NCBI GenBank assembly: GCA_002748665.1
Contig: PDTB01000031.1
Coordinates: forward strand, 890 to 64,889
Length of the DNA: 64,000 nucleotides
DNA from: Dethiosulfovibrio peptidovorans
GTDB taxonomy: Bacteria > Synergistota > Synergistia > Synergistales > Dethiosulfovibrionaceae
Direction of reading: 5' to 3'
In this document: positions 1-64,000 of the stretch, in pieces
Numbering within the stretch: the first letter of the stretch is position 1
Layout of the letters: each line of letters opens with the position of its first letter
Notes under the pieces: generated by a model
What the model was told of the DNA's origin: nothing
Database searches by the model: none
Seen by the model: only the letters and a program-made list of their open reading frames with translations
Translations under genes and position numbers: made by a program

Positions 1-81
1 AAGAAAAATGTCAAGACCAAAGGCGTTATACGTATCTTGAAAGATAAGCAGCAGCAAATGAGCTCTGTCGAAATGACCTGA
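1..81 (+). CDS. 3' end of an unidentified CDS entering from upstream of the window (...KKNVKTKGVIRILKDKQQQMSSVEMT*)
   Basis: Frame 1 is open from nt 1 to TGA at 79-81. No motif recognised and too short to judge. Confidence 0.2.
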   Translation, partial: KKNVKTKGVIRILKDKQQQMSSVEMT

Positions 82-112
82 GGCGAGTTTCTAAGTTTTT
101 AGAGGTCCCCTT
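60..112. repeat. Copy A of a ~55-60-nt two-block repeat (partner at 11040..11100)
   Basis: Block 1 (60-84) matches 11040-11064 at 20/25 positions. Block 2 (97-112, TTTTAGAGGTCCCCTT) matches 11085-11100 at 15/16. The blocks are colinear with an 8-nt length difference between them. Confidence 0.5.
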
Positions 113-263
113 ATAGGGAAGGATACTCTGGGACCGCCTATTCGTGGATGTGTATTTGTCCCCATGGGAAAAAGCGCGGGATAACTTCCTGCGAAAGGAC
201 TTCGATGAGAGCTCTCGATGAGGTACAATAATAATATCACGTTAAAAACAAGGAGAAAGAGAG

Positions 264-1661
264 ATGACATATTACGATGTGATTGTGATCGGTTTGGGGC
301 CTGCCGGTATGGCCGTCACTGCCATGGGGGCGGCTCTTGGGCTTCGAGTTTTGGCTATTGAAAAGAACAAGGTTGGGGGCGAGTGCCTCAACTGTGGTTG
401 TATCCCCAGTAAGGCTCTTCTTAAGGCCGCTCAGGCGTATCACGATCTTGGTCGCTTAGGATCATATGGTCTTGATGTTCAATCGACCCTTCAGGGAATG
501 GATCCTCTTTTGATGGTTCGAGAAAAAATTGCCACTATCAACGGGAAAAAACTGATGAAGGTTTTCGAGAAAGCCACGGTGATCGACGGTGAGGCTCGTC
601 TCGACAGTCCTGATAGTGTCCGAGTGAACAATCGGACCTATCAAGGTCGGCGAATTTTCATTGCCACAGGCACCGAACCCTTTCTTCCCCCAATCCCTGG
701 TCTCTGCGAGATCCCGAACGTTTTGACGAATACCGATATGTTTGAGATGGAGAAGATCCCCCAATCGCTGACGATCATAGGAGGAGGAGCTATCGGGACC
801 GAGATGGCTCAGGCTTTTTGTCGTCTCGGTGCCAAGGTCAACGTGGTTCATATGGATCCGCACCTGATACCGGCGGCGGATCGGGATGCAGCTGATCTCA
901 TTGAAAAGGTTTTAGTGGACGAGGGAGTGACTGTCCGTAACTCTGTAGCCATCAAGCAGGTGGAGTATAAAAACGGTACAGTAGTAGTTACGGCTGGTGA
1001 CGAGGTCTTTAAGTCGGAGCGGCTTCTTGTTGCTGCCGGTCGAGCACCAGTTGTCGCTGAGCTTGGCCTGGAGACGGCTGGTGTGGAGTATACAAAGCAG
1101 GGCGTTGTGGTCGATCAGCATATGAGGACTACGACTAAAAACATCTATGCCGTTGGGGATTGCAACGGACAAAGCCTTTTCTCTCATGCTGCTATGCATC
1201 AGGGAATGTTGGCTCTTATGGACTCTCTCAGTCCTTTTCGTCTCTCCAGGCTTCGCAGGGATCGTTATGTAGTGCCTTGGGCTGTCTTCACCGAACCTGA
1301 GGTTGCGCAGGTTGGCCTGACCGAAGCGGAGGGAAAAGCCAAAGGCCTGTCTGTGGTCCGAAAAGAGTTCAAGAGTTACGGCAGGATGGTAGCCGACGGC
1401 CATCCTAAGGGCTTTATCAAGGTCGTGCTCGGCAAGCTGGGAAGGATATATGGGGCTACTGTGGTGGGCGAGGGGGCCAGCGATCTCATCCAGGAATGGG
1501 CCACTGTCATTCAGCAGCGGAAGGGTATGGTCAGCGTGATGATGACCCAGCATACTTTTCCCGCCGTGTGTGTGATCAACAAGATGGTGGCCGAACAATG
1601 GATGATGGAGAAATCCAGCTCTCCATATGTCAGGGGACTTATCCGCTTTTTATTGAGATAG
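264..1661 (+). CDS. Class I pyridine nucleotide-disulfide oxidoreductase (dihydrolipoyl dehydrogenase / glutathione reductase family)
   Basis: N-terminal FAD fold YDVIVIGLGPAGM, redox-active disulfide GGECLNCGCIPSK, second Rossmann motif IIGGGAIGTE, and an AAGGAG RBS upstream. Confidence 0.85.
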   Translation: MTYYDVIVIGLGPAGMAVTAMGAALGLRVLAIEKNKVGGECLNCGCIPSKALLKAAQAYHDLGRLGSYGLDVQSTLQGMDPLLMVREKIATINGKKLMKVFEKATVIDGEARLDSPDSVRVNNRTYQGRRIFIATGTEPFLPPIPGLCEIPNVLTNTDMFEMEKIPQSLTIIGGGAIGTEMAQAFCRLGAKVNVVHMDPHLIPAADRDAADLIEKVLVDEGVTVRNSVAIKQVEYKNGTVVVTAGDEVFKSERLLVAAGRAPVVAELGLETAGVEYTKQGVVVDQHMRTTTKNIYAVGDCNGQSLFSHAAMHQGMLALMDSLSPFRLSRLRRDRYVVPWAVFTEPEVAQVGLTEAEGKAKGLSVVRKEFKSYGRMVADGHPKGFIKVVLGKLGRIYGATVVGEGASDLIQEWATVIQQRKGMVSVMMTQHTFPAVCVINKMVAEQWMMEKSSSPYVRGLIRFLLR

Positions 1662-1806
1662 TTAAAGGGGGTTGATATTTCCTTCCTTTTTGTAGCAATC
1701 TGATATGGAGGCAGAATGCCCTGATATATGTCGTATGAAAGCAGGGTGTATGTTGTGCAGTGTTGAAATTTTTGGAGAGATATCGGTGTATAGGAGGTCG
1801 ATCTTC

Positions 1807-2835
1807 ATGAGACGAAGAACAGGTGCTTCAGGTCTTAAAATGAAGGAGGTTCGGGGAATCGTTATTTTGGGGCTCTTCTTGATGGTGAGTTTCATGGCCC
1901 TCCCCTCTGGAGTGGCATGGGGGAACAAAAGAGCTGCCCCCCCTGAAATCCTGGAAGATACCATTATTATAGGGGATCGGGTGCTTGATATAGCCTATAG
2001 ACTGGGAGTGATGCCTAAGGCTATGTCCATTCGGGGATCCGTGTGGGACAAGGCAAAGGGATTGAAAAAATGCAGTCAGATTTTGGGATGTCCTAACTAT
2101 ATTGTTAAAAATCCCTCAACGGTGCCCGATGCGTGTAAGAAGTTCGGAATTAGGCGTATTATCATAGAGAAGTCAGAGCCTTTCTGTCTTTATATGCCAG
2201 GAGCCTCTCCTCTCAAGGTCGTGCCTCTCCTTGCCGGAGTGGATGTTGCCATAGAGTATGTCGATATGACTAAAGGAATGGCTTCGGCTATCAAGCAAAC
2301 AGCGGCTCTTCTCGGTTGTAAGGATCAAAAGGTGCAAGCCCTTTTAGAAAAATGGGACAAGCAGACTGTTGCCATTCAGAAAATGCTGCCCAAAGAGGTC
2401 AAGAAGAGTGGCAAGAAGGCCGTGGTGTTTCACGGTACCTTCCATCGCTCTTCAGGGAAGGTTGGTTTGCGGGTAGAGGCCCCGGGCTTCTATGCGGATA
2501 CGTTTTTCCTGAGTAAGTTGGGGTATAGAAATGTAGGGGAGGTTTTCAATCCGAGCGGTAAAAAACCACGGAAAGGGCATTTTCAGGTCAAGAAGACTAA
2601 AAAAGGATTAGACCTCTCTCCTTTACTCCAAGAAGATCCTGACGTGATTATTGCTACAGGAGATGTTTTTGCCGTGCAGAAGGCGTTGAGGATGTACCTT
2701 CTTAAACATCCTAAGCTCGCCCAGGTAAAAGCGATTCGAAATATGGCTGTTTACGCACTCCCCGCCTATGTGGATTCAAGCCCATTGGATTATGCAAAAG
2801 CTCTCCAGAAATGGATTGCCGCACTAGAACCCTAG
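1807..2835 (+). CDS. Secreted periplasmic-binding-protein-like protein (possibly Fe-siderophore/B12-type fold), with no adjacent permease
   Basis: AGGAGG sits 8 nt before the ATG at 1807. Signal peptide (IVILGLFLMVSFMALPSGVAWG). The layout resembles cluster A/class III binding proteins, but the assignment is weak. The ORF track starts earlier, at 1705. Confidence 0.5.
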   Translation: MRRRTGASGLKMKEVRGIVILGLFLMVSFMALPSGVAWGNKRAAPPEILEDTIIIGDRVLDIAYRLGVMPKAMSIRGSVWDKAKGLKKCSQILGCPNYIVKNPSTVPDACKKFGIRRIIIEKSEPFCLYMPGASPLKVVPLLAGVDVAIEYVDMTKGMASAIKQTAALLGCKDQKVQALLEKWDKQTVAIQKMLPKEVKKSGKKAVVFHGTFHRSSGKVGLRVEAPGFYADTFFLSKLGYRNVGEVFNPSGKKPRKGHFQVKKTKKGLDLSPLLQEDPDVIIATGDVFAVQKALRMYLLKHPKLAQVKAIRNMAVYALPAYVDSSPLDYAKALQKWIAALEP

Positions 2836-2969
2836 AAAAGTTGTAGGGGGCTTAAGCAGCAGTTGGGAACATACCACAATTGATCGTTCATCGGGAACTC
2901 TGTTATAGACGCATAAGGTCTTCAGCTCCCTAATCGTGTAAAGGCTCCAGAAGTAAGGGTGGAATTTTG

Positions 2970-3009
2970 GGATGTGGCATATCTCCCCTCAACAGGAGAT
3001 GCCACATCC
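2970..3009 (+). terminator. Strong hairpin downstream of the 1807..2835 gene (15-bp stem with one bulged nt, 8-nt loop)
   Basis: GGATGTGGCAT(A)TCTCC cctcaaca GGAGATGCCACATCC, followed by the T-rich ttccttatt. Confidence 0.45.
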
Positions 3010-3015
3010 TTCCTT

Positions 3016-3053
3016 ATTGTATCTCTTTATGGGTATTGTATCTCTTTATGGGT
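3016..3053. repeat. Perfect 19-bp tandem duplication (ATTGTATCTCTTTATGGGT x2)
   Basis: Read directly: 3016-3034 equals 3035-3053. Confidence 0.95.
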
Positions 3054-3515
3054 GAAGGAGGAGTTAGGCTCTCTTAAGCTTGTTGCTGGATACTGAGATA
3101 AATGAAGTTTGTCAGGTAGGATACACAGCATGAATCTATCCCCAATGGTGGAAGATTCACAAAGCTATAACTCTCTTGAAACGGCACCTTGCTGGCAACG
3201 GTGCAGGGGCTATGTGTGCTATGACAGCTATAGCGTGGTTCCCAAGGGAACGACACAGGAATAAGCTTGATGTATTAACGATATCGTGGCAGGCAGCAAG
3301 GCTGTATATAAGGATTTTTGCTCTCTACAAGCTACAGAGGAAGGCTCAGGAGCAAGAACGTTTTAGAGCATTTCGATCAATTGTAAGATCCGTCGGAGCT
3401 TGCAGGTACTTGCCCGACAAAAAATCGGCCCTCGCATCCATCTGATGGGACAAGAGAGCCTACTGTGTCAGAAGTTAAAGCTGAAATATGCTGAAAAGCT
3501 TTTTTTGCTTGAGGA

Positions 3516-3944
3516 TTAGCAGGATAGAGCTGCTACTAGTTGGATTTCAACAGGGGCATTCCCTGGAAGAGAGGCGACCCCTACGGCGACCCTGCTCACA
3601 ACACCGTCTTTGCCGAGCTCTTCACAAAGATATTCAGAGGCAAAGTCTGCTAGCTTTGAGTGGGCTGTGTACTTTTCTTCTGCGTTGATAAAGACCGTCA
3701 TAGTTATGATCTTTGTTAGTGTTTCTCCCTCGCTAACTGCTTTTTTTGCAGCAGTTAGCGCATTTTCAGCCGCTTTCCTTACCGCATCTCGATAGTAGTC
3801 TAAAGGTTTAGAGGCGGTAACCTTGCCCACCAAAATTAAAGTGCCTTTTTCCCTCGGTGTCATGCCTGCTGTATATACGAGCGAACCGTAGCGGTTTGCG
3901 GGTATGTATCTGCCCTGAGGGATAGGATCTTCGTTATTAATCAT
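3516..3944 (-). CDS. RidA/YjgF/UK114-family reactive-intermediate deaminase
   Basis: Typical family signature ...LVYTAGMTP...SRVAVGVASLPGNAPVEIQLVA. The start overlaps the upstream aminotransferase stop (TAATG). Confidence 0.85.
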   Translation of the reverse strand: MINNEDPIPQGRYIPANRYGSLVYTAGMTPREKGTLILVGKVTASKPLDYYRDAVRKAAENALTAAKKAVSEGETLTKIITMTVFINAEEKYTAHSKLADFASEYLCEELGKDGVVSRVAVGVASLPGNAPVEIQLVAALSC

Positions 3945-5155
3945 TATTTACGATATCTTTCGAAAATAGTGAGGAGCCTTTCAATACCTGATATGGCAGC
4001 CTCGTGGTTTTGCGAGAAGTTTATTCGAAAACTATTCTCAAATTGAGGTCCAAACTCCGTCCCTGGGGTTATTATAACGTCTGCAAGATGACGGACTATT
4101 TTCACAAAGTCTTTTAGAGGTACCTCCATTGGAGGAAGCTCTGCGAAAAGGTAGCTTCCGCCTTCGGTTGTTCGGACTTTTATACCCTCTACTTTTCTAA
4201 GTTTTTCCAGGATCTCGTCACGGATAGCCTGATGTGCTGCGATTCGATGGTCTATCCAGCCTTTCGGCTCGCTGAACCACGTTGCCAGAACAGACTGGTT
4301 GTATCCACTTGCCCGGAGTGATACGATGGCCAATAGCCGTTCCATTCTGTCTATAATAGCGGGAGATCCGAATGCAACACCAAGCCTGAAGCCGCTAAGG
4401 GATTCTGTTTTAGATGGGCCGAGGATCGTTATGAGGGTGTCCGGCTTTTCTTTCTCTGCCCTGAGATGAAAATAGGGGCGATTGTCAAATATCTGTCTTG
4501 AGTAGAGTTCGTCAACTATGAGAGCAACATCATATTTCTTAGCCAGAGATGCGATTTTCCTGATCTCATCCTCAGAGTAGATCACGCCTGTGGGGTTATT
4601 CGGATTGGAGAAGAGAAACAGTCTTGTGCCAGATTTAAAAGCTTCCTCAAGGCACACCAAATCAATACCAGATCGTTTATCCGTTCCTAAAAAGTCCATC
4701 TGAATTGGGGCGAGCTGTCCTCCGAAAAACTCTACCAGTTTACGGTTAGCGAAGTAATCAGGCTCAACTATAGCGACCTTATCGCCCTCTCCGACAAGTG
4801 CCCCCATGGCGAGGAAAAGGGCACATTGTGTCCCAGGAGTGATTATTATCTCGGAATCAGAATCAACCGACGCACCTGTAAAATAGGCAATTTTTGTGGC
4901 CACATCTTCACGGATAGACCTTGCTCCCCGATATTCTGTATATGCTTGCGAGCCCCCTTTTTCAAAACCCTTCTGAAATGCATCGAATGAGCCTGGTGTA
5001 GGTTCATGGGCATTTACATCTCCATGTGAAAAATCAACAGGTGTTCCCAGGAGCCTCTCTCCTCTGATGTCAAGTTTACCTGTTCTTTGCCGTTTCTCCT
5101 GACCTGGTGCATTCTCAATGCCAATTTTTGCAAACTTATCGTCTAATTTTGACAC
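3944..5155 (-). CDS. PLP-dependent aminotransferase, class I/II
   Basis: SNPNNPTG motif, PLP-lysine region GPSKTESLSGFRLG, about 400 aa. Confidence 0.85.
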   Translation of the reverse strand: MSKLDDKFAKIGIENAPGQEKRQRTGKLDIRGERLLGTPVDFSHGDVNAHEPTPGSFDAFQKGFEKGGSQAYTEYRGARSIREDVATKIAYFTGASVDSDSEIIITPGTQCALFLAMGALVGEGDKVAIVEPDYFANRKLVEFFGGQLAPIQMDFLGTDKRSGIDLVCLEEAFKSGTRLFLFSNPNNPTGVIYSEDEIRKIASLAKKYDVALIVDELYSRQIFDNRPYFHLRAEKEKPDTLITILGPSKTESLSGFRLGVAFGSPAIIDRMERLLAIVSLRASGYNQSVLATWFSEPKGWIDHRIAAHQAIRDEILEKLRKVEGIKVRTTEGGSYLFAELPPMEVPLKDFVKIVRHLADVIITPGTEFGPQFENSFRINFSQNHEAAISGIERLLTIFERYRK

Positions 5156-5180
5156 ACAAGACCCCTCCTGACATTATTTC

Positions 5181-6473
5181 TTACATATTTTCAACTATTT
5201 TCTTGGTGATCTTCAAAAAATCTGTAATATCTTCTTCCGAGTTACAGTGAAGAGGAGTTATCCTGGCTATGCTATCTATGCCAAGGGAGTCTAACATTCT
5301 TTTAGAGTAAAGACTTTTAGCTGTCCGCTCGCATATTAAGATGCCTTTTTCCCTAAGAGCTTTAATAAAAGGGGTGATGTCCTTCCCAATGATGGAAATA
5401 GCTACAAGTAGGTCTTTGTTGTCGTAATCGCCTGTTTGAAAATGGACTTGAATTTTTTTTATTTTACTTAATCCTTCAGCCTTGTCCGTGCCATTGATCA
5501 AGGCGTTCATCAAAGCTCTTTCCTGAAGGGTAATTCTGTTCATGCCCTCCGTAAAAAGATCTCTAGAGCTGTCTTTTTTAACATATTGAGCGCCTATCCA
5601 TTTTACGTAATTTATTACCTCGGAAAATGCTGCAAAGTGTGCTGTTGCAGGACTTCCCAATGCCCATACAGTCTTGTTTTTTGCCTTCAGTTTGTCGTGT
5701 GGAAGCAAGGCCAGTCTTTCAGAGATATAACCAAATCCAATACCTCGACAGCTAAAAAACTTGTAGGGAGCGAGGGAAATTCCATCAATATTTAAATTTT
5801 TAAGGTCAACTGATCCATGTTGGATATGTTGCACTGCATCAATAGTGATGTAAAGATCAGGTTTTATTAATTTTGCCTGATTTATTATTGATTTTATGTC
5901 AAGAACAGCTCCGGATATGTTTGATGCGTAAATAATGTTGAGAAGACAGGTGTTTTTATCTACGAGTTTAATGACATTGTCTACATCTATGTTCCCTGAG
6001 ACTGGATTAGACCGAGCGATTCGAAGTTCTTTCCCGACTTTTTCTGCACATATCTCGCATACATCAAAGGAAGAAGGATGCTCAAGAATAGTAGTGACTA
6101 TATTATCTCCAGGGACATTTTCAATAACAGTCCTTATCATTTTAAAGTTAATCTGTGATGCGGTTAAATCCGTAAGGAGAAACCCATTTTCTACATTCAG
6201 CATTGTCTCTATGTCTTTTTTACATTTTTTAGAGATTTGAGACATGTATTCTGCCACATCGTAGTCCCTTTCAGGACAGTCAGGAATGGCATTCATGGAG
6301 GAAAAAACGTCGTTAGATTCTTTAAGTCTCAGTGCACCTCCTGCATTGTCAAAGAATAAGCGTTTTTTACCGTTTAAAGGGTGTTTCCGCAAAAAAAGAA
6401 ACTTTTCCTCGATCTTTTCTTGAAGAGGATTTTCGAAAAATTTTCCCATTGGATGCTCTTTTATGTCTATCAT
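5181..6473 (-). CDS. Class V aminotransferase-fold PLP enzyme (cysteine desulfurase / selenocysteine lyase-like)
   Basis: Class V layout with ...YASNISGAV...IDAVQH...SLAPYKFF (probable PLP Lys). AT-rich gene. Confidence 0.7.
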   Translation of the reverse strand: MIDIKEHPMGKFFENPLQEKIEEKFLFLRKHPLNGKKRLFFDNAGGALRLKESNDVFSSMNAIPDCPERDYDVAEYMSQISKKCKKDIETMLNVENGFLLTDLTASQINFKMIRTVIENVPGDNIVTTILEHPSSFDVCEICAEKVGKELRIARSNPVSGNIDVDNVIKLVDKNTCLLNIIYASNISGAVLDIKSIINQAKLIKPDLYITIDAVQHIQHGSVDLKNLNIDGISLAPYKFFSCRGIGFGYISERLALLPHDKLKAKNKTVWALGSPATAHFAAFSEVINYVKWIGAQYVKKDSSRDLFTEGMNRITLQERALMNALINGTDKAEGLSKIKKIQVHFQTGDYDNKDLLVAISIIGKDITPFIKALREKGILICERTAKSLYSKRMLDSLGIDSIARITPLHCNSEEDITDFLKITKKIVENM

Positions 6474-6974
6474 TAAATAAGCTCCTTTCTACATATTTGC
6501 ACTAAATTCCATGGTGGGTCTGAAGTTTTAGGAAGGTAGGGATTATTTGTTAGATGCCATAATTCAACCCCTCAAGCAGTTCCTCTCTACTGTTGTTCTG
6601 GAACTTGAAGATCTGATCTAAAGCAAGGGACTCATATCCCGTCTCAAAATGGATTGTATCCCTGCTTGTTTTGTGTAACGTAGAAGTATCTATCCCCAAG
6701 TGAGTTTAGAGAGTTCTGTTGTGTCTCTTGAGTTAGCAGGTTCGCTATCATACTTCTTAAAATAACCCCGATCAAACTCCTGTTCTTTTATTTTACATAC
6801 CATGGAGCTGCATTTATTAATCGTAACTTTAGTTAAAAAATATTATAAATAAATTTATCTTATGAATCTTCACTTTTTTCTGGTTTTGTATATTAACGCC
6901 AATGAATGGTTTTACTTCACGCTGAAAATAATGTTTTTTACTTAAGTTACAAGATAAAATTTCTTTAGATATTA

Positions 6975-8186
6975 TCAGTTTTTTTGTTTTTCCATCTTGT
7001 TTCCTAGCCTCGCAGAACAAGCTCTTGTTACCACCAAATCTCCTGTAATATTTGCTGTCGTGTGCGCAATGTCAATTACGGGCCATATTGCAGCGAGGAT
7101 AGGAACGAGCTCTAAAGGCATGTTTAAAGATTCAAAAAGGACAGCGGACATAACAATTCCAGCACCTTTTACTCCTGCTGCTCCAACTGCCAAAACAAGG
7201 CCTAAGAAAACTACTTTTGTAAGCAATAGTGGTGTTATTTCAAATCCATAAATATCAAATGAAAATACTGATATAACTCCTAGTGCGACGGCCATACCGT
7301 TCATATTTACGGTGCTGCCTAAGGGGAGAGCAAATCCGAAAATAGAAGGATGGATTCCCATTTTGTGTTCGGCTATATCCAAAGAGATTGGTAAGGTGGC
7401 TGCACTAGAAGTAGTGGTTGCAGCAACAAGCATTGCAGGAGATATTGTCTTAAAGAAGTTGAAAACTGGAACTTTAGCCCATCTCAAGATCAATGGATAG
7501 GCCGATATAAATACAATGAAAATTGATAAATAATCAGTCACTATAAATTTAATTACAGCGAGCACCATTTTATCGCTTATAGTTCCAACTAAAACGGCAA
7601 CAAGAGCTCCTATACCATAGGGGGATATTGACATTACAAAATCTGTGATTTTTATCATCACATCAGCACCATTGGTAACAAAATTAGCCATAAGTTTTGC
7701 TTTTTCTCCTAGCAGAAGAATTGCTAGGCCAAAAAGGATTGCAAAGAAGATTATCTGGATCATGCTCATATTTGCCATAGCTGCAACAGGATTTGTAGGA
7801 ATCCAGTTCAAAATGGTGTCTACAAAAGAATACTTTGCGACAGATATTTCTTTTGCAGATCCAAGGATACCTTCGATACCTTGCCCAGGTCGTATAGTTA
7901 GGGCAACGACAGTTCCTATAAAGGCCGCGAGCAGAGAAGTCAGTGCATAAAAAGTAACAACGAACCCTCCAATTTTACGAAGATTTCTTGGAGTTTCCAT
8001 TTTTGTTATTCCAGAGGATATGGTGAAGAAAACCAGAGGTACGATAAGCATTTTTAAGAGCCTGATAAAAGCGTCCCCTATGGGTTTGAGCTTTACAGCG
8101 TCAGGTCCCATAAAATAGCCTATACCAGCACCAAGAATTATCATTAAGAATATTTTCTTATGAAGAGGCATTTTTACCCAGAACAT
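6975..8186 (-). CDS. Dicarboxylate/amino acid:cation symporter (DAACS, GltP/SstT-like)
   Basis: Polytopic membrane protein with family-typical segments (ATTTSSAATLP, GSTVNMNG, TANITGD). AT-rich. Confidence 0.85.
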   Translation of the reverse strand: MFWVKMPLHKKIFLMIILGAGIGYFMGPDAVKLKPIGDAFIRLLKMLIVPLVFFTISSGITKMETPRNLRKIGGFVVTFYALTSLLAAFIGTVVALTIRPGQGIEGILGSAKEISVAKYSFVDTILNWIPTNPVAAMANMSMIQIIFFAILFGLAILLLGEKAKLMANFVTNGADVMIKITDFVMSISPYGIGALVAVLVGTISDKMVLAVIKFIVTDYLSIFIVFISAYPLILRWAKVPVFNFFKTISPAMLVAATTTSSAATLPISLDIAEHKMGIHPSIFGFALPLGSTVNMNGMAVALGVISVFSFDIYGFEITPLLLTKVVFLGLVLAVGAAGVKGAGIVMSAVLFESLNMPLELVPILAAIWPVIDIAHTTANITGDLVVTRACSARLGNKMEKQKN

Positions 8187-8314
8187 TTTTACACGCCCTT
8201 TCTGGAGTAGGATGATTGAATTTTCTAATTAGAACTGTACTACGCGTGATTGATATATTCAAATACCAATAGTACAATGAGATATATATATTTATGTTTA
8301 TATGGAGGGACTCT

Positions 8315-9265
8315 ATGTTTCGAGCTATGAAATATGCGTACGAGATATCAAAGGAAAAGAGTTTTTCGAAGGCAGCAAAAAAACTTTTTATATCTCAACC
8401 GTCCCTAAGCATAACCATCAAAAAACTTGAAAGAAATTTGGGGGTCACTCTTTTTGACAGGAGTTCTATGCCGATTCAGCTTACAGAAGCAGGTCAAGTC
8501 TATATGGAGATGGCAGGGCAAATAATTGCAATTCAAGACAATATGGAGTCCTATGTCAAAGACTATACAGAACTAAAAACAGGAACTCTTGCCTTAGGTG
8601 CACCGCATACTTTTTCTTCTTTGTTTATGCCTGTTTTTATTCGTGCCTTCTCAAAAAAATATCCAGGGGTGAAAATTACACTTGACGAGGCAGATACGAT
8701 GACTCTTCAGAAAAAGTTATTGAATAATGATGTTGATATTGTAATAGACACATGCGATTTTGACGGAAAGTTCTTCTTGTCTTATCCTATTATAGAAGAA
8801 AGGATTCTTTTGATGGTGCCTAAAGATAATAAAATAAATAATAAGCTATTAAAATATAGATTTTCAATCTATGATTTACAGAATGATTATGAGATTGTCA
8901 AGGGTAAGGATCCGGTGCCACTGAGCTATTTTAAAGAAGAGCTGTTTATTATGTTGCATAAGGGGCATGACGTGCATAAAAGAGGTATGGATGTGTGTGC
9001 GCAATACGGTTTTTATCCCAATGTATATATGTATCTCAATCAGCTTATGTCTTGTTACTATATGTCCAATGAGGGGATAGGTATTACCTTCATATCAGAT
9101 ACTATTGTTAAAATGATTCATGTAAAAAGTGACAATGTATTTTTGTATAAACTTAATAACAAAACATCTCAAAGAAATATATTAATGGCGCACAAGAAAA
9201 GTCGACATATGTCAAAAGCGGCAAGAGAGTTTATGAGGGTTGCTGTCAATGAAAGTGTGTTATAG
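8315..9265 (+). CDS. LysR-family transcriptional regulator, divergent from the symporter
   Basis: N-terminal HTH SFSKAAKKLFISQPSLSITIKKLE. GGAGGG sits 5 nt before the ATG at 8315 (the ORF track starts at 8294). Confidence 0.85.
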   Translation: MFRAMKYAYEISKEKSFSKAAKKLFISQPSLSITIKKLERNLGVTLFDRSSMPIQLTEAGQVYMEMAGQIIAIQDNMESYVKDYTELKTGTLALGAPHTFSSLFMPVFIRAFSKKYPGVKITLDEADTMTLQKKLLNNDVDIVIDTCDFDGKFFLSYPIIEERILLMVPKDNKINNKLLKYRFSIYDLQNDYEIVKGKDPVPLSYFKEELFIMLHKGHDVHKRGMDVCAQYGFYPNVYMYLNQLMSCYYMSNEGIGITFISDTIVKMIHVKSDNVFLYKLNNKTSQRNILMAHKKSRHMSKAAREFMRVAVNESVL

Positions 9266-9823
9266 ATGAATTTTTGGGGTAATGTCGTCCGTCAGATGGA
9301 GACGAATTTAATAACTTGAAAGGTATTGATTTGGTAAAATGGGATATCGAAGGGTAGGAAGCGCATAAGGCGAATGATTCTCTTTTGTTCTTTCGAGGAA
9401 AATACCAGAAGGGGCGCTGGGATCATCTCTCGGGCTCTGACATGTGAGACGGTAGAGGTGACAACCGTATCTTCAAGAGTTCGCCGTTGAACTGAATCTG
9501 TACAATATGATCGTCCTGTGTGGTCCTGTTTAGGCGCGGAGCATCGCTCCTCCCATACGCACTCTTTTATAAAAGGGGTTTTCTACTACGGAATAAGGAC
9601 ATGGAGTGCTTTTGTTGTCACAAGGAAGGCTCTGGGGCATGATCGGGAAGGCTCTGTCTCGTCGAACGGTACAGTCGGTTCTTATTCGCAATTGACTGCC
9701 CATTGTGAACTGTCTCAGCCTGGGTATTTGGCTTACAGTGATTCTCAAGTCATTTGATTTTGAGGAGGCGATGTGGTATAACCTCTGCCGTTAAACGTAT
9801 GGTTACGACATGGAGGTGCCTGA

Positions 9824-10255
9824 ATGGGTACGGACAAAGGCGGTATGAATGATCCTATGACGAGCGTGTTTGCGGAGTTTTGTGAGCGTTTTGCTTGTTG
9901 GGAGAGTGCAGTTGCTAAGCTTGGACCTTTATCTCCGGCTCAGATGAGAACCGTGGGCGTTATCGGGAGAAATAAGAACCTTCGAATGAAGGACATTGCC
10001 GAAAAGATGGAGCTGACCACCGGCACCGTGACTGTCATGGTGGATCGTCTTCAGGATATGGGTTTTGTGGAGCGGTGTCGGAACGAGAGTGACCGAAGGT
10101 CCTACAAGATCGTCCTCTCTCCCAAGGGGGAACGGTATTTTCAGGAGCATGTTCGCCGCCAGGAGAGCCTGGTTACGAAACTTACGTTGGGGCTCAAGGA
10201 CGACGAGCGGAGACTCCTCCTCAACTCTCTGAGACGTTGTATAGCCTCGTTTTAA
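9824..10255 (+). CDS. MarR-family transcriptional regulator
   Basis: Winged-helix segment MKDIAEKMELTTGTVTVMVDRLQDMGFVER...DRRSYKIVLSPKG, with a GGAGG RBS. Confidence 0.85.
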   Translation: MGTDKGGMNDPMTSVFAEFCERFACWESAVAKLGPLSPAQMRTVGVIGRNKNLRMKDIAEKMELTTGTVTVMVDRLQDMGFVERCRNESDRRSYKIVLSPKGERYFQEHVRRQESLVTKLTLGLKDDERRLLLNSLRRCIASF

Positions 10256-10911
10256 GCGAGGTTCACTTCGGGCGTCAGGCCCTCGCATGAGACGGCGAGG
10301 TGGTCCTTCATCAATCGGACTGCCTTGTCGTTGTCGTGGTCGGAAAGAGCGCCCAAGAGAGCTCGGTGTTCGTCGAGGCTTGGGTTTGAGCTGAAGTTAA
10401 AAAATTGCTCGTAAAAGACCATATACACGTATGTTCTGGAGAGGACGTTATCCACGTAATCGGCCAGAACCATATTCCCCGATGCCTCCGCGATGATCCT
10501 ATGAAAAGCGTTGTTGACCTCCAGGTACGCTTCCAGATCCCGATCCCGAAAGCTCTGTTCTTCTAATTCGATCTGTTCTTCCAAACGACAGATTTGCAAG
10601 GGCGTGATCCGGTGGGCTGCCTTTTCAACGGCGAGACACTCCAGATATTCGCGAACCTCGTAGGTGTTCTCGATTTCCTCCCTTGTAGGAGCTGTGAGTC
10701 TGGCACCGCCGCCAGGGATCAGTTGAACGATCCCCTCGGTCGCCAACCTCCGAAGGGCCTCGCGGACGGGGGTCCGGCTGACGTCCAACTGTTTAGCGAT
10801 GGTAGTCTCTGGGAGTCGCTGCCCTGCCTTGAGCTTTTTCGTGAGAATCTGACGTCGAAGTTCGTCGTAGACCTGTTCCGATGTTGTCGTGTAAAGAACG
10901 GTTTTTTTCAT
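10252..10911 (-). CDS. GntR-family regulator with FadR/FCD C-terminal domain
   Basis: HTH LPETTIAKQLDVSRTPVREALRRLATEGIV followed by a helical FCD-like domain. Start moved to MKKTVLY because of the GGGGAGG RBS. Confidence 0.85.
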   Translation of the reverse strand: MKKTVLYTTTSEQVYDELRRQILTKKLKAGQRLPETTIAKQLDVSRTPVREALRRLATEGIVQLIPGGGARLTAPTREEIENTYEVREYLECLAVEKAAHRITPLQICRLEEQIELEEQSFRDRDLEAYLEVNNAFHRIIAEASGNMVLADYVDNVLSRTYVYMVFYEQFFNFSSNPSLDEHRALLGALSDHDNDKAVRLMKDHLAVSCEGLTPEVNLA

Positions 10912-10950
10912 GATCCTTGCCTCCCCTAAAAACACGATGAATTATACAAA

Positions 10951-10981
10951 AAAGCCCTCCTCATGACAAGGGAGGGTTTTT
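10951..10981 (-). terminator. Bidirectional hairpin with flanking A/T runs (AAAGCCCTCC tcatgacaa GGAGGGTTTT)
   Basis: Stem read directly, with T-runs on both strands. It lies between the ABC-F operon end and the GntR promoter (TATAAT on the minus strand just beyond it). Confidence 0.45.
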
Positions 10982-11039
10982 CAGACAGTTGCCCTCCCGC
11001 CTCGGCTTTGGAGCTGTACGTACACGTTTGGGTGAGACA

Positions 11040-11100
11040 GAGCTCTGGCGGAACGAGCCGAGGCTGGGAGACTCAGATGTAGGCTTTTAGAGGTGCCCTT
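11040..11100. repeat. Copy B of the two-block repeat (partner at 60..112)
   Basis: See copy A. Block 2 here reads TTTTAGAGGTGCCCTT. Confidence 0.5.
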
Positions 11101-11238
11101 GTTTGAATTTTACAACCGCTATACCGCTTATTGTGTGTCATACCCACTACGTGTTTTTTGAATAGAACACATGAACAGATGACAGAAGGAGGAGCCGCCC
11201 CGAAGCGCGAAGCGACTCCTCCTGTCGTTTTAGCATCT

Positions 11239-13170
11239 TCAATCCCTTGTCTCGATGGTCTGGATGGTCTCCATGAGTTCTTCCCATCGGACCATGATCC
11301 GTGCCAGACGATCCTCCACGGACGCCAGGTCTGTCATGAGTTCTTGGACGAGGCTCGACCGTCCCAGGGTTTGGGGATCGCAGAGTTTCTGGTGAAGGAG
11401 ACCCTTGTCTTCTTCCAGCTGTGAGATGTCGGTCTCCACTCGCTCAAGCTCGTCGAGAAAGGGCTTTTTCTCACGATAGAGGCGGTTTCGTCGCTCGGCT
11501 GCAGTGCGTTTGGAGCTTCCCTTTTTGGTTACCCCGGAGGAGGGTTGGTTGGCCTGTTCATTTGCCAGGATTTGCTCCCGCCTTGCGACGAAGGCGCTAT
11601 AGTTGCCCTGATAGTCATGAAGGTGCCCTTTTCGGATCTCCAGGACCCGACTCACCAGGTTATCCAGAAAAAAACGGTCGTGAGATACGATAAGCATGGT
11701 TCCATCGTACTTCAGGAGAGCTCGCTGAAACAGCTCTTTTGTGGTCATGTCCAAGTGGTTAGTGGGCTCGTCCAGGATGAGGAAATTTGTCTCCTGAAGA
11801 AGAAGCTTCACGAGAGCCACCCGTGATTTTTCTCCCCCCGAGAGGATTGAGATGGGTTTGTGAATGTCGTCGCCGGGGAAAAGAAAGGCCCCGAGCAGAG
11901 AGCGTTTCCCCTCGGGCGAAAGTCGATCCAATGTCCTGTCTACCTCCTGCCAGACAGTGTTACCGTAGTCCAAGTTCAAGCTGCTTTCTTGGGAGAAGAA
12001 CCCCATGGATACGTGGTAGCCTAGCTCAACGATCCCTCGGTCGGGAGTTTCCTGAGCGGCGATGAGCCGGGAGAGCGTAGATTTACCTGCGCCGTTGACT
12101 CCCACCAGGGCAATTTTCTCGCCTCGAGTGATCTGGAGGTCCAGATCCTGAAAGACGGAGAGGTTGCCGTAGGATTTTGAGAGCCCCACAGCACTCACCA
12201 CGGTATGTCCGCTGCGGGGGCAGGAAGGAAAGGCGATGGAGACGGATTTGTTCGGTCCTCTCAGAGCAACGGCTTCCATCCGTTCCAGTTTTTTAACCCG
12301 GCTCTGGACGAGGGATGCCTTGGATGCCTTGGAGCGAAACCGGTCGATGAAGTCCCTTGTCCTTTCAATCTCGGCCTGTTGTCGTGAACGTGCCCGCTCC
12401 CTCCGTTCCTCAAGGGCGGCGCTCTCCTCCAGGTAGCGAGAAAAATTGCCTCGGTAGACGGTGATGGAGCCGTCGGCGAGTTCAGCGATGGACGTCATGA
12501 TTTTGTCCATGAATCGTCGATCATGGGAGATCGCTACGACCGTTCCCGAAAAACCGCCCAGCCAGCCTTCAAGCCATTCCATGCTCTCGGTATCCAGGTG
12601 ATTGGTGGGCTCGTCCAGAAGGAGTACGTCAGGACGGCTGAGAAGTGCGCCGGCTAGGGCGATGCGCATCTTCCATCCTCCCGAGAAATGAGAGATGGGA
12701 CGGTCGCTGTCCTCAGACTTGAAGCCCAGGCCCTTCATAGCTTTCTGTGCCATGGCGTCGAAAGAATGACCTCCGGCCATCTCGTAGGCGGCCATGGCCC
12801 GTTCGTATCGTTCCATGGCTTGATTTTGATCTCGACTGTCTGATTGGGCCTCGCTCAGATCTGCCTCGGCTCGGCGAAGGGTTGACTCCAGATCGTCAAT
12901 CCCGGCCTCCTGCCTGATGTAGGCCAACACTGAGATGTCTGGAAGCTCGTGGAGATCCTGGGGCAGGTAGCCCACTCGTGCGGACGAGGGCAGAGAGGCT
13001 GTCCCCTCGTCAACCTCAACCATGCCGAGAAGCACTCGGAGCAGGGTGGTCTTACCCGAGCCGTTTGCTCCCACTAACCCGACCTTACTTCCGTCGGGTA
13101 TACGCCAGGAAAGACCATCATAGAGCTTCCGCCCGCCCAGGGTGAGCCTCAGGTTACCCATGTCGATCAT
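11239..13170 (-). CDS. ABC-F family ATPase (two tandem ABC domains, no TM segments, C-terminal coiled-coil; Uup/YheS-like)
   Basis: Two Walker A motifs (GANGSGKTT, GVNGAGKST), two signature motifs (FSGGWKMR, LSGGEKSR) and an inter-domain linker. 643 aa. Confidence 0.9.
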   Translation of the reverse strand: MIDMGNLRLTLGGRKLYDGLSWRIPDGSKVGLVGANGSGKTTLLRVLLGMVEVDEGTASLPSSARVGYLPQDLHELPDISVLAYIRQEAGIDDLESTLRRAEADLSEAQSDSRDQNQAMERYERAMAAYEMAGGHSFDAMAQKAMKGLGFKSEDSDRPISHFSGGWKMRIALAGALLSRPDVLLLDEPTNHLDTESMEWLEGWLGGFSGTVVAISHDRRFMDKIMTSIAELADGSITVYRGNFSRYLEESAALEERRERARSRQQAEIERTRDFIDRFRSKASKASLVQSRVKKLERMEAVALRGPNKSVSIAFPSCPRSGHTVVSAVGLSKSYGNLSVFQDLDLQITRGEKIALVGVNGAGKSTLSRLIAAQETPDRGIVELGYHVSMGFFSQESSLNLDYGNTVWQEVDRTLDRLSPEGKRSLLGAFLFPGDDIHKPISILSGGEKSRVALVKLLLQETNFLILDEPTNHLDMTTKELFQRALLKYDGTMLIVSHDRFFLDNLVSRVLEIRKGHLHDYQGNYSAFVARREQILANEQANQPSSGVTKKGSSKRTAAERRNRLYREKKPFLDELERVETDISQLEEDKGLLHQKLCDPQTLGRSSLVQELMTDLASVEDRLARIMVRWEELMETIQTIETRD

Positions 13171-14198
13171 GAATTTTCGAGAGCCTTGGTTCCGTGCTTG
13201 TTAGCCTTGCATTTCTCCAGATCCAGATAATAGCGTCTTTTGGCGTTATCCAGTTCTTGGGCCATTTTATTTTCAACCTCTTTTTTCTCAATCTGAAGCT
13301 GACGCTTGAATTCGGCCTCCATCTGAGATATTTTATGGTCTCTTAGGGAAAGCTCTCGAACTCCCTGCGCCAGTTCCTTCTCTAAGGAGGCGATCCGATC
13401 ACTCTTCTGGCGCTCCAGCGCGACAAGCTCTTTTCTCGCTTTTTGTTCCAGTGCTCGCATGTGTTCCTGAGAGCGTCGTTCGGACGCTTTGAGTTGCTCC
13501 TGAAGGGCCATGGATTCTCGGGCTATCTGCTCCCGAAGTCCCTTTTTCTCTGCGTTTATCCTATCCATCTCCTCGGTAAGGGAGCGTTTTTCCCTCCCGA
13601 GCCGTTCCCGAAGGTTCACCTCTTCCGAGTTTTGTTCCGTCAACTGGTGAATCCGATTCTCCAGGGAGGTCTGGACATCTCTGAATCGGGTCTTCTCCTG
13701 GGCAAAATGTTTTTGAAGTTCCTCTATCCGTCCTAAGTGGAGCCCCTCCAGTTTTTTGATCTCGCTTCGAAGGCCCTCGAGTTCTTGGAGGAGGGAGTAA
13801 CGCTGCTCCTTGAGGCTTTCATTCTCTTTTTGGAGCTCCTCCAATCTTTTCAAGCCAGCCTGGGCTCGAGTCAGTTCGTTCTGCAGGTCCTGACACGCCC
13901 CCTCTGATCGCCGCCGTGCGCTTTCGCAGTCCTCTCGAATGGCCTCCAGAGAGCTGTGGTCGTTTTGGAGCAGTTTTAGTTGATTCGTGAGATCGGCCAT
14001 CTGGCGATCTTGGGTATTCAGGGTATATTGGAGCTCTCGGATCTCTTTTTCCCTGTCCTCCAGCTCTTCGTAGATTCTCTGTTGGAAAAGTGTAGCTGCA
14101 TGTCCTAGGTTGTTTAGGGCATCGTTCAGCATCTTTCCGTCCTCACTTTCCCGAAAGAGCGCTGTTTGGGGAAGGAGAGTATCGTCGTGTTCGGTCAT
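13167..14198 (-). CDS. Coiled-coil protein of unknown function (343 aa, E/K/R/Q/L-rich, no TM)
   Basis: Uninterrupted heptad-like low-complexity sequence. Its stop overlaps the ABC-F start (ATGA). Confidence 0.65.
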   Translation of the reverse strand: MTEHDDTLLPQTALFRESEDGKMLNDALNNLGHAATLFQQRIYEELEDREKEIRELQYTLNTQDRQMADLTNQLKLLQNDHSSLEAIREDCESARRRSEGACQDLQNELTRAQAGLKRLEELQKENESLKEQRYSLLQELEGLRSEIKKLEGLHLGRIEELQKHFAQEKTRFRDVQTSLENRIHQLTEQNSEEVNLRERLGREKRSLTEEMDRINAEKKGLREQIARESMALQEQLKASERRSQEHMRALEQKARKELVALERQKSDRIASLEKELAQGVRELSLRDHKISQMEAEFKRQLQIEKKEVENKMAQELDNAKRRYYLDLEKCKANKHGTKALENS

Positions 14199-14396
14199 TG
14201 TTTATCACCTCAAAGTCTTCCGTAAATCGAATCGCGTGACTTTCATTATACCAACGGTTTGTTTTTTTTTGCCCTGTCGGGACGTATAAATACGATGGAT
14301 TTTGCTCTGGCGTTGAGAGGCGACGATGTACAGAGAGCCGATGTAACGGTGTGTTGAGGTCTCAGACGTGGTCGATATGTGCCTGTGCCTTATGGA

Positions 14397-15674
14397 TCAG
14401 GAGGACCTCGAACGGCTTTCAGTGGAGCGTTGAAAAGCAGCCAGCCCGGCTGTATAGCCGGTTGACCAACAGGCTTGAAGATTATAGCCACCGGTCGGGC
14501 CGTCGAGGTCCAGAATCTCTCCGGCGAAGAAGAGACCTGAATATTTTTTTGATTCCATGGTCTTGGGGTTCACGTCCTTCAGCGAGACACCTCCAGCTGT
14601 GATCACGGCCCATCGGTAGCCAAGCAGGCCGGTAGGAGTTACAGGGAGAGCCGTCACAGCTTCAAGTAGATTGGCCCTCTGTGTCTTCGTAACCGTGTCG
14701 ACCCTGGTATCTGCTGGTATGCCTGCCACGTGAAGCACTACGGGGATGAGTTGTCGTGGCAACAGATCCCGGAGACCATTTTTTAAGAGTTCTCTGGGAT
14801 GATTCTTCAGGTCTCGAAGGATTCGGGCATCCAGTTTGGCCTTGGAGAGTGCCGGTTTCAGATCGATGAACAATATGGGTTGTCCGGCCTTAAGGGCCCG
14901 GCCGATTTCCTTAGCCATGTCCATGACGATGGGGCCGCTCACCCCGAAATGGGTGAAGAGCATCTCCCCGAAGCGGCTGGATCGTTGCGCTCCGTTGTGC
15001 CAGAGACTCAGAGATACGTTTTTCAGCGTCAGGCCTTTCAGCTCCGTACACCAGGATTCCTGAGCCCGAACTGGAGATATAGCAGGTTCAGGAGCGATGA
15101 TTTTGTGTCCCGTCTCTCTGGCCCATCCGTACCCGTCTCCAGTGGAGCCTGTTTGTGGGTACGACAATCCTCCCGTAGCGATAACTACTGTCTCAGCCTC
15201 AAAATCCCCTCTGTTGCTCTTCAGACAAAAGCCACCTTTGTGCTTCGGCTTCAGGGACGTGACCTCGGTGTCCGTGAATATCCATACGTTCCCCTCAGCC
15301 ATGAAGGCTGCAAGTGCTGCCAGAACGTCAGAAGCTGTGCCGCCATTATCGGGGAAAACACGATGCCCTCGTTCCACCAGGGGAGCAACGCCCCGTTCGT
15401 GAAAAAATTCCAGAGTCTCCCTCAGTCCAAAACGACTAAGGGATGACAGAAGAAAGCGTCCGTTAGCCCCGAAGACTTCGGCGAGTTTCATCGGGTCTTC
15501 CTCCATGTGGGTGTAGTTGCATCGTCCCTTTCCTGTGATCCCTAACTTAACCCCCAGTCGGTCATTTTTCTCCAGCAAGGCCACCGATGCCCCCTGTGCT
15601 GCTGCGGAGCCTGCGGCCATCATGCCCGCAGGGCCGCCGCCGAGAATAACCACGTCGTATTTCGTACCGGTCAT
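14397..15674 (-). CDS. NAD(P)/FAD-dependent oxidoreductase, HI0933/BaiN-like flavoprotein
   Basis: YDVVILGGGPAGMMAA dinucleotide fold, family-typical length, and C-terminal GGYNLQ...TG. Confidence 0.85.
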   Translation of the reverse strand: MTGTKYDVVILGGGPAGMMAAGSAAAQGASVALLEKNDRLGVKLGITGKGRCNYTHMEEDPMKLAEVFGANGRFLLSSLSRFGLRETLEFFHERGVAPLVERGHRVFPDNGGTASDVLAALAAFMAEGNVWIFTDTEVTSLKPKHKGGFCLKSNRGDFEAETVVIATGGLSYPQTGSTGDGYGWARETGHKIIAPEPAISPVRAQESWCTELKGLTLKNVSLSLWHNGAQRSSRFGEMLFTHFGVSGPIVMDMAKEIGRALKAGQPILFIDLKPALSKAKLDARILRDLKNHPRELLKNGLRDLLPRQLIPVVLHVAGIPADTRVDTVTKTQRANLLEAVTALPVTPTGLLGYRWAVITAGGVSLKDVNPKTMESKKYSGLFFAGEILDLDGPTGGYNLQACWSTGYTAGLAAFQRSTESRSRSS

Positions 15675-15750
15675 GGATTGTCTCCTTCCAGGTTTGTGTC
15701 TTGCTCAGGATCATATCACTTTAGGGTGAATATTTTTGTAAAAATTTTTC

Positions 15751-15772
15751 TATATCAATGATAGTTGATATA
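15751..15772. promoter_or_regulatory. Perfect 8-6-8 palindrome TATATCAA-tgatag-TTGATATA in the divergent promoter region
   Basis: Read directly, about 70 nt upstream of the Fe-ADH start. The binding protein is unknown. Confidence 0.3.
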
Positions 15773-15843
15773 TATTAATAAATATGATATGTTTATCACA
15801 AGGAATAGAGCCACAAAATTCTTATGTTGAGGGGGAATATGGT

Positions 15844-17061
15844 ATGTGGGATTCAAAAATGCCGATTCATGAGATACGGGAGATTCGCGCTAAGACAACG
15901 GTCTATCTGGGAGTGGGGGCCATCGTCAAGATCGACGACATCGTTGCCGACCTGAAGGCCCGGGGGATCGAGAAGGTTCTGTGTGTGACCGGTCGGGGCT
16001 CTTACAAAAAGACCGGTGCGTGGGATCACGTTACAGCGGCTTTCGACAAGCATGGGGTGAAGCACGTTCTCTACGACAAAATTCGTCCCAACCCCGAGGC
16101 CGATGACGTCGACGCCGCAACGGCAATGGCCCGTGATTTCGGTGCCACAGCTGTGGTCGCCATCGGCGGGGGAAGCCCCATCGACGCTGGTAAAAGCGCC
16201 GCTATCCTCATGGAATATCCTGACGAAAACGCTCGGTCTCTCTACGAGTTTAAGTTTACGCCGACCAAGGCTGCGCCGATCGTGGCTATCAACCTCACTC
16301 ACGGTACGGGAACCGAGGCCGACCGTTTCGCCGTGGTCACCATTCCGGAGAAGGAATATAAACCTGCCATCGCCTACGACTGCATCTATCCCCTGTGGGC
16401 TATCGATGACCCTGCTCTTATGACCGGCCTGTCGCCGGATCAGACCCGCTTCACCGCTGTGGACGCCGTAAACCACGTAACCGAGGCTGCGATCACAAAG
16501 GTGGCGACGCCGTACACGGTTATGTTGGCCAAGGAGGTTGTCCGTCTGGTGGCTAAGTATCTGCCCCAGGCGCTTCAGTGTCCTGACGACCTGACGGCCC
16601 GGTACTATCTTCTGTACGCTTCCCTTATCGCCGGGATCTGTTTTGACAACGGTCTGCTTCACTTCACCCATGCGTTGGAGCATCCTCTGAGCGGTGTCAA
16701 ACCGGATCTGGCACACGGGCTGGGGCTTGCGATGATTTTGCCCGCCGTTGTTCGTCAGATCTACGTGGCTCAGCCCGAAGTTTTGGCGGATCTCTATTCG
16801 CCGATCGTTCCCAACCTCACCGGCGTTCCCGCCGAGGCGGACGCGGTGGCCCGTGGCGTGGAGCGGTGGCTGTTCGACATCGGTATCACGTCGAAGCTGG
16901 CCGACGAGGGATACACCGAGGCCGACGTAGACAAGCTGGTGAATCTGGCTCAGACGACGCCTTCGCTGGATGGTCTGTTGTCTATCGCCCCCATCCCGTC
17001 GAACTCCAAGGTTATTGAGACGATCTATCGGGAGTCGCTTAAGCCATACTGTGCGAGGTAG
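15844..17061 (+). CDS. Iron-containing (group III) alcohol dehydrogenase
   Basis: GGGSPIDAGKSAA motif and His-rich metal site region (HALEHPLSG...HG). Start set at MWDSK after the GAGGGGG RBS. Confidence 0.85.
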   Translation: MWDSKMPIHEIREIRAKTTVYLGVGAIVKIDDIVADLKARGIEKVLCVTGRGSYKKTGAWDHVTAAFDKHGVKHVLYDKIRPNPEADDVDAATAMARDFGATAVVAIGGGSPIDAGKSAAILMEYPDENARSLYEFKFTPTKAAPIVAINLTHGTGTEADRFAVVTIPEKEYKPAIAYDCIYPLWAIDDPALMTGLSPDQTRFTAVDAVNHVTEAAITKVATPYTVMLAKEVVRLVAKYLPQALQCPDDLTARYYLLYASLIAGICFDNGLLHFTHALEHPLSGVKPDLAHGLGLAMILPAVVRQIYVAQPEVLADLYSPIVPNLTGVPAEADAVARGVERWLFDIGITSKLADEGYTEADVDKLVNLAQTTPSLDGLLSIAPIPSNSKVIETIYRESLKPYCAR

Positions 17062-17080
17062 CGCTGTCCGTATCATCTTC

Positions 17081-17117
17081 AAAAAAAGAGCGGGGCATAC
17101 AGCCCCGCTCTTTTTTT
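17081..17117. terminator. Bidirectional rho-independent terminator between the convergent adh and tex genes
   Basis: A7-GAGCGGGGC-ataca-GCCCCGCTC-T7. Confidence 0.75.
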
Positions 17118-17121
17118 GTTC

Positions 17122-19263
17122 TCAGCATGGATGTGTCGGATTTTTTTTCATCGAGAGGGACAGACGTTTTCGTTTGAGGTCGACGGATAGAACCGTTACT
17201 GTGACGGCCTGTCCCGGTGAGACGATCCCATGGGGGTCTTTCACAAATCGGTCGGCGAGTTGACTGATGTGGACGAGGCCGTCCTGATGGACGCCGACGT
17301 CCACGAACGCTCCGAAATCGGTGACGTTTGTGACCAGTCCTGGCAAGGTCATCCCCGGTTCCAGATCGGAGAGTTGATTCACCGTTGGGTCGAAGGAAAA
17401 GGCCTTGAGGGGGCCTCGAGGGTCTCTGCCGGGTTTCGCCAGCTCCGACAGAATATCCGTCACGGTTGGCAGTCCCACCTGATCGTTCACGTATTGCTTT
17501 GGATTGATGGCCTTTCTTTTGTTCTCGTCGTCGAGCAAATCACGCACGGAGCATCCCAGGTCGGTCGCCATGGTCTGAACAAGATCATAAAGCTCCGGGT
17601 GGACGGCGCTTGTGTCAAGGGGGTTTTCTCCCCCTTGAATTCGGAGGAACCCGGCTGCCTGTTGAAACGTCTTTGGCCCGAGCCCCGGTACGGAGAGCAG
17701 ATCCTTTCTTGTTCGAAAAGGGCCGTCAGTTCGTCGCCGGGACACCACCGATTTCGCCAGTTTGATGCTGAGTCCTGAGACAAATGAGAGCAGCTGAGGG
17801 CTTGCTGTGTTGACCTCAACTCCCACGGCGTTAACGCAGGAGGATACTACGTCGTTCAAAGCCTTTTTAAGCTCCTTCTGATCCACGTCGTGTTGATATT
17901 GGCCGACGCCGATGGACTTGGGGTCGATTTTCACCAGTTCCGCCAGGGGATCCATGAGTCGACGGCCAATCGAGACGGCCCCCCGATACGATACGTCCAG
18001 TTTGGGGAATTCCTCTCGGGCAAGGGGGGAGGCTGAGTAGATGGATGCGCCGCTTTCGTTGACTGCGTAGATATGAGTTTCAGAGGGAAGGCAGTCTCTT
18101 AAAAACGCCTCGGTCTCCCGTCCCGCCGTACCGTTGCCGACGGCCACTGTCTCGATTTTGTATTGTTGAAAGAGCTCGCCTGTCCTTCTGGCGGCCTCAT
18201 CCCGCTGTGCCTGGGACGTGTGGGGAAAGATCGTCTCGTGATGGAGGAGTTCTCCGGTCTCGTCGAGGCAGACCAGCTTACAGCCGGTGCGAAGTCCGGG
18301 GTCGAGAGCCATCACGCGCTTTTGCCCGAGAGGCGAAGCCATAAGGACTTCTCTGACGTTTTTGACGAAAACCCCGATGGCGTCACGGTCGGCCTTCAGC
18401 TTGAGAGCGTTTCTGGCCTCCGTCTCCATCGCCGGCTCCAGCAATCGTCGATATCCGTCCTCTACGGCTTCCCGAACGAGTTCCGAGTCCCGTCCTGAAC
18501 CCGTGACGAACAATGGCATGAGCTCAGACAGGACGAGTTCCTGAGGCGGGCGGATTGAGACGGAGAGAGCACCCTCGGCTTCGCCGCGGAACAGCGCCAG
18601 AATCCGGTGAGACGGTGCTCTGGACATAGGCTCGTCCCAGTCAAGCCAGTCGGTGAATCGGGGATCGTCTTTCTTCGCTCCCGATCTCGCTTTGGATTTC
18701 AGGCGGCCGTATCGGACAAAAAGAGCGCGCATCGTTGCTCGAGCCCGGGGAGACTCGCTGACCTCCTCGGCAAGAATGTGCTGTGCCCCTTCCAGAGCGG
18801 CGTCGGTTGTCTCCACGCCTTTTTTCGAGCAGATAAATTGCCTGGCAGCCTCGTCGGGGTTTACGCCTTCCTGCGCCATGAGGGTCCGTGCCAGAGGTTC
18901 CAGCCCCTTTTCTCTGGCGACGGTGGCCTTGGTTCGTCTCTTGGGGCGGTAGGGAAGATAGATGTCCTCCAGGGCCGTCATGCTGCGGGCTTTCTGCAGT
19001 GCGGCGGCCAGCTCGTCGGTGAGAAGCTCCCGTTCCTTCAGAGATATCAAAATAGCTTCACGGCGCTTGTCGGTTTCCGCAAGTTGCTCCAGCCCGTCCC
19101 GAATGGCGACGATGGCCACCTCGTCCAGGCTGCCCGTGACTTCCTTGCGGTATCGGGCGATGAAGGGGACCGTACATCCTTCGTCCAAAAGGGTGGCTGT
19201 GGCGGCGACTTTGAACTGGGGGAGTCCAAGTTCTCGTGACAGAAGTTCGCAGTGAAGGGGCAT
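17122..19263 (-). CDS. tex: Tex-like transcription accessory protein (YqgF/HhH/S1 domains)
   Basis: 713 aa. N-terminal Tex signature (TVPFIARYRKE), YqgF-like core, and C-terminal S1 domain (GMTLPGLVTNVTDFGAFVDVGVHQDGLVHISQL). Confidence 0.9.
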   Translation of the reverse strand: MPLHCELLSRELGLPQFKVAATATLLDEGCTVPFIARYRKEVTGSLDEVAIVAIRDGLEQLAETDKRREAILISLKERELLTDELAAALQKARSMTALEDIYLPYRPKRRTKATVAREKGLEPLARTLMAQEGVNPDEAARQFICSKKGVETTDAALEGAQHILAEEVSESPRARATMRALFVRYGRLKSKARSGAKKDDPRFTDWLDWDEPMSRAPSHRILALFRGEAEGALSVSIRPPQELVLSELMPLFVTGSGRDSELVREAVEDGYRRLLEPAMETEARNALKLKADRDAIGVFVKNVREVLMASPLGQKRVMALDPGLRTGCKLVCLDETGELLHHETIFPHTSQAQRDEAARRTGELFQQYKIETVAVGNGTAGRETEAFLRDCLPSETHIYAVNESGASIYSASPLAREEFPKLDVSYRGAVSIGRRLMDPLAELVKIDPKSIGVGQYQHDVDQKELKKALNDVVSSCVNAVGVEVNTASPQLLSFVSGLSIKLAKSVVSRRRTDGPFRTRKDLLSVPGLGPKTFQQAAGFLRIQGGENPLDTSAVHPELYDLVQTMATDLGCSVRDLLDDENKRKAINPKQYVNDQVGLPTVTDILSELAKPGRDPRGPLKAFSFDPTVNQLSDLEPGMTLPGLVTNVTDFGAFVDVGVHQDGLVHISQLADRFVKDPHGIVSPGQAVTVTVLSVDLKRKRLSLSMKKNPTHPC

Positions 19264-19381
19264 TGTATTTTAAGACCTCCGCTTTTTCGATTTGGTTCTA
19301 TGTCACTACATATGATATCAGACCTGGAAAAAAAGGCCTCAAAGGGGTATCGTTATGGTTAGTGAAACTCTCAGGAGGTGT

Positions 19382-20200
19382 ATGTTCGTGAAATACAGAG
19401 GAATTGCCATGACCGTCGCCGGCAGCGACTCGGGCGGAGGTGCTGGCATTCAGGCCGATCTCAAGACTTTTGCGGCCCTTCGGGTCTTCGGGACATCCGC
19501 CGTGGCGGCGGTTACCGCTCAGAACAGCCTGGGAGTTCAGGCTATTCACAATATCCCACCGGGGATGGTTTTGGAGCAGATGCGTTCGGTACTCTCCGAT
19601 TTTTCCGTCGGGGCCGTCAAGACCGGTATGCTCAGCGGAGCCCAAATCGTGACGTCCGTGTGCGAGGGAATTCGGGAACTCTCAGTCCATTCCTTGGTTG
19701 TCGATCCTGTCATGGTGGCTCAAAGCGGGGATCCTCTCATCGCCGATCAGGCTGTTATGGCCATCAAAGAGGAGCTTCTCCCACTGGCGTCTTTGGTAAC
19801 CCCCAACGTTCCAGAAGCGGAACGTCTCAGTGGGCTGTCCGTCACCGACGTTGATTCCATGACCGCTGCAGCATCGACTATCGCCGGGATGGGGCCCCAA
19901 GCCGTTCTCGTCAAGGGAGGGCATCTGGAAGGCAATGTTGTGACCGATGTCCTGTGGATTTCTGGCAAGGCTGTTCGGTTTGATTCGCCCAAAATCGACA
20001 CGGGCAATACCCATGGGACGGGGTGTACCCTGAGTGCAGCCATTGCCGCTGAATTGGCGGCTGGGTGCGAACTTCAGGAGGCTGTGAAGCGGGGGCACTC
20101 CTATCTTCAATTGGCTCTGAAGCACGGATTTAGGCCGGGAGGCGGGCATGGTCCGGTCGGCCATCTCGTCTCTCCTGAATGGATCCAGAGAGGAGACTAG
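19382..20200 (+). CDS. thiD: Hydroxymethylpyrimidine/phosphomethylpyrimidine kinase
   Basis: IAGSDSGGGAGIQADLKT signature (here TVAGSDSGGGAGIQADLKT). AGGAGG RBS before the ATG at 19382. Confidence 0.9.
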   Translation: MFVKYRGIAMTVAGSDSGGGAGIQADLKTFAALRVFGTSAVAAVTAQNSLGVQAIHNIPPGMVLEQMRSVLSDFSVGAVKTGMLSGAQIVTSVCEGIRELSVHSLVVDPVMVAQSGDPLIADQAVMAIKEELLPLASLVTPNVPEAERLSGLSVTDVDSMTAAASTIAGMGPQAVLVKGGHLEGNVVTDVLWISGKAVRFDSPKIDTGNTHGTGCTLSAAIAAELAAGCELQEAVKRGHSYLQLALKHGFRPGGGHGPVGHLVSPEWIQRGD

Positions 20201-20203
20201 ATC

Positions 20204-21016
20204 GTGAACGTCCCGGAAAAATTGAGCGAATGCTGGCACAATGTGGGAGAGCGCCGTCCTCTGGTCTATCATGTGACAAACAGTGTGGCGGCGCAGTTTC
20301 AGGCTGATCTGACTTTGGCTGTGGGAGGTTCTCCTATCATGTCTCCTGCTGCTGACGAGGCTGCCGAGTTGGCCAAAGTTGCAGATGCTGTTTTGGTGAA
20401 CATAGGTACCCCTACAGATTCGTCCATAGATACGATCCATGCTGCCATGCGCTCGGCAACGCAGTTCGGAACGCCGATTCTCTTGGATCCCGTGGGGTAC
20501 GGTGCTACGGCCAAACGGGTGGCTTTGGTGGACGAACTCCTTCGTCTCTATCCCGTTGCGGTGATCAAAGGCAACGCTGCTGAGATAGCCTTTATGGCCG
20601 ACCGAACTGAGCCCCCCCGTGGGGTTGATGCTTCCGAAAGTGTCGGTCGATCAAACGATGCAGCCTTCTGGCTGGCCCGGAAGTATGAGACGGTCGTGGC
20701 AGTTACCGGAGAGGCGGACTACGTGAGCGACGGCAAACGGGTCTTTGAGATCCGTGGGGGAAACGCGATGATCGGACGTATCACCGCCGGAGGCTGCGGT
20801 GTCGGGTCGTTAATCGCCGCAATTCTTGGAGCGAGTGGCGACTCTTTGGCCTCCGTCCTGGCTGGCTTGATAGCCATGGGACAGGCATCGGAGATGGCGG
20901 TGGGAGCCGGACCAGGAACCTTCAGAGCCTCCTTGTTGGATCAGCTGTACGGCTTAGCTCAAACCGGTCTGGGGTCGATTGAAGAGCGTCTCTCCCTTCA
21001 GGACAGAATTGTCTGA
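20204..21016 (+). CDS. thiM: Hydroxyethylthiazole kinase
   Basis: PLVYHVTNSVAAQFQADLTLAVGGSPIM is typical ThiM. GTG start 4 nt after the thiD stop. Confidence 0.9.
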   Translation: MNVPEKLSECWHNVGERRPLVYHVTNSVAAQFQADLTLAVGGSPIMSPAADEAAELAKVADAVLVNIGTPTDSSIDTIHAAMRSATQFGTPILLDPVGYGATAKRVALVDELLRLYPVAVIKGNAAEIAFMADRTEPPRGVDASESVGRSNDAAFWLARKYETVVAVTGEADYVSDGKRVFEIRGGNAMIGRITAGGCGVGSLIAAILGASGDSLASVLAGLIAMGQASEMAVGAGPGTFRASLLDQLYGLAQTGLGSIEERLSLQDRIV

Positions 21017-21019
21017 ACC

Positions 21020-21661
21020 ATGGATGCGTCGTTTCTTCGACTGTATGTCATTCCGGATCAGCGTTTGGGGGCACCACGATCCATCATGGAGCAAGCTTCG
21101 GAAGCGCTTCATGGAGGTGCCACGGCCATACAGCTTCGAGATAAGGAGCTGTCCGGCAGGGAACTGGTCGAGGTAGCTACGGCCCTTCAAAAACTCTGTC
21201 AGGATCACGAGGCGTTGTTGTTTATCAACGACCGGCTGGACGTAGCTCTTGCAGTTGGAGCGGATGGCTGCCATCTCGGTCAATCCGATCTGCCCCTTGA
21301 GGCTGCCCGACGGATTGCTCCCAGTCCTTTTCTGATCGGTCGTTCCGCCAGAACGGTTGATCAGGCCAGAGAGGCTCAAAAGTGCGGTGCTGACTATCTG
21401 GGAGTGGGGGCTGTCTTCCCCACGGGGACGAAGGACGATACCTTGGTGATAGGGTTGGATGGGCTACAGAGAGTTTTAGAGGTTGCCACTGTTCCGGTGG
21501 TGGCCATCGGTGGCATTGGGATATCTGGTGTGCCTGAGATCATGAACGTCGGAGTATCCGGAGTGGCGGTGGTCTCAGCTGTGGTGGCTCAAGATGACGT
21601 CCGGGCTTCTGCCCGGGCACTCCGTGCTCTTGTAGAGGAGGGGTTCCATGAGCGTCGATAG
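21020..21661 (+). CDS. thiE: Thiamine-phosphate synthase
   Basis: LYVIPD...IQLRDKE...[23 protein letters not shown]...[10 protein letters not shown] signature. Confidence 0.9.
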
Positions 21662-22169
21662 CCGAATTATTTTGACCCGGGGGGATATAACGGCTATGGC
21701 CGTTGACGCTATCGTCAACGCGGCCAACACTACTCTGTTAGGCGGTGGCGGTGTCGATGGTGCTATCCATCGAGCTGCCGGTCCCCAACTTCTGGTTTCC
21801 TGTCGAGCCCTGGGCGGATGTGTCACCGGCGATGCCAAGATCACTCAGGGGTTCGATCTCCCCGCTCGCTACGTTATTCACACGCCGGGCCCCGTATGGC
21901 ACGGAGGACACTCAGGGGAGCCTGAGCTTCTTGCCTCGTGCTACAGGCGAAGTCTCATCCTGGCTCGAGATCACGGGTGCCGCACGGTGGCTTTTCCGGC
22001 CATCAGCTGCGGTGTCTACGGTTATCCCGTCCATAAAGCTTGTTCTATAGCGCTGGAGACCATCGGAGACTTTCTCAGAGACGACAATTCTCTGGAAACC
22101 GTGTACCTGGTGGCTTTTGGAGAGAGCGTAGCCGACGAGTACCGAAAGCTCGGGGTTTCGGAAGGTTGA
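21648..22169 (+). CDS. Macro-domain protein (O-acetyl-ADP-ribose deacetylase/YmdB-like)
   Basis: [34 protein letters not shown] is the canonical macro-domain motif. Overlaps the thiE stop by 14 nt. Confidence 0.85.
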
Positions 22170-22192
22170 CGCTTTTTGTTAAAAATATTTTG

Positions 22193-22249
22193 GTCGCTGA
22201 TAATTTTGAGTCGCTGGCCTGTATCGAAGAATGGCGGATAAGGTCGCTG
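22193..22249 (+). promoter_or_regulatory. Three copies of GTCGCTG (22193, 22210, 22244; spacings 17 and 34 nt) upstream of the tRNA promoter
   Basis: Read directly. They lie about 25-80 nt upstream of the -35 box. Confidence 0.35.
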
Positions 22250-22271
22250 GATCGAGTTGTCTCAATGGGCG

Positions 22272-22300
22272 TTGACAAGGCCTGCTTCCCACTATATACT
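22272..22300 (+). promoter_or_regulatory. Sigma70-type promoter of the tRNA operon (TTGACA-17 nt-TATACT)
   Basis: Consensus -35 and near-consensus -10 with exact 17-nt spacing, about 30 nt before tRNA-Val. Confidence 0.6.
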
Positions 22301-22329
22301 ACCTTTTGCGTTGGTGCGCTGGAGCCGCC

Positions 22330-22404
22330 GGGCGGTTAGCTCAGCGGGAGAGCATCTGCCTTACACGCAGAGGGTCACAGGTTCGAACCCTGTACCGCCC
22401 ACCA
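22330..22404 (+). tRNA. tRNA-Val (anticodon TAC), CCA encoded
   Basis: Cloverleaf folded by hand: acceptor GGGCGGT/ACCGCCC, anticodon loop CTTACAC, T-loop TTCGAAC. Confidence 0.9.
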
Positions 22405-22420
22405 AGCATCGTCGCAGAGC

Positions 22421-22497
22421 GGGGTCGTAGCTCAGCTGGTTAGAGTGCCGGCCTGTCACGCCGGAGGTCGCGAGTTCAAGTCTCGTCGGCCCCGCCA
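22421..22497 (+). tRNA. tRNA-Asp (anticodon GTC), CCA encoded
   Basis: Acceptor GGGGTCG/CGGCCCC, anticodon loop CTGTCAC, T-loop TTCAAGT, discriminator G. Confidence 0.9.
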
Positions 22498-22501
22498 TGT
22501 T

Positions 22502-22577
<76 letters not shown>

Positions 22578-22585
22578 CTTTTATT

Positions 22586-22660
22586 GCGGAAGTAGCTCAG
22601 GGGTAGAGCACAACCTTGCCAAGGTTGGGGTCGCGGGTTCAAATCCCGTCTTCCGCTCCA
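22586..22660 (+). tRNA. tRNA-Gly (anticodon GCC), CCA encoded
   Basis: Acceptor GCGGAAG/CTTCCGC, anticodon loop TTGCCAA, T-loop TTCAAAT. Confidence 0.9.
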
Positions 22661-22691
22661 TTCGCAGGTTCGAGTCCTGCCCGGGGAGCCA
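22661..22691 (+). pseudogene. Orphan tRNA 3' half: T-arm + 3' acceptor strand + G73 + CCA, Asn-like, with no 5' half
   Basis: ttc-GCAGG-TTCGAGT-CCTGC-CCGGGGA-G-CCA starts at the nucleotide after the CCA of tRNA-Gly. No complementary TCCCCGG 5' strand is present upstream. Confidence 0.65.
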
Positions 22692-22733
22692 GACAAATTC
22701 TGTGCGAACCGAAGCACAGTGTGCCTTACAGAA

Positions 22734-22775
22734 AGCCTTGAAGGTGAAGCTGTCTTCCCTTCAAGGCTCTTTTTT
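22734..22775 (+). terminator. Rho-independent terminator of the tRNA operon
   Basis: AGCCTTGAAGG-13 nt-CCTTCAAGGCT followed by CTTTTTT. Confidence 0.75.
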
Positions 22776-22830
22776 ATAAGAACCAGGGAATGTGTCCCTT
22801 TGCGAGAGTCGTCTTATGCGAGCCGCTCCG

Positions 22831-23178
22831 TTAGTTCTCGAAACTCCTCTCGGCTTTCAGAGAATCGGGCTTTCCGCCAGGCATAAGCACAGTCTGATTG
22901 TCTTTGACGATCACCGTATCATCACCGAGGGGGATGTGGGTCTCGTTCTCCAGGAGGCAGTCCAATGTATCTTCCTGAACCGAATGGTTTCCCGGGACCT
23001 CTCCTCTGTCCAGAGCTAGAACAGTGATGTTCATCCCGGATCTCCGCACCATCGTCAGACTGGTCTCCTTGCCAGGGCTGTACCCCACAAAATTGGGTAA
23101 ACTGATAGAAGCTTCCCTTTTTCCACGTTTTTGATAAGTCGATCCGTAATGTCGTATTTCCTTAGCTGAAGGCTTCAA
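22831..23178 (-). CDS. Possible small cupin-like protein (a more likely start is the internal MNITVLAL at 23034), with degenerate metal ligands
   Basis: Pattern GEVPGNHSVQEDTLDCLLENE...GDDTVIVKDNQTVLMPGGKP resembles the two cupin motifs, but the usual His residues are replaced. Upstream sequence shows a second broken cupin-like reading (GDVLMVPAEVLHEIEAFS*). Confidence 0.3.
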   Translation of the reverse strand: MKPSAKEIRHYGSTYQKRGKREASISLPNFVGYSPGKETSLTMVRRSGMNITVLALDRGEVPGNHSVQEDTLDCLLENETHIPLGDDTVIVKDNQTVLMPGGKPDSLKAERSFEN

Positions 23179-23443
23179 TCTCGTGAAGCACCTCGGCTGG
23201 AACCATCAACACATCCCCCTCCAGTCGGAGAATCGTCTACCTCATTTGGTTGAACGCGTTCCTCTCCCCGAAAAAGCCGGTGCATGCACCATCTCTCTGC
23301 TGAGGAAGGAGAGATAGTCATTCACAATCCTTCTGTCTCAGAATGAGCTGCCCTCATAACCTGCCCCGTATGTCTCTCCATAAGATTCATCAAGTTTCTA
23401 GGCCCATCGATTGGGTGAGATCTTAATTTTTAAATATAATTTT

Positions 23444-24130
23444 TCATTTTGTAATGACTTCGATTATCTCCCGTCGGATGCTAGAGAGATCCTCCCGGGT
23501 GGGATCCCTTCCCTCACTCCCCGGGAGGAGAAACTCTCGGATTACTCTGGTCGGTCGCTTGGACATCACTAGAATACGGCTGGCTACTGATAGGGCTTCA
23601 TCAATCTCATGAGTGACAAACACAACTCCTTGAGGTCGAGAGCGCCAAACCTGGAGGAGCATCGACAACATCTCCCGCCGCAAGGGATAGTCAAGCCCCT
23701 GAAATGGTTCGTCCATAAGGAGGAGCTGCCCGTGGCGAAAAAAAGCCCTGGCAATGCCGCATCGCTTGAGCATTCCTCCGGAAAGCTGGGACGGGTAGTA
23801 GCCCTCGAATCCTCGAAGACCTACAGCTGCCAGGAGTTCGTCGATCTCTCCAGGGGCCTCTTCTTCATTCACCAATCTCACATTATCGTATACTGTCCTC
23901 CAGGGAAGCAACCGGTTATCCTGAAAAACAAAGGCCAGCCTGCCTTCATTACGATTGATTTGTCCAGACTCCATTGGCACGAGGCCTGAGATAGCCCGAA
24001 GGATGGTGGACTTCCCACATCCCGAGGGACCAATGAGAACCACGATTTCTCTCTCGTTCACGTGAAAAGATACCCGGTCCAGCACCGACAGATTGCCTAG
24101 GGAGACTGAGACATCACAAATGCGGAGCAT
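23444..24130 (-). CDS. ABC transporter ATP-binding protein (NitT/TauT: nitrate/sulfonate/bicarbonate type)
   Basis: Walker A GPSGCGKST, signature LSGGMLKR, Walker B LLLMDEP. Start set at MLRICDV, overlapping the permease stop. Confidence 0.85.
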   Translation of the reverse strand: MLRICDVSVSLGNLSVLDRVSFHVNEREIVVLIGPSGCGKSTILRAISGLVPMESGQINRNEGRLAFVFQDNRLLPWRTVYDNVRLVNEEEAPGEIDELLAAVGLRGFEGYYPSQLSGGMLKRCGIARAFFRHGQLLLMDEPFQGLDYPLRREMLSMLLQVWRSRPQGVVFVTHEIDEALSVASRILVMSKRPTRVIREFLLPGSEGRDPTREDLSSIRREIIEVITK

Positions 24131-24872
24131 GAGGCCTCCGAGGAAGGATAAAATGGCTACTCCAATCGGATAGGTAATACAGTCCGACGACAACCACAGA
24201 CCAGGCTACGATGGCCTCAGGCTCCACGTTTAATCGGGCGTTCTTGATCATCCCACCGATGCCGTCGTTGGTGGTCAGTACTTCTCCCATTACAGCAATC
24301 TTCCAGCCGGTTCCTAAAGCGATTCGAAACCCCGAGGAGAAGTACGGAGCTACCGATGGTAAGACCACGTGGCGAAGGATCTTCCTCCTGGAAAAAGCGT
24401 AGAGTTGGGCCATCTCCAAAAGACCGTGGTCTATCTGATCGATGCCCTGACGAACATTGATGGATATTACCGGAACCGTAGCGGTCAGCACAATAAAGAT
24501 GGCTGGTTTACCGTTGAACCCGAACCATACTAGAGCTAAAACCACCCATGCCACTGGCGGAACCGTCTGAAACAGCCCTACGATGGGAGACAGTATTCCA
24601 CCGAGGTGCCGGGAGAATCCCATTGCGATTCCCAGGATTACGCCGATAATCAATCCTATGACAAGACCGATACCGAGCCGAATGGCTGTCACGACGATCA
24701 TGCCATACAAATCGGGGGTCGTGGCAATTCGACACAGTTCGCTCCAGACACTTCCCATGGTTGGAACCACAAGGGGGGAGAAAAAAAGGTTCAAAAGGAA
24801 CCAACTCCCAAAAACAATCGTAGCTGTAGCGGCACCGTCGATCAGGCGCTCCGCCCCGCTCCTACCGAGCAT
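24114..24872 (-). CDS. ABC transporter permease (NitT/TauT family)
   Basis: Six predicted TM segments and an EAA-like loop (LEMAQLYAFSRRKILRHVVLP). Confidence 0.85.
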   Translation of the reverse strand: MLGRSGAERLIDGAATATIVFGSWFLLNLFFSPLVVPTMGSVWSELCRIATTPDLYGMIVVTAIRLGIGLVIGLIIGVILGIAMGFSRHLGGILSPIVGLFQTVPPVAWVVLALVWFGFNGKPAIFIVLTATVPVISINVRQGIDQIDHGLLEMAQLYAFSRRKILRHVVLPSVAPYFSSGFRIALGTGWKIAVMGEVLTTNDGIGGMIKNARLNVEPEAIVAWSVVVVGLYYLSDWSSHFILPRRPHAPHL

Positions 24873-25830
24873 GGTAGAACATTCCTTTGTCAGGAATCGT
24901 ACCTCCGATCATTTTGGGATTGAACTCCATGAGCAGTTTATAAAATGCGTTAACCTCGTCCCGAGCCTCCAGAGCAGTTTTAAATTGGAGCCCCATGGTA
25001 GGAATCGCTCGGGAAACGAGCTCAGCATTCAGCCCCAGATATTTTTCTGCCAGTGCTCCTATCTCCTGGGGATGAGAACGAGTCCACTCTACTCCTTCCC
25101 TGTAAGCCTCTTGAAAGGGCTCGATCAGTTCGGGATGATCAGTCAGGAAAACTCCTGTGGCGCCGATACCGGCAGTAGGGGTCCGGTCATTTCCTCCGTT
25201 CACTTTCTGCCATTCTTTCTCGAAATCGAAAGCCACCCGAAGCTTGGGGTTGTTCATCAACGCCTTGGTTGCCATAGGCTCTAGGAGCACAGCGTATCGA
25301 GCTTTTCCCGAAGCTGCCATGGCGCCCACCTCAGGAATAGAAGCATAAATTAAAATCACATCTTTTCCAGGCTTCATGCTCGCAGCGTCGAGAAAATACT
25401 GGGTAAGAGCGTCTGGAGGAGAGGACTGTAGGTTTACGTAGATCGTTTGCCCCTTAAGGTCTGTCCAGTTTTTGAGGTCAGGATCGGAGGTGAGAAGGTA
25501 GGAGACCCCCCAGGTGTTGACGTTCAACAATTGGATATCCAGTCCCTTGTTGTACAACTTGGATATAACGGTCATGGGGAAAGCAAATAAATGGTGATGG
25601 CGGTCTTGCACCATAGCGATGAGCATTTCGGCACTGTCCCAGAGCTCCAGCTCTATCTTGGCGTGACCATCCAGGGAATCGTTCTCGATCATGTACAAAA
25701 AAGGAAGAGCCGGGGGAGCTTTAGGTACTCCCACTTTCAGAGTAACAGAGTTGGCCGATGACACATCGGTACAAGCCAAAGCCACGGTCAGAAGCGCAAT
25801 AAACAACAAAACGGAGAGAGACTTTCTCAT
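24862..25830 (-). CDS. ABC transporter substrate-binding protein, NMT1/THI5-SsuA-like
   Basis: Signal peptide plus the binding-protein layout typical of NitT/TauT systems. First gene of a 3-gene operon. Confidence 0.75.
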   Translation of the reverse strand: MRKSLSVLLFIALLTVALACTDVSSANSVTLKVGVPKAPPALPFLYMIENDSLDGHAKIELELWDSAEMLIAMVQDRHHHLFAFPMTVISKLYNKGLDIQLLNVNTWGVSYLLTSDPDLKNWTDLKGQTIYVNLQSSPPDALTQYFLDAASMKPGKDVILIYASIPEVGAMAASGKARYAVLLEPMATKALMNNPKLRVAFDFEKEWQKVNGGNDRTPTAGIGATGVFLTDHPELIEPFQEAYREGVEWTRSHPQEIGALAEKYLGLNAELVSRAIPTMGLQFKTALEARDEVNAFYKLLMEFNPKMIGGTIPDKGMFYHAR

Positions 25831-26458
25831 ATGAAGATCCTCCTTTGCCTCTTTTGACGCAACATGCGGGAGAGGTTGAGTTTGATTTACTTAACAATTA
25901 TTGTACCTCCAGGGATAAAGAAAAAAATTGCGCTACGTCAAAAAAGTTTCAGAGCAACAAAAAATTCTCCAAAATATTTCAGGATAGCTTCATGAAGCTC
26001 CTATAGAGCAGTTCCCATACGTCTGATGTTTAACGTGATCCATAGCCGTGGAGAGGTCAAAACAGCCTGCAAAAACCGTGGTTGAAAAATCAAAGACATG
26101 TGAAACGTAAAAAATCTCTTAAGATCGTGACAGAGGGTTACCCAGAGTTAGGAATGTAGCATCTACCAGTGGGGGAGAACGAGTCTGATAAACATGGAGA
26201 ATCTTAGAGAACAGATGCAAGAGTAAAAAGAGGAGTTTAATCTGCCGTATGGGTTGTTACAGCGATTTTTAAAAGCCAGATATACTCCTCTGGGGGTCCG
26301 AGGGGTTAAATATTAAAGAGCAAAGCCTTTTGGAGAGTGTTTTTTTGTATAGAGTATTGAAAGGGTATAAATTCATTCGGATAACGAGAGCTCATGGACG
26401 TGATATTGATCATCTTTCGTAGTTTTTGAAATATTTATCACAATAAGGAGGTAAGTCT

Positions 26459-27317
26459 ATGCCTCGTGTTCGAGTTTGCTGTGTCCAGCTTTTTGCTCGT
26501 GACGTGAATGATAGGGAACGAAGTTTGAAAGAGGCCCTTGAGGCTGTCCAGAGAGCGTCTTCCTCTGGCGGTGAGATCGTTGTTTTGCCGGAAGCCGTCT
26601 ATCCTGGGTATGTGTTGGATCGGTGGGCCAGGGATTCTGCTTCTCCCGATGAGGCAAAACAAGTTCTCGCCCTTTTTCAGGAGAAGGCGAGGATCTGTGG
26701 TGTCTATATCGCTCTTGGGCTCCCTCTTTTTCGAGGGGGGGATTGGCTCAGCGGGGCCGTCCTGATGGATCGGTGCTTCTTGAGGAAGGTAAGCGATTTC
26801 TTTGGCATTTTGACGAGAGGTTGAGATCGTCAAAGAGCGTCTCTTTACACTTTCCCACAGAGTCCCAAACACCGTTTTTGTTTTGGGACATGAAGGTGGT
26901 GCTCAGGGAGGGCTTTCCGCTTTTAAGCTTTTGCGAAGCCACAGAGAGCTTCCTCTTGTTCCCGATGTGCAGAATATCGCTGGTATCGGTCGTCTGGGCG
27001 TCATAGTCGCTGAGGAGGGAGTGAAGCACGAGAGAACCAGAGGGCTTGCCGAACAGGGGGCTTCCATGATTTTTTGGCTCGGGGGGCATCCCAAGGCTGA
27101 TATCGTCACCCAAAGCCGGGTGGCTGAGAACAGGGTCTTTGTGGCGACAGCCCGACCGGTGAATGAAGGGGAGAGTCTGATCGTTTCACCCGATGGGTCT
27201 GTTTTGGCCCAAGCCTTCGCCTGTGGGGACCAACTCATCTCCTCGTTGTGCCTCTTGGGCATCTCTCGAGAAAAACGAGTGGTCCCCGGCACCCACGTTC
27301 TTCGACCTCCTCATTGA
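26459..27317 (+). pseudogene. Carbon-nitrogen hydrolase (nitrilase superfamily) pseudogene, read in three different frames
   Basis: The N-terminal part (VRVCCVQL...IVVLPEAVYPGY) is in frame 2. The Lys region (DGSVLLEEGKRFLWHFDE) is in frame 1. The C-terminal part (IGRLGVIVAEEGVKHE...SLIVSPDGSVLAQA) is in frame 3. The expected catalytic Cys position reads Ala. Confidence 0.7.
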
Positions 27318-27320
27318 TAT

Positions 27321-27515
27321 TCACATACTTGGCGTTGGTGTAAGGTTTTTAGGGGCGGGGCAGCCCAGCTTGATGGGTTGGGATCGCTTCTGCGACAGCT
27401 TGTCTGCCATTGTTTGGGCGAGCAGGATCGTGCGATGAACCTGCTTTTTATGGCGAATGTCGTATCCTGCGAAATGCCCGTTTCTCACGATCATCTGCAT
27501 CGTTTTTGTATCCAT
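27321..27515 (-). CDS. Small basic protein (64 aa), divergent from the HTH-S24 repressor; Cro/antirepressor-like by position only
   Basis: GGAGG sits 8 nt upstream of the ATG at 27515 (MDTKTMQMIVRNGHF...). No motif recognised. Confidence 0.45.
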   Translation of the reverse strand: MDTKTMQMIVRNGHFAGYDIRHKKQVHRTILLAQTMADKLSQKRSQPIKLGCPAPKNLTPTPSM

Positions 27516-27561
27516 CGAGAACACCTCCGATATATTATATATACAGATATTATGCCGAATA

Positions 27562-27635
27562 GTGTATCATTTCAATAGATTTTTTCGTGATACTTGCAAA
27601 AAATATCTTTTTAGTGGATACTAGGAGTGATATAT
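27562..27635. promoter_or_regulatory. Four copies of a GTG(N0-1)ATA(C/T) motif in the 125-nt divergent intergenic region (candidate operators)
   Basis: GTGTATCA (27562, inverted TGATAC core), GTGATACT (27587), GTGGATACT (27614), GTGATATAT (27627). Spacing between the first three is about 25-27 nt. Confidence 0.35.
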
Positions 27636-27649
27636 GGAGGTGATCGTCC

Positions 27650-28354
27650 ATGACTCGGGGAGAAAGGCTTCGTCGAGCGAGAAAAGGACAGAATCTGACA
27701 CAAACTGAACTGGCGCAGCTCTCTGGAGTGCGTCAGAATACCATCAGTCAGGCCGAAAATGACCGAATAGGGTTGTCCATCGATACGTGGGAGAGCCTTG
27801 CGTCGGCGTTGGGATGCTCTGCGGGTTTCTTGATCAGCGGAGAGGGGGAGCCCCCCGAGGGAATGCTTTCGGGAGCAAGCAGCTCCTTTGCCTCTGGTCG
27901 GTGGGTTGATGTTCCGGTTTTAGGAAAGTCCATGATTGCCTGTGCAGGATACGGTGCTGGGGGAATGGCCGAGGTCTACGCTGACGCCGATGAGTTTTTA
28001 CGTCTTCCGGGAGAGTTCTTTCGAACCGTCTCTCGGGAGCCCGACCGATATCCCTTCATCGTGACCGTCGAAGGAGACAGCATGGAGGAAGCGGGAATAC
28101 TGGATGGCTCTCAGGTGGTGGTTAACCCCGGGGAGGAAGTTTACGATGGTGATCCCGCTCTGGTGAGTTTTGGGCGGAACGGAGACTGGGCTGTTAAATG
28201 GGTGTATTGGTGTCGAACGGGAGGAGTGGAGATCCGGTCATCCTCTTTGAAATATCCACCAAGGTTCTTTTCCGATGAGGATATCGAAGAAGGGTTGTTT
28301 CAAATTCTGGGTAAGGTCGTTCGAACCCTTGGGGTCCCTCGACGAGGGGCTTGA
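27650..28354 (+). CDS. XRE-family HTH + S24 peptidase repressor (phage cI / LexA-like self-cleaving type)
   Basis: N-terminal HTH LTQTELAQLSGVRQNTISQAEN. C-terminal S24 domain with the Ser in VEGDSMEE and the Lys in WAVKWV. Confidence 0.85.
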   Translation: MTRGERLRRARKGQNLTQTELAQLSGVRQNTISQAENDRIGLSIDTWESLASALGCSAGFLISGEGEPPEGMLSGASSSFASGRWVDVPVLGKSMIACAGYGAGGMAEVYADADEFLRLPGEFFRTVSREPDRYPFIVTVEGDSMEEAGILDGSQVVVNPGEEVYDGDPALVSFGRNGDWAVKWVYWCRTGGVEIRSSSLKYPPRFFSDEDIEEGLFQILGKVVRTLGVPRRGA

Positions 28355-28885
28355 TCTTGCAGAGCCTGAAATTCGTATCTCTTTCACATCGTTGATTCTC
28401 TGCTTAGTCCAATGTGGTTGCCTTTGGTCAGGGGCAGCTTTGTCGCTCCTCTTCCTGATAAATCGGGATCGATGCCACGATAGCTTCTCTCTACGAAAAA
28501 AACAAATTGCAACTCAACGAGACATTTGTCTGACTATAGAACATCATGGGCATTCTCTTTAAAAAGGGGTTGCTGTTAAAAGCCCCCTTCGTAGTCCCCT
28601 GCAGGAGAAGAATCTCGGAGGCTTATTCCTTTTCTTATGATTTTTAATTATTATTCAATTTAACAGAATCTTGCCATGTTTGAGTTTGTGATTTGAAGGT
28701 GACGCGAGAGTTCTCCACGTCGTCTTCTTTTATCGTATCAGAGTACTTATTTTGAGTAGTTCTATCTGTCATGCGATTTTTCGTTCAATATCCAGAGGAA
28801 GAGTTACCCCTAAGTGTTCAGAGAAAAAGTCCCAGTAGAGTCTCCATGCTCTAAGTGTTGTCGCAGGGTTGTTTGAAAGTACATC

Positions 28886-29287
28886 TCAGGGGTAGTTTGG
28901 GGTGGGCCTGTGAAGGATCACAGGTTCGCCTTTTTTTGCCGGTACTTTGTTTTGAGAAGCGCGCTCCTGCTTATCGACTTCCCTCATCTCGATTCTCCGC
29001 TTCTTGTGCGCAGTCCATATCTTCCCGGAGAGTATCCCTGATTTCGACAGCAGTCTGGGCAGGACTTTGTTGGCATCCTCAATATCAGAAACACCAGGGA
29101 GCCTCAGCTCTCCAGACAGTTTGCCTTGCAGAGTTTTCCACAAACGTTCAACACATCCCTTGGCTTCAGAAGAGAGGACGAAGACCTTACCTGTACCGAA
29201 GACAAAACTTTGGGAGAACGAAAAGAAGTCGTGATACTTGTTCGTATACAGACTGGGTATCTCCTGGAGGAGGGGTGACAGTATCAC
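28886..29287 (-). mobile_element. Transposase remnant (DDE/rve C-terminal fragment, ISNCY-like), no intact IS
   Basis: The segment SSEAKGCVERLWKTLQGKLSGELRLPGVSDIEDANKVLP resembles the SPQAKGRVER...TLQDRL..ELRL.GI...EEAN end of ISNCY-type transposases. The flanks are non-homologous and no catalytic core is present. Confidence 0.5.
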
Positions 29288-29386
29288 TGAGCAATGACAT
29301 CTATCTTGACAAATGTAGTGGGATATAGCTACAATATTCCAAGCCTTCTTGTTTTTTCAATCTAACTATTCAGGAGAGAAGAGGAT

Positions 29387-30790
29387 ATGACTCTATCTGC
29401 AAAATCGAGACTCTACCTTGGTTTTATTAGTATGATGGCCTTGATTTTTGTCGCCCTCTCCGTCAGAGATGCATTGGCGGCCAAGAAGAAGTACGACACC
29501 TGGCGAGAGGTTGCCGCCGATATGTCTCTGGAATTTAACGCTGCCAGACACGATATCGAGAATGACAAGTACCGGGATGCCTACAAACACATGAACAAAG
29601 CCTACTTTGGCTTTTACGAGGTTCAAGGGTTTGAAAAAAACGTCATGGTTGTAATCTCCTCTGCTCGTGTGGGGCATATTGAGGCTTTGTTTGCCAGCAT
29701 AAAACATGCGTTGTTAGGCAACACGGAGATGCCCAAGGCTACCATCCTGAACTCTCTGGAGGCTCTCAGGGTGAAGGTGTACAAGGATGCGATGGTTTTA
29801 GACGGTGTGGTCAATGCGGATGATCCCGATAGCCTCGGCGAGGCTGTATATGGAGATGTGGGCAAACCTGCTTTGGCGGGTGCTTCATCTAAGAAAGAGG
29901 CGGAAGCCTATACGTCCGAGCCTCAGGCTGAAAGCGCTTCAGAAGAAAAGCCCCGTTCTCCCTCAGGTGTGGCTCCAGGTAGGGGATGGTTTTCCTTTTT
30001 GACAGCTTTTGGCCTTTTGGTTCGCGAGGGGCTTGAGGCTATCCTCGTTATCGTGGCTATAGTCGCCTACCTGATCAAGACGGGCAACGGACGAATGGTG
30101 CGAAGTGTCTATTATGGTTCCATTGCGGCCATTGGTGCAAGCGTAGTGTTGGCTGTCGTTTTGGAGTTCTTCATGGGTGAGGCAAGCGGTGTGGCTCGGG
30201 AGCTTCTGGAGGGTTGGACCATGTTTTTGGCTGTGGCCGTCCTCTTCTACGTCAGTAATTGGATGCTCTCCAAGTCCGAGACCGAGGCTTGGACCGAGTA
30301 TATTAGCGATAAAGTTCAACAATCCATTGATCGGCGAAGCCAGATGACTCTCGTTTTTGCGGCCTTCATCGCCGTGATGAGGGAGGGGGCTGAGTTAATC
30401 CTGTTCTATAAGGCTGCCTTCTCGGGTGGTATGAGCAGTACCCCTCACATCGTATACGGGATTTTAGCTGGTGTGATCGTCTTGATTGCGGTCTACGTGG
30501 CTTTCCGATACTTCAGCGTTAAACTCCCTCTTAAACCCTTCTTCCTGTTTACCAGTATTTTACTCTTTGTTCTCTGTGTATCATTCATGGGTAAGGGGGT
30601 TGTTGAGCTTACCGAAGCCGACGTTATTATGGGGAGTACTGTTATCCCGTCTATGCACGGATTTTCCATCGAGTTCCTGAATATATACGATAGGGCTGAG
30701 ACTCTGATCCCTCAGGTTATGCTCATCATCGCTGCGGTGTGGATCATTCTTTCTCATTCCTTGGGAAATTCAAAGAAGGCAAAACAGTAG
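29387..30790 (+). CDS. FTR1-family high-affinity iron permease with a ~190-aa N-terminal extracytoplasmic domain
   Basis: Two REGxE motifs (VREGLEAILV, MREGAELILF) in a 7-TM core, with a signal/anchor at the N-terminus. Confidence 0.85.
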   Translation: MTLSAKSRLYLGFISMMALIFVALSVRDALAAKKKYDTWREVAADMSLEFNAARHDIENDKYRDAYKHMNKAYFGFYEVQGFEKNVMVVISSARVGHIEALFASIKHALLGNTEMPKATILNSLEALRVKVYKDAMVLDGVVNADDPDSLGEAVYGDVGKPALAGASSKKEAEAYTSEPQAESASEEKPRSPSGVAPGRGWFSFLTAFGLLVREGLEAILVIVAIVAYLIKTGNGRMVRSVYYGSIAAIGASVVLAVVLEFFMGEASGVARELLEGWTMFLAVAVLFYVSNWMLSKSETEAWTEYISDKVQQSIDRRSQMTLVFAAFIAVMREGAELILFYKAAFSGGMSSTPHIVYGILAGVIVLIAVYVAFRYFSVKLPLKPFFLFTSILLFVLCVSFMGKGVVELTEADVIMGSTVIPSMHGFSIEFLNIYDRAETLIPQVMLIIAAVWIILSHSLGNSKKAKQ

Positions 30791-30862
30791 GTCCTTTACA
30801 TATTTTGATAAGAGGTCCCTGGTGGGCTTTTTATACAAAATCTTTTACTCAGGAGGTAGTTT

Positions 30863-31465
30863 ATGTTTAAGAAATGTGCGGTAACAGTTCTTTTTGTGGT
30901 AGCCCTCTTAGCCATGGTTTCTGTGGCTATGGCAGGGGTCCAGGCAGAAAAACCTGGTGAAAGCGGGTTTGTCGAGATTCCTATTGGTGAAGAAGTCCAG
31001 GTTGGCCCTTACAACGTGGCTGCTGTGTATTTCCAGGCAGTGGATATGTATCCTCCGGGGAAGAATCCCTCTAAGGAAGAGTCTGACATGCACCTTGAGG
31101 CGGATATCCATCTTCAGCCTTCCTACGCTGTGCTGTATGGCTTCGGCTCTGGTGAGAATATCTGGCCAGCATATCTGACGGTTAAGTACGAAGTTCGGGA
31201 TATCAAGAGCGGCAAGGTCGTCAAAGAGGGTAGCTTCATGCCCATGAATGCCGACGATGGTCCTCACTACGGGGCAAACATCAAGAAAGGTATGACGGTT
31301 GGACGCTATAAGCTGAAGCTCATCATCGAGCCTCCGACGGATTACCTTCTTCACACTGACCCCGAGACCGGCGTCCCCGCCAAAGAGGGTGCCAAAGACT
31401 ACTTCAAAACCTATACCACTGAGTTCGACTGGAACTACACGGCTGAGCAACTGCAGAACAAGTAG
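30863..31465 (+). CDS. P19/Tp34-type periplasmic iron-transport protein
   Basis: Signal peptide, MHLEADIHL metal-site motif and GPHYGANI. This is the usual partner immediately after an FTR1 permease. Confidence 0.8.
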   Translation: MFKKCAVTVLFVVALLAMVSVAMAGVQAEKPGESGFVEIPIGEEVQVGPYNVAAVYFQAVDMYPPGKNPSKEESDMHLEADIHLQPSYAVLYGFGSGENIWPAYLTVKYEVRDIKSGKVVKEGSFMPMNADDGPHYGANIKKGMTVGRYKLKLIIEPPTDYLLHTDPETGVPAKEGAKDYFKTYTTEFDWNYTAEQLQNK

Positions 31466-31503
31466 AGGCGACCGTGTAAGATAGCAATAACGTACAAATA
31501 GTC

Positions 31504-31560
31504 GCAGGGCGCCTGCTCATCACTGGTCGGTTTTTTCGCCGAGATGATGCGGTGCCCTGC
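31504..31560 (+). promoter_or_regulatory. Long imperfect hairpin with internal T6, in the 166-nt gap after the P19 gene
   Basis: Outer stem GCAGGGCGCC/GGTGCCCTGC (one G-U pair), inner CATCA/TGATG. Candidate partial terminator or mRNA stabiliser. Confidence 0.3.
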
Positions 31561-31631
31561 ACCATTTTAATGGTAGGAGAGGTTGCGCAATTCTCAAATT
31601 TCTTGTAGCTGTCACTGATCATCTTGCATCT

Positions 31632-32858
31632 TTGTTCTTCATGATCGGTCTGGTTCTGAACTTTGTCGTTCGTGCCGGGGAAAGGATAGAGAGGTTCATA
31701 ATTTCGATTGGAACGGTCATAGGTGTCTTGCTGGGGGCCGTTGTTTTTGCTGTCCGGCTATTTGACCCAAAGGGAATGAACGTGCCTCTCATGAAGTTCA
31801 ATCGTTGGGCTGTAGTGGCCGTTGCGACTGTGGCCCTGATTGCTCTCATCTGGAGGGGAGGGTGTGCCCTTCTTCGTCGTCAAGGCCGTTGTTGGATTTG
31901 TGGGTATGTCCTCTCTTTGACGGGCCTGCTTGTCCTGTCCCTGATGTATCTCATGCCCCAGGTCTTCCAGTACACGCAAGAATTTGTGTATTTCGGCGAG
32001 ATCGGGGTCAGTACGATGGCTCTCTTGAGGGGCATTGGTTTTTGTCTCGGATTGATCGTTTGTTCGTTCTTGTCCTTGAGCGTTCTTCGCGTTTCTCAGG
32101 CTCTTGGGTATAGGGGCAGTCTTCTGGTTCTGAACTGTTCGCTTCTTTTCTTCTTTTTGGAATACAGTGTTAAAGCTGTTGCGGCCCTTCAGAGACTGAA
32201 AATCATCGGCCTGTCGGACTTCGTTTTTGAGATCATGATTTTTGGGGATAATTTTTCCAACGTGTTTCTCTTTGCACAGCTTCTTTTAGGGGGCATTCTG
32301 CTCTCCTATGTCGTGGTGACTCATTGGTCTGTTCAAGGTGAGTTCCCGAATAAGGCTCGACGACGTAAGGAAAAAGCGCGCCTTCGGGGCTTTCGTCGGT
32401 GGTCGTATAGCCTTTTGACATGGTCAGTTATCACGGTCGTTATCGTCGTTGTCCTTCATTACTTTGATACAAAACCGCCTGCTGAGATTCAGCCGGAAGG
32501 GTACGAAATACAAGAGGGGATCATTACCATCAATCTCGATCAGGTTGCTGATGGTCATCTTCATAAGTTTTCTTATGTCACGCCTGCTGGGTACGATGTG
32601 AGGTTCCTGGTGGTGAAGAAACCCGTGGGGACAGCCTATGGAGTGGGGTTGGATGCCTGTGAAATCTGCGGTATTGCCGGTTATTTTGAGCGAGGAGAGG
32701 AAGATGTCGTTTGTCGACGTTGCGACGTGGTCATGAACAAGAACACCATAGGTTTTAAGGGCGGCTGCAACCCGATTCCCTTTGCCTACGAGGTCAAGGA
32801 CTCAAAAATATACATCGATGTGAGGGAACTTGAACGTCATGAAAAGCGTTTCAAGTAG
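31632..32858 (+). CDS. Polytopic membrane protein with Cys-rich C-terminal extracytoplasmic domain (DUF2318-like, P19-cluster associated)
   Basis: About 8 TM segments, then ...GLDACEICGIAGYF...VVCRRCDVVMN...GGCNPIPF. The start is uncertain: TTG at 31632 or ATG at 31641, with no clear RBS. Confidence 0.7.
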   Translation: MFFMIGLVLNFVVRAGERIERFIISIGTVIGVLLGAVVFAVRLFDPKGMNVPLMKFNRWAVVAVATVALIALIWRGGCALLRRQGRCWICGYVLSLTGLLVLSLMYLMPQVFQYTQEFVYFGEIGVSTMALLRGIGFCLGLIVCSFLSLSVLRVSQALGYRGSLLVLNCSLLFFFLEYSVKAVAALQRLKIIGLSDFVFEIMIFGDNFSNVFLFAQLLLGGILLSYVVVTHWSVQGEFPNKARRRKEKARLRGFRRWSYSLLTWSVITVVIVVVLHYFDTKPPAEIQPEGYEIQEGIITINLDQVADGHLHKFSYVTPAGYDVRFLVVKKPVGTAYGVGLDACEICGIAGYFERGEEDVVCRRCDVVMNKNTIGFKGGCNPIPFAYEVKDSKIYIDVRELERHEKRFK

Positions 32859-32867
32859 GAGGGCCCA

Positions 32868-34157
32868 GTGTTTTGGAGAATGATTGGGCGGACTGTCGCT
32901 CGCCAGAAAAGCAAGATGTTTATGATCGCTTTCACCGTAACCTTGGGGGTCTCTCTCTCTACGGCCATGATGAATGTCATGCTGGGTATTGGGGATAAGG
33001 TGAACCGGGAACTGAAGGTATATGGAGCTAACATCGTCGTTCGTCACAAGGACGCAGCTCTCATGAATGACCTCTACGGTTTGGATGAGGGACGCGGCGT
33101 GACGGATAAGTTCCTGTTGGAGGAGGATATGTTGAAGCTCAAGACTATCTTCTGGGGTTTCAACATCATTGACTTTGCGCCTCTCCTTGCAGCCAGAGCG
33201 ACGATCGACGGAATAAAGGGAGAGGTCCCGATTCTTGGGACGTGGGTTCAAAAACGTGCGGATCTCCCTACCGGGGAGTCGTTGGATACGGGGTTGCAAA
33301 ACCTCAGAACCTGGTGGCACATAGATCTTGTAGGCCAGTGGCTGTGTCAGGATGACGACGATTATGTCATGTTGGGGAGTCTTCTCGCCGGGCGCAATGG
33401 TATCTCCGTGGGGGATGTGATCACTCTCAGGCACGGTGATGCCTCCCGACAGGTGACGGTCAAGGGCATCTACATCGATGGTGGTGCCGGAGATGAGCAT
33501 GTTGTAGGAAGCCTCAAGATGGTTCAGGAGCTTGTGGGCTTTCAGGGGAAAGTCTCCCGGATTGAGGTGTCGGCTATCACTACGCCGGATAATGACCTGG
33601 CCCGGCGCGCTGCGCAGGATCCTCAGAGCTTGAGTCCTACCGATTACGAGACATGGTACTGCACGGCCTACGTCAGCGCTATTTGTCACCAGATTCAGGA
33701 AGTCGTCCGTGATGGGGTGGCCAAGCCGGTGCGACAGGTGGCAGAGTCGGAGGGAACTATTTTGAACAAAACGACCTTTCTCATGACGTTGATCACGATT
33801 CTGAGTTCCATAGGGTCGGCCCTTGCAATCTCCAACCTTATCACCGCCGGTGTCATCGAGCGGAGCCAGGAGTTGGGGCTCCTGAAGGCTCTGGGAGCGT
33901 TGAACTCGCAAATTATCCTTCTCGTTCTGGCTGAGGTCATGATCATCGGTTTTGTCGGAGGTCTGTTGGGGTATTTCGTTGGCATTGGGTTTGCTCAGAT
34001 CATAGGGTTGACCGTCTTTGGCTCCTATATTGAACTCTCCCGTATGGTGATACCAATCATTTCAGTCATCCTCTTCTTTGTTGTCCTCTTGGGAAGCATC
34101 CCGGCTATCCGATATCTGTTGAACCTGAAACCCACGGAGGTCCTTCATGGGAAATAG
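32868..34157 (+). CDS. ABC transporter permease, FtsX/MacB type
   Basis: N-terminal TM, large periplasmic domain, and C-terminal FtsX 3-TM bundle (LGLLKALGA...). GTG start after AGGAGGG. Confidence 0.8.
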   Translation: MFWRMIGRTVARQKSKMFMIAFTVTLGVSLSTAMMNVMLGIGDKVNRELKVYGANIVVRHKDAALMNDLYGLDEGRGVTDKFLLEEDMLKLKTIFWGFNIIDFAPLLAARATIDGIKGEVPILGTWVQKRADLPTGESLDTGLQNLRTWWHIDLVGQWLCQDDDDYVMLGSLLAGRNGISVGDVITLRHGDASRQVTVKGIYIDGGAGDEHVVGSLKMVQELVGFQGKVSRIEVSAITTPDNDLARRAAQDPQSLSPTDYETWYCTAYVSAICHQIQEVVRDGVAKPVRQVAESEGTILNKTTFLMTLITILSSIGSALAISNLITAGVIERSQELGLLKALGALNSQIILLVLAEVMIIGFVGGLLGYFVGIGFAQIIGLTVFGSYIELSRMVIPIISVILFFVVLLGSIPAIRYLLNLKPTEVLHGK

Positions 34158-35364
34158 AGTCGGAAGCAGAAAAAAAATGTATCTGAAGATGGTGTTGAGC
34201 TCCCTGATCAGGCGGAGTTCCCGTCTCATGGTGGCTATCCTGGCCATCGCTATAGGGGCGACCATCCTTTCGGGGTTGGTGACCATCTATTACGACATTC
34301 CCAGACAGCTTGGACGGGAGTTTCGCTCCTATGGGGCAAATTTGATCCTTTTGCCCGAGGGAGACAGGAAAATATCCCGGGCTGACATTGAGAAGGTCAA
34401 GAAGATTATCGGTGAGGGGCAAATCGTCGGGATGGCTCCTTACCGGTATCAGACGGTCAAGATCAACGAACAGCCGTACATCATGGCCGGAACCGATCTC
34501 GCTCAGGCAAAAGAGAACAGTCCCTTCTGGTTTGTGGAAGGAGAATGGGGAACGAAGGCCACCCCTGATCAGGTTATGGTGGGCAGGGAGATCGCCCGAA
34601 CGTTAAACCTCACCCTGGGAGATCCCTTCGTCGTCAAAGGCGTGAAATACGGAGAACAGGCGGTAGCCTCCAAGCAAACGTTCAGTGCTGAGGAAAATAT
34701 ACAGAAGGACATTGGAGCCCAGTATTTCAGCAAAAAGCTGTTTGTGAAGGGCATCGTCACCACGGGAGGAGCCGAGGAAGGGTTTATCTTTGTGGACATA
34801 GGCATGTTGGACACTCTCGTCGGCGACAGCTTTAAAAGTGACGTGGTTGAGTGCAGTGTGGTGGCCGATGCTGCCAAGCTCAAATCCATTACGAAACAGG
34901 TGGCAGCGGAGCTCCCTGGAATTCAGCCTCGGGCAGTCCGTCGTCTTACCCAGTCACAGGATATCGTTCTCGGCAAGCTGCAGGCTCTGGTCTATCTCGT
35001 CACCATCGTGGTGTTGATCATCACGATGGTTTCAGTGTCCACGACGATGATGGCGATGGTTGCCGAGCGGAAGAAGGAGATCGGTCTGAAAAAAGCTTTG
35101 GGGGCCGATAATTGCCTTATCATACGCGAATTTTTAGGAGAGGGCGTTTTTCTTGGCTGTATCGGAGGGCTTATCGGCGTCGCTTTGGGATTTGAGTTCG
35201 CCCAGAGGGTCAGTCTCAGCGTCTTCGGTCGGGCCATCAATTTTCAGTGGTCCCTTGTTCCTATAACTATTACGGTGTTCATCGTCATTACCATCGTAGC
35301 TTCCATTCTGCCCGTTCGCAGGGTGATGGACATCCATCCGGCCATAGTGCTGAGGGGTGAATAA
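34147..35364 (+). CDS. ABC transporter permease, FtsX/MacB type (second subunit)
   Basis: Same architecture (KEIGLKKALGA...). Overlaps the previous gene by 11 nt. Confidence 0.8.
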   Translation: MGNRVGSRKKMYLKMVLSSLIRRSSRLMVAILAIAIGATILSGLVTIYYDIPRQLGREFRSYGANLILLPEGDRKISRADIEKVKKIIGEGQIVGMAPYRYQTVKINEQPYIMAGTDLAQAKENSPFWFVEGEWGTKATPDQVMVGREIARTLNLTLGDPFVVKGVKYGEQAVASKQTFSAEENIQKDIGAQYFSKKLFVKGIVTTGGAEEGFIFVDIGMLDTLVGDSFKSDVVECSVVADAAKLKSITKQVAAELPGIQPRAVRRLTQSQDIVLGKLQALVYLVTIVVLIITMVSVSTTMMAMVAERKKEIGLKKALGADNCLIIREFLGEGVFLGCIGGLIGVALGFEFAQRVSLSVFGRAINFQWSLVPITITVFIVITIVASILPVRRVMDIHPAIVLRGE

Positions 35365-36052
35365 ATTGAGCAGGATATTGGAACTGTCGAAAGTATCGAA
35401 GATCTATGGTGCACTGCACGCATTGTCGGAAATCGACCTGGCCGTGGATGCTGGCAATTGGCTGGCGATAATGGGCCCCTCCGGGTCGGGCAAAACCACG
35501 ATGATCAATATCATCGGCTGTATGGACCGTCCATCGGTAGGCAGTGTCATCCTGGATGGGCAGGACATCAGTCGGGAGAACGCCAAAAATTTGACGAAGA
35601 TCCGTCGGGATAAAATTGGGCTTATCTTTCAGCAGTTTCATCTTATCGGCTATTTGAACGCTCTCGAGAATGTGATGGTTGCCCAGTACTATCACAGCAT
35701 GCCAGACGCGGCGGAGGCGATGGAAGCTCTGGAAAAGGTCGGGCTGAAGGAGAGGGCCCGTCATCTTCCGAGGCAGCTTTCGGGAGGAGAGCAGCAACGA
35801 GTCTGTATCGCCAGAGCGCTGATCAACTCGCCGGATATTCTGTTGGCTGACGAGCCAACGGGGAACCTGGACGAGGAAAACGAGGGTATGGTCATCGATA
35901 TCCTGAAAAATCTCCATAAAGAAGGGGCAACCATCGTCGTCGTGACCCACGATCCTGCAGTGGGTGACGTGGCAGAACGAAAGATTGTCCTGGAGTATGG
36001 AAAGATCGTTCAGGATATAGACCAAACTGTAGAAGGGCGGCGGAAGTCGTGA
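35357..36052 (+). CDS. ABC transporter ATP-binding protein (MacB/LolD type)
   Basis: Walker A GPSGSGKTT, LSGGEQQRV, ILLADEPTGNLD. GTG start overlapping the upstream stop. Confidence 0.9.
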   Translation: MNKLSRILELSKVSKIYGALHALSEIDLAVDAGNWLAIMGPSGSGKTTMINIIGCMDRPSVGSVILDGQDISRENAKNLTKIRRDKIGLIFQQFHLIGYLNALENVMVAQYYHSMPDAAEAMEALEKVGLKERARHLPRQLSGGEQQRVCIARALINSPDILLADEPTGNLDEENEGMVIDILKNLHKEGATIVVVTHDPAVGDVAERKIVLEYGKIVQDIDQTVEGRRKS

Positions 36053-36471
36053 AAAATCGTTTGGGAATAGCTCTTGTGGCTTTGGTTGCTGTCGCTGTTG
36101 TTGGGATTGTCGTGTTTCGCAAAGCATCCACTCCTCAGTCCCGAAAGGATGGCGTGTATCAAGGAGAATTCCATAACGAGGAGAAGGGGAGCAGCACCAG
36201 GGTGACTCTCAAGATGAGAGGTGGAAAGATCGTTGATTGTCAGATGACAGCTCTTGATGCCGAAGGGCATGTCAAGGACGAGAACTACGGAAAAAACAGT
36301 GGCGCGGAAAACTATCGACGAGCTCAACTTGCTGTAGAGGGTATGCAACAATATCCAGAGATGCTTTTAAAGATGCAGGATGTTGATACGATGGACGCCG
36401 TCTCTGGAGCCACCGTGACGTTCAAGGAATTCCAGGCGGCAGTGCGTAGAGCCCTTAAGGAGGCTAAGTAA
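36049..36471 (+). CDS. Membrane-anchored FMN_bind-domain protein (ApbE flavinylation substrate type)
   Basis: N-terminal TM anchor and the C-terminal motif DAVSGATVT (the D..SGAT flavinylation motif). Confidence 0.8.
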   Translation: MKNRLGIALVALVAVAVVGIVVFRKASTPQSRKDGVYQGEFHNEEKGSSTRVTLKMRGGKIVDCQMTALDAEGHVKDENYGKNSGAENYRRAQLAVEGMQQYPEMLLKMQDVDTMDAVSGATVTFKEFQAAVRRALKEAK

Positions 36472-36474
36472 ATT

Positions 36475-36927
36475 ATGAAAATAAATCGCAAAAACTTTTT
36501 TGTTCTTTTGAATGTGGTTTTAGGAGTCGTTCTCGCCCTACTTCCCTTTGTACTATTCCCCGTCTGCACTAAGATGGCTCCCGACGGCAATCCCATGAAA
36601 TGCTACTACACCGGTATTTTTACCGTGATCATGGGGTGTCTTGTCGTGGCTATCGCGCTCCTTGTTTTTATGGCGCAAAAAAAAGGCTGGCTTCGATCCT
36701 GGTCGTATATTTTGACGGCTGTCATCGCTCTCGTGTGCTACATGGTTCCTCACAGGATCATCCCCATCGGGAACAAATCGGTCAACGGATGGGAATGCGG
36801 ACTGTGCGCTAACGCGCACCACAGTTGTTTTGCTGTAACCATGCCGGCGCTGACGAAGCTTATTATCGTGATCGTTTTGGTGAACATCGCTGCTTTGATC
36901 TATCGATTTGTTGCTGAGGAGCGTTGA
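36475..36927 (+). CDS. 4-TM membrane protein with conserved Cys residues (DUF4418-like)
   Basis: MKCYYTG and GWECGLCANAHHSC lie between hydrophobic helices. As I recall, this family is usually found next to FtsX-type ABC permeases. Confidence 0.55.
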   Translation: MKINRKNFFVLLNVVLGVVLALLPFVLFPVCTKMAPDGNPMKCYYTGIFTVIMGCLVVAIALLVFMAQKKGWLRSWSYILTAVIALVCYMVPHRIIPIGNKSVNGWECGLCANAHHSCFAVTMPALTKLIIVIVLVNIAALIYRFVAEER

Positions 36928-36928
36928 C

Positions 36929-38137
36929 ATGGCCTCAAGGTTGACCACCTTCAGGATCGCCAAAAAAAACATTCGAAGAAAACCACAGAGGAGCTTTTGT
37001 CTTGTCCTCATGATCATGCTCTTTGCTTTTTCCCTGTTTGCCGGTGCCGTTCTCTCCATCAGCCTGTCCAACGGTGTTTCCAGTATGTCGGACCGTCTGG
37101 GGGCTGATATCATCGTCGTTCCGGAAGGGTATGATCCTCACATCGACAGCATTCTTCTCTCGGGAAAGCCGTCAACTTTCTATCTTCCCGCAGATGTATT
37201 GGATCGGATTCGAGAAATCGGCGTTGAGGGCATCGACAAGATGACCCCTCAAACTTTCCTCGCCACGTTGAACGCCTCGTGTTGCTCCTATCCGGTTCAG
37301 CTCGTCGGCATCGACTACGATACGGATTTTCTTATCAAACCGTGGTTGGATAAAACGATACACAGAAAGTTGAAGCGTGGCGAGGTCATCCTGGGATATC
37401 ATGTAGCGGGAGCTTTGGGTGACGACATCATGTTCTTCAAAAACCACCATGACGTGGCTGGGCGACTGGAACAGACGGGGATGGGTTTTGACGCCACTGT
37501 CTTTATGACCCGTGAGACCATTGCGGATCTGGCCGTTGCTGCCGAGCGCATCATCCAACATCCTCTCGCTGAGGACGGAAGCCTTATATCCACCGTTATG
37601 ATCAAGCTTGCTCCGGGGTACAACTCGGTCAAGGTTGCGAAGGAGATCAACAAAAAATTGAACGATCAGGGGATTTATGCTCTGTTCAGTAAAAAATTTG
37701 TCAACGAAATATCGTCAAATCTGACGGTAGTCTCTGGGCTGATCAAAATTATCATCGTCATCGTCTGGATTTTGGCTGTTGTAGTTATTGCACTGCTCTT
37801 TGCAATGACCTTGGGTGAACGGAAAAAAGAAATGGGTATCCTACGAGTCATGGGAGCTACTAAAGGCAAGCTTGTTCGCCTCGCTTTGGCCGAGGTCCTC
37901 CTGATCAGTCTTTACGGATCGGTGCTAGGCGTCCTCTTGGCGGGAGCCACCGTTGCTGTCACCGGCCCCATGGTGGTGGCCCTGTTAAGCATACCCTTTT
38001 TGCTCCCGAGCATTGTCGATCTTCTTGCGCTGGGAGGAATCAGTGTGCTCGTTGCTGTAATCACGAGCATTCTCTCGGCAGCTGGTTCGGCAATTAAGGC
38101 TGGTTATGCCGATATCTATGATAACGTGAGGGGCTAA
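36929..38137 (+). CDS. ABC transporter permease, FtsX/MacB type (third)
   Basis: MASRLTTFRIAKKNIRRKPQRS is a typical FtsX N-terminus, with the C-terminal motif KEMGILRVMGA. ATG at 36929 lies 1 nt after the upstream stop. Confidence 0.8.
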   Translation: MASRLTTFRIAKKNIRRKPQRSFCLVLMIMLFAFSLFAGAVLSISLSNGVSSMSDRLGADIIVVPEGYDPHIDSILLSGKPSTFYLPADVLDRIREIGVEGIDKMTPQTFLATLNASCCSYPVQLVGIDYDTDFLIKPWLDKTIHRKLKRGEVILGYHVAGALGDDIMFFKNHHDVAGRLEQTGMGFDATVFMTRETIADLAVAAERIIQHPLAEDGSLISTVMIKLAPGYNSVKVAKEINKKLNDQGIYALFSKKFVNEISSNLTVVSGLIKIIIVIVWILAVVVIALLFAMTLGERKKEMGILRVMGATKGKLVRLALAEVLLISLYGSVLGVLLAGATVAVTGPMVVALLSIPFLLPSIVDLLALGGISVLVAVITSILSAAGSAIKAGYADIYDNVRG

Positions 38138-38142
38138 TAGAC

Positions 38143-38868
38143 ATGATTCTACGGCTGAGTGATCTGTGTAAAAAATATGCCCGGGGAGGCGTCACCTTCC
38201 AGGCCGTGAAGGACGTGAACCTTGAGGTTGAAGCAGGAGATTACGTAAACATCGTTGGTCGATCAGGAAGCGGGAAATCTACCTTGCTGAACATGGCTGC
38301 TGGTATGCTCACCCCCACGTCAGGCGATGTTGAGCTTGACGGTCAGAGCCTCAAGGGAAAGGATGACAATCAAATCTCCTTTTTGAGGAACGACCTGATA
38401 GGGTTTATCCCCCAGGGAATGGCTACGCTTCCTAACCTTACTGTTCTAGAGAACATTCTTCTCCCGTTCTATCTGTACCCTCGGGAAGGAGAAGGAGAGG
38501 AGATTGCTCACTTCATTCTGAAAAAACTTGGAATTGAACCCTTGATCAACTCCTATCCTCAGGAGCTTTCTGGCGGGGAGCTGCGTCGGGTGCTTATCGC
38601 CCGATCCTTGATTAATTCTCCAAAGATCCTGATTGCTGATGAACCAACGTCGGATCTTGATGTGGAGTCCACCAAGCGAATCATGGATGTCTTTTCCGAA
38701 TTGAACGAGGATGGCGTTACCCTTCTTTTGGTCTCCCACGACCTGGATGCCGTAGAATACGGAAAGACCGTGTATACTATGGTTTCGGGGGAGCTGGTGT
38801 CGGGTAACCTGTTTCAGAAAAACTGTCGTCGTGACAGATCGCTACGAATCGAAAAACAATGGTTTTAG
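38143..38868 (+). CDS. ABC transporter ATP-binding protein (second, MacB/LolD type)
   Basis: GRSGSGKST, LSGGELRRV, ILIADEPTSDLD. Confidence 0.9.
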   Translation: MILRLSDLCKKYARGGVTFQAVKDVNLEVEAGDYVNIVGRSGSGKSTLLNMAAGMLTPTSGDVELDGQSLKGKDDNQISFLRNDLIGFIPQGMATLPNLTVLENILLPFYLYPREGEGEEIAHFILKKLGIEPLINSYPQELSGGELRRVLIARSLINSPKILIADEPTSDLDVESTKRIMDVFSELNEDGVTLLLVSHDLDAVEYGKTVYTMVSGELVSGNLFQKNCRRDRSLRIEKQWF

Positions 38869-39007
38869 CCTCTATGGTGTTCTCAGGGGGTGAATGTCTG
38901 TACAATTGATCCCCTCTCGGACAACTTCGGGAAGGGGCTTTTTGTTATTTGGGTGCTGACGGTGTACAATTTGATACAGTACGGTCTTTTTCAAGAGGGG
39001 GAAAAGG

Positions 39008-40069
39008 GTGGGGTTCATACGGCGTTTCCTGCTGGGGTGTTTTGTTCTGATTCTGCTCTCGCTGCTTTTTCGTTTGTTTGGTCCTCTCTCTCCTCGGAGA
39101 AGCGAAACAAAGAGCACGTTCTTTGCTATGGATACCGTCATGACAATACAGGCCTATGGAGTGCCCGAAGCCGTGATAAATAGATGTGTCGAAGTCATCA
39201 CCGATCTGGATTGGCGGTGGTCTGTCACGAATCCGGCCGGAGAGATCACGGCATTGAACCGAGATGGAAAAGGCGCTGTCTCAGGCGATACGGCTGAAGT
39301 CATACGTCTGGGATGTGAATATGGAGAACTCACCGACGGTGCTTTAGATATATCCATATACCCCGTCGTTCGGTTGTGGGGCTTTACCTCCGACGATCAA
39401 ACGGTTCCCGATGAGATGCTTCTTTGTTCATCACTCGAAAAGGTCTCTTACAAAAACATCCAATGTGACGGGGAACGTGTCCTTTTATCCAAGGACATGG
39501 CCTTGGATCTTGGTGGAATCGCCAAAGGATACGCCGGCGATCTTTTGATACAGCTTCTGAGGAGCAACGGGGCTACGTCCGCTCTGCTCAACCTGGGAGG
39601 AAATGTCCAGTGCCTGGGACGAAAGCCCGACGGTGGCCCTTGGAGGGTAGCTGTTCAGAACCCCTTCGGGGACGGGTACGTTGGAGTTGTGGCGGCGGCG
39701 GATGAGGCTGTCGTAACCTCTGGGGGGTACAGGAGATACTTTGTTGATTCTCAGGGGCATCGGCGGTGGCATATACTTGATTCCGCCACGGGAATGCCAG
39801 CCGAAAGCGGCTTAACCTCCGTCACAGTCGTTGGGAAAGGGGGCGCTCACTGCGATGCTCTCTCCACGGCGTTTTTTGTCATGGGGCTTGATAGGACGGT
39901 CACCTATTGGCGAAAACACGGTGGGATTGACGTGATACTCGTTACCCAGGAAGGCAACCTGTACGTCACAGCCAGTCTGGCCTCCAGATTCACCCCTTCG
40001 AGAACATATGCAAGGCGGTATCACGTCCTCGACGAAGCCGGTGGGGTATCCGTGGATAAGATCCGATGA
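39008..40069 (+). CDS. apbE: FAD:protein FMN transferase (ApbE family)
   Basis: N-terminal anchor, AMDTVMTIQ, DLGGIAKGYA, and ...TSGGYRRYF motifs. GTG start after GAGGGGG. Confidence 0.85.
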   Translation: MGFIRRFLLGCFVLILLSLLFRLFGPLSPRRSETKSTFFAMDTVMTIQAYGVPEAVINRCVEVITDLDWRWSVTNPAGEITALNRDGKGAVSGDTAEVIRLGCEYGELTDGALDISIYPVVRLWGFTSDDQTVPDEMLLCSSLEKVSYKNIQCDGERVLLSKDMALDLGGIAKGYAGDLLIQLLRSNGATSALLNLGGNVQCLGRKPDGGPWRVAVQNPFGDGYVGVVAAADEAVVTSGGYRRYFVDSQGHRRWHILDSATGMPAESGLTSVTVVGKGGAHCDALSTAFFVMGLDRTVTYWRKHGGIDVILVTQEGNLYVTASLASRFTPSRTYARRYHVLDEAGGVSVDKIR

Positions 40070-40440
40070 GAAGAGTGAACTTTTGGATTGTCGTCGTGGC
40101 CTTATTCCTGGGAGGAAGCGCGGTCGTGTCTTGGAATCAGTTCGCTGTTCGAAAAACTGGAGTTGTGGCCACGGTATTTCTGGATGGACGCTGTCTTCGG
40201 ACTATAAACCTTGATCAGGTTACGAAAGCATACTCATTTACGGTATCCGGTGAGGGCAGCAATACCGTCTCCGTGGAGCCAGGTCGTATACGGATATCCA
40301 GTGCTGATTGTCCGACAAAGCTCTGTGTCCGCCAAGGATGGCTCTCTCCCGGAGGGCTCCCGTTGATCTGTCTTCCTCACAGGTTGGTGATCTCTGTGGA
40401 GGGAGCCACCACTGTGTCCGTCGATAATGTCTCTCAATAA
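40066..40440 (+). CDS. NusG-domain-II-containing membrane-anchored protein
   Basis: N-terminal TM and the motif ADCPTKLCVRQGWLSPGGLPLICLPHRLVISV, typical of the NusG_II family. Confidence 0.7.
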   Translation: MRRVNFWIVVVALFLGGSAVVSWNQFAVRKTGVVATVFLDGRCLRTINLDQVTKAYSFTVSGEGSNTVSVEPGRIRISSADCPTKLCVRQGWLSPGGLPLICLPHRLVISVEGATTVSVDNVSQ

Positions 40441-40951
40441 ATATCGAGCGAGCGTCCAACCTCTCCGAAAGGGGCACTGTCTGACCAGGATCTCTCTCCT
40501 TACTGTCCTAGCTTTGCTCCTGTTTATCGTGGAGCTTCAGTTTCCTGTGGTGGTGCCGGTTCCCGGAGTTAAACTGGGGCTTGCGAACGTGGTGACTGTC
40601 TTTGCTGTCTTTGTTCTGGGTTTCGGAGATGCGTTTGCCGTGGTCGTTCTTCGAGTCCTTCTGGGAGGCTTTCTGTCGGGACAGGTTATGGCCGTGGTTT
40701 TCTCTATGGCTGGCGGACTTGTGAGCTTGGGAGTCCTGCTGTGTTTTCGACCCCTTCTGAGTAATCATAGGATCTGGATTGCAAGTGCCTTGTCTGCCGT
40801 GGCTCACAATGTAGGACAGCTGGGTGTTGCCGTGATCATCACCCGAACCCCAGGCCTCTTGGCCTATCTGCCTGTCCTCGTCATCTCCGGAATTCTTGCC
40901 GGAGCCTGTACGGGGTTGCTGGCCCAGATTGTCGTTCGCCGATTGACATAA
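40427..40951 (+). CDS. Gx transporter / heptaprenyl-diphosphate-synthase-component-I-like membrane protein
   Basis: Five TM helices and the family-typical LFIVELQFPVVVPVPGVKLGLANVVTVFAV. Usual partner of the NusG_II protein. Confidence 0.7.
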   Translation: MSLNKYRASVQPLRKGHCLTRISLLTVLALLLFIVELQFPVVVPVPGVKLGLANVVTVFAVFVLGFGDAFAVVVLRVLLGGFLSGQVMAVVFSMAGGLVSLGVLLCFRPLLSNHRIWIASALSAVAHNVGQLGVAVIITRTPGLLAYLPVLVISGILAGACTGLLAQIVVRRLT

Positions 40952-41026
40952 GGGGAGTGTCTGTGGTTAGAGGTGCGTTGGCTTGGTTCGATCCAATCTG
41001 CCTTGAACTAAGAGGGAGCCTTTTGG

Positions 41027-41055
41027 TTGTGTGTATGGGGTGGCTCTGATACAAT
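41027..41055 (+). promoter_or_regulatory. Candidate promoter of the SRP RNA (TTGTGT-17 nt-TACAAT, with TG at the extended -10 position)
   Basis: Spacing and hexamers read directly. The -10 ends about 11 nt before the SRP helix. Confidence 0.45.
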
Positions 41056-41066
41056 ATGCGTTGTTT

Positions 41067-41196
41067 GAAGGCCCTTCTTGGGGGGCCCAGTCCCGTGCGG
41101 CGAAAGCCCGTGAACCCCGTCAGGTCCGAGAGGAAGCAGCGGTAAACGGTGTCTTTTGGGTGCCACGGAGCCCTGGGCCTCCCAAGAAGGGCCTTC
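41067..41196 (+). ncRNA. ffs: Signal recognition particle RNA (small bacterial 4.5S-type)
   Basis: Conserved domain IV sequence GTGAACCCCGTCAGGTCCGAGAGGAAGCAGCGGTAA. The ends pair as a long helix (GAAGGCCCTTCTTGGGG / CCTCCCAAGAAGGGCCTTC). Confidence 0.8.
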
Positions 41197-41197
41197 G

Positions 41198-41509
41198 TTA
41201 TTTCATAGGGGCTATGTCGACCAATGCTTCAATCAGCTTATGCAGGTGGACAAGGTCGGGAGCTTCACTGTCGTTATGGTGAATGCTGCTGTTCATGCAT
41301 GTAGATATGTCGTTTTTGAGGATCTCCACGCAGGTGTTCTGAAGGGCTTTTCTGGCAGCGGACATCTGGAGCAGTATGTCGCAACAATCCTTTTCCTCAA
41401 CGATCATTCTCTGTATGCCCCGCAGCTGTCCTTCAACTCGACGAAGGCGGTTTATCATGGCCTTTCGCTCTGGGCTGAGATGGTCCAGTTTCATTTTTGG
41501 TTGTGGCAT
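41198..41509 (-). CDS. CsoR/RcnR/FrmR-family metal/thiol-sensing repressor
   Basis: INRLRRVEGQLRGIQRMIVEEKDCCDILLQMSAARKAL is the family core. Start set at MPQPK after the GGGGGA RBS (the ORF track starts at 41608). Confidence 0.75.
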   Translation of the reverse strand: MPQPKMKLDHLSPERKAMINRLRRVEGQLRGIQRMIVEEKDCCDILLQMSAARKALQNTCVEILKNDISTCMNSSIHHNDSEAPDLVHLHKLIEALVDIAPMK

Positions 41510-41741
41510 AGCTCTTCCCCCTAGTGCGACGGAACATACGAAAATCATATATCCACAGCACGAAAAAATCTTTCGAGTTATGGTAATATGAACGGTCTTG
41601 ATGGTCAAGAGGTGCTATGTTATACTCTCCGTTGGTCCATAGATCACACATCGGGTTGGCGTTCGGGGTGGTGCCTCTTCGGAGGTTCCGGTCGTATCTC
41701 CCGGTGGAGGACACAACCACATATTTTGAGGAGGAAACTCT

Positions 41742-42539
41742 ATGTCCGTTGTCAGCATGAAACAGCTTCTGGAGTGCGGCGTTCATTTTGGTCATCAGAC
41801 TCGTCGCTGGAACCCCAAGATGAAACCCTTCATCTTCACGGAGAGAAACGGGGTCTATATCATTGATCTCCAAAAAACCGTGAAAGGGCTCGAAAAGGCC
41901 TATTCCTTTCTGAGAGAGGTTTCCAAAGAGGGTGGGAGTGTCCTCTTTGTCGGGACTAAGCACCAGGCTCAGGATACCATCAGAGAAGAGGCGATTCGGT
42001 GCGGTCAGCATTACATCAACCAGAGGTGGCTTGGTGGATTGCTCACCAACTTCCAGACGATCAGGAAGAGAGTTCTCCGCATGCAGGAACTGGAACGGAT
42101 GGAATCCGACGGATCATGGGATAAACTGATCAAGAAGGAGGTCGTCCTTCTCAAGAAGCAGAAGGCGAAGCTGGAGAAGTACCTTCTGGGTATCAAGAAC
42201 ATGAAGGCTCTGCCCGATGCCTTGTTCATCATCGACCCTCGTCGAGAGGAGATCGCTGTCAAAGAAGCCAAGAAGATCGGTATTCCGGTAATATCGATCG
42301 TGGATACCAACTGCGATCCTGAGATGATCGATTTCCCTATCCCCGGCAACGATGATGCCATTCGAGCCATCAGACTCATTACCAGCCTCATGGCCAACGC
42401 GGTTATTGAGGGACGTCAGGGAGTTGATGCTGAATCCGATGGGGATGACGATGGTAACGAAGACGGACATAATATCATTGAAGTCAAGGAAAAACTGATC
42501 GAGGCCTACGGCGAAGAGACCGCCGAGGGGCAAGAGTAA
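41742..42539 (+). CDS. rpsB: 30S ribosomal protein S2
   Basis: [22 protein letters not shown] signature. Confidence 0.95.
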
Positions 42540-42554
42540 GGAGGATCATATATC

Positions 42555-43148
42555 ATGGCAATCAGCGCTTCTGACGTGAAGGTGCTCAGAGAGCGAACCA
42601 GCTGCGGGATGCTGGACTGTAAAAAGGCACTGGAGGAATGCGGCGGTGACATGGAGAAGGCTGTCGATTTTCTTCGTGAAAAGGGCCTGGCCAAGGCTGC
42701 CAGGAAGGCCGACCGTGCCGCCAAGGAGGGGCGGGTGTTCTCCTACATCCACACCAACGGCAAGATTGGCGTTTTGCTTGAGCTCGACTGCGAGACCGAC
42801 TTCGTTGCCAAGACCGACGAGTTCCAGAGTCTGGGGCACGAGATCGCCATGCACATCGCTGCCGCTGCTCCTCAGTATCTTCTTCCTGAGGATGTCCCCG
42901 TAGAGGAGCTTGATCGGGAGAAAGAGGTCTATCGCCAGCAGGCTCTTCAGGAGGGTAAACCAGAGAATATTCTGGAGAAAATCGCCGAGGGGCGGGTTCG
43001 AAAATTCTACGAGACCGTGTGTCTCATGGAACAGCCCTGGATTCGGGACGGAGACAAGAAGATCAAAGATCTGCTTATCGAGACCATCGCCAAGATTGGC
43101 GAAAACATGGTCGTCCGTCGCTTTGCCCGATTCACAATCGGGGAATAA
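42555..43148 (+). CDS. tsf: Elongation factor Ts (short, 197-aa form)
   Basis: [40 protein letters not shown]-like N-terminus. Follows rpsB. Confidence 0.9.
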
Positions 43149-43160
43149 CGACACATATAG

Positions 43161-43195
43161 AGAGGCACGGGGATTCCCCCGGCCTCTTTTTTTTT
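43161..43195 (+). terminator. Rho-independent terminator after tsf
   Basis: AGAGGCACGGGG-att-CCCCCGGCCTCT followed by T9. Confidence 0.75.
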
Positions 43196-43233
43196 ACAAT
43201 ATTTAAGGGCGATATTGAAGAAGGAGGTACAGG

Positions 43234-43953
43234 ATGGCACTGGCGTATAAGCGGGTTCTTTTGAAACTTTCCGGAGAGGTCTTAGCGGGGCAGGAGGGCT
43301 TTGGACTGGATTTTGACGCCATAAGGAACATCGGAGTCCAGATAGCCGAGGTCTCTCATTCGGGGATCGAGATCGGTCTCGTCGTTGGCGGTGGCAACTT
43401 TTTTCGGGGAAAGCAGGCCGTCGACGAAGGGATCGAACGCTCTCAAGCTGACTACATGGGGATGTTGGGCACGGTGATCAACTCTCTAGCTCTTCAGGAT
43501 GTTTTGGAGAAGCAGGGCATCCCTACCAGGGTTCAGACAGCTATCCAGATGCAGGAGATTGCCGAGCCCTACATTCGTCGTCGAGCGTTGAGACACATGG
43601 ACAAAGGGCGAGTGCTCATCTTCTCCGCCGGAACCGGTTCGCCCTACTTTTCCACCGATACGGCTGCCGCTCTTCGTGCCGCCGAGATCGGGGCCAGCTG
43701 CCTGGTGAAGGCCACAAAGGTGAACGGGATCTACGACTCGGATCCCATGAAGAATCCCGACGCCGTTCTCTACTCGTCCCTCACCTACATGGAGGCCCTG
43801 CGACAGAGGATTGAGGTCATGGACGCTGCGGCCTTCTCCCTGTGCATGGAAAATCGAATTCCCATCGTCGTCATGAACGTCCTAGAGGAGGGGCGACTGG
43901 GTGATTTCTTGATTCGGGGGAAGAAGATTGGTACCATTGTCTCAGGAGAGTGA
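43234..43953 (+). CDS. pyrH: UMP kinase
   Basis: YKRVLLKLSGE...VVGGGNFFRG...GTGSPYFSTDT signature. Confidence 0.95.
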   Translation: MALAYKRVLLKLSGEVLAGQEGFGLDFDAIRNIGVQIAEVSHSGIEIGLVVGGGNFFRGKQAVDEGIERSQADYMGMLGTVINSLALQDVLEKQGIPTRVQTAIQMQEIAEPYIRRRALRHMDKGRVLIFSAGTGSPYFSTDTAAALRAAEIGASCLVKATKVNGIYDSDPMKNPDAVLYSSLTYMEALRQRIEVMDAAAFSLCMENRIPIVVMNVLEEGRLGDFLIRGKKIGTIVSGE

Positions 43954-43990
43954 CATATCAGATACGTACCGAATAAGGAGGGTCTTTCCC

Positions 43991-44551
43991 ATGAGCGATA
44001 TCACCACGTTCAATCTTGAGAAAAAGATGGAGAAAGCGGTCGAACACCTGAAAGGCGAGTTCGTCGGTATACGAACCGGGCGGGCCCATCCCGGCCTGAT
44101 CAGCGACATCAAGGTGGACTACTATGGGTCGTCGACCCCGCTTAAACAGATGGCTACTATCAGCGTCCCTGAAGGGCGAACCTTGGTGGTGACGCCCTTT
44201 GACAAGACGGCTATGAAGGACGTTGAAAAGGCTATCCTGGCCTCAGACCTGGGAGTGACACCCCAGAACGATGGACAGGTAATCCGCTTGAACCTGCCCG
44301 AGCTTACCGGGGAGCGCCGGAAAGAGCTTTCCAAGATGGTCCATAAGCTCTCGGAAGAGGCCCGAGTAGCCGTCCGTAACCTTCGCCGAGACTGCAACGA
44401 TTTCTACAAAAAACAGCAGGGGGCAGGAGACATAAGTGAGGATCAGTACCACGACTTTCTGGATAAAATCCAGAAGATCACTGATGACCATATCGGTAAA
44501 GTAGACGCGGTCATGAAGGAGAAAGAAGAAGAGATAATGACTAAATTCTAA
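43991..44551 (+). CDS. frr: Ribosome recycling factor
   Basis: Typical RRF sequence (...LKGEFVGIRTGRAHPGLISDIKVDYYG...). AAGGAGG RBS before the ATG at 43991 (the ORF track starts at 43928). Confidence 0.9.
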   Translation: MSDITTFNLEKKMEKAVEHLKGEFVGIRTGRAHPGLISDIKVDYYGSSTPLKQMATISVPEGRTLVVTPFDKTAMKDVEKAILASDLGVTPQNDGQVIRLNLPELTGERRKELSKMVHKLSEEARVAVRNLRRDCNDFYKKQQGAGDISEDQYHDFLDKIQKITDDHIGKVDAVMKEKEEEIMTKF

Positions 44552-44590
44552 TGATGAGGCCGACGGGTATCCCCGTCGGCCTCATCATTA
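44549..44590. terminator. 19-bp perfect inverted repeat with 4-nt loop, spanning the frr stop codon (no U-tract)
   Basis: TAATGATGAGGCCGACGGG-tatc-CCCGTCGGCCTCATCATTA, read directly. Confidence 0.5.
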
Positions 44591-44921
44591 GAACCTGTCA
44601 AGAGACAGGGAAACCGTCGTCCCTATCCTGTATTATTTTGTTACGCTAAGCCTCCATAAAGATCATTTCCCATCCTCTTTCCAGCAAACTCCTGCTTGAG
44701 ATCTTTGTTGTAGTCTTTCCTCCAGTGGTGATCTGGAGGAGGTGTGTGGTGTATTTCCCTTTTTCACCTCCGACAGGCACAGGACGCTTCTTTCCCCCTT
44801 GATATATGAGTGGACTTCTCCAAGGGCGTTTTCAAGCAAGGGCTACTTCTCTCTCGGACTCAGGATGTAACGAATATTTGAGAAATCCACACTCTGAGTG
44901 AGATGGTATCATATGCCCAGA

Positions 44922-44950
44922 TTGACATGTTATCATATTTTCTGTATCCT
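44922..44950 (+). promoter_or_regulatory. Candidate sigma70 promoter (TTGACA-17 nt-TATCCT) 160 nt upstream of the alanine/glycine symporter gene
   Basis: Hexamers and spacing read directly. Confidence 0.4.
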
Positions 44951-45109
44951 GTTAAAGGAATACTCAATTCTCGCGAAGTATGTGATCTCACGTTTTAGCC
45001 TTTGGCTGGCTTTACTCTAAAAAGACTATGTTGGTAAAAAATAATATAGTGTCAGGGGTGAGAGTGTGGCATTTTTTAATTTTATATCTTTTAGATTGGA
45101 GGATTAGTC

Positions 45110-46558
45110 ATGGATCTTGTTGATTTTTTGTTGGGTTTGGTGTGGAGTCCGCTAACACCTACAGTAATAGTAGCCGTAGCTATATATTTCACTATACGGA
45201 CAAGATTTGTGCAAATAAGAAGAATAAAAGAAATGTTTCTGCTTTTATTCCGTAATAGTGCAAAGACGAGAGAAGGTATCCCTGGGATTCAGTCTTTTAT
45301 GATTTCTGTCGCTGGACGTGTGGGGACAGGCAATGTGGCAGGAGTGGCAGGTGCGATTTGTTTCGGTGGTCCGGGAGCGGTTTTTTGGATGTGTCTAGCT
45401 GCGATTGTAGGAGCGGCTACTTCTTTTATTGAGAGTACGTTGGCTCAGATATACAAGGTCCGTTTTGGAGATGGCGAGTTTCGTGGTGGCACAACGTTCT
45501 ACATTGATAAGGGGCTTGGGCTTCCTTGGTTGGCTATAATTTTTAGTGTGTTTGCTTATTTTGCACAGGGGTTTGGTTTCCATCTACCCAATATGGCATC
45601 AATAGTATCGTCTGCAAAAATGGCTTTTGGAATGAATCCAATTATACCAACTGTTTTTACAGCTATTATATTTGCTTTGATAGTTTTTGGTGGTGTTAAA
45701 AGAATAGGTATTTTTTCTGATAAAGCCGTCCCCTTTATGGCTGGTCTGTATATAGTTTTATGCTTTATTATTTTAATAATGAATATATCAAAAGTCCCAG
45801 GGGCGATAAATTTGATCTTGAGTTCTGCGCTCAATCCAAAATCATTTTTAGGGGGTATGTTGGGTAGTGCAATAACTTGGGGTGTAAAACGTGGATTATA
45901 CTCAAACGAAGCTGGGCTCGGGAGTGCTACTTGTGCAGCCGGTTCTTCTGATGTTGCCCATCCTGCTCAAGAAGGCCTCACTCAAGCTCTAGCAGTGTAC
46001 TTTGATACTTTGTTGATTTGTCTTATTGGATCGGTCACGGTTTTGGCTACGAACAGTTTCAACGTAATAGACGGAGCCGGTAATATGGTAGTGGCGAATA
46101 TCCCTGAAATTGAATCCGGTGTATTGTACATGCAAACTGCTTTTACAAATAATGTCGGCAGCGTAGGCGGTTTTTTGTTGACGGTTTGTGTGTGGTTCTT
46201 CTGTTTCACCTCAATAGTTGCTATGCATTATTACGGAGAAGTTAATATAGTTAAAATATTCAGCAGCAAGCCCAATGCAGCAGCTTTATTTGCGAGAGTT
46301 GTATCCGTGATTGCGATTTTTGTAGGAGGGCTTAGTTACTCTGATTTTGCTTGGGCTATTGGGGATTTGTCCTTAGGTTTGATGGCATTTATCAATGTTC
46401 CTGTTGTTTTAATTCTTGGCAAGTATTCTTTGATTACATTAAAAGATTATGAGAGGCAAAAAGAGGAAGGTGTCGCCAAATTTACATTTGACCCAGAGGC
46501 ACTGGGGATAAAGGGTACAGAGCCAGGCTTATGGAAAGAGCTAGGCGAAAGAGACTAG
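45110..46558 (+). CDS. Alanine/glycine:cation symporter (AGCS family)
   Basis: AGRVGTGNVAGVAGAI and KRGLYSNEAGLGSA motifs typical of AGCS. AT-rich gene. Confidence 0.85.
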   Translation: MDLVDFLLGLVWSPLTPTVIVAVAIYFTIRTRFVQIRRIKEMFLLLFRNSAKTREGIPGIQSFMISVAGRVGTGNVAGVAGAICFGGPGAVFWMCLAAIVGAATSFIESTLAQIYKVRFGDGEFRGGTTFYIDKGLGLPWLAIIFSVFAYFAQGFGFHLPNMASIVSSAKMAFGMNPIIPTVFTAIIFALIVFGGVKRIGIFSDKAVPFMAGLYIVLCFIILIMNISKVPGAINLILSSALNPKSFLGGMLGSAITWGVKRGLYSNEAGLGSATCAAGSSDVAHPAQEGLTQALAVYFDTLLICLIGSVTVLATNSFNVIDGAGNMVVANIPEIESGVLYMQTAFTNNVGSVGGFLLTVCVWFFCFTSIVAMHYYGEVNIVKIFSSKPNAAALFARVVSVIAIFVGGLSYSDFAWAIGDLSLGLMAFINVPVVLILGKYSLITLKDYERQKEEGVAKFTFDPEALGIKGTEPGLWKELGERD

Positions 46559-46598
46559 GTCTTGTTATGTGTAGGAAAATGACAGGGGGGGGATATAA

Positions 46599-47747
46599 GT
46601 GAGTATTGAAAAATTTGAAGAGGTCAGAAGAAAGCAATTCCCATTGACAAGCAGTTGCGCCTATTTGGATACAGCTACGACAGGGATGTTTTCAACAAGA
46701 AGTACGAAGGCCATGATCAATTTTATAGAGCAAAGGTATTCCGATGGAATGGATATTGAGACTTTTTTGAACCATTGGAAGAGCGTGGAGAATGTCAGGG
46801 ATATTGCTGCGAAAGTTATAAATTCAGACAGTGACGAAATATTTTTTTCTGGGTCTGGGTCGGATATGTTGAATGTGTTCTCTCAGGGCATTGAGCTTAA
46901 AAAGGGCGCCAATATTGTCACGTCGGATTTGTCATTCCCCTCTACACCGTATAATTGGTTTAATCGCATAGGAAGAGATAATGTGAGGATTGCCATTTCG
47001 GAGAATGGACAACTGCCTAGCGAAAAATTACTAGAGCTCGTAGATGAAAAAACAGCTGTTATCGCTCTATGCTTGGTGGAAAACACCTCTGGTTTTTATC
47101 ATGACATTCAAGAAATAGGAGAGTTTTGTAAGGCACGGGGAATATATTTAGTTCTTGATATTACCCAGTGTGTTGGAGCGATGAAAATTGATGTCAAGAA
47201 GACTCATGTTGACTTCTTAGTTGCAACCAGCTACAAGTGGCTCAGTGGAGCTTTCGGTATATCGTTTGCGTATGTATCGAAGAGAATTATTGATCAGGTT
47301 CGGCCTAAGTTTGTTGGCTGGACCGGCAATAAAGACAGACATAATCATAGTAGATATAAGTTAGATCTAGCTGATGGGGCAAACCGTTTTGAAACGGGGA
47401 GCTTAAATTGGATAGGGCTCCAAGGCTTGCTTGAGTCTATGAAATTGTATCTTGAACTGAATAAGGAGGATGTAGAAGAGTACATTTTGGGATTGACAGA
47501 TTACCTCTATGAAAAAATAGAAGAGTTTCGGGATGTGAGCTTAGTTGGTCCCTTCCCTAAAAAAAATCGTTCGGGTATCACGTATATTACGTTTCCGAAA
47601 GAATGGATGCTCGACGATAGGATTTTGAGAGAAAATGGGATAAGGGCACATGTTGCAAGTCCTACCAGTATTAGGCTTGCGGTCCATTATTACAACAATA
47701 AATCGGATATCAATAAATTGGTAGCCTTTTTGGGTTCTATGGAATGA
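46599..47747 (+). CDS. Class V aminotransferase-fold PLP enzyme (cysteine desulfurase family-like)
   Basis: CAYLDTATTG..., ...LDITQCVGA..., ATSYKWL (probable PLP Lys). GTG start. AT-rich. Confidence 0.7.
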   Translation: MSIEKFEEVRRKQFPLTSSCAYLDTATTGMFSTRSTKAMINFIEQRYSDGMDIETFLNHWKSVENVRDIAAKVINSDSDEIFFSGSGSDMLNVFSQGIELKKGANIVTSDLSFPSTPYNWFNRIGRDNVRIAISENGQLPSEKLLELVDEKTAVIALCLVENTSGFYHDIQEIGEFCKARGIYLVLDITQCVGAMKIDVKKTHVDFLVATSYKWLSGAFGISFAYVSKRIIDQVRPKFVGWTGNKDRHNHSRYKLDLADGANRFETGSLNWIGLQGLLESMKLYLELNKEDVEEYILGLTDYLYEKIEEFRDVSLVGPFPKKNRSGITYITFPKEWMLDDRILRENGIRAHVASPTSIRLAVHYYNNKSDINKLVAFLGSME

Positions 47748-47850
47748 TGAGGCTTTTAGTGCATAGAGGTATTGTTGTCCCGAACTTTGTCGCTGAGTTT
47801 TGATGATAAATCCCTTGTAGTTTTTTTATAAAATTCGTGAAGGATGTGAT

Positions 47851-48722
47851 TTGAAAATGCCAAGGAAAAAAGAGCGCCTGGATTTTTTGGAAATGAAGAA
47901 GAAAGGGGAGAAGGTAACGTGGATCACCGCATATGACTTCCCAACGGCTATGTTTGCGGAGGCTGCGGGGTTAGACATGATCTTAGTAGGTGACTCACTA
48001 GGTATGGTTGTTCTAGGATATCAAGGCACGATTCCCGTGACGATGGACGACTACTGTATCAGTCACTGTAAGGCCGTTCGTCGGGGTGCACCGAATACCT
48101 TTGTGATGGGGGATATGCCGTTCGGCTCCTATCAAGTCTCGGATGAAGCCGCCGTAGAGAACGCGGTACGTTTTTTTAAGGAATCTGACGTAGACGCGGT
48201 GAAGCTTGAAGGCGGTGTGCGTGTGGAAAGTCGAATCAAAGCTCTCGCTGACAGTGGTGTGTTAGTTTGCGGACATATCGGATTGACGCCGCAGAGTTCT
48301 GGGCCGATGGGCGGATTTAAGGCACAGGGCGTAACACCAGATTCTGCAGTTACGTGATTGAGGATGCTCTTGCGGTTGAGCGGGCGGGTGCGTATGCACT
48401 GTTAGTGGAGGGTATCCCTCCAGAACTAACTGAATTCATCACTCATCGGCTTTCAATTCCAGTATACTCGATAGGAGCAGGATGGCCATGTGATGGACAA
48501 CTGATCATCTGCGGGGACATGCTGGGGCAGTTCCAGGCATTTACACCGAAGTTTGTAAAGAAGTATGCAAATGTGGCAGAGGTGATCACAAACGCCTTCA
48601 AGGCGTATGCAGAAGACGTGAGGTCGGGGAAGTTTCCGAACGACGATTATGTGTACCACATCCGTAAGGGCTGCGAGGTCGAGTATGCGGCCATGCTAAA
48701 GGAATACGAGAAGGAAGAATAA
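47851..48722 (+). pseudogene. panB: 3-methyl-2-oxobutanoate hydroxymethyltransferase (PanB) split by a frameshift near 48350-48357
   Basis: The N-terminal ORF (ITAYDFPTA...LVGDSLGMVVLGY...AVKLEGG...GHIGLTPQS) stops at 48357. The C-terminal part (IEDALAVERAGAYALLVEGIP...YSIGAG) continues in another frame from 48354. Confidence 0.75.
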
Positions 48723-49477
48723 GGTACCCTGCGCTACGTTTGGTCTATTCTGGTGTTTGTTTTGTTGGGGCCCTCGCTGTCTTGGGGCCGTAGGCAATGT
48801 TTGTTGGGATATAGGTGGCTCCCAGAGTCAGCTTGTTTACGATTTTTGTTTATTTGCTGTATTGGTTGTTACATCAGGGAATATAGGGCTAGATCTGTCG
48901 TTTTTATGGGGAGTCCTCGATACTTTATGGATAGGGGACTCCTCTGTTTTTATATTATGAGGCTGTTGACCGCGCAGAGTCTTCTTTCTGTTCAGATGGC
49001 TTACGATGAAAGAGCTTATACAGGTTCCCAATAGTTCTTTGGTGATATCCTCAGCTCTACGGACTGAGGCTTTCCCCAACAGGGAATCTTCCCGCGAACT
49101 TACACGGAGGCGATACCGTTCTATGATAGTCGTATCAAATGGCAGATTGGGTATCTTCAAGGTAGACCTTACTGGCTTTGATCTGAAGCTTCCTGTTGTA
49201 AGAGCCAGTATGTGAGGTGTCCATACGATCAAGAATACGTTGGTAACGTCCTGTCTAGCAGATTGCGTCTGTTTCAGAATCCAGAAAGGAGTGTAGTGTC
49301 TCCTTGACGGCTTCCTTTACTAACTAAAATCCAGATGGGAATGGATCTCCTGTTCTTTGATCCTTATGATTTTATGGAAGCTGTTTTGTGTCTCCCCGTC
49401 GTCATTTATGGTATCGTACATTTGTAATCGCCTTGTTTCGAGATTATATTTGGACTTCAATTTTTTAAAACGTTGGT

Positions 49478-50155
49478 ATGTGTTGGGATATTGAAAAGAC
49501 GCAGAACGGAGGAAATATCACGAGGATAATCGATCTCACCCATGAGATGGCGGAGGGAATGCCCGTCTATCCCGGAACCGAGCCTCCCATATTTCGAAAT
49601 GTTGCCACGTTGGAGAGAGACGGATTCTCGGAGAAAAAGTTGGCTTTTACGAGTCACACCGGGACCCATATGGATGCTCCGGCTCATATCCTTCCCGATG
49701 GAGCCACCTTGGATGCCTTGCCAGTGGATCAATTTATGGGTTCGGCCGTGGTGGTCGATCTTCGGAGAGTAGGTCCGGTAGTTGAACTGAAAGATCTGAA
49801 ACCCTATGAGGAGCGGCTGCGCCAAAGCGAGTATCTTGTGTGTCACACGGGATGGGCTTCTTTTTGGGGACAACAGGGCTACACCCAAGGTTTCCCTGTG
49901 CTCTCGCCCCAAGCATGTGTTTGGGTAGCGTCCCTGGGACTCAAGGGCGTCGCTCTTGATGCTATCTCAGTGGACCCTGTGGAGTCTCTGGATTTGCCGA
50001 ACCACAAGACCATCCTGAACGCCAAAATGGTAATCGTGGAAAACCTCACCAACCTGGAAAGGCTTCCGAGATCGGTGATTCTGTGGTGCCTTCCCCTCAA
50101 AATTGCAGATGCTGATGGTGCTCCGGTCCGGGCCGTGGCTTTGGTCGAACCCTAA
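49478..50155 (+). CDS. Cyclase-family protein (kynurenine formamidase/arylformamidase-like)
   Basis: IIDLTHEM..GMPVYPG and SHTGTHMDAPAH motifs of the putative cyclase family. Confidence 0.8.
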   Translation: MCWDIEKTQNGGNITRIIDLTHEMAEGMPVYPGTEPPIFRNVATLERDGFSEKKLAFTSHTGTHMDAPAHILPDGATLDALPVDQFMGSAVVVDLRRVGPVVELKDLKPYEERLRQSEYLVCHTGWASFWGQQGYTQGFPVLSPQACVWVASLGLKGVALDAISVDPVESLDLPNHKTILNAKMVIVENLTNLERLPRSVILWCLPLKIADADGAPVRAVALVEP

Positions 50156-50613
50156 TGGGGTATGCAGAGTGCGTCGATGCTGGAGAATAGGCCTCTCTTC
50201 GAGTGATCTCTCTCCCTGTCCTACATGAAATCGGAGTCCATAAAATTCAGTGCGTTATAGTGGGCCTAGAAAGTTGTTGGGCCAAAGAATCAGTTAAAGT
50301 CAAAGGCAGACAAGATGCCCCACTGCTGTTTACGGCAAACTCCTCGCCTTTGGCACATGTTCGTACAGCATAGATCGGATTCTCGGAGAGGAGCTCTTCG
50401 ATTTATACAAATTACGAAGTGAGGGTATGAATAGTTGTGGAGTGCTTCAAACATGATCTATACCTATGCATGAAAGGTGATATCGTCAAGGTTGTTGTGT
50501 TCTGTTCATGAATTATTATGTTTGATTGTCGTTGTTAGTCTCCGAGCCTTACATGGATCGACCGTTTTTTTGTACATTCCATGTATAATGATATGTGCTA
50601 TACATGAGTAACA

Positions 50614-50668
50614 CCCCTCTGGAGGCGTCTGTCGGGAAACGGCCTTTGCGTCCAGGGATGTTTTTTTT
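50614..50668 (+). promoter_or_regulatory. Terminator-like hairpin + T8 inside the leader of the 50707 gene (candidate attenuator)
   Basis: CCCT(ct)GGA(g)GCG ... TGC(g)TCCAGGG, then atg-TTTTTTTT, ending 39 nt before the start codon. TATAAT at 50584-50589. Confidence 0.3.
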
Positions 50669-50706
50669 AGGACATGATAGCAACGACAACAAGGAGGTAT
50701 CGGTGA

Positions 50707-51870
50707 ATGAACAGACGGGATGGTGGGGCGATCCTCTGTTCTCAGGATTTGGATGATTTAGTGACTCTTCAGGTTTGGCGCGGGAGCGGTGCTCCTCGTC
50801 TTGGTATTTTCAACAAGGCGAAAGAGAAACTGAAGCCCATCCGTTTTTCCTGGCTTGAGGATTCATCCAGAATTCTTAAGATGCAGAATGGTCGAGGGCA
50901 GTCAGCTGAGTATCGCATGGACGTCATTGACGATGCCGTTAGGGATCTGGTCGCTCAACTTTCTCGTGAGCTGCAGTTTCGTACCCTCTGTCTTAGGGCC
51001 ACGGTCTTACTTCAGGATCTGGCGATCGATCCGAAGGTTATCATGAATAAAAAGGATTTTGCCTTGTTGCCCGAGACAAAACGACGTTCTCTGTGGCTTA
51101 CCGACATCTCCGCTGGCAAGGAGATGGGAGCCTTTTTGCCCTGTTTTTCGATCTCTGACGAGGAGCAGGAGCTTTTTCTCAGAAACGGCAACGAGCGGTA
51201 TATCGATCTTCCCAAAGGGGGCGATTTTCGGGATATCCGGCGTACTGGTATTGTCTCACGACTCGTGTCGATGGTGCCGGTTCGCTGGTATATGCCCTTT
51301 CAAGTGGCTGCAATTGGCTCTATACTGGGTTTTTCTCTGGCGGGCAAGGACGGTATCGATTTTTCCGACGCCCTTTGGGGAGGTGTTACCGAAGGGCGTC
51401 TCGTTCGGAAAGCTGATGACTTAGAGGGGCAAGCTAAAACCCAGGCAGCCTGTTTGGCCTACTCGCTGGTCTCTCTGGTTCGTCATTGGCCGTATGTTCG
51501 GGACATGGATTATAAAGAACATTACGATTCGGACAACGTTCTGAAGGGAGAGGGCTACAGCAGAAAGCGGCGTTTCGATATTCCGGCATCCCAGATAGGC
51601 GAGTTGAGCTACGTGGTGACTGTCTATGAAGGTGCTGAAGACTCTGTAGCCTTTAGGTGTCGGGGGAATGGGCGTACAGTGCTTCACGACGGGGAGATGG
51701 TTTTTAAGATTTCCAAGGATGCTTATGCACGAGCGTTGGTTGCTGATGCATGTAATAGCTCCCTCGATGAGTCGTACTCGGTGATTAGTCTGATTCGGGC
51801 GTGGAGAACCTGGAAATGGTGTCTTCGAATTCGAGAGGTTACGCAACCGGCTCTGATGAGTCATCGTTGA
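50707..51870 (+). CDS. Hypothetical protein, 387 aa, no recognisable domain
   Basis: AAGGAGG sits 9 nt upstream. Long ORF with normal composition, but no motif I can assign. Confidence 0.6.
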   Translation: MNRRDGGAILCSQDLDDLVTLQVWRGSGAPRLGIFNKAKEKLKPIRFSWLEDSSRILKMQNGRGQSAEYRMDVIDDAVRDLVAQLSRELQFRTLCLRATVLLQDLAIDPKVIMNKKDFALLPETKRRSLWLTDISAGKEMGAFLPCFSISDEEQELFLRNGNERYIDLPKGGDFRDIRRTGIVSRLVSMVPVRWYMPFQVAAIGSILGFSLAGKDGIDFSDALWGGVTEGRLVRKADDLEGQAKTQAACLAYSLVSLVRHWPYVRDMDYKEHYDSDNVLKGEGYSRKRRFDIPASQIGELSYVVTVYEGAEDSVAFRCRGNGRTVLHDGEMVFKISKDAYARALVADACNSSLDESYSVISLIRAWRTWKWCLRIREVTQPALMSHR

Positions 51871-51886
51871 TCTAACCGATATCTGT

Positions 51887-51924
51887 AAAGCAGGGGAGCT
51901 CGCTGAAGCGAACTCCCCTGCTTT
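51887..51924. terminator. Hairpin shared by the convergent 50707 gene and the nrd operon (12-bp stem AAAGCAGGGGAG/CTCCCCTGCTTT)
   Basis: Read directly. It begins 4 nt beyond the mini-ORF stop on the minus strand. Confidence 0.55.
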
Positions 51925-51927
51925 CAA

Positions 51928-52068
51928 CTAAACGTTCTTATCGTTGTGCCGAAGAACTTTGTCAAATGTTGTTCTGTCTTTGAACTCCTCTTTTTTTCCC
52001 TTGTTCCACTGGGATACCGGCGAGAGAAAACCGACCACTCGAGAGTATACCTCACATTTCGTTCCCAT
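51928..52068 (-). CDS. Free-standing NrdD-type glycyl-radical domain peptide (46 aa): MGTKCEVYSRVVGFLSPVSQWNKGKKEEFKDRTTFDKVLRHNDKNV
   Basis: Hand-translated, ATG 52068 to TAG 51928, absent from the ORF track (under 60 aa). It matches the canonical C-terminal NrdD segment ..EVYSR(V/I)xG(Y)...WNxGKxxEFxDR. It starts 25 nt after the nrdG stop with an AAGGA upstream. Confidence 0.75.
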   Translation of the reverse strand: MGTKCEVYSRVVGFLSPVSQWNKGKKEEFKDRTTFDKVLRHNDKNV

Positions 52069-52093
52069 GTCCGTCACATCCTTTCGTGTGTCT

Positions 52094-52780
52094 CTATATC
52101 CTGCATATCACCTGTCCAACGTAGGGACGGATAGCAGCGGCGTAGGTCTCCAGTTCTTCCTTTGTGCATCGGCGGGTTTTCTGATACGAGGGATCCAGGA
52201 CGGTCCCTACCGGTCGGAAGTACTGAAGATAGTGTATCTTAGCTCCGGAGACCAACCGCCCGATCCCCTCGGCTGATTGAACATCGTGAAGTCCCGGGAC
52301 GAAGGTGGTTCGAAATTCGTATTCGGGGGCTCTGTTCATGATAAGGTGGATGCTCTGTTTCACCTGCTCCTCGTATCCTGAGACGCCCGCTACGGATGGG
52401 AGTTCATTCAGGGGAGCTTTCACGTCCATAGCCACGTAGTCTACCAAAGATCTGTCGAAGATAGCCTCAAGCCGATCAGGAAAGCTTCCGTTGGTGTCCA
52501 ACTTGATGAGAAGCCCCATATCCCTGATGAGAGCCAGAAACTGAGGAAGGTCTTTGTGCATGGTTGGTTCTCCTCCTGAGACCACGACGCCATCGATGAC
52601 TTTGCGCCTTTTTTTGAGAAAGCTCAAGACCATCTCCTGATCCAGAGGTTCTCCTTGGTCGAGAAGGCCGCCGTTATGACACCAGGGGCAGGCAAATGTG
52701 CACCCCCTGGTGAAGACCATTGAAGCGATTTGCCCTGGATAGTCGATCAGGGTGGTCTTTCGGAGCCCTCCCAGGATCAC
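52094..52780 (-). CDS. nrdG: Anaerobic ribonucleoside-triphosphate reductase activating protein (radical SAM)
   Basis: SLIDYPG-type N-terminus (TLIDYPGQ), CTFACPWCHN cluster motif, VVSGGEPT. GTG start overlaps the nrdD stop (GTGA). Confidence 0.9.
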   Translation of the reverse strand: MILGGLRKTTLIDYPGQIASMVFTRGCTFACPWCHNGGLLDQGEPLDQEMVLSFLKKRRKVIDGVVVSGGEPTMHKDLPQFLALIRDMGLLIKLDTNGSFPDRLEAIFDRSLVDYVAMDVKAPLNELPSVAGVSGYEEQVKQSIHLIMNRAPEYEFRTTFVPGLHDVQSAEGIGRLVSGAKIHYLQYFRPVGTVLDPSYQKTRRCTKEELETYAAAIRPYVGQVICRI

Positions 52781-54837
52781 GAGAGAGCCACTTCCTCCTG
52801 GGGAGTCGCAGAGACCTTGACCTCATCGTCGGCTTGGGACTCGGCTGCGCAGATGGGGCAATAGTGGTGTTCTCCCGACAGATAGCCATGAATAGGACAG
52901 ATACTGAAGGTCGGCGTGATGGTGAAATAGGGTATCCGATAGTTCTCGGCAATTCGGCGGACGAGCTTTTTCGTGCTGGCTCCGTTGGGAAGACGCTCAC
53001 CTAAGAAGCCGTGAAAAACCGTTCCACCAGTATACACCGTCTGGAGACCCTCCTGAAGATCCAGAGCGTCGAAGATGTCATCGGTAGCCGTTACCGGAAG
53101 CTGAGAAGAGTTGGTGTAGTAGGGATCGGCCCCTTGGGAGACTGAATCCTGATTTGCGCACATAATTCGGTCGCCAAAGAGGTCCTTGTCGGCTTTGGCG
53201 AAACGGTAGGTAACTCCCTCTGCGGGTGTAGCCTCTAAGTTGTAGAGAGAACCGCTTTCCTCCTGATAGTCGGCCATCCGGTTTTTCATGGCTTCCATTA
53301 CCTTTTGGGAAAAGGCGATGGCTCGTGAGGACGTCAGGTCTTCTCCCAAAAAGTTGAGCATGGCCTCATTCATCCCGTTGAGACCGATGGTGTTGAAATG
53401 GTTGTTCCAGTATCTCCCCGAATCGTCCTTTACAGCTCTGAGATAGAACTTGGAATACGGGTAGAGATTGGCGTCGGTGAGTTTTTCCAGGATTTTTCTC
53501 TTGATGCTCAGGCTTTCTTGGGCCGAGTCCATGAGGTCGAAGGTCCGCTGGACAAACTCGTCTTCGTCTTTAGCCAGAAAACCGATTCGGGCCATGTTCA
53601 GGGTCACCACTCCGATGGAGCCCGTCATGGGGTTGGAACCGAAAAGAGCACCGCCCCTCTTTCGGAGTTCTCTGTTGTCCAGCCGAAGCCGGCAGCACAT
53701 GGAGCGGGCATCGTCGGGATCCATGTCCGAGTTGATGAAGTTGGAGAAGTAGGGTATGCCGTATTTGGCCGTCATCTCCCAAAGAGGTTCCAGGGTGGTG
53801 TTTTCCCAGTCGAAATCGCTGGTCACGTTGTAGGTCGGGATGGGAAAAGTAAAGACCTTCCCTCGAGCGTCGCCCTCGATCATGACCTCGGCGAAGGCCC
53901 TGTTGATCATGTCCATCTCAGTCTGAAATTCACCGAAGGTCTTATCTATGAATTGGCCACCAATCACAGCAGGCCAGCCCCGGAAGGAGTGAGGTGGCGT
54001 TAAATCCATGGTGATGTTGGTAAAGGGTGTTTGAAAGCCCACCCGAGTCGGAACATTTAAGTTGAACACGAATTCCTGGATGGCTTGCCGAACCTCTGGG
54101 TAGGACAGGCTGTCAAAGTGGACAAAGGGAGCCAGGTAGGTGTCGAAGTTGGAAAAGGCCTGAGCTCCTGCTGCCTCGCCCTGGAGGGTATAGAAGAAGT
54201 TGACGATCTGCCCCAGGGCACTGCGAAAGTGTTTGGGCGGACGACTCCCGATCTTGGTACTAACTCCGGTGAATCCACTGAGAAGAAGGTCCTGGAGATC
54301 CCATCCGCAGCAGTATACCGACAGGTTACTCAGGTCGTGAATGTGGAAGTCACCGGACATATGGTGTTCCCGGATGGACGGGGGATATATCTCGCTTAAC
54401 CAGTATTGGGCCGTGATTTCCGATGCGATGTAGTTGTTCAGTCCCTGAAGGGAGTAGCTCATGTTACTGTTCTCATTGACCTTCCAGTCCAGTTTGTTCA
54501 GGTATTGGCCGACCATCTCCACGGCACCGCCCAGAAGCTGTCGGGTGTCCCGAAGCCTGGCGTGTTGTTGACGATAGAGAATATAGGCTTTGGCGATGTC
54601 GGCGTAGCCCTTTTCGATAAGGATTTTTTCCACCAGATCCTGGACTTGTTCGACCGAGGGAGAACCATCCCGGCTGAAGAAGATTCCCAAGTATGACTCG
54701 GCCTGACGGGTCACGGCCTCTCCAATCTGATGGTCATGGATATCAACAGCAGCTGCGGCTTTCATGACCGCCTTGGTGATCCGATCAGCTTCAAAAGGGA
54801 CCTCCCTGCCGTCTCGTTTTCGAATGTGCCTGACCAT
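52777..54837 (-). CDS. nrdD: Anaerobic (class III) ribonucleoside-triphosphate reductase core with ATP-cone and zinc ribbon, lacking the C-terminal glycyl-radical loop
   Basis: ATP-cone (IRKRDGREVPFEADRITKAV), class III core (LYNLEATPAEG, YTGGTVFHGFLGE) and a Zn ribbon (SICPIHGY...HHYCPIC). The ORF ends 23 aa later with no RxxG[YF]. Confidence 0.9.
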   Translation of the reverse strand: MVRHIRKRDGREVPFEADRITKAVMKAAAAVDIHDHQIGEAVTRQAESYLGIFFSRDGSPSVEQVQDLVEKILIEKGYADIAKAYILYRQQHARLRDTRQLLGGAVEMVGQYLNKLDWKVNENSNMSYSLQGLNNYIASEITAQYWLSEIYPPSIREHHMSGDFHIHDLSNLSVYCCGWDLQDLLLSGFTGVSTKIGSRPPKHFRSALGQIVNFFYTLQGEAAGAQAFSNFDTYLAPFVHFDSLSYPEVRQAIQEFVFNLNVPTRVGFQTPFTNITMDLTPPHSFRGWPAVIGGQFIDKTFGEFQTEMDMINRAFAEVMIEGDARGKVFTFPIPTYNVTSDFDWENTTLEPLWEMTAKYGIPYFSNFINSDMDPDDARSMCCRLRLDNRELRKRGGALFGSNPMTGSIGVVTLNMARIGFLAKDEDEFVQRTFDLMDSAQESLSIKRKILEKLTDANLYPYSKFYLRAVKDDSGRYWNNHFNTIGLNGMNEAMLNFLGEDLTSSRAIAFSQKVMEAMKNRMADYQEESGSLYNLEATPAEGVTYRFAKADKDLFGDRIMCANQDSVSQGADPYYTNSSQLPVTATDDIFDALDLQEGLQTVYTGGTVFHGFLGERLPNGASTKKLVRRIAENYRIPYFTITPTFSICPIHGYLSGEHHYCPICAAESQADDEVKVSATPQEEVALS

Positions 54838-54883
54838 TACGTCACGTCCTTTACAGAGGGTATGTCGATAAAAAATGGAGAAA

Positions 54884-54919
54884 GCGCTATATCAAGCGCA
54901 TCTCCATTTATAGTACACC
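54884..54919. promoter_or_regulatory. Two AT-centred quasi-palindromes upstream of nrdD (GCGCTATATCAAGCGC and CCATTTATAGTACACC), weak NrdR-box-like candidates
   Basis: Centres are 20 bp apart. The central CTATATCAAG resembles the CwAtATaTwG core of NrdR boxes as I recall it. The second box is a poor match. Confidence 0.25.
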
Positions 54920-54958
54920 ATAACAAGGGTGGGGTCCAGGGCAAAATCAAACTTTTTT

Positions 54959-55135
54959 CTAGTTGCCTCCCATAGAGGGGATGATCCAAGCCATGATCAA
55001 AAAACTAATTCCCGCCACGATATCGAGCAGAGCCTTGAAGGCTCGGCCACTCCTGTGCCACTGAATGCCCATACGAATCATGAACAGGCCACACAGCGTG
55101 AGAATGACTGGGGCAACCCATCGGACAAAAATCAT
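54959..55135 (-). CDS. Small 2-TM membrane protein (58 aa): MIFVRWVAPVILTLCGLFMIRMGIQWHRSGRAFKALLDIVAGISFLIMAWIIPSMGGN
   Basis: Hand-translated and below the ORF-track cutoff. The GGGGGA RBS overlaps the stop of the upstream SprA-related gene (9-nt gap). Confidence 0.5.
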   Translation of the reverse strand: MIFVRWVAPVILTLCGLFMIRMGIQWHRSGRAFKALLDIVAGISFLIMAWIIPSMGGN

Positions 55136-55144
55136 AAGTTCCCC

Positions 55145-55954
55145 CTAAGCTGCCAAGGAGAGGGTTTCCTCTCGAAAAGATGGTATGCTCGAATAGGCTT
55201 TTGTCGCTTGGCGCTGAGCCAACTCTTGTCTGGCCTGAACGGCCTTACTGTTTGCCTCTGCCGCTACGGCGAGATCCTTGCCCGAAGGCGAATGAGGCGC
55301 CAGGGCTGCAGATTGTACCCGCTGCATGAGGCGGATGGTTTCCTCAGGTGTTGAGCCATTTGGGACAGAGATAGGTAGCCGACCGGCTACGGCGTACTGC
55401 TGACCGTTAGGGCCCTTGACGTAGTCGTATGTGACTATCCCGGTGAAGGGAGCTCCTGCTCGTTGGTGAGCTGCTTCGTGGGTTTTGACCTCTCGATCAC
55501 GAGCATCCAGACGATCTATAACCTGATCCCGGGCGTTTTTTCGAGAATGCGCCCCCTTGTAAATCTCCTGAAGGTCTTCGTAGGATCGCTCGGCCTTCTT
55601 AACCATCAGACGGCTTGGGACCGATCCGGCGTAGAGCCCCAGATCCTTCATAATATCCTCGGGGGCCGAGATCGATACATCTGCGCCGACGATGTAGCGT
55701 TTTCCGTCGGGACCGATCACGTATTGATATGAGACTGACGAGACGTATCGACCTCCTCGGGCTCGAAGCATCCGTTCCATAGAGCGGATGGTCTCCTCTG
55801 ATTGTTTCAATTTTACGCTGCTCTGCTCGCCTCGAACGGTCCCGTTTTTCAAACTACTTGGGCGATAGTCGCGGCGGAATGCTCTCGTTCGGTCAAAAAA
55901 AGGCGGTTGCGCTGGGATAGCTATACCATTTGCCAGCAAAGGAGTCAGCGTCAT
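55145..55954 (-). CDS. SprA-related family protein / putative metalloprotease with HExxH
   Basis: Two repeats of the YxY..GPDGK.Y..G.... module (SYQYVIGPDGKRYIVGADVSI; TYDYVKGPNGQQYAVAGRLPI) and REVKTHEAAHQ (HEAAH). Start set at MTLTPL after the GAGGTG RBS (the ORF track starts at 56011). Confidence 0.7.
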   Translation of the reverse strand: MTLTPLLANGIAIPAQPPFFDRTRAFRRDYRPSSLKNGTVRGEQSSVKLKQSEETIRSMERMLRARGGRYVSSVSYQYVIGPDGKRYIVGADVSISAPEDIMKDLGLYAGSVPSRLMVKKAERSYEDLQEIYKGAHSRKNARDQVIDRLDARDREVKTHEAAHQRAGAPFTGIVTYDYVKGPNGQQYAVAGRLPISVPNGSTPEETIRLMQRVQSAALAPHSPSGKDLAVAAEANSKAVQARQELAQRQATKAYSSIPSFREETLSLAA

Positions 55955-56212
55955 GGTCGTCACCTCGCATGTTCCCAATTTCTCTTTATTGTAAACTGTC
56001 TTCGAGGTCATGTACAGACGAACTCGATTCTCACATCTGATCGAAGGCTACGAGTGAACTGTTTGAGTTGTCGCTTCTGCCTATTTGTATTACTATGACT
56101 CGTGTTTAGTGGAGAAATAAATGTTCAGAAGAGAATATGTGTGTCGATCTGGCCGATTTGGCGATGATCGGCAACCGCTCTGTCGTTATTGATCTGATAA
56201 GGGGTGTTCTTG

Positions 56213-56572
56213 ATGAGAAAAACGGTTCTTGGACTCGTGGCTGTTTTGGGAAGTGTTCTTTTGGCTCAGGCGGCACTGGCTTTGACCTTTGACATGTCGC
56301 CGGAAGTACGAAAAAGCTTGCTTGAAGCTCAAAAAAAGGGAGATCTCTATCTGAGGTGGGGAACCTATAAGGGGACCTGATGTGAGAGACCGTCGGTCCT
56401 GGTTCAGGGTCCTCCTCTGTCTTATCTTGATGCCTACATTCCCGTAGAAGATAAGGGACTTACCCTTCATATTGATCGGAAGTTCCGTTTCATCAACGAC
56501 GTTGTGTCCATTGAGGAGAAAAATTATAAACGGGTGCCCGTGTTTATCTGTACCTCGCTCATGAATTCCTGA
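56213..56572 (+). CDS. Secreted small protein with in-frame TGA (56378-56380) directly followed by Cys: candidate Sec-Cys selenoprotein, or a pseudogene
   Basis: AAGGGG RBS and signal peptide MRKTVLGLVAVLGSVLLAQAALA. 55 codons, then TGA, then 63 further sense codons in the same frame to TGA at 56570. The ORF fills the gap up to the convergent gene at 56582. Confidence 0.5.
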
Positions 56573-56581
56573 GGGAGGGTA

Positions 56582-57427
56582 TCAGGGCGATTCGGCACAA
56601 GGGCCGGAGAGTGACAGAACGACCATGTCGTGGTCGGGATGTTGCCGTCTTCGCGAGCTTCGTCGGGGTATTGCCGTCTCAACCGTGAATATTCGCCAGT
56701 TTATATGGGGCCACAGGTTGGCATAGCCGATGTGGTCGATAGTACAGTGAAGGTCGTCGTAGGTCACGTCTCCCGAGAGGGGAAACAGCTTAAAGTTGGC
56801 CCCTGGAACTGCGACGGAGTTGAAATCCCCCAGTATAAACAGGGGGCCGGTGATTTCTCGGACATGTTGGTTGAGTTGAACGATCTGTGCCTGGCGGAGA
56901 CCGTTGTTCATAGCAAGAGCTGCCAATGTGTCGGAGGCGTTTTTGACGCCCCAGCTCCTGAGATGAACGTTAACCATGGTGAAGGTTTTTTGAGTGTGTT
57001 TTTCCCTGAACACGCCTTTGAGCGGCGGACGACGAAAAAGGAGACAGTCCTTCCCCTTCCAGTTGATGCGTTTATGCGCATCCATAAGTTCTACTGGTTT
57101 TTCAAGCGCGATCTCCTGGGGGTGCCATATAAAATAGCGATCCTGTCTACTTGGCGTGTCGATGCCTGAAAAACGCCATCCAGGCAGGAATGTGGAGACA
57201 AATCGTTCCATTGTCTTATCGTTATCGACTTCCTGGAGGGCGACGACTTGGACGCCTGAGGCGATAATTTTTTCAGCGAGGTATCGACAGTCTTCTGCCG
57301 TATATCTTTGCTTTCCCGAGAGGGTAAAATACTCCATGTTGAACGTTCCGATGGACACCCCCCAGGCCCCACATGTCGGGAGCAGCAGGAGTATAACCAG
57401 AAATACGTAAGCTTTTTTGACACGCAC
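56582..57427 (-). CDS. Secreted endonuclease/exonuclease/phosphatase (EEP) family protein
   Basis: Signal peptide plus the EEP motifs FNMEYF, VVALQEV, GDFNS, DHI, PDHDMVV. Confidence 0.8.
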   Translation of the reverse strand: MRVKKAYVFLVILLLLPTCGAWGVSIGTFNMEYFTLSGKQRYTAEDCRYLAEKIIASGVQVVALQEVDNDKTMERFVSTFLPGWRFSGIDTPSRQDRYFIWHPQEIALEKPVELMDAHKRINWKGKDCLLFRRPPLKGVFREKHTQKTFTMVNVHLRSWGVKNASDTLAALAMNNGLRQAQIVQLNQHVREITGPLFILGDFNSVAVPGANFKLFPLSGDVTYDDLHCTIDHIGYANLWPHINWRIFTVETAIPRRSSRRRQHPDHDMVVLSLSGPCAESP

Positions 57428-57614
57428 TGGTTCGATCAGTCCTCTCTTTTTATATTATCTCCTTATAGTACCATCCTCTTTGGGTCACGCCATATTTTTA
57501 GCAGGAGATTATGAAAGAGACGTGTCCTGATAGATTTTGGAAAGGTGGCGATCGTTTGGTAGAAAAGTGTCTCGGTGATCTTGTGCCCTTGCGAGTTCAA
57601 GAGGAAGGCTTTGC

Positions 57615-58907
57615 ATGGATTTGAAGGCATGGCTCTCGGTTGTCGTGTTCGTCTTCACGATCCTGTCCATTGCGCGAGGATGGATGAAGGCTAGTACGGC
57701 GACTCTCCTCGGAGCCTCTATGATGATGTTGTTTCGTTTGGTGCCGGGGACGGCAGCGGAGCAATATATTGACACCAACACCATAGGACTTTTGGTCGGC
57801 ATGATGGTAGTGGTAGGCGTTTTGTCAAAGACGGGGCTTTTTCAGTTTATCGCCGTCAAGGCCATCAAGGTGACCAGAGGCAGCGGGGTGCTCATTTTGC
57901 TGGCTATCTCTCTGATCACGGCGATCCTTTCTGCCTTTTTAGACAACGTAACCACGGTTTTATTGGTCAGTCCTGTGGTGGTCTCCTTGGCCGACCTCAT
58001 CAAGATGAACCCTCTTCCCCTGTTGCTTGGCGAGGTCATATCGTCCAACATCGGTGGTACAGCCACCCTGATTGGCGATCCACCTAATATGATTATTGGT
58101 TCCTTCGCTGGATTTTCCTTCAATGATTTTTTGGTGCACCTTGCTCCTTTGGTCTCTGTCGTTTGGTGCTGCATTATGGTTTTTCTCTGCTGGTACTATC
58201 GCTCTGACCTTGCGTCCGATTCTGAGGTCACGAAGCGCCTGGCCGAGGTGGATGAGGGGCGACTCATACGAGATAAACGATTGCTGATTCTGTCGAGTGT
58301 CGTCATGCTGCTGGTCCTGATGGGATTTATCCTTCATCATCATTTGGGATTGAGCGCCTCAGTTGTAGCTCTATCCGCCGCTGGAGTTTTGCTGGCTATC
58401 TCTCATCTGGACGATGGGGAGATCGTCCATCAAGAGGTGGAGTGGCCCACCATCGTGTATTTCGTATCGTTGTTTATTCTGGTGGGAGGACTACAGGAGA
58501 ATGGTGTTATTTTGTCTCTGGCCGAGATTCTCACTCGAGTGTTGTCCGTTAGTCCCATGTTTATGGTCTTGGGTGTTTTGTGGATTTCCGGGTTGGCCTG
58601 TGTGTTTGTCAACAATGTAGCCTTCGCTGCTATGTTCGTCCACGTCGTCAGCGAGATGGCCAAGAGTGTCGGTATGGCTCCCGATCCCTTATTCTGGTCT
58701 TTGGCGTTGGGATCCTGCCTCGGAGGGAACGGCAGTTATCTTGGTGCTGCCGCTAACGCTGTTTTGGCGGACTTCGCTGGTCGAAGTGGGATCCCTATTT
58801 CTTTCGGAGCGTTTTTAGCCGTGGGGCTCAAAACGGTATTTCTCTCTCTTGTGGTGGTCAGCTGTTTTTTGTACTTGATCTATTGGGATCTTCCAGCCTT
58901 TTCGTGA
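57615..58907 (+). CDS. ArsB/NhaD-superfamily anion permease (CitMHS/P-protein-like)
   Basis: About 11 TM segments. Repeated SAFLDNVTTV and NNVAFAAMF type motifs characteristic of the ArsB/NhaD fold. Confidence 0.75.
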   Translation: MDLKAWLSVVVFVFTILSIARGWMKASTATLLGASMMMLFRLVPGTAAEQYIDTNTIGLLVGMMVVVGVLSKTGLFQFIAVKAIKVTRGSGVLILLAISLITAILSAFLDNVTTVLLVSPVVVSLADLIKMNPLPLLLGEVISSNIGGTATLIGDPPNMIIGSFAGFSFNDFLVHLAPLVSVVWCCIMVFLCWYYRSDLASDSEVTKRLAEVDEGRLIRDKRLLILSSVVMLLVLMGFILHHHLGLSASVVALSAAGVLLAISHLDDGEIVHQEVEWPTIVYFVSLFILVGGLQENGVILSLAEILTRVLSVSPMFMVLGVLWISGLACVFVNNVAFAAMFVHVVSEMAKSVGMAPDPLFWSLALGSCLGGNGSYLGAAANAVLADFAGRSGIPISFGAFLAVGLKTVFLSLVVVSCFLYLIYWDLPAFS

Positions 58908-58972
58908 TCGGGAAAAAAACGGTTTCATGGATTGTAGAAGAAAGCTGTACAATCTTAAAAGGAGGGAATGTC

Positions 58973-59446
58973 ATGAAAGTAGGCGACCTGATCGACAGAG
59001 ATCTGTCCGCGTTGTCAGAGAGCTGTCCCGTCTCAGAGGCCATCGAGATCTTGTACCGCCACAAAGCCTCAGGTCTTCCCGTTTTGAGTGATACAGACGA
59101 GCTCGTGGGGTTTATCAGCGAAAAGGACATTATCAAAGCTGCTTTGCCTGGATATGCCCACATGCTGGAGGATTCGTCCTTCCTCCCGGACTACGGCCAG
59201 TTCAGTTCCCGGCTTCAGGCCATCTCGTCGGATCCTGTGAGCAAATACATGAAGACAGATGTGATCACTTTCAACGAGGATGATAGTGATTTTTACGTGG
59301 CTGACATGGTGATCAAGGACAACATTAAAATTGCTCCGGTCCTTCGGGACGGACGGCTCATCGGTGTTGTCAGCCGATCCCATCTTGTGCGCCATCTTCT
59401 TCTTCATCCAGAGGACGTGGACGAGGCGCTGAAACAAAAAAACTAA
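58973..59446 (+). CDS. CBS-domain pair protein
   Basis: Two CBS repeats (VSEAIEILYRHKASGLPVLSDTDELVGFISEKDI; ...IAPVLRDGRLIGVVSRSHL). AGGAGGG RBS before the ATG at 58973. Confidence 0.8.
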   Translation: MKVGDLIDRDLSALSESCPVSEAIEILYRHKASGLPVLSDTDELVGFISEKDIIKAALPGYAHMLEDSSFLPDYGQFSSRLQAISSDPVSKYMKTDVITFNEDDSDFYVADMVIKDNIKIAPVLRDGRLIGVVSRSHLVRHLLLHPEDVDEALKQKN

Positions 59447-59460
59447 ACCGGACAAAAGAC

Positions 59461-59495
59461 GGCGACGAGGGGAGTTCTCCCTCGTCGCCGTTTTG
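59461..59495. terminator. Terminator hairpin between the convergent CBS and nfnB-like genes
   Basis: GGCGACGAGGGG-agttc-TCCCTCGTCGCC followed by GTTTTG. Confidence 0.7.
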
Positions 59496-59507
59496 ATCTT
59501 CACGGGA

Positions 59508-60923
59508 TTATTGTGCCGCTTTGTTTGAGAGGTACTCGTCGATGGCCTGAGCAGCTGTTTTTCCTGCCCCCATGGCCAGGATAACCGTGGCAGCTCCGGT
59601 GACGATGTCACCACCAGCGTAGACACCTTCTACAGAAGTGCCACCTCCCAGGGCTTCATCAGCCTCTATATATCCTCGCTTGGTTACCTTCAACTCCGGC
59701 CAGGCGTCCATGAGCACTCTGTTCGAGCTTTGTCCGATTGCTTCTATTACTGTGTCAGCCTCCATGACGAACTCACTTCCCTGAATCGGTTGAGGTCTCC
59801 GGCGTCCAGAGCTGTCGGGTTCTCCAAGTTCCATGCGGATAAACTTGACCTCGCAGACTTTGTTGTTCTCCTGAGAAAGGTACTCCAGGGGGGCTGTCAG
59901 GAAGTTAAATTGAACCCCCTCTTCTACAGCGTGATGATATTCCTCAATTCGAGCAGGAAGCTCATTCTCGGATCGTCTGTAGGCGACAGTAACCGACTCC
60001 GCACCAAGGCGAAGGGCTGATCGGGCAGCGTCCATGGCGACATTTCCCCCTCCGATAACGACGACGTGCCTGGACTTCTTGATGGGCGTGTCGTATTTGG
60101 GAAATTCGTAGCCGTGCATCAGGTTGATTCTGGTGAGGTACTCGCTTGCTGAGAAAATCCCGTTAAGATTCGTGCCGGGAACGCCGGAGAAATTGGGTGT
60201 ACCAGCCCCGGTGGCGATATATATGGAATCGTATTCTTTAAGGAGCTCCTCAACCGGAAGAGTCCTTCCAACGAGAACGTTCATCTCAAAGGAGACGCCC
60301 ATGTCCTTGATGTTTTCGATCTCCCTCTGGACGATGGACTTAGGAAGTCGGAACTCGGGGATCCCGTACATCAAAACGCCTCCTGGAGCGTGAAGGGCTT
60401 CGAAGACAGTGACCCCATATCCCCGTTTCCTTAGCTCACCGGCAACGGTGAGGCTCGAAGGGCCGGATCCAACGACGGCGACCTTCCCCTTGCCGTTGTA
60501 CGGAATCTGGGGAATCTCCTGTTTCGCTTGGTCGGCTTTCCAGTCGGCGATGAAACGCTCCAACTTGCCGATGGCCACGGGCTCGCTCCCCTTGATTTTG
60601 CCCATGGTACATGGACCTTCGCACTGGTTTTCCTGAGGGCAGACCCGACCGCATACCGCAGGAAGGGCGGTGGATTGGGATAAAATTTCCCAGGCGGAAT
60701 TGAAGTCTCTCTCCTTGATTTTTCCGATAAAGCCCGGGATATCGATGGACACGGGGCAGCCTTTTACACACGGTGCGTTTTTGCAGTTGAGGCAGCGAGA
60801 TGCCTCTTGAACGGCTTCCTCCTCGGTATAGCCAAAACATACCTCTTTAAAGTTGCGGGCACGAATTTCTGGAGCCTGCTCCCCTATGGGCGTTCTCTGA
60901 CGGCAAATAGCCATATCGATCAA
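59508..60923 (-). CDS. nfnB: NADPH-dependent glutamate-synthase-small-subunit-like oxidoreductase (NfnB/SudA/GltD type)
   Basis: N-terminal 2x[4Fe-4S] Cys motifs (CLNCKNAPC...GCP; CGRVCPQENQCEGPC) and two Rossmann motifs (VAVVGSGPSS; VVVIGGGNVAMD). Confidence 0.8.
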   Translation of the reverse strand: MIDMAICRQRTPIGEQAPEIRARNFKEVCFGYTEEEAVQEASRCLNCKNAPCVKGCPVSIDIPGFIGKIKERDFNSAWEILSQSTALPAVCGRVCPQENQCEGPCTMGKIKGSEPVAIGKLERFIADWKADQAKQEIPQIPYNGKGKVAVVGSGPSSLTVAGELRKRGYGVTVFEALHAPGGVLMYGIPEFRLPKSIVQREIENIKDMGVSFEMNVLVGRTLPVEELLKEYDSIYIATGAGTPNFSGVPGTNLNGIFSASEYLTRINLMHGYEFPKYDTPIKKSRHVVVIGGGNVAMDAARSALRLGAESVTVAYRRSENELPARIEEYHHAVEEGVQFNFLTAPLEYLSQENNKVCEVKFIRMELGEPDSSGRRRPQPIQGSEFVMEADTVIEAIGQSSNRVLMDAWPELKVTKRGYIEADEALGGGTSVEGVYAGGDIVTGAATVILAMGAGKTAAQAIDEYLSNKAAQ

Positions 60924-61750
60924 GCCTCCCTTTGATCGAAAAGCTCCATGGAATGCTTTTCCTCATCTTTATACTGCTTCAGTCTTGCCATGAACTCGTC
61001 CCAGTCGACGGTCCATCCGTCGAACTCCGGTCCCTGGCAGCAGGCAAACTTCACCTCATCGTTTACGGTAACTCGGCAGCAACCGCACATCCCTGTGCCG
61101 TCGATCATGATGGGATTGAGGGAGACCCAACACGGGATTTTAAGTTCCCGAGCTTTTATGGATGAGAATTTCATCATGATGGATGGGCCAATCGCCCAAG
61201 AACAATCGATATGCTCCCCTCTCTCTGCAAGCATATCCATTGCGGTGGTGACCACGCCTTTGATCCCCTCGGAGCCATCGTCGGTAGTTATAATCAGCTC
61301 GTCTGAATATTTGCCACACTCATCTTTCATTATGACAAGGTCGGAGGTCCGTCCTCCCAAGATGGTGATGACCTTATTCCCCGCCAATTTGAGTGCCTTT
61401 AGTATGGGGTAGAGAGCGGCAATCCCGACTCCTCCGCCGATCATAAGAACCGTTCCGTATTTTTCTATCTCGCTGGGGGTTCCCAATGGTCCCAGTATAT
61501 CGATAATAGACTCACCGACATCCAGACAGCTTAACTCACGCGTCGTTTTTCCGACGACCTGGAATATGATTCGAATTTTGCCGCCTTCAGGGTCATAATC
61601 GGCTACGGTTAAAGGGATACGCTCCCCGTGGTTGTTGGGACGCAGAACGCAGAATTGCCCTGGTTTTCCGTTCTTGGCGATGTTGGGAGCCTGAACCCAT
61701 ATGTCAAACTCGCCCTCCATAATACATTTTTTTTCGAGTATTTTAAACAT
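60920..61750 (-). CDS. nfnA: Ferredoxin-NADP reductase-like FAD/[2Fe-2S] subunit (NfnA/SudB/PyrK type)
   Basis: RIPLTVADY FAD motif, MIGGGVGIA, and the C-terminal cluster CGCCRV...CCQGP. 4-nt overlap with the downstream partner. Confidence 0.8.
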   Translation of the reverse strand: MFKILEKKCIMEGEFDIWVQAPNIAKNGKPGQFCVLRPNNHGERIPLTVADYDPEGGKIRIIFQVVGKTTRELSCLDVGESIIDILGPLGTPSEIEKYGTVLMIGGGVGIAALYPILKALKLAGNKVITILGGRTSDLVIMKDECGKYSDELIITTDDGSEGIKGVVTTAMDMLAERGEHIDCSWAIGPSIMMKFSSIKARELKIPCWVSLNPIMIDGTGMCGCCRVTVNDEVKFACCQGPEFDGWTVDWDEFMARLKQYKDEEKHSMELFDQREA

Positions 61751-61959
61751 TTTCCCCCTCCTACTAGATTGTATCCATTGACGTTACTTTGCTGACCACA
61801 GTATAAAGAAAACCCCTCTCCAATAGCATGCATTATACACTATCATGTCTATTTTTTCACGATGTTTGTATTTAATAGAGGTCTGTATTTTCAATACATT
61901 CTTTTTGTGTTTTTTAAAAGTGTGTTTGGAGTATTCCTCTGAGTTTCGCCCAAAATAGT

Positions 61960-61988
61960 TTGGGGTTGGGCTGAGGGCATAGTATAAT
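61960..61988 (+). promoter_or_regulatory. Candidate promoter of pgi (TTGGGG-17 nt-TATAAT)
   Basis: Perfect -10 with 17-nt spacing, 37 nt upstream of the start codon. Confidence 0.4.
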
Positions 61989-62024
61989 GAATAAAAAACA
62001 AACATTTGATAAGGAGGGCTTGTC

Positions 62025-63362
62025 ATGTTCAGCATGACCTTTTTTAACGGTAAAATTCCAAGTGTGGAAGATCGATTAAAGATAAAGGAGGCAGCCCACT
62101 GGATAGAGCAAGGGATGGAAGAGAGAAAGGAGGGGTTTGGTTGGCTTTGGCTGCCGAGCGAGGATCCTGCGGTTCTCTTAGAGGTGGCGCAGTGGCTTCG
62201 CTCTTTTAATGCGCTGGTCCAAGTCGGTATCGGTGGATCTTCTTTGGGAAACCTGATGCTTCACCAAGCCCTGCTTCCGCCGTATTACAACGAGCTATCC
62301 ACGGAGCAGCGTGGGGCTCCTCGTTTTTACATGGCGGATAATCTGGACGAGGAGGAGAATCAGGCCATCTGGAACGCTCTGGATCTGGATCGATCAGGGT
62401 TTATCGTCGTGAGCAAATCCGGTCGAACATTGGAGACTATGGCGAATTTCCTTTTTTTCTGGGAGCGGCTGAAAGATCGGCTGGGTCCCAAGGCTGCCTC
62501 GAGGGTGGTCGTGATCACCGATCAGAAAGCAGGGCTCCTTCGGCAGTTTGTCTTGGAAACTGGGTGCCGCAGTCTCTCCCTCCCTAGGGATGTGGGGGGG
62601 CGTTACTCGGTTCTCTCGTCCGTCGGGCTCCTCTCCGCTGCGGCTTTGGGTATTGATGTGCGGGGACTGCTTATGGGAGCTTCAAAGGCTCACGATGCTC
62701 TTTTAGAGAAGAAAGACTTTGACGAAAACCCGGGGTGGTCGCTGGCGTGGAACCTCTATCGTCAGTTGGAGATGAAGCGTTCCACCACGGTGTTTATGCC
62801 CTACGGTGATCGAATGGAGCGGCTTGCCGAGTGGTTCTGTCAACTGTGGGCTGAGAGCTTGGGCAAAGAGGGAATGGGTTTTACTCCTCAGAGAGCTTTG
62901 GGAGCTGTGGATCAACACTCCCAGCTTCAACTCTATTCCCAGGGTCCTGACGACAAGTGTTACGTTGTTGTGGGGCTGGAGCCTCGAAAAAGTTCACCGC
63001 TGAAGATTGGCGATGAACTGTGCCTTCAGGAGTTGGCCTATATGGGTGACCTGTCCCAACAGGAACTCTTGAGCCACGAGCGACGAGCGGTGATGGCTGT
63101 TCTTGCCGGCGAGGGGAAGCCTGTCTTTTCGATTACCATGGAGAGATTAGACGCTCGTACCCTGGGTGGGCTGATCTTTTTCCTCGAATACGTGACGGCT
63201 CTGACTGGGCGGCTCATGAACGTTCAGCCCTTTGACCAGCCTGGTGTCGAGTTGGGAAAAAAATTTGCCAACGGATTAGCCGGTCGCAAGGAGGACCAGA
63301 CATACGCTGAGATCGTGAGAGAGGTGGAGGAGCGAACCCTGACGACGAAGGTAGAGCTCTGA
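62025..63362 (+). CDS. pgi: Glucose-6-phosphate isomerase (short bacterial/archaeal type)
   Basis: VGIGGSSLG, VVSKSGRTLET, GGRYSVLS, DQHSQLQL motifs. AAGGAGG RBS. Confidence 0.9.
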   Translation: MFSMTFFNGKIPSVEDRLKIKEAAHWIEQGMEERKEGFGWLWLPSEDPAVLLEVAQWLRSFNALVQVGIGGSSLGNLMLHQALLPPYYNELSTEQRGAPRFYMADNLDEEENQAIWNALDLDRSGFIVVSKSGRTLETMANFLFFWERLKDRLGPKAASRVVVITDQKAGLLRQFVLETGCRSLSLPRDVGGRYSVLSSVGLLSAAALGIDVRGLLMGASKAHDALLEKKDFDENPGWSLAWNLYRQLEMKRSTTVFMPYGDRMERLAEWFCQLWAESLGKEGMGFTPQRALGAVDQHSQLQLYSQGPDDKCYVVVGLEPRKSSPLKIGDELCLQELAYMGDLSQQELLSHERRAVMAVLAGEGKPVFSITMERLDARTLGGLIFFLEYVTALTGRLMNVQPFDQPGVELGKKFANGLAGRKEDQTYAEIVREVEERTLTTKVEL

Positions 63363-63364
63363 GG

Positions 63365-64000
63365 TTAAGGCTCCTCAAGCACCCATCGATCCTTCTCGTC
63401 TATGGACCGAAGGGCGTGAAGGATATTTTGCCGGATATCGGGAAAACGAGTCTGAAGCTCTGCCATGAGAGATTTGGTTCGGCTGCGCTCGGTTTTGAGG
63501 GAAAAGGGACATGTGTAGGGGAGCAGGGGAAGCTCCAAACGTCGAACCTCGTCGAGAATGGCTTTTTCCGTGAGATAGATCAGAGGACGAATCACCGTAA
63601 CCCCTGAATTGCTCTGCCAAAGCTTAGGTTGAAAGGCCCGAAAGCGACCGGTCCGAAAAAGATTCATAAGGGCAGTCTCCACGGCATCGTCGAGACTGTG
63701 CCCCAGGGCTACGACGGCAGCGTCCATTTCCTTGATGGTACTGTTGAGGATTCCTCGTCTCATGTTGGCGCAGAAGCTGCAGGGAGATCGTTCATCTCGC
63801 AGGCTCATGATATCCTCTATGGGGTGGCGCACGACCCGATAAGGGATACCTAACCTCTCGCAGAAATTGGTCATGGGGGCTACGTTCCAACGTCCTCCAG
63901 TGACGTCCACCGTGCATGCTGAGAGCCGAAACGACACGGGACTCCATCTTTGAATGGATTTTAAGGCACTCAAGAGAAACACGCTGTCTTTTCCTCCCGA
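63365..64000 (-). CDS. PP-loop ATPase, tRNA 2-thiocytidine synthase (TtcA)-like; N-terminus lies beyond the window end
   Basis: The SGGKDS PP-loop is encoded by the last 18 nt of the window. ...CSFCANMRRG..., ALGHSLDD..ET..MN are typical of the TtcA family. Confidence 0.8.
   Translation of the reverse strand, partial: SGGKDSVFLLSALKSIQRWSPVSFRLSACTVDVTGGRWNVAPMTNFCERLGIPYRVVRHPIEDIMSLRDERSPCSFCANMRRGILNSTIKEMDAAVVALGHSLDDAVETALMNLFRTGRFRAFQPKLWQSNSGVTVIRPLIYLTEKAILDEVRRLELPLLPYTCPFSLKTERSRTKSLMAELQTRFPDIRQNILHALRSIDEKDRWVLEEP

Follow-up and report, generated by a model that had tools for sequence, protein, structure and literature searches.

Organization of the locus

The operon lies on the minus strand of the 64-kb window, by which we mean the whole stretch of DNA that was analysed, and comprises in 5' to 3' direction the nrdD core, nrdG and a gene for a small radical peptide (Table 1). 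The cognate activase gene adjoins the nrdD core directly. The GTG start codon of nrdG overlaps the TGA stop codon of nrdD (52777-52779), as the earlier note on this DNA had read it, and through this GTGA overlap nrdG is translationally coupled to nrdD. The NrdG product matched TIGR02495 (NrdG2) with an E value of 2e-55 and a score of 187 bits, where the cutoff is 131, and PF04055 was also matched. A 46-codon reading frame had been described 25 nt past the nrdG stop on the same strand, and it was confirmed at that place. The distance from the nrdD stop codon to the peptide start amounts to 708 nt, with the intact and conserved nrdG inside. A GTG at 52077 is a possible alternative start of the peptide and would give a 49-aa form.

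Table 1. Features of the nrdD-nrdG-peptide operon, with positions in the window.
Feature	Position	Strand	Basis
nrdD core, class III RNR catalytic chain, 686 aa, without glycyl-radical loop	52777..54837	minus	profile matches
ATP-cone, NrdD residues 4-93	54559..54828	minus	PF03477, E 4e-21
Finger-loop cysteines C381-C382 in SMCCRLR	53692..53697	minus	invariant in homologues
Zinc-ribbon ligands C647, H650, C660, C663 (CxxH-x9-CxxC)	52849..52899	minus	invariant columns
Non-conserved 23-aa tail after zinc ribbon (AAESQ...EVALS)	52780..52848	minus	ORF translation
nrdG activase, radical-SAM, 228 aa, CTFACPWC cluster motif	52094..52780	minus	TIGR02495 NrdG2, PF04055
Spacer, 25 nt, with AAGGA Shine-Dalgarno 10 nt 5' of peptide ATG: AGACACACGAAAGGATGTGACGGAC	52069..52093	minus	sequence
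Glycyl-radical peptide, 46 aa, ATG at 52068, stop at 51928	51928..52068	minus	homology to NrdD C-terminal loop
Gly13 codon, predicted radical-bearing glycine (SRVVG13F)	52030..52032	minus	alignment to T. maritima Gly621
Strong hairpin directly 3' of peptide stop, between convergent genes	51883..51927	minus	folding energy

The hairpin behind the peptide gene was calculated to fold with -36 kcal/mol (z = -7.8), and an equally good fold was obtained in 0 of 200 shuffles. Its stem consists of 17 continuous pairs, then a 1-nt bulge and 3 further pairs, and is longer than the 12 bp given at first, while the hairpin as such stood. It is probably the terminator of the operon. The simple terminator scan missed it because the U-tract is short, with only UUU after the stem. 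A consensus scan for promoters and terminators gave counts no better than those of shuffled sequences. A search for an NrdR box upstream of nrdD turned up no more than an imperfect palindrome whose spacing was atypical. Elsewhere in the same window panB was also seen in two pieces.

The NrdD core chain

The core matched PF13597 (NRDD) with an E value of 1e-180 and 602 bits (cutoff 26.2) over profile positions 1-532 of 562, NF006126 with 1021.5 bits (cutoff 548) over positions 2-658 of 684, and TIGR02487 with 509 bits (cutoff 326). Class II RNR models stayed far under their cutoffs and matched only through the ATP-cone. Conservation of the core ends with the zinc ribbon, C647-P-I-H650 ... C660-P-I-C663, which is followed by the tail AAESQADDEVKVSATPQEEVALS; such post-ribbon tails vary among the relatives in both length and sequence. 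The earlier note had described a 686-aa NrdD with an ATP-cone, a class III core and a C-terminal zinc ribbon that stops 23 residues past the ribbon, and PF03477, PF13597, the ribbon ligands and the reading frame all agree with this description.

The two cysteines of the finger-loop motif SMCCRLR, the counterpart of the SCCR motif that has been discussed in T. maritima NrdD, did not vary in alignments of 70 and of 118 homologues. They are presumed to be the thiyl-radical site that would take the radical from the glycine of the peptide. Besides this CC pair, the zinc ligands and the motifs of the barrel were invariant in the core alignments too, and judging from these columns the NrdD core is under constraint, with its catalytic and zinc residues kept.

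Positions 533-562 of PF13597 were absent from the 686-aa chain in the profile search. When NrdD and NrdG were scanned for R-x-x-G-[YFW] and [ST]R[IVT]xG, neither motif was found in either protein, which bears out for the large ORF the claim that it holds no glycyl-radical loop.

The stand-alone peptide

The peptide matched PF13597 at positions 532-562 of 562 (E 1.4e-9) and NF006126 at positions 649-682 of 684. The Pfam NRDD model is accordingly divided between the two pieces in complementary halves, and the end that is missing from the large ORF is covered by the mini-ORF. At E values up to 1 NRDD was the sole Pfam match of the peptide, and all its NCBIfam matches were NrdD models. It aligns to residues 612-646 of T. 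maritima NrdD, Gly621 included, and its Gly13 pairs with the glycine of RIVG621Y. This glycine was invariant in the alignment of 70 peptides, in which 13 residues, including S9, R10, G13, N22, G24 and K25, did not vary at all, and Gly13 is predicted to be the radical-bearing glycine. The pattern [ST]R[IVT]xG[YFW] occurs a single time in the six frames of the 64-kb window, namely in the mini-ORF. Compared with fused relatives, the break sits in the short linker from the zinc-ribbon CxxC to the CEVYSRVVGY segment. The residue after the radical Gly is Y, F or W in split forms and Y in all 11 fused relatives; the Phe that had been pointed out in place of the usual Tyr is therefore present, but it is nothing unusual among the split forms.

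The peptide had dN values of 0.12-0.49, with dS large or saturated. Saturation of dS was found in 11 of 12 comparisons, and the sole computable pair had a dS of 2.45 and a ratio of 0.084. We concluded that the peptide is under purifying selection. If the AT-rich Patescibacteria-type loci are set aside, most peptide genes have an AGGAGG-type Shine-Dalgarno sequence ahead of their start codon. A chance origin of the mini-ORF match is excluded, because it is kept in hundreds of sequences. Profiles, homologues and synteny were concordant with the proposal that the mini-ORF is the missing radical domain of NrdD.

Independent assemblies and distribution among relatives

An independent Logan assembly was 100% identical over 3.5 kb and had the same layout, as had an NCBI assembly with 98.4% nucleotide identity. 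The finished genome of Halothermothrix orenii (CP001098.1) contains a 676-aa core, a 231-aa nrdG product and a 51-aa peptide. As the two independent assemblies and the finished genome agree, the split is not an assembly artefact, a concern that the earlier note had raised itself together with that of an uninterrupted nrdD in close relatives, where the split is kept too. The Aminobacterium-type peptide was indexed in 285 assembly-collection blocks, and the gene order was identical in the contigs read.

The synteny comparison that had been suggested found the split widely: of the 80 closest loci at species level, 69 have the radical loop as a separate ORF, and they come from many phyla of bacteria and archaea. 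The order nrdD-nrdG-peptide belongs to one clade, found in Synergistota and Halanaerobiales only. The remaining 58 complete split loci have the order nrdD-peptide-nrdG, some of them with a gap of just 9-30 nt. With core and peptide together as query, the top 120 protein clusters were all loop-less cores. The search with the peptide gave 556 matches, and the 120 clusters listed were all 38-81 aa long; with the peptide profile the best 150 of 4919 representatives at 50% identity were all short (48-149 aa). The NrdD subfamily concerned is large and includes Synergistota, Halanaerobiales, Elusimicrobia, Desulfuromonadales, Spirochaetes, Patescibacteria and DPANN-type (small-celled) archaea. Fused relatives, with 57-64% identity to the query, were found in Syntrophomonadaceae and several archaeal groups. 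Among the sequences compared here, most members of this subfamily have the two-gene architecture.

The split peptides carry lineage-specific N-termini. Some lineages have peptides with extra modules, such as Cys-rich CxCxC tails and N-terminal helices. These additions might suggest a small subunit that has turned into a platform for extra functions, for instance the delivery of reducing equivalents. Two peptide genes (P0011 and P0095) are present in Iocasia frigidifontis, and inteins occur in related NrdD cores, e.g. P0213 and P0233. A MAFFT alignment of cores and free peptides put the peptides wrongly inside the core and was discarded.

Structure prediction

When the chains were concatenated and AF2 was given an alignment of cores only, the peptide was unplaced, with a pLDDT below 30. 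With fused homologues added to the alignment of the concatenated, forced single chain, peptide residues 5-34 had a pLDDT of 74-79. This second model showed the class III RNR fold, and its best Foldseek hits were solved class III RNRs with whole-chain matches.

A probable two-chain class III RNR and its comparison with known systems

We consider it likely that core, nrdG and radical peptide specify a natural two-chain class III (anaerobic) RNR from one operon. ATP-cone, zinc ribbon and catalytic barrel, the last with the finger-loop cysteines, would come from the 686-aa core, and the glycyl-radical loop with Gly13 from the 46-aa peptide. NrdG, with S-adenosylmethionine and its [4Fe-4S] cluster, would act on the peptide by removing a hydrogen from its Gly13, and the peptide would dock in the barrel at the position of the C-terminal loop of one-chain NrdD. 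The radical would then move from the peptide to the finger-loop cysteine and nucleotide reduction would begin. In this scheme the two chains would assemble and NrdG would activate the peptide in its free form, with catalysis to follow. The benefit of the split may lie in a cheap swap of the oxygen-cleaved part, or in easier access for the activase.

The closest known system is the one-chain NrdD with its NrdG (T. maritima, PDB 4COI/4U3E; T4 and E. coli; NF006126/PRK08270), with which the ATP-cone, the barrel and the finger-loop cysteines are shared. The two systems also agree in the loop sequence (E/D)xYxR(I/V)VG(Y/F) and in having a radical-SAM activase next to the reductase. In T. maritima NrdD the ribbon, CxxxHx6CxxC, follows the last barrel strand and precedes the Gly loop, and the CxxH-x9-CxxC of the present core is of similar type. 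In contrast to one-chain NrdD, the chain here stops after the zinc ribbon, the radical loop has a gene of its own, and nrdG stands between the two pieces in the Synergistota/Halanaerobiales clade.

GrcA/YfiD of E. coli and Y06I of phage T4 are, like the 46-aa peptide, small stand-alone glycyl-radical-loop proteins. GrcA/YfiD has a loop that is activated by the activase of the parent enzyme and acts in trans with a loop-less barrel; a PFL barrel without its radical domain was rescued by YfiD in trans, with the PFL activase activating YfiD (PMC8683613). GrcA/YfiD is, however, homologous to the PFL C-terminus, whereas the peptide matched NrdD models only and not the PF01228/GrcA models. Moreover, the 127-aa GrcA is a reserve for a full-length PFL that has its own radical domain and has been cleaved by oxygen, while the 46-aa peptide would be the sole radical carrier, co-operonic with a core that lacks the domain altogether. 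Of the likeness to GrcA/YfiD that the earlier note had drawn, the small stand-alone radical protein held, but the spare-part role did not.

The split class II enzyme NrdJa/NrdJb of Pseudomonas aeruginosa is also an RNR chain cut near its C-terminus into two adjacent genes, and NrdJb is a small piece with a functionally essential C-terminal module, as is the peptide here. NrdJa/NrdJb is adenosylcobalamin-dependent, without glycyl radical or activase, whereas both pieces here match class III models; its zinc finger and cysteine tail are on the small NrdJb, but the zinc ribbon of the present enzyme remains on the large chain. In class I RNR the radical is likewise kept on a separate, smaller docking subunit, but this is an analogy only: class I beta is an unrelated ferritin-like metalloprotein with long-distance transfer, and the peptide is an excised active-site loop.

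Alternative explanations

Small autonomous glycyl-radical proteins are so far known as spare parts only, and I. frigidifontis with its two peptide genes would fit a peptide that serves as a GrcA-like spare part or regulator for a full-length NrdD encoded elsewhere, the truncated core being inactive or having another role. We regard this as improbable. The peptide is always co-operonic with a loop-less core and nrdG, the catalytic and zinc residues of that core are invariant, and core plus peptide reconstitute the NrdD profile exactly. The 64-kb window contains neither a second nrdD nor a further radical motif. Because the core is without a radical loop of its own, the peptide would be an obligate subunit and no GrcA-type spare part. 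There is very little probability that we are dealing with a decaying, pseudogenised nrdD with a C-terminal fragment that survived by chance, or with an assembly or sequencing error. One stop or frameshift in the linker could mimic the split in any single genome, and the two-piece panB of the window could be taken to point the same way; against this stand 69 split species-level loci from many phyla with their own ribosome-binding sites, start codons and N-termini, a peptide dN far under its large or saturated dS, the identical layout in independent assemblies and a finished genome, and the whole nrdG gene that separates the pieces in the clade of the window.

It is equally improbable that a single polypeptide is still made, be it by recoding (readthrough, frameshift or ribosome hopping), by RNA splicing with nrdG in an intron, or by protein trans-splicing. 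In its favour, the nrdD gene of phage T4 contains a self-splicing group I intron, inteins are known from related cores, as mentioned above, and some nrdD-peptide-nrdG loci have a gap of just 9-30 nt. In the window, however, the 708 nt between nrdD stop and peptide start include an intact, conserved nrdG, and an Rfam scan of positions 51000-56000 at E values up to 1 matched no intron and no other RNA family. The 23-aa tail and the 4-aa N-terminus of the peptide are too small for the halves of a split intein, and the peptides have their own Shine-Dalgarno sequences and start codons.

Apart from these alternatives, the two-chain enzyme could go one step further: the peptide might be an exchangeable, consumable radical cartridge that is charged by NrdG off the enzyme and plugs into any core, a 5-kDa piece that is replaced after oxygen cleavage. 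We hold this to be possible, though rather doubtful. Charging off the enzyme would be far easier, because no buried loop has to be extracted from a 700-residue barrel.

Significance

No description of a split NrdD was found in the searchable literature (open-access papers and bioRxiv), and the earlier note had likewise known of no equivalent for class III RNR. In the glycyl-radical field stand-alone radical domains are known only as PFL repair parts, and it has openly been asked whether other enzymes possess them. In current annotation the cores are labelled complete reductases, and the peptides are 'hypothetical' or carry the full enzyme name. In RNR phylogenies the filtering of sequence sets by the radical motif would lose the split enzymes.

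If the cartridge reading is true, the system would be the first glycyl radical enzyme with a constitutive 'spare-part' design, and activase-substrate recognition could be studied on the peptide as a minimal natural substrate. If the biochemistry of the two-chain enzyme holds, the peptide would be the smallest natural glycyl-radical protein, the enzyme would lend itself to work on the unsolved question how an activase gains access to a buried glycine, and one could test directly whether the cost of oxygen damage is cut by modular radical loops.

The NrdD core and the stand-alone radical peptide

The NrdD core was found to contain an ATP-cone (PF03477, E 4e-21) and the class III RNR domain (PF13597, E 1e-180), with the NRDD match ending at profile position 532 of 562; the closest NCBIfam model was NF006126/PRK08270 (1021 bits, positions 2-658 of 684). 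Near the end of the chain, a zinc ribbon (C647-P-I-H650, nine residues, C660-P-I-C663) is followed by an acidic, terminal tail of 23 residues. Because the catalytic, zinc and barrel motifs were invariant among the aligned homologues, the core is, as judged from the alignment, clearly under functional constraint. A regular-expression scan of the 686-aa chain for RxxG[YFW] gave no match, and the chain thus fails one defining feature of class III NrdD, a radical loop on the same polypeptide. The earlier note had described the same domains, ribbon and tail and had seen no glycyl-radical loop; profiles, translation and scan agreed with it.

The mini-ORF (MGTKCEVYSRVVGFLSPVSQWNKGKKEEFKDRTTFDKVLRHNDKNV), which had been proposed as the missing radical domain, was found at the expected distance from nrdG, with AAGGA ten bases upstream of its start. 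Across the six frames of the 64-kb window, [ST]R[IVT]xG[YFW] occurs once, in this ORF. The peptide matched positions 532-562 of 562 in PF13597 (E 1.4e-9), 550-579 of 581 in TIGR02487 and 649-682 of 684 in NF006126, exactly the profile part missing from the large ORF, and it aligned to the radical loop of T. maritima NrdD (residues 612-646), which bears Gly621. The profile alignment asked for in the earlier note was thereby answered in favour of its proposal. By homology, the large chain and the peptide are both members of the class III RNR family (PRK08270 subfamily).

Features of the operon and its surroundings in the window
Feature	Position	Strand	Length	Basis or remark
nrdD core	52777..54837	minus	686 aa	ORF translation; ATG start
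nrdG	52094..52780	minus	228 aa	TIGR02495, 187 bits against a cutoff of 131
Radical peptide	51928..52068	minus	46 codons	25 nt after nrdG stop
Hairpin	51883-51927			17 + 3 pairs, -36 kcal/mol, z = -7.8; directly 3' of the peptide stop
Convergent ORF	50707-51870	plus	387 aa	Pfam: none found (E up to 0.001)
panB (ketopantoate hydroxymethyltransferase)	47851-48722	plus	168 aa and 122 aa	PF02548; two overlapping ORFs, profile 6-160 and 163-258 of 259
Imperfect palindrome GCGCTTGATATAGCGC and nearby GTGTACTATAAATGG	~54885-54925	minus		Flanked by a TTGATT hexamer and the nrdD start
Hydrophobic ORF	54959-55135	minus	58 aa	Directly upstream of nrdD; gene call also on contig L081
SprA-related protein	55145-56011	minus	288 aa	PF12118; upstream of nrdD

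Across 70 peptides, 13 residues were invariant (C5, E6, Y8, S9, R10, V12, G13, P17, N22, G24, K25, E28, R32). In comparisons with the window, amino-acid identity exceeded nucleotide identity and dN was 0.12-0.49, with dS large or saturated (2.45 in the sole computable pair). Most loci outside the AT-rich Patescibacteria-type group had AGGAGG-type sites 5-10 nt before the peptide's own ATG or GTG, and the N-termini were lineage-specific (MSPIQTQRQEC in Patescibacteria-type loci, MSTKCxAKTE in Desulfuromonadales). On these sequence features the peptide is an independently translated gene under selection.

The Phe after the radical Gly had been noted as a departure from the usual Tyr. It is present, but ordinary for the split group, since split forms have Tyr, Phe or Trp at this position. 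Among the 80 closest loci Phe occurred in 20 and Trp in 19 (Patescibacteria-type), both restricted to split peptides, and all 11 fused proteins had Tyr. This hints that constraints may have been relaxed or altered once the loop became a separate chain.

Surroundings of the operon

The GTG start of nrdG overlaps the nrdD TGA, as first reported. Public gene calls of this nrdG at two loci (L081 3508-3975; L082 606-1073) begin at an internal ATG and give 155 aa, a start that would delete the CTFACPWC iron-sulfur motif; the GTG-start version is the one consistent with TIGR02495. The hairpin after the peptide was confirmed, with a longer stem than the 12 bp first given; this was the sole correction to the observation, whose other elements all held. 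Being common to the operon and the convergent ORF, it is a possible bidirectional terminator. Upstream of nrdD, the palindromic elements loosely resemble NrdR boxes, with atypical spacing. The two-piece panB gene calls were repeated on the independent Logan contig L081 and could be due to a frameshift, a pseudogene or a genuine split.

Distribution of split and fused forms

The peptide search gave 556 matches; the 120 listed were all 38-81 aa and included Synergistota (Aminobacterium, Jonquetella, Dethiosulfovibrio, Pyramidobacter), Halanaerobiales (Halothermothrix, Halanaerobium, Iocasia, Halocella) and some archaea. The listed peptides were named 'hypothetical protein' or, misleadingly, 'anaerobic ribonucleoside-triphosphate reductase'. 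We then classified by script 80 species-level genome loci with the NrdD closest to that of the window (58-85% identity), calling a locus split when the radical segment lay in an ORF with a stop codon other than that of nrdD. The split was kept in 69 of the 80 loci, and is much more widespread than the earlier note, which had proposed the synteny check, supposed. The 11 fused loci were from Syntrophomonas, Smithella, Desulfosarcina, one Patescibacteria and some archaea. The window's order, nrdD-nrdG-peptide, was found in nine loci, every one Synergistota or Halanaerobiales. The order nrdD-peptide-nrdG was found in 58, from lineages including Patescibacteria, Elusimicrobia, Desulfuromonadales, Spirochaetes, Omnitrophota, Planctomycetota and DPANN-type (small-celled) archaea. 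A further two split loci were cut off ahead of nrdG and count towards neither order.

In a neighbour-joining core tree, built without support values, the nrdD-nrdG-peptide loci formed one clade whose sister was a Halanaerobiales locus with the other order, which suggests a single rearrangement in an already-split ancestor. Fused forms were scattered in the same tree, implying several fission or fusion events. With a concatenated core and peptide as query, the top 120 clusters all lacked the peptide part, and a fused relative retrieved fused proteins throughout; both states are thus well populated. When 1.84 billion cluster representatives were searched with a profile built from 70 peptides (E up to 1e-3), 4919 matched, and the best 150 of these were all 48-149 aa.

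The top-scoring representative of that search, P0361 (66 aa), had two matched stretches (125.9 bits) and may hold the radical loop in tandem duplicate. The cultured Halanaerobiales species Iocasia frigidifontis has two different stand-alone peptides, P0011 and P0095, with genes at distant loci (GM661_09925 and GM661_00605), which implies that there are two split systems or else an additional copy of the peptide. Extra modules were seen on peptides of Elusimicrobia (L029, L032, L038, L040, L053, L057, L068, L077) and of loci L066, L023 and L076. Those of Elusimicrobia carry a helix at the N-terminus (MTAQERQAVENKISELKKE...) and Cys-rich tails at the C-terminus (VGCSCGCDK, GGCSCGCECASDK), and some from Patescibacteria and Planctomycetota end in GGGGCGGGCGCE or GGGCGSCGCDK; such tails are reminiscent of the redox-active Cys tails found in class I/II RNRs, or of sites that bind metal. 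A 100-aa Moraniibacteriota peptide (L021 8089-8391) has an N-terminal CxxC...CxxC segment of its own before its CDVYSRVVGF loop, possibly a second module of the zinc-ribbon type. Inteins and/or homing-endonuclease domains (PF14890, PF14528) were present in several NrdD homologues of 850-1120 aa, both split cores (P0213, P0214, P0229, P0233) and fused proteins (P0249-P0251, P0265, P0282, P0303, P0328), and the homologue P0259 had an additional N-terminal PF22811 domain.

Alternative explanations

A pseudogene or an artefact could leave a similar layout, and misassembly had been raised in the earlier note. The Logan assembly of SRR6011892 encodes the exact 46-aa product on a contig that matches 3.5 kb of the window at 100% identity, and so does a contig of GCA_002754915.1 (NCBI), with 23 of 1429 bases different and the same layout. 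An NCBI protein from a MAG labelled Dethiosulfovibrio peptidovorans has the same sequence as the window's NrdD. In the finished Halothermothrix orenii genome (CP001098.1), a core of 676 aa, an nrdG of 231 aa and a peptide of 51 aa follow the window's order, and the Aminobacterium colombiense-type peptide was indexed in 285 assembly-collection blocks, with the same neighbours on the contigs read. The split is real, neither an assembly nor a sequencing accident; independent assemblies and wide conservation, together with the peptide's own translation signals and purifying selection, contradict a pseudogene or artefact.

Restoration of a single chain by recoding or splicing is implausible in the window, as the peptide has its own start signals and begins 708 nt beyond the nrdD stop codon, a distance that includes the intact, conserved nrdG. 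An Rfam scan of 51000-56000 (E up to 1) showed no intron, and protein trans-splicing would find no room for split-intein halves. That the peptide is instead a spare part for another, full-length NrdD seems very improbable to us, since it leaves unexplained that a core in the same operon is always without the loop yet keeps its catalytic residues.

Discussion

The probable reading, in our view, is a class III RNR of two chains in which the radical loop is a free-standing peptide; homology, conservation and translation signals supported this proposal of the earlier note and allowed it to be extended. In fused relatives the linker from the last zinc-ribbon CxxC to CEVYSRVVGY is short (for example nine residues in Syntrophomonas and in L039), and split forms break precisely there. 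The zinc ribbon of T. maritima NrdD is located after the last barrel strand and before the loop that enters the barrel to meet the finger loop. From the break and this geometry we infer that the peptide would take the loop's place non-covalently. NrdG would then make the radical on Gly13, from where it would move to C381/C382, the invariant cysteines of the finger loop. What core and peptide do once assembled is likewise inferred from sequence.

When core and peptide were concatenated and modelled with AF2, with fused homologues in the alignment, the mean pLDDT was 82.5 and peptide residues 5-34 were at 74-79, predicted as a short strand and then a helix, with the native tail as a disordered linker. 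Solved class III RNRs were the best structural matches. AF2 did not place the peptide when the alignment was without fused homologues, and the modelling gives partial support.

The mechanistic precedent is the pyruvate formate-lyase (PFL) barrel without its radical domain, which regains activity with YfiD in trans, activated by PFL activase (PMC8683613). The peptide is functionally similar to GrcA/YfiD but falls outside that family, because it matches only NrdD models, and, unlike GrcA/YfiD, it would be no backup, because its partner core has no loop of its own. According to Andorfer et al., the two PFL spare parts are the only validated ones, and they speculate that there may be others. Class II NrdJa/NrdJb was the only split RNR found discussed in the literature searched; reviews of RNR evolution and glycyl-radical enzymes, dated up to 2026, assign the radical domain to the alpha chain without reference to a split. 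Searches of open-access papers and bioRxiv gave no paper on a split NrdD, in line with the earlier note, which knew of no described class III equivalent. A two-chain class III RNR of this kind, widespread and apparently undescribed in the literature searched, would be of high interest for RNR and glycyl-radical specialists.
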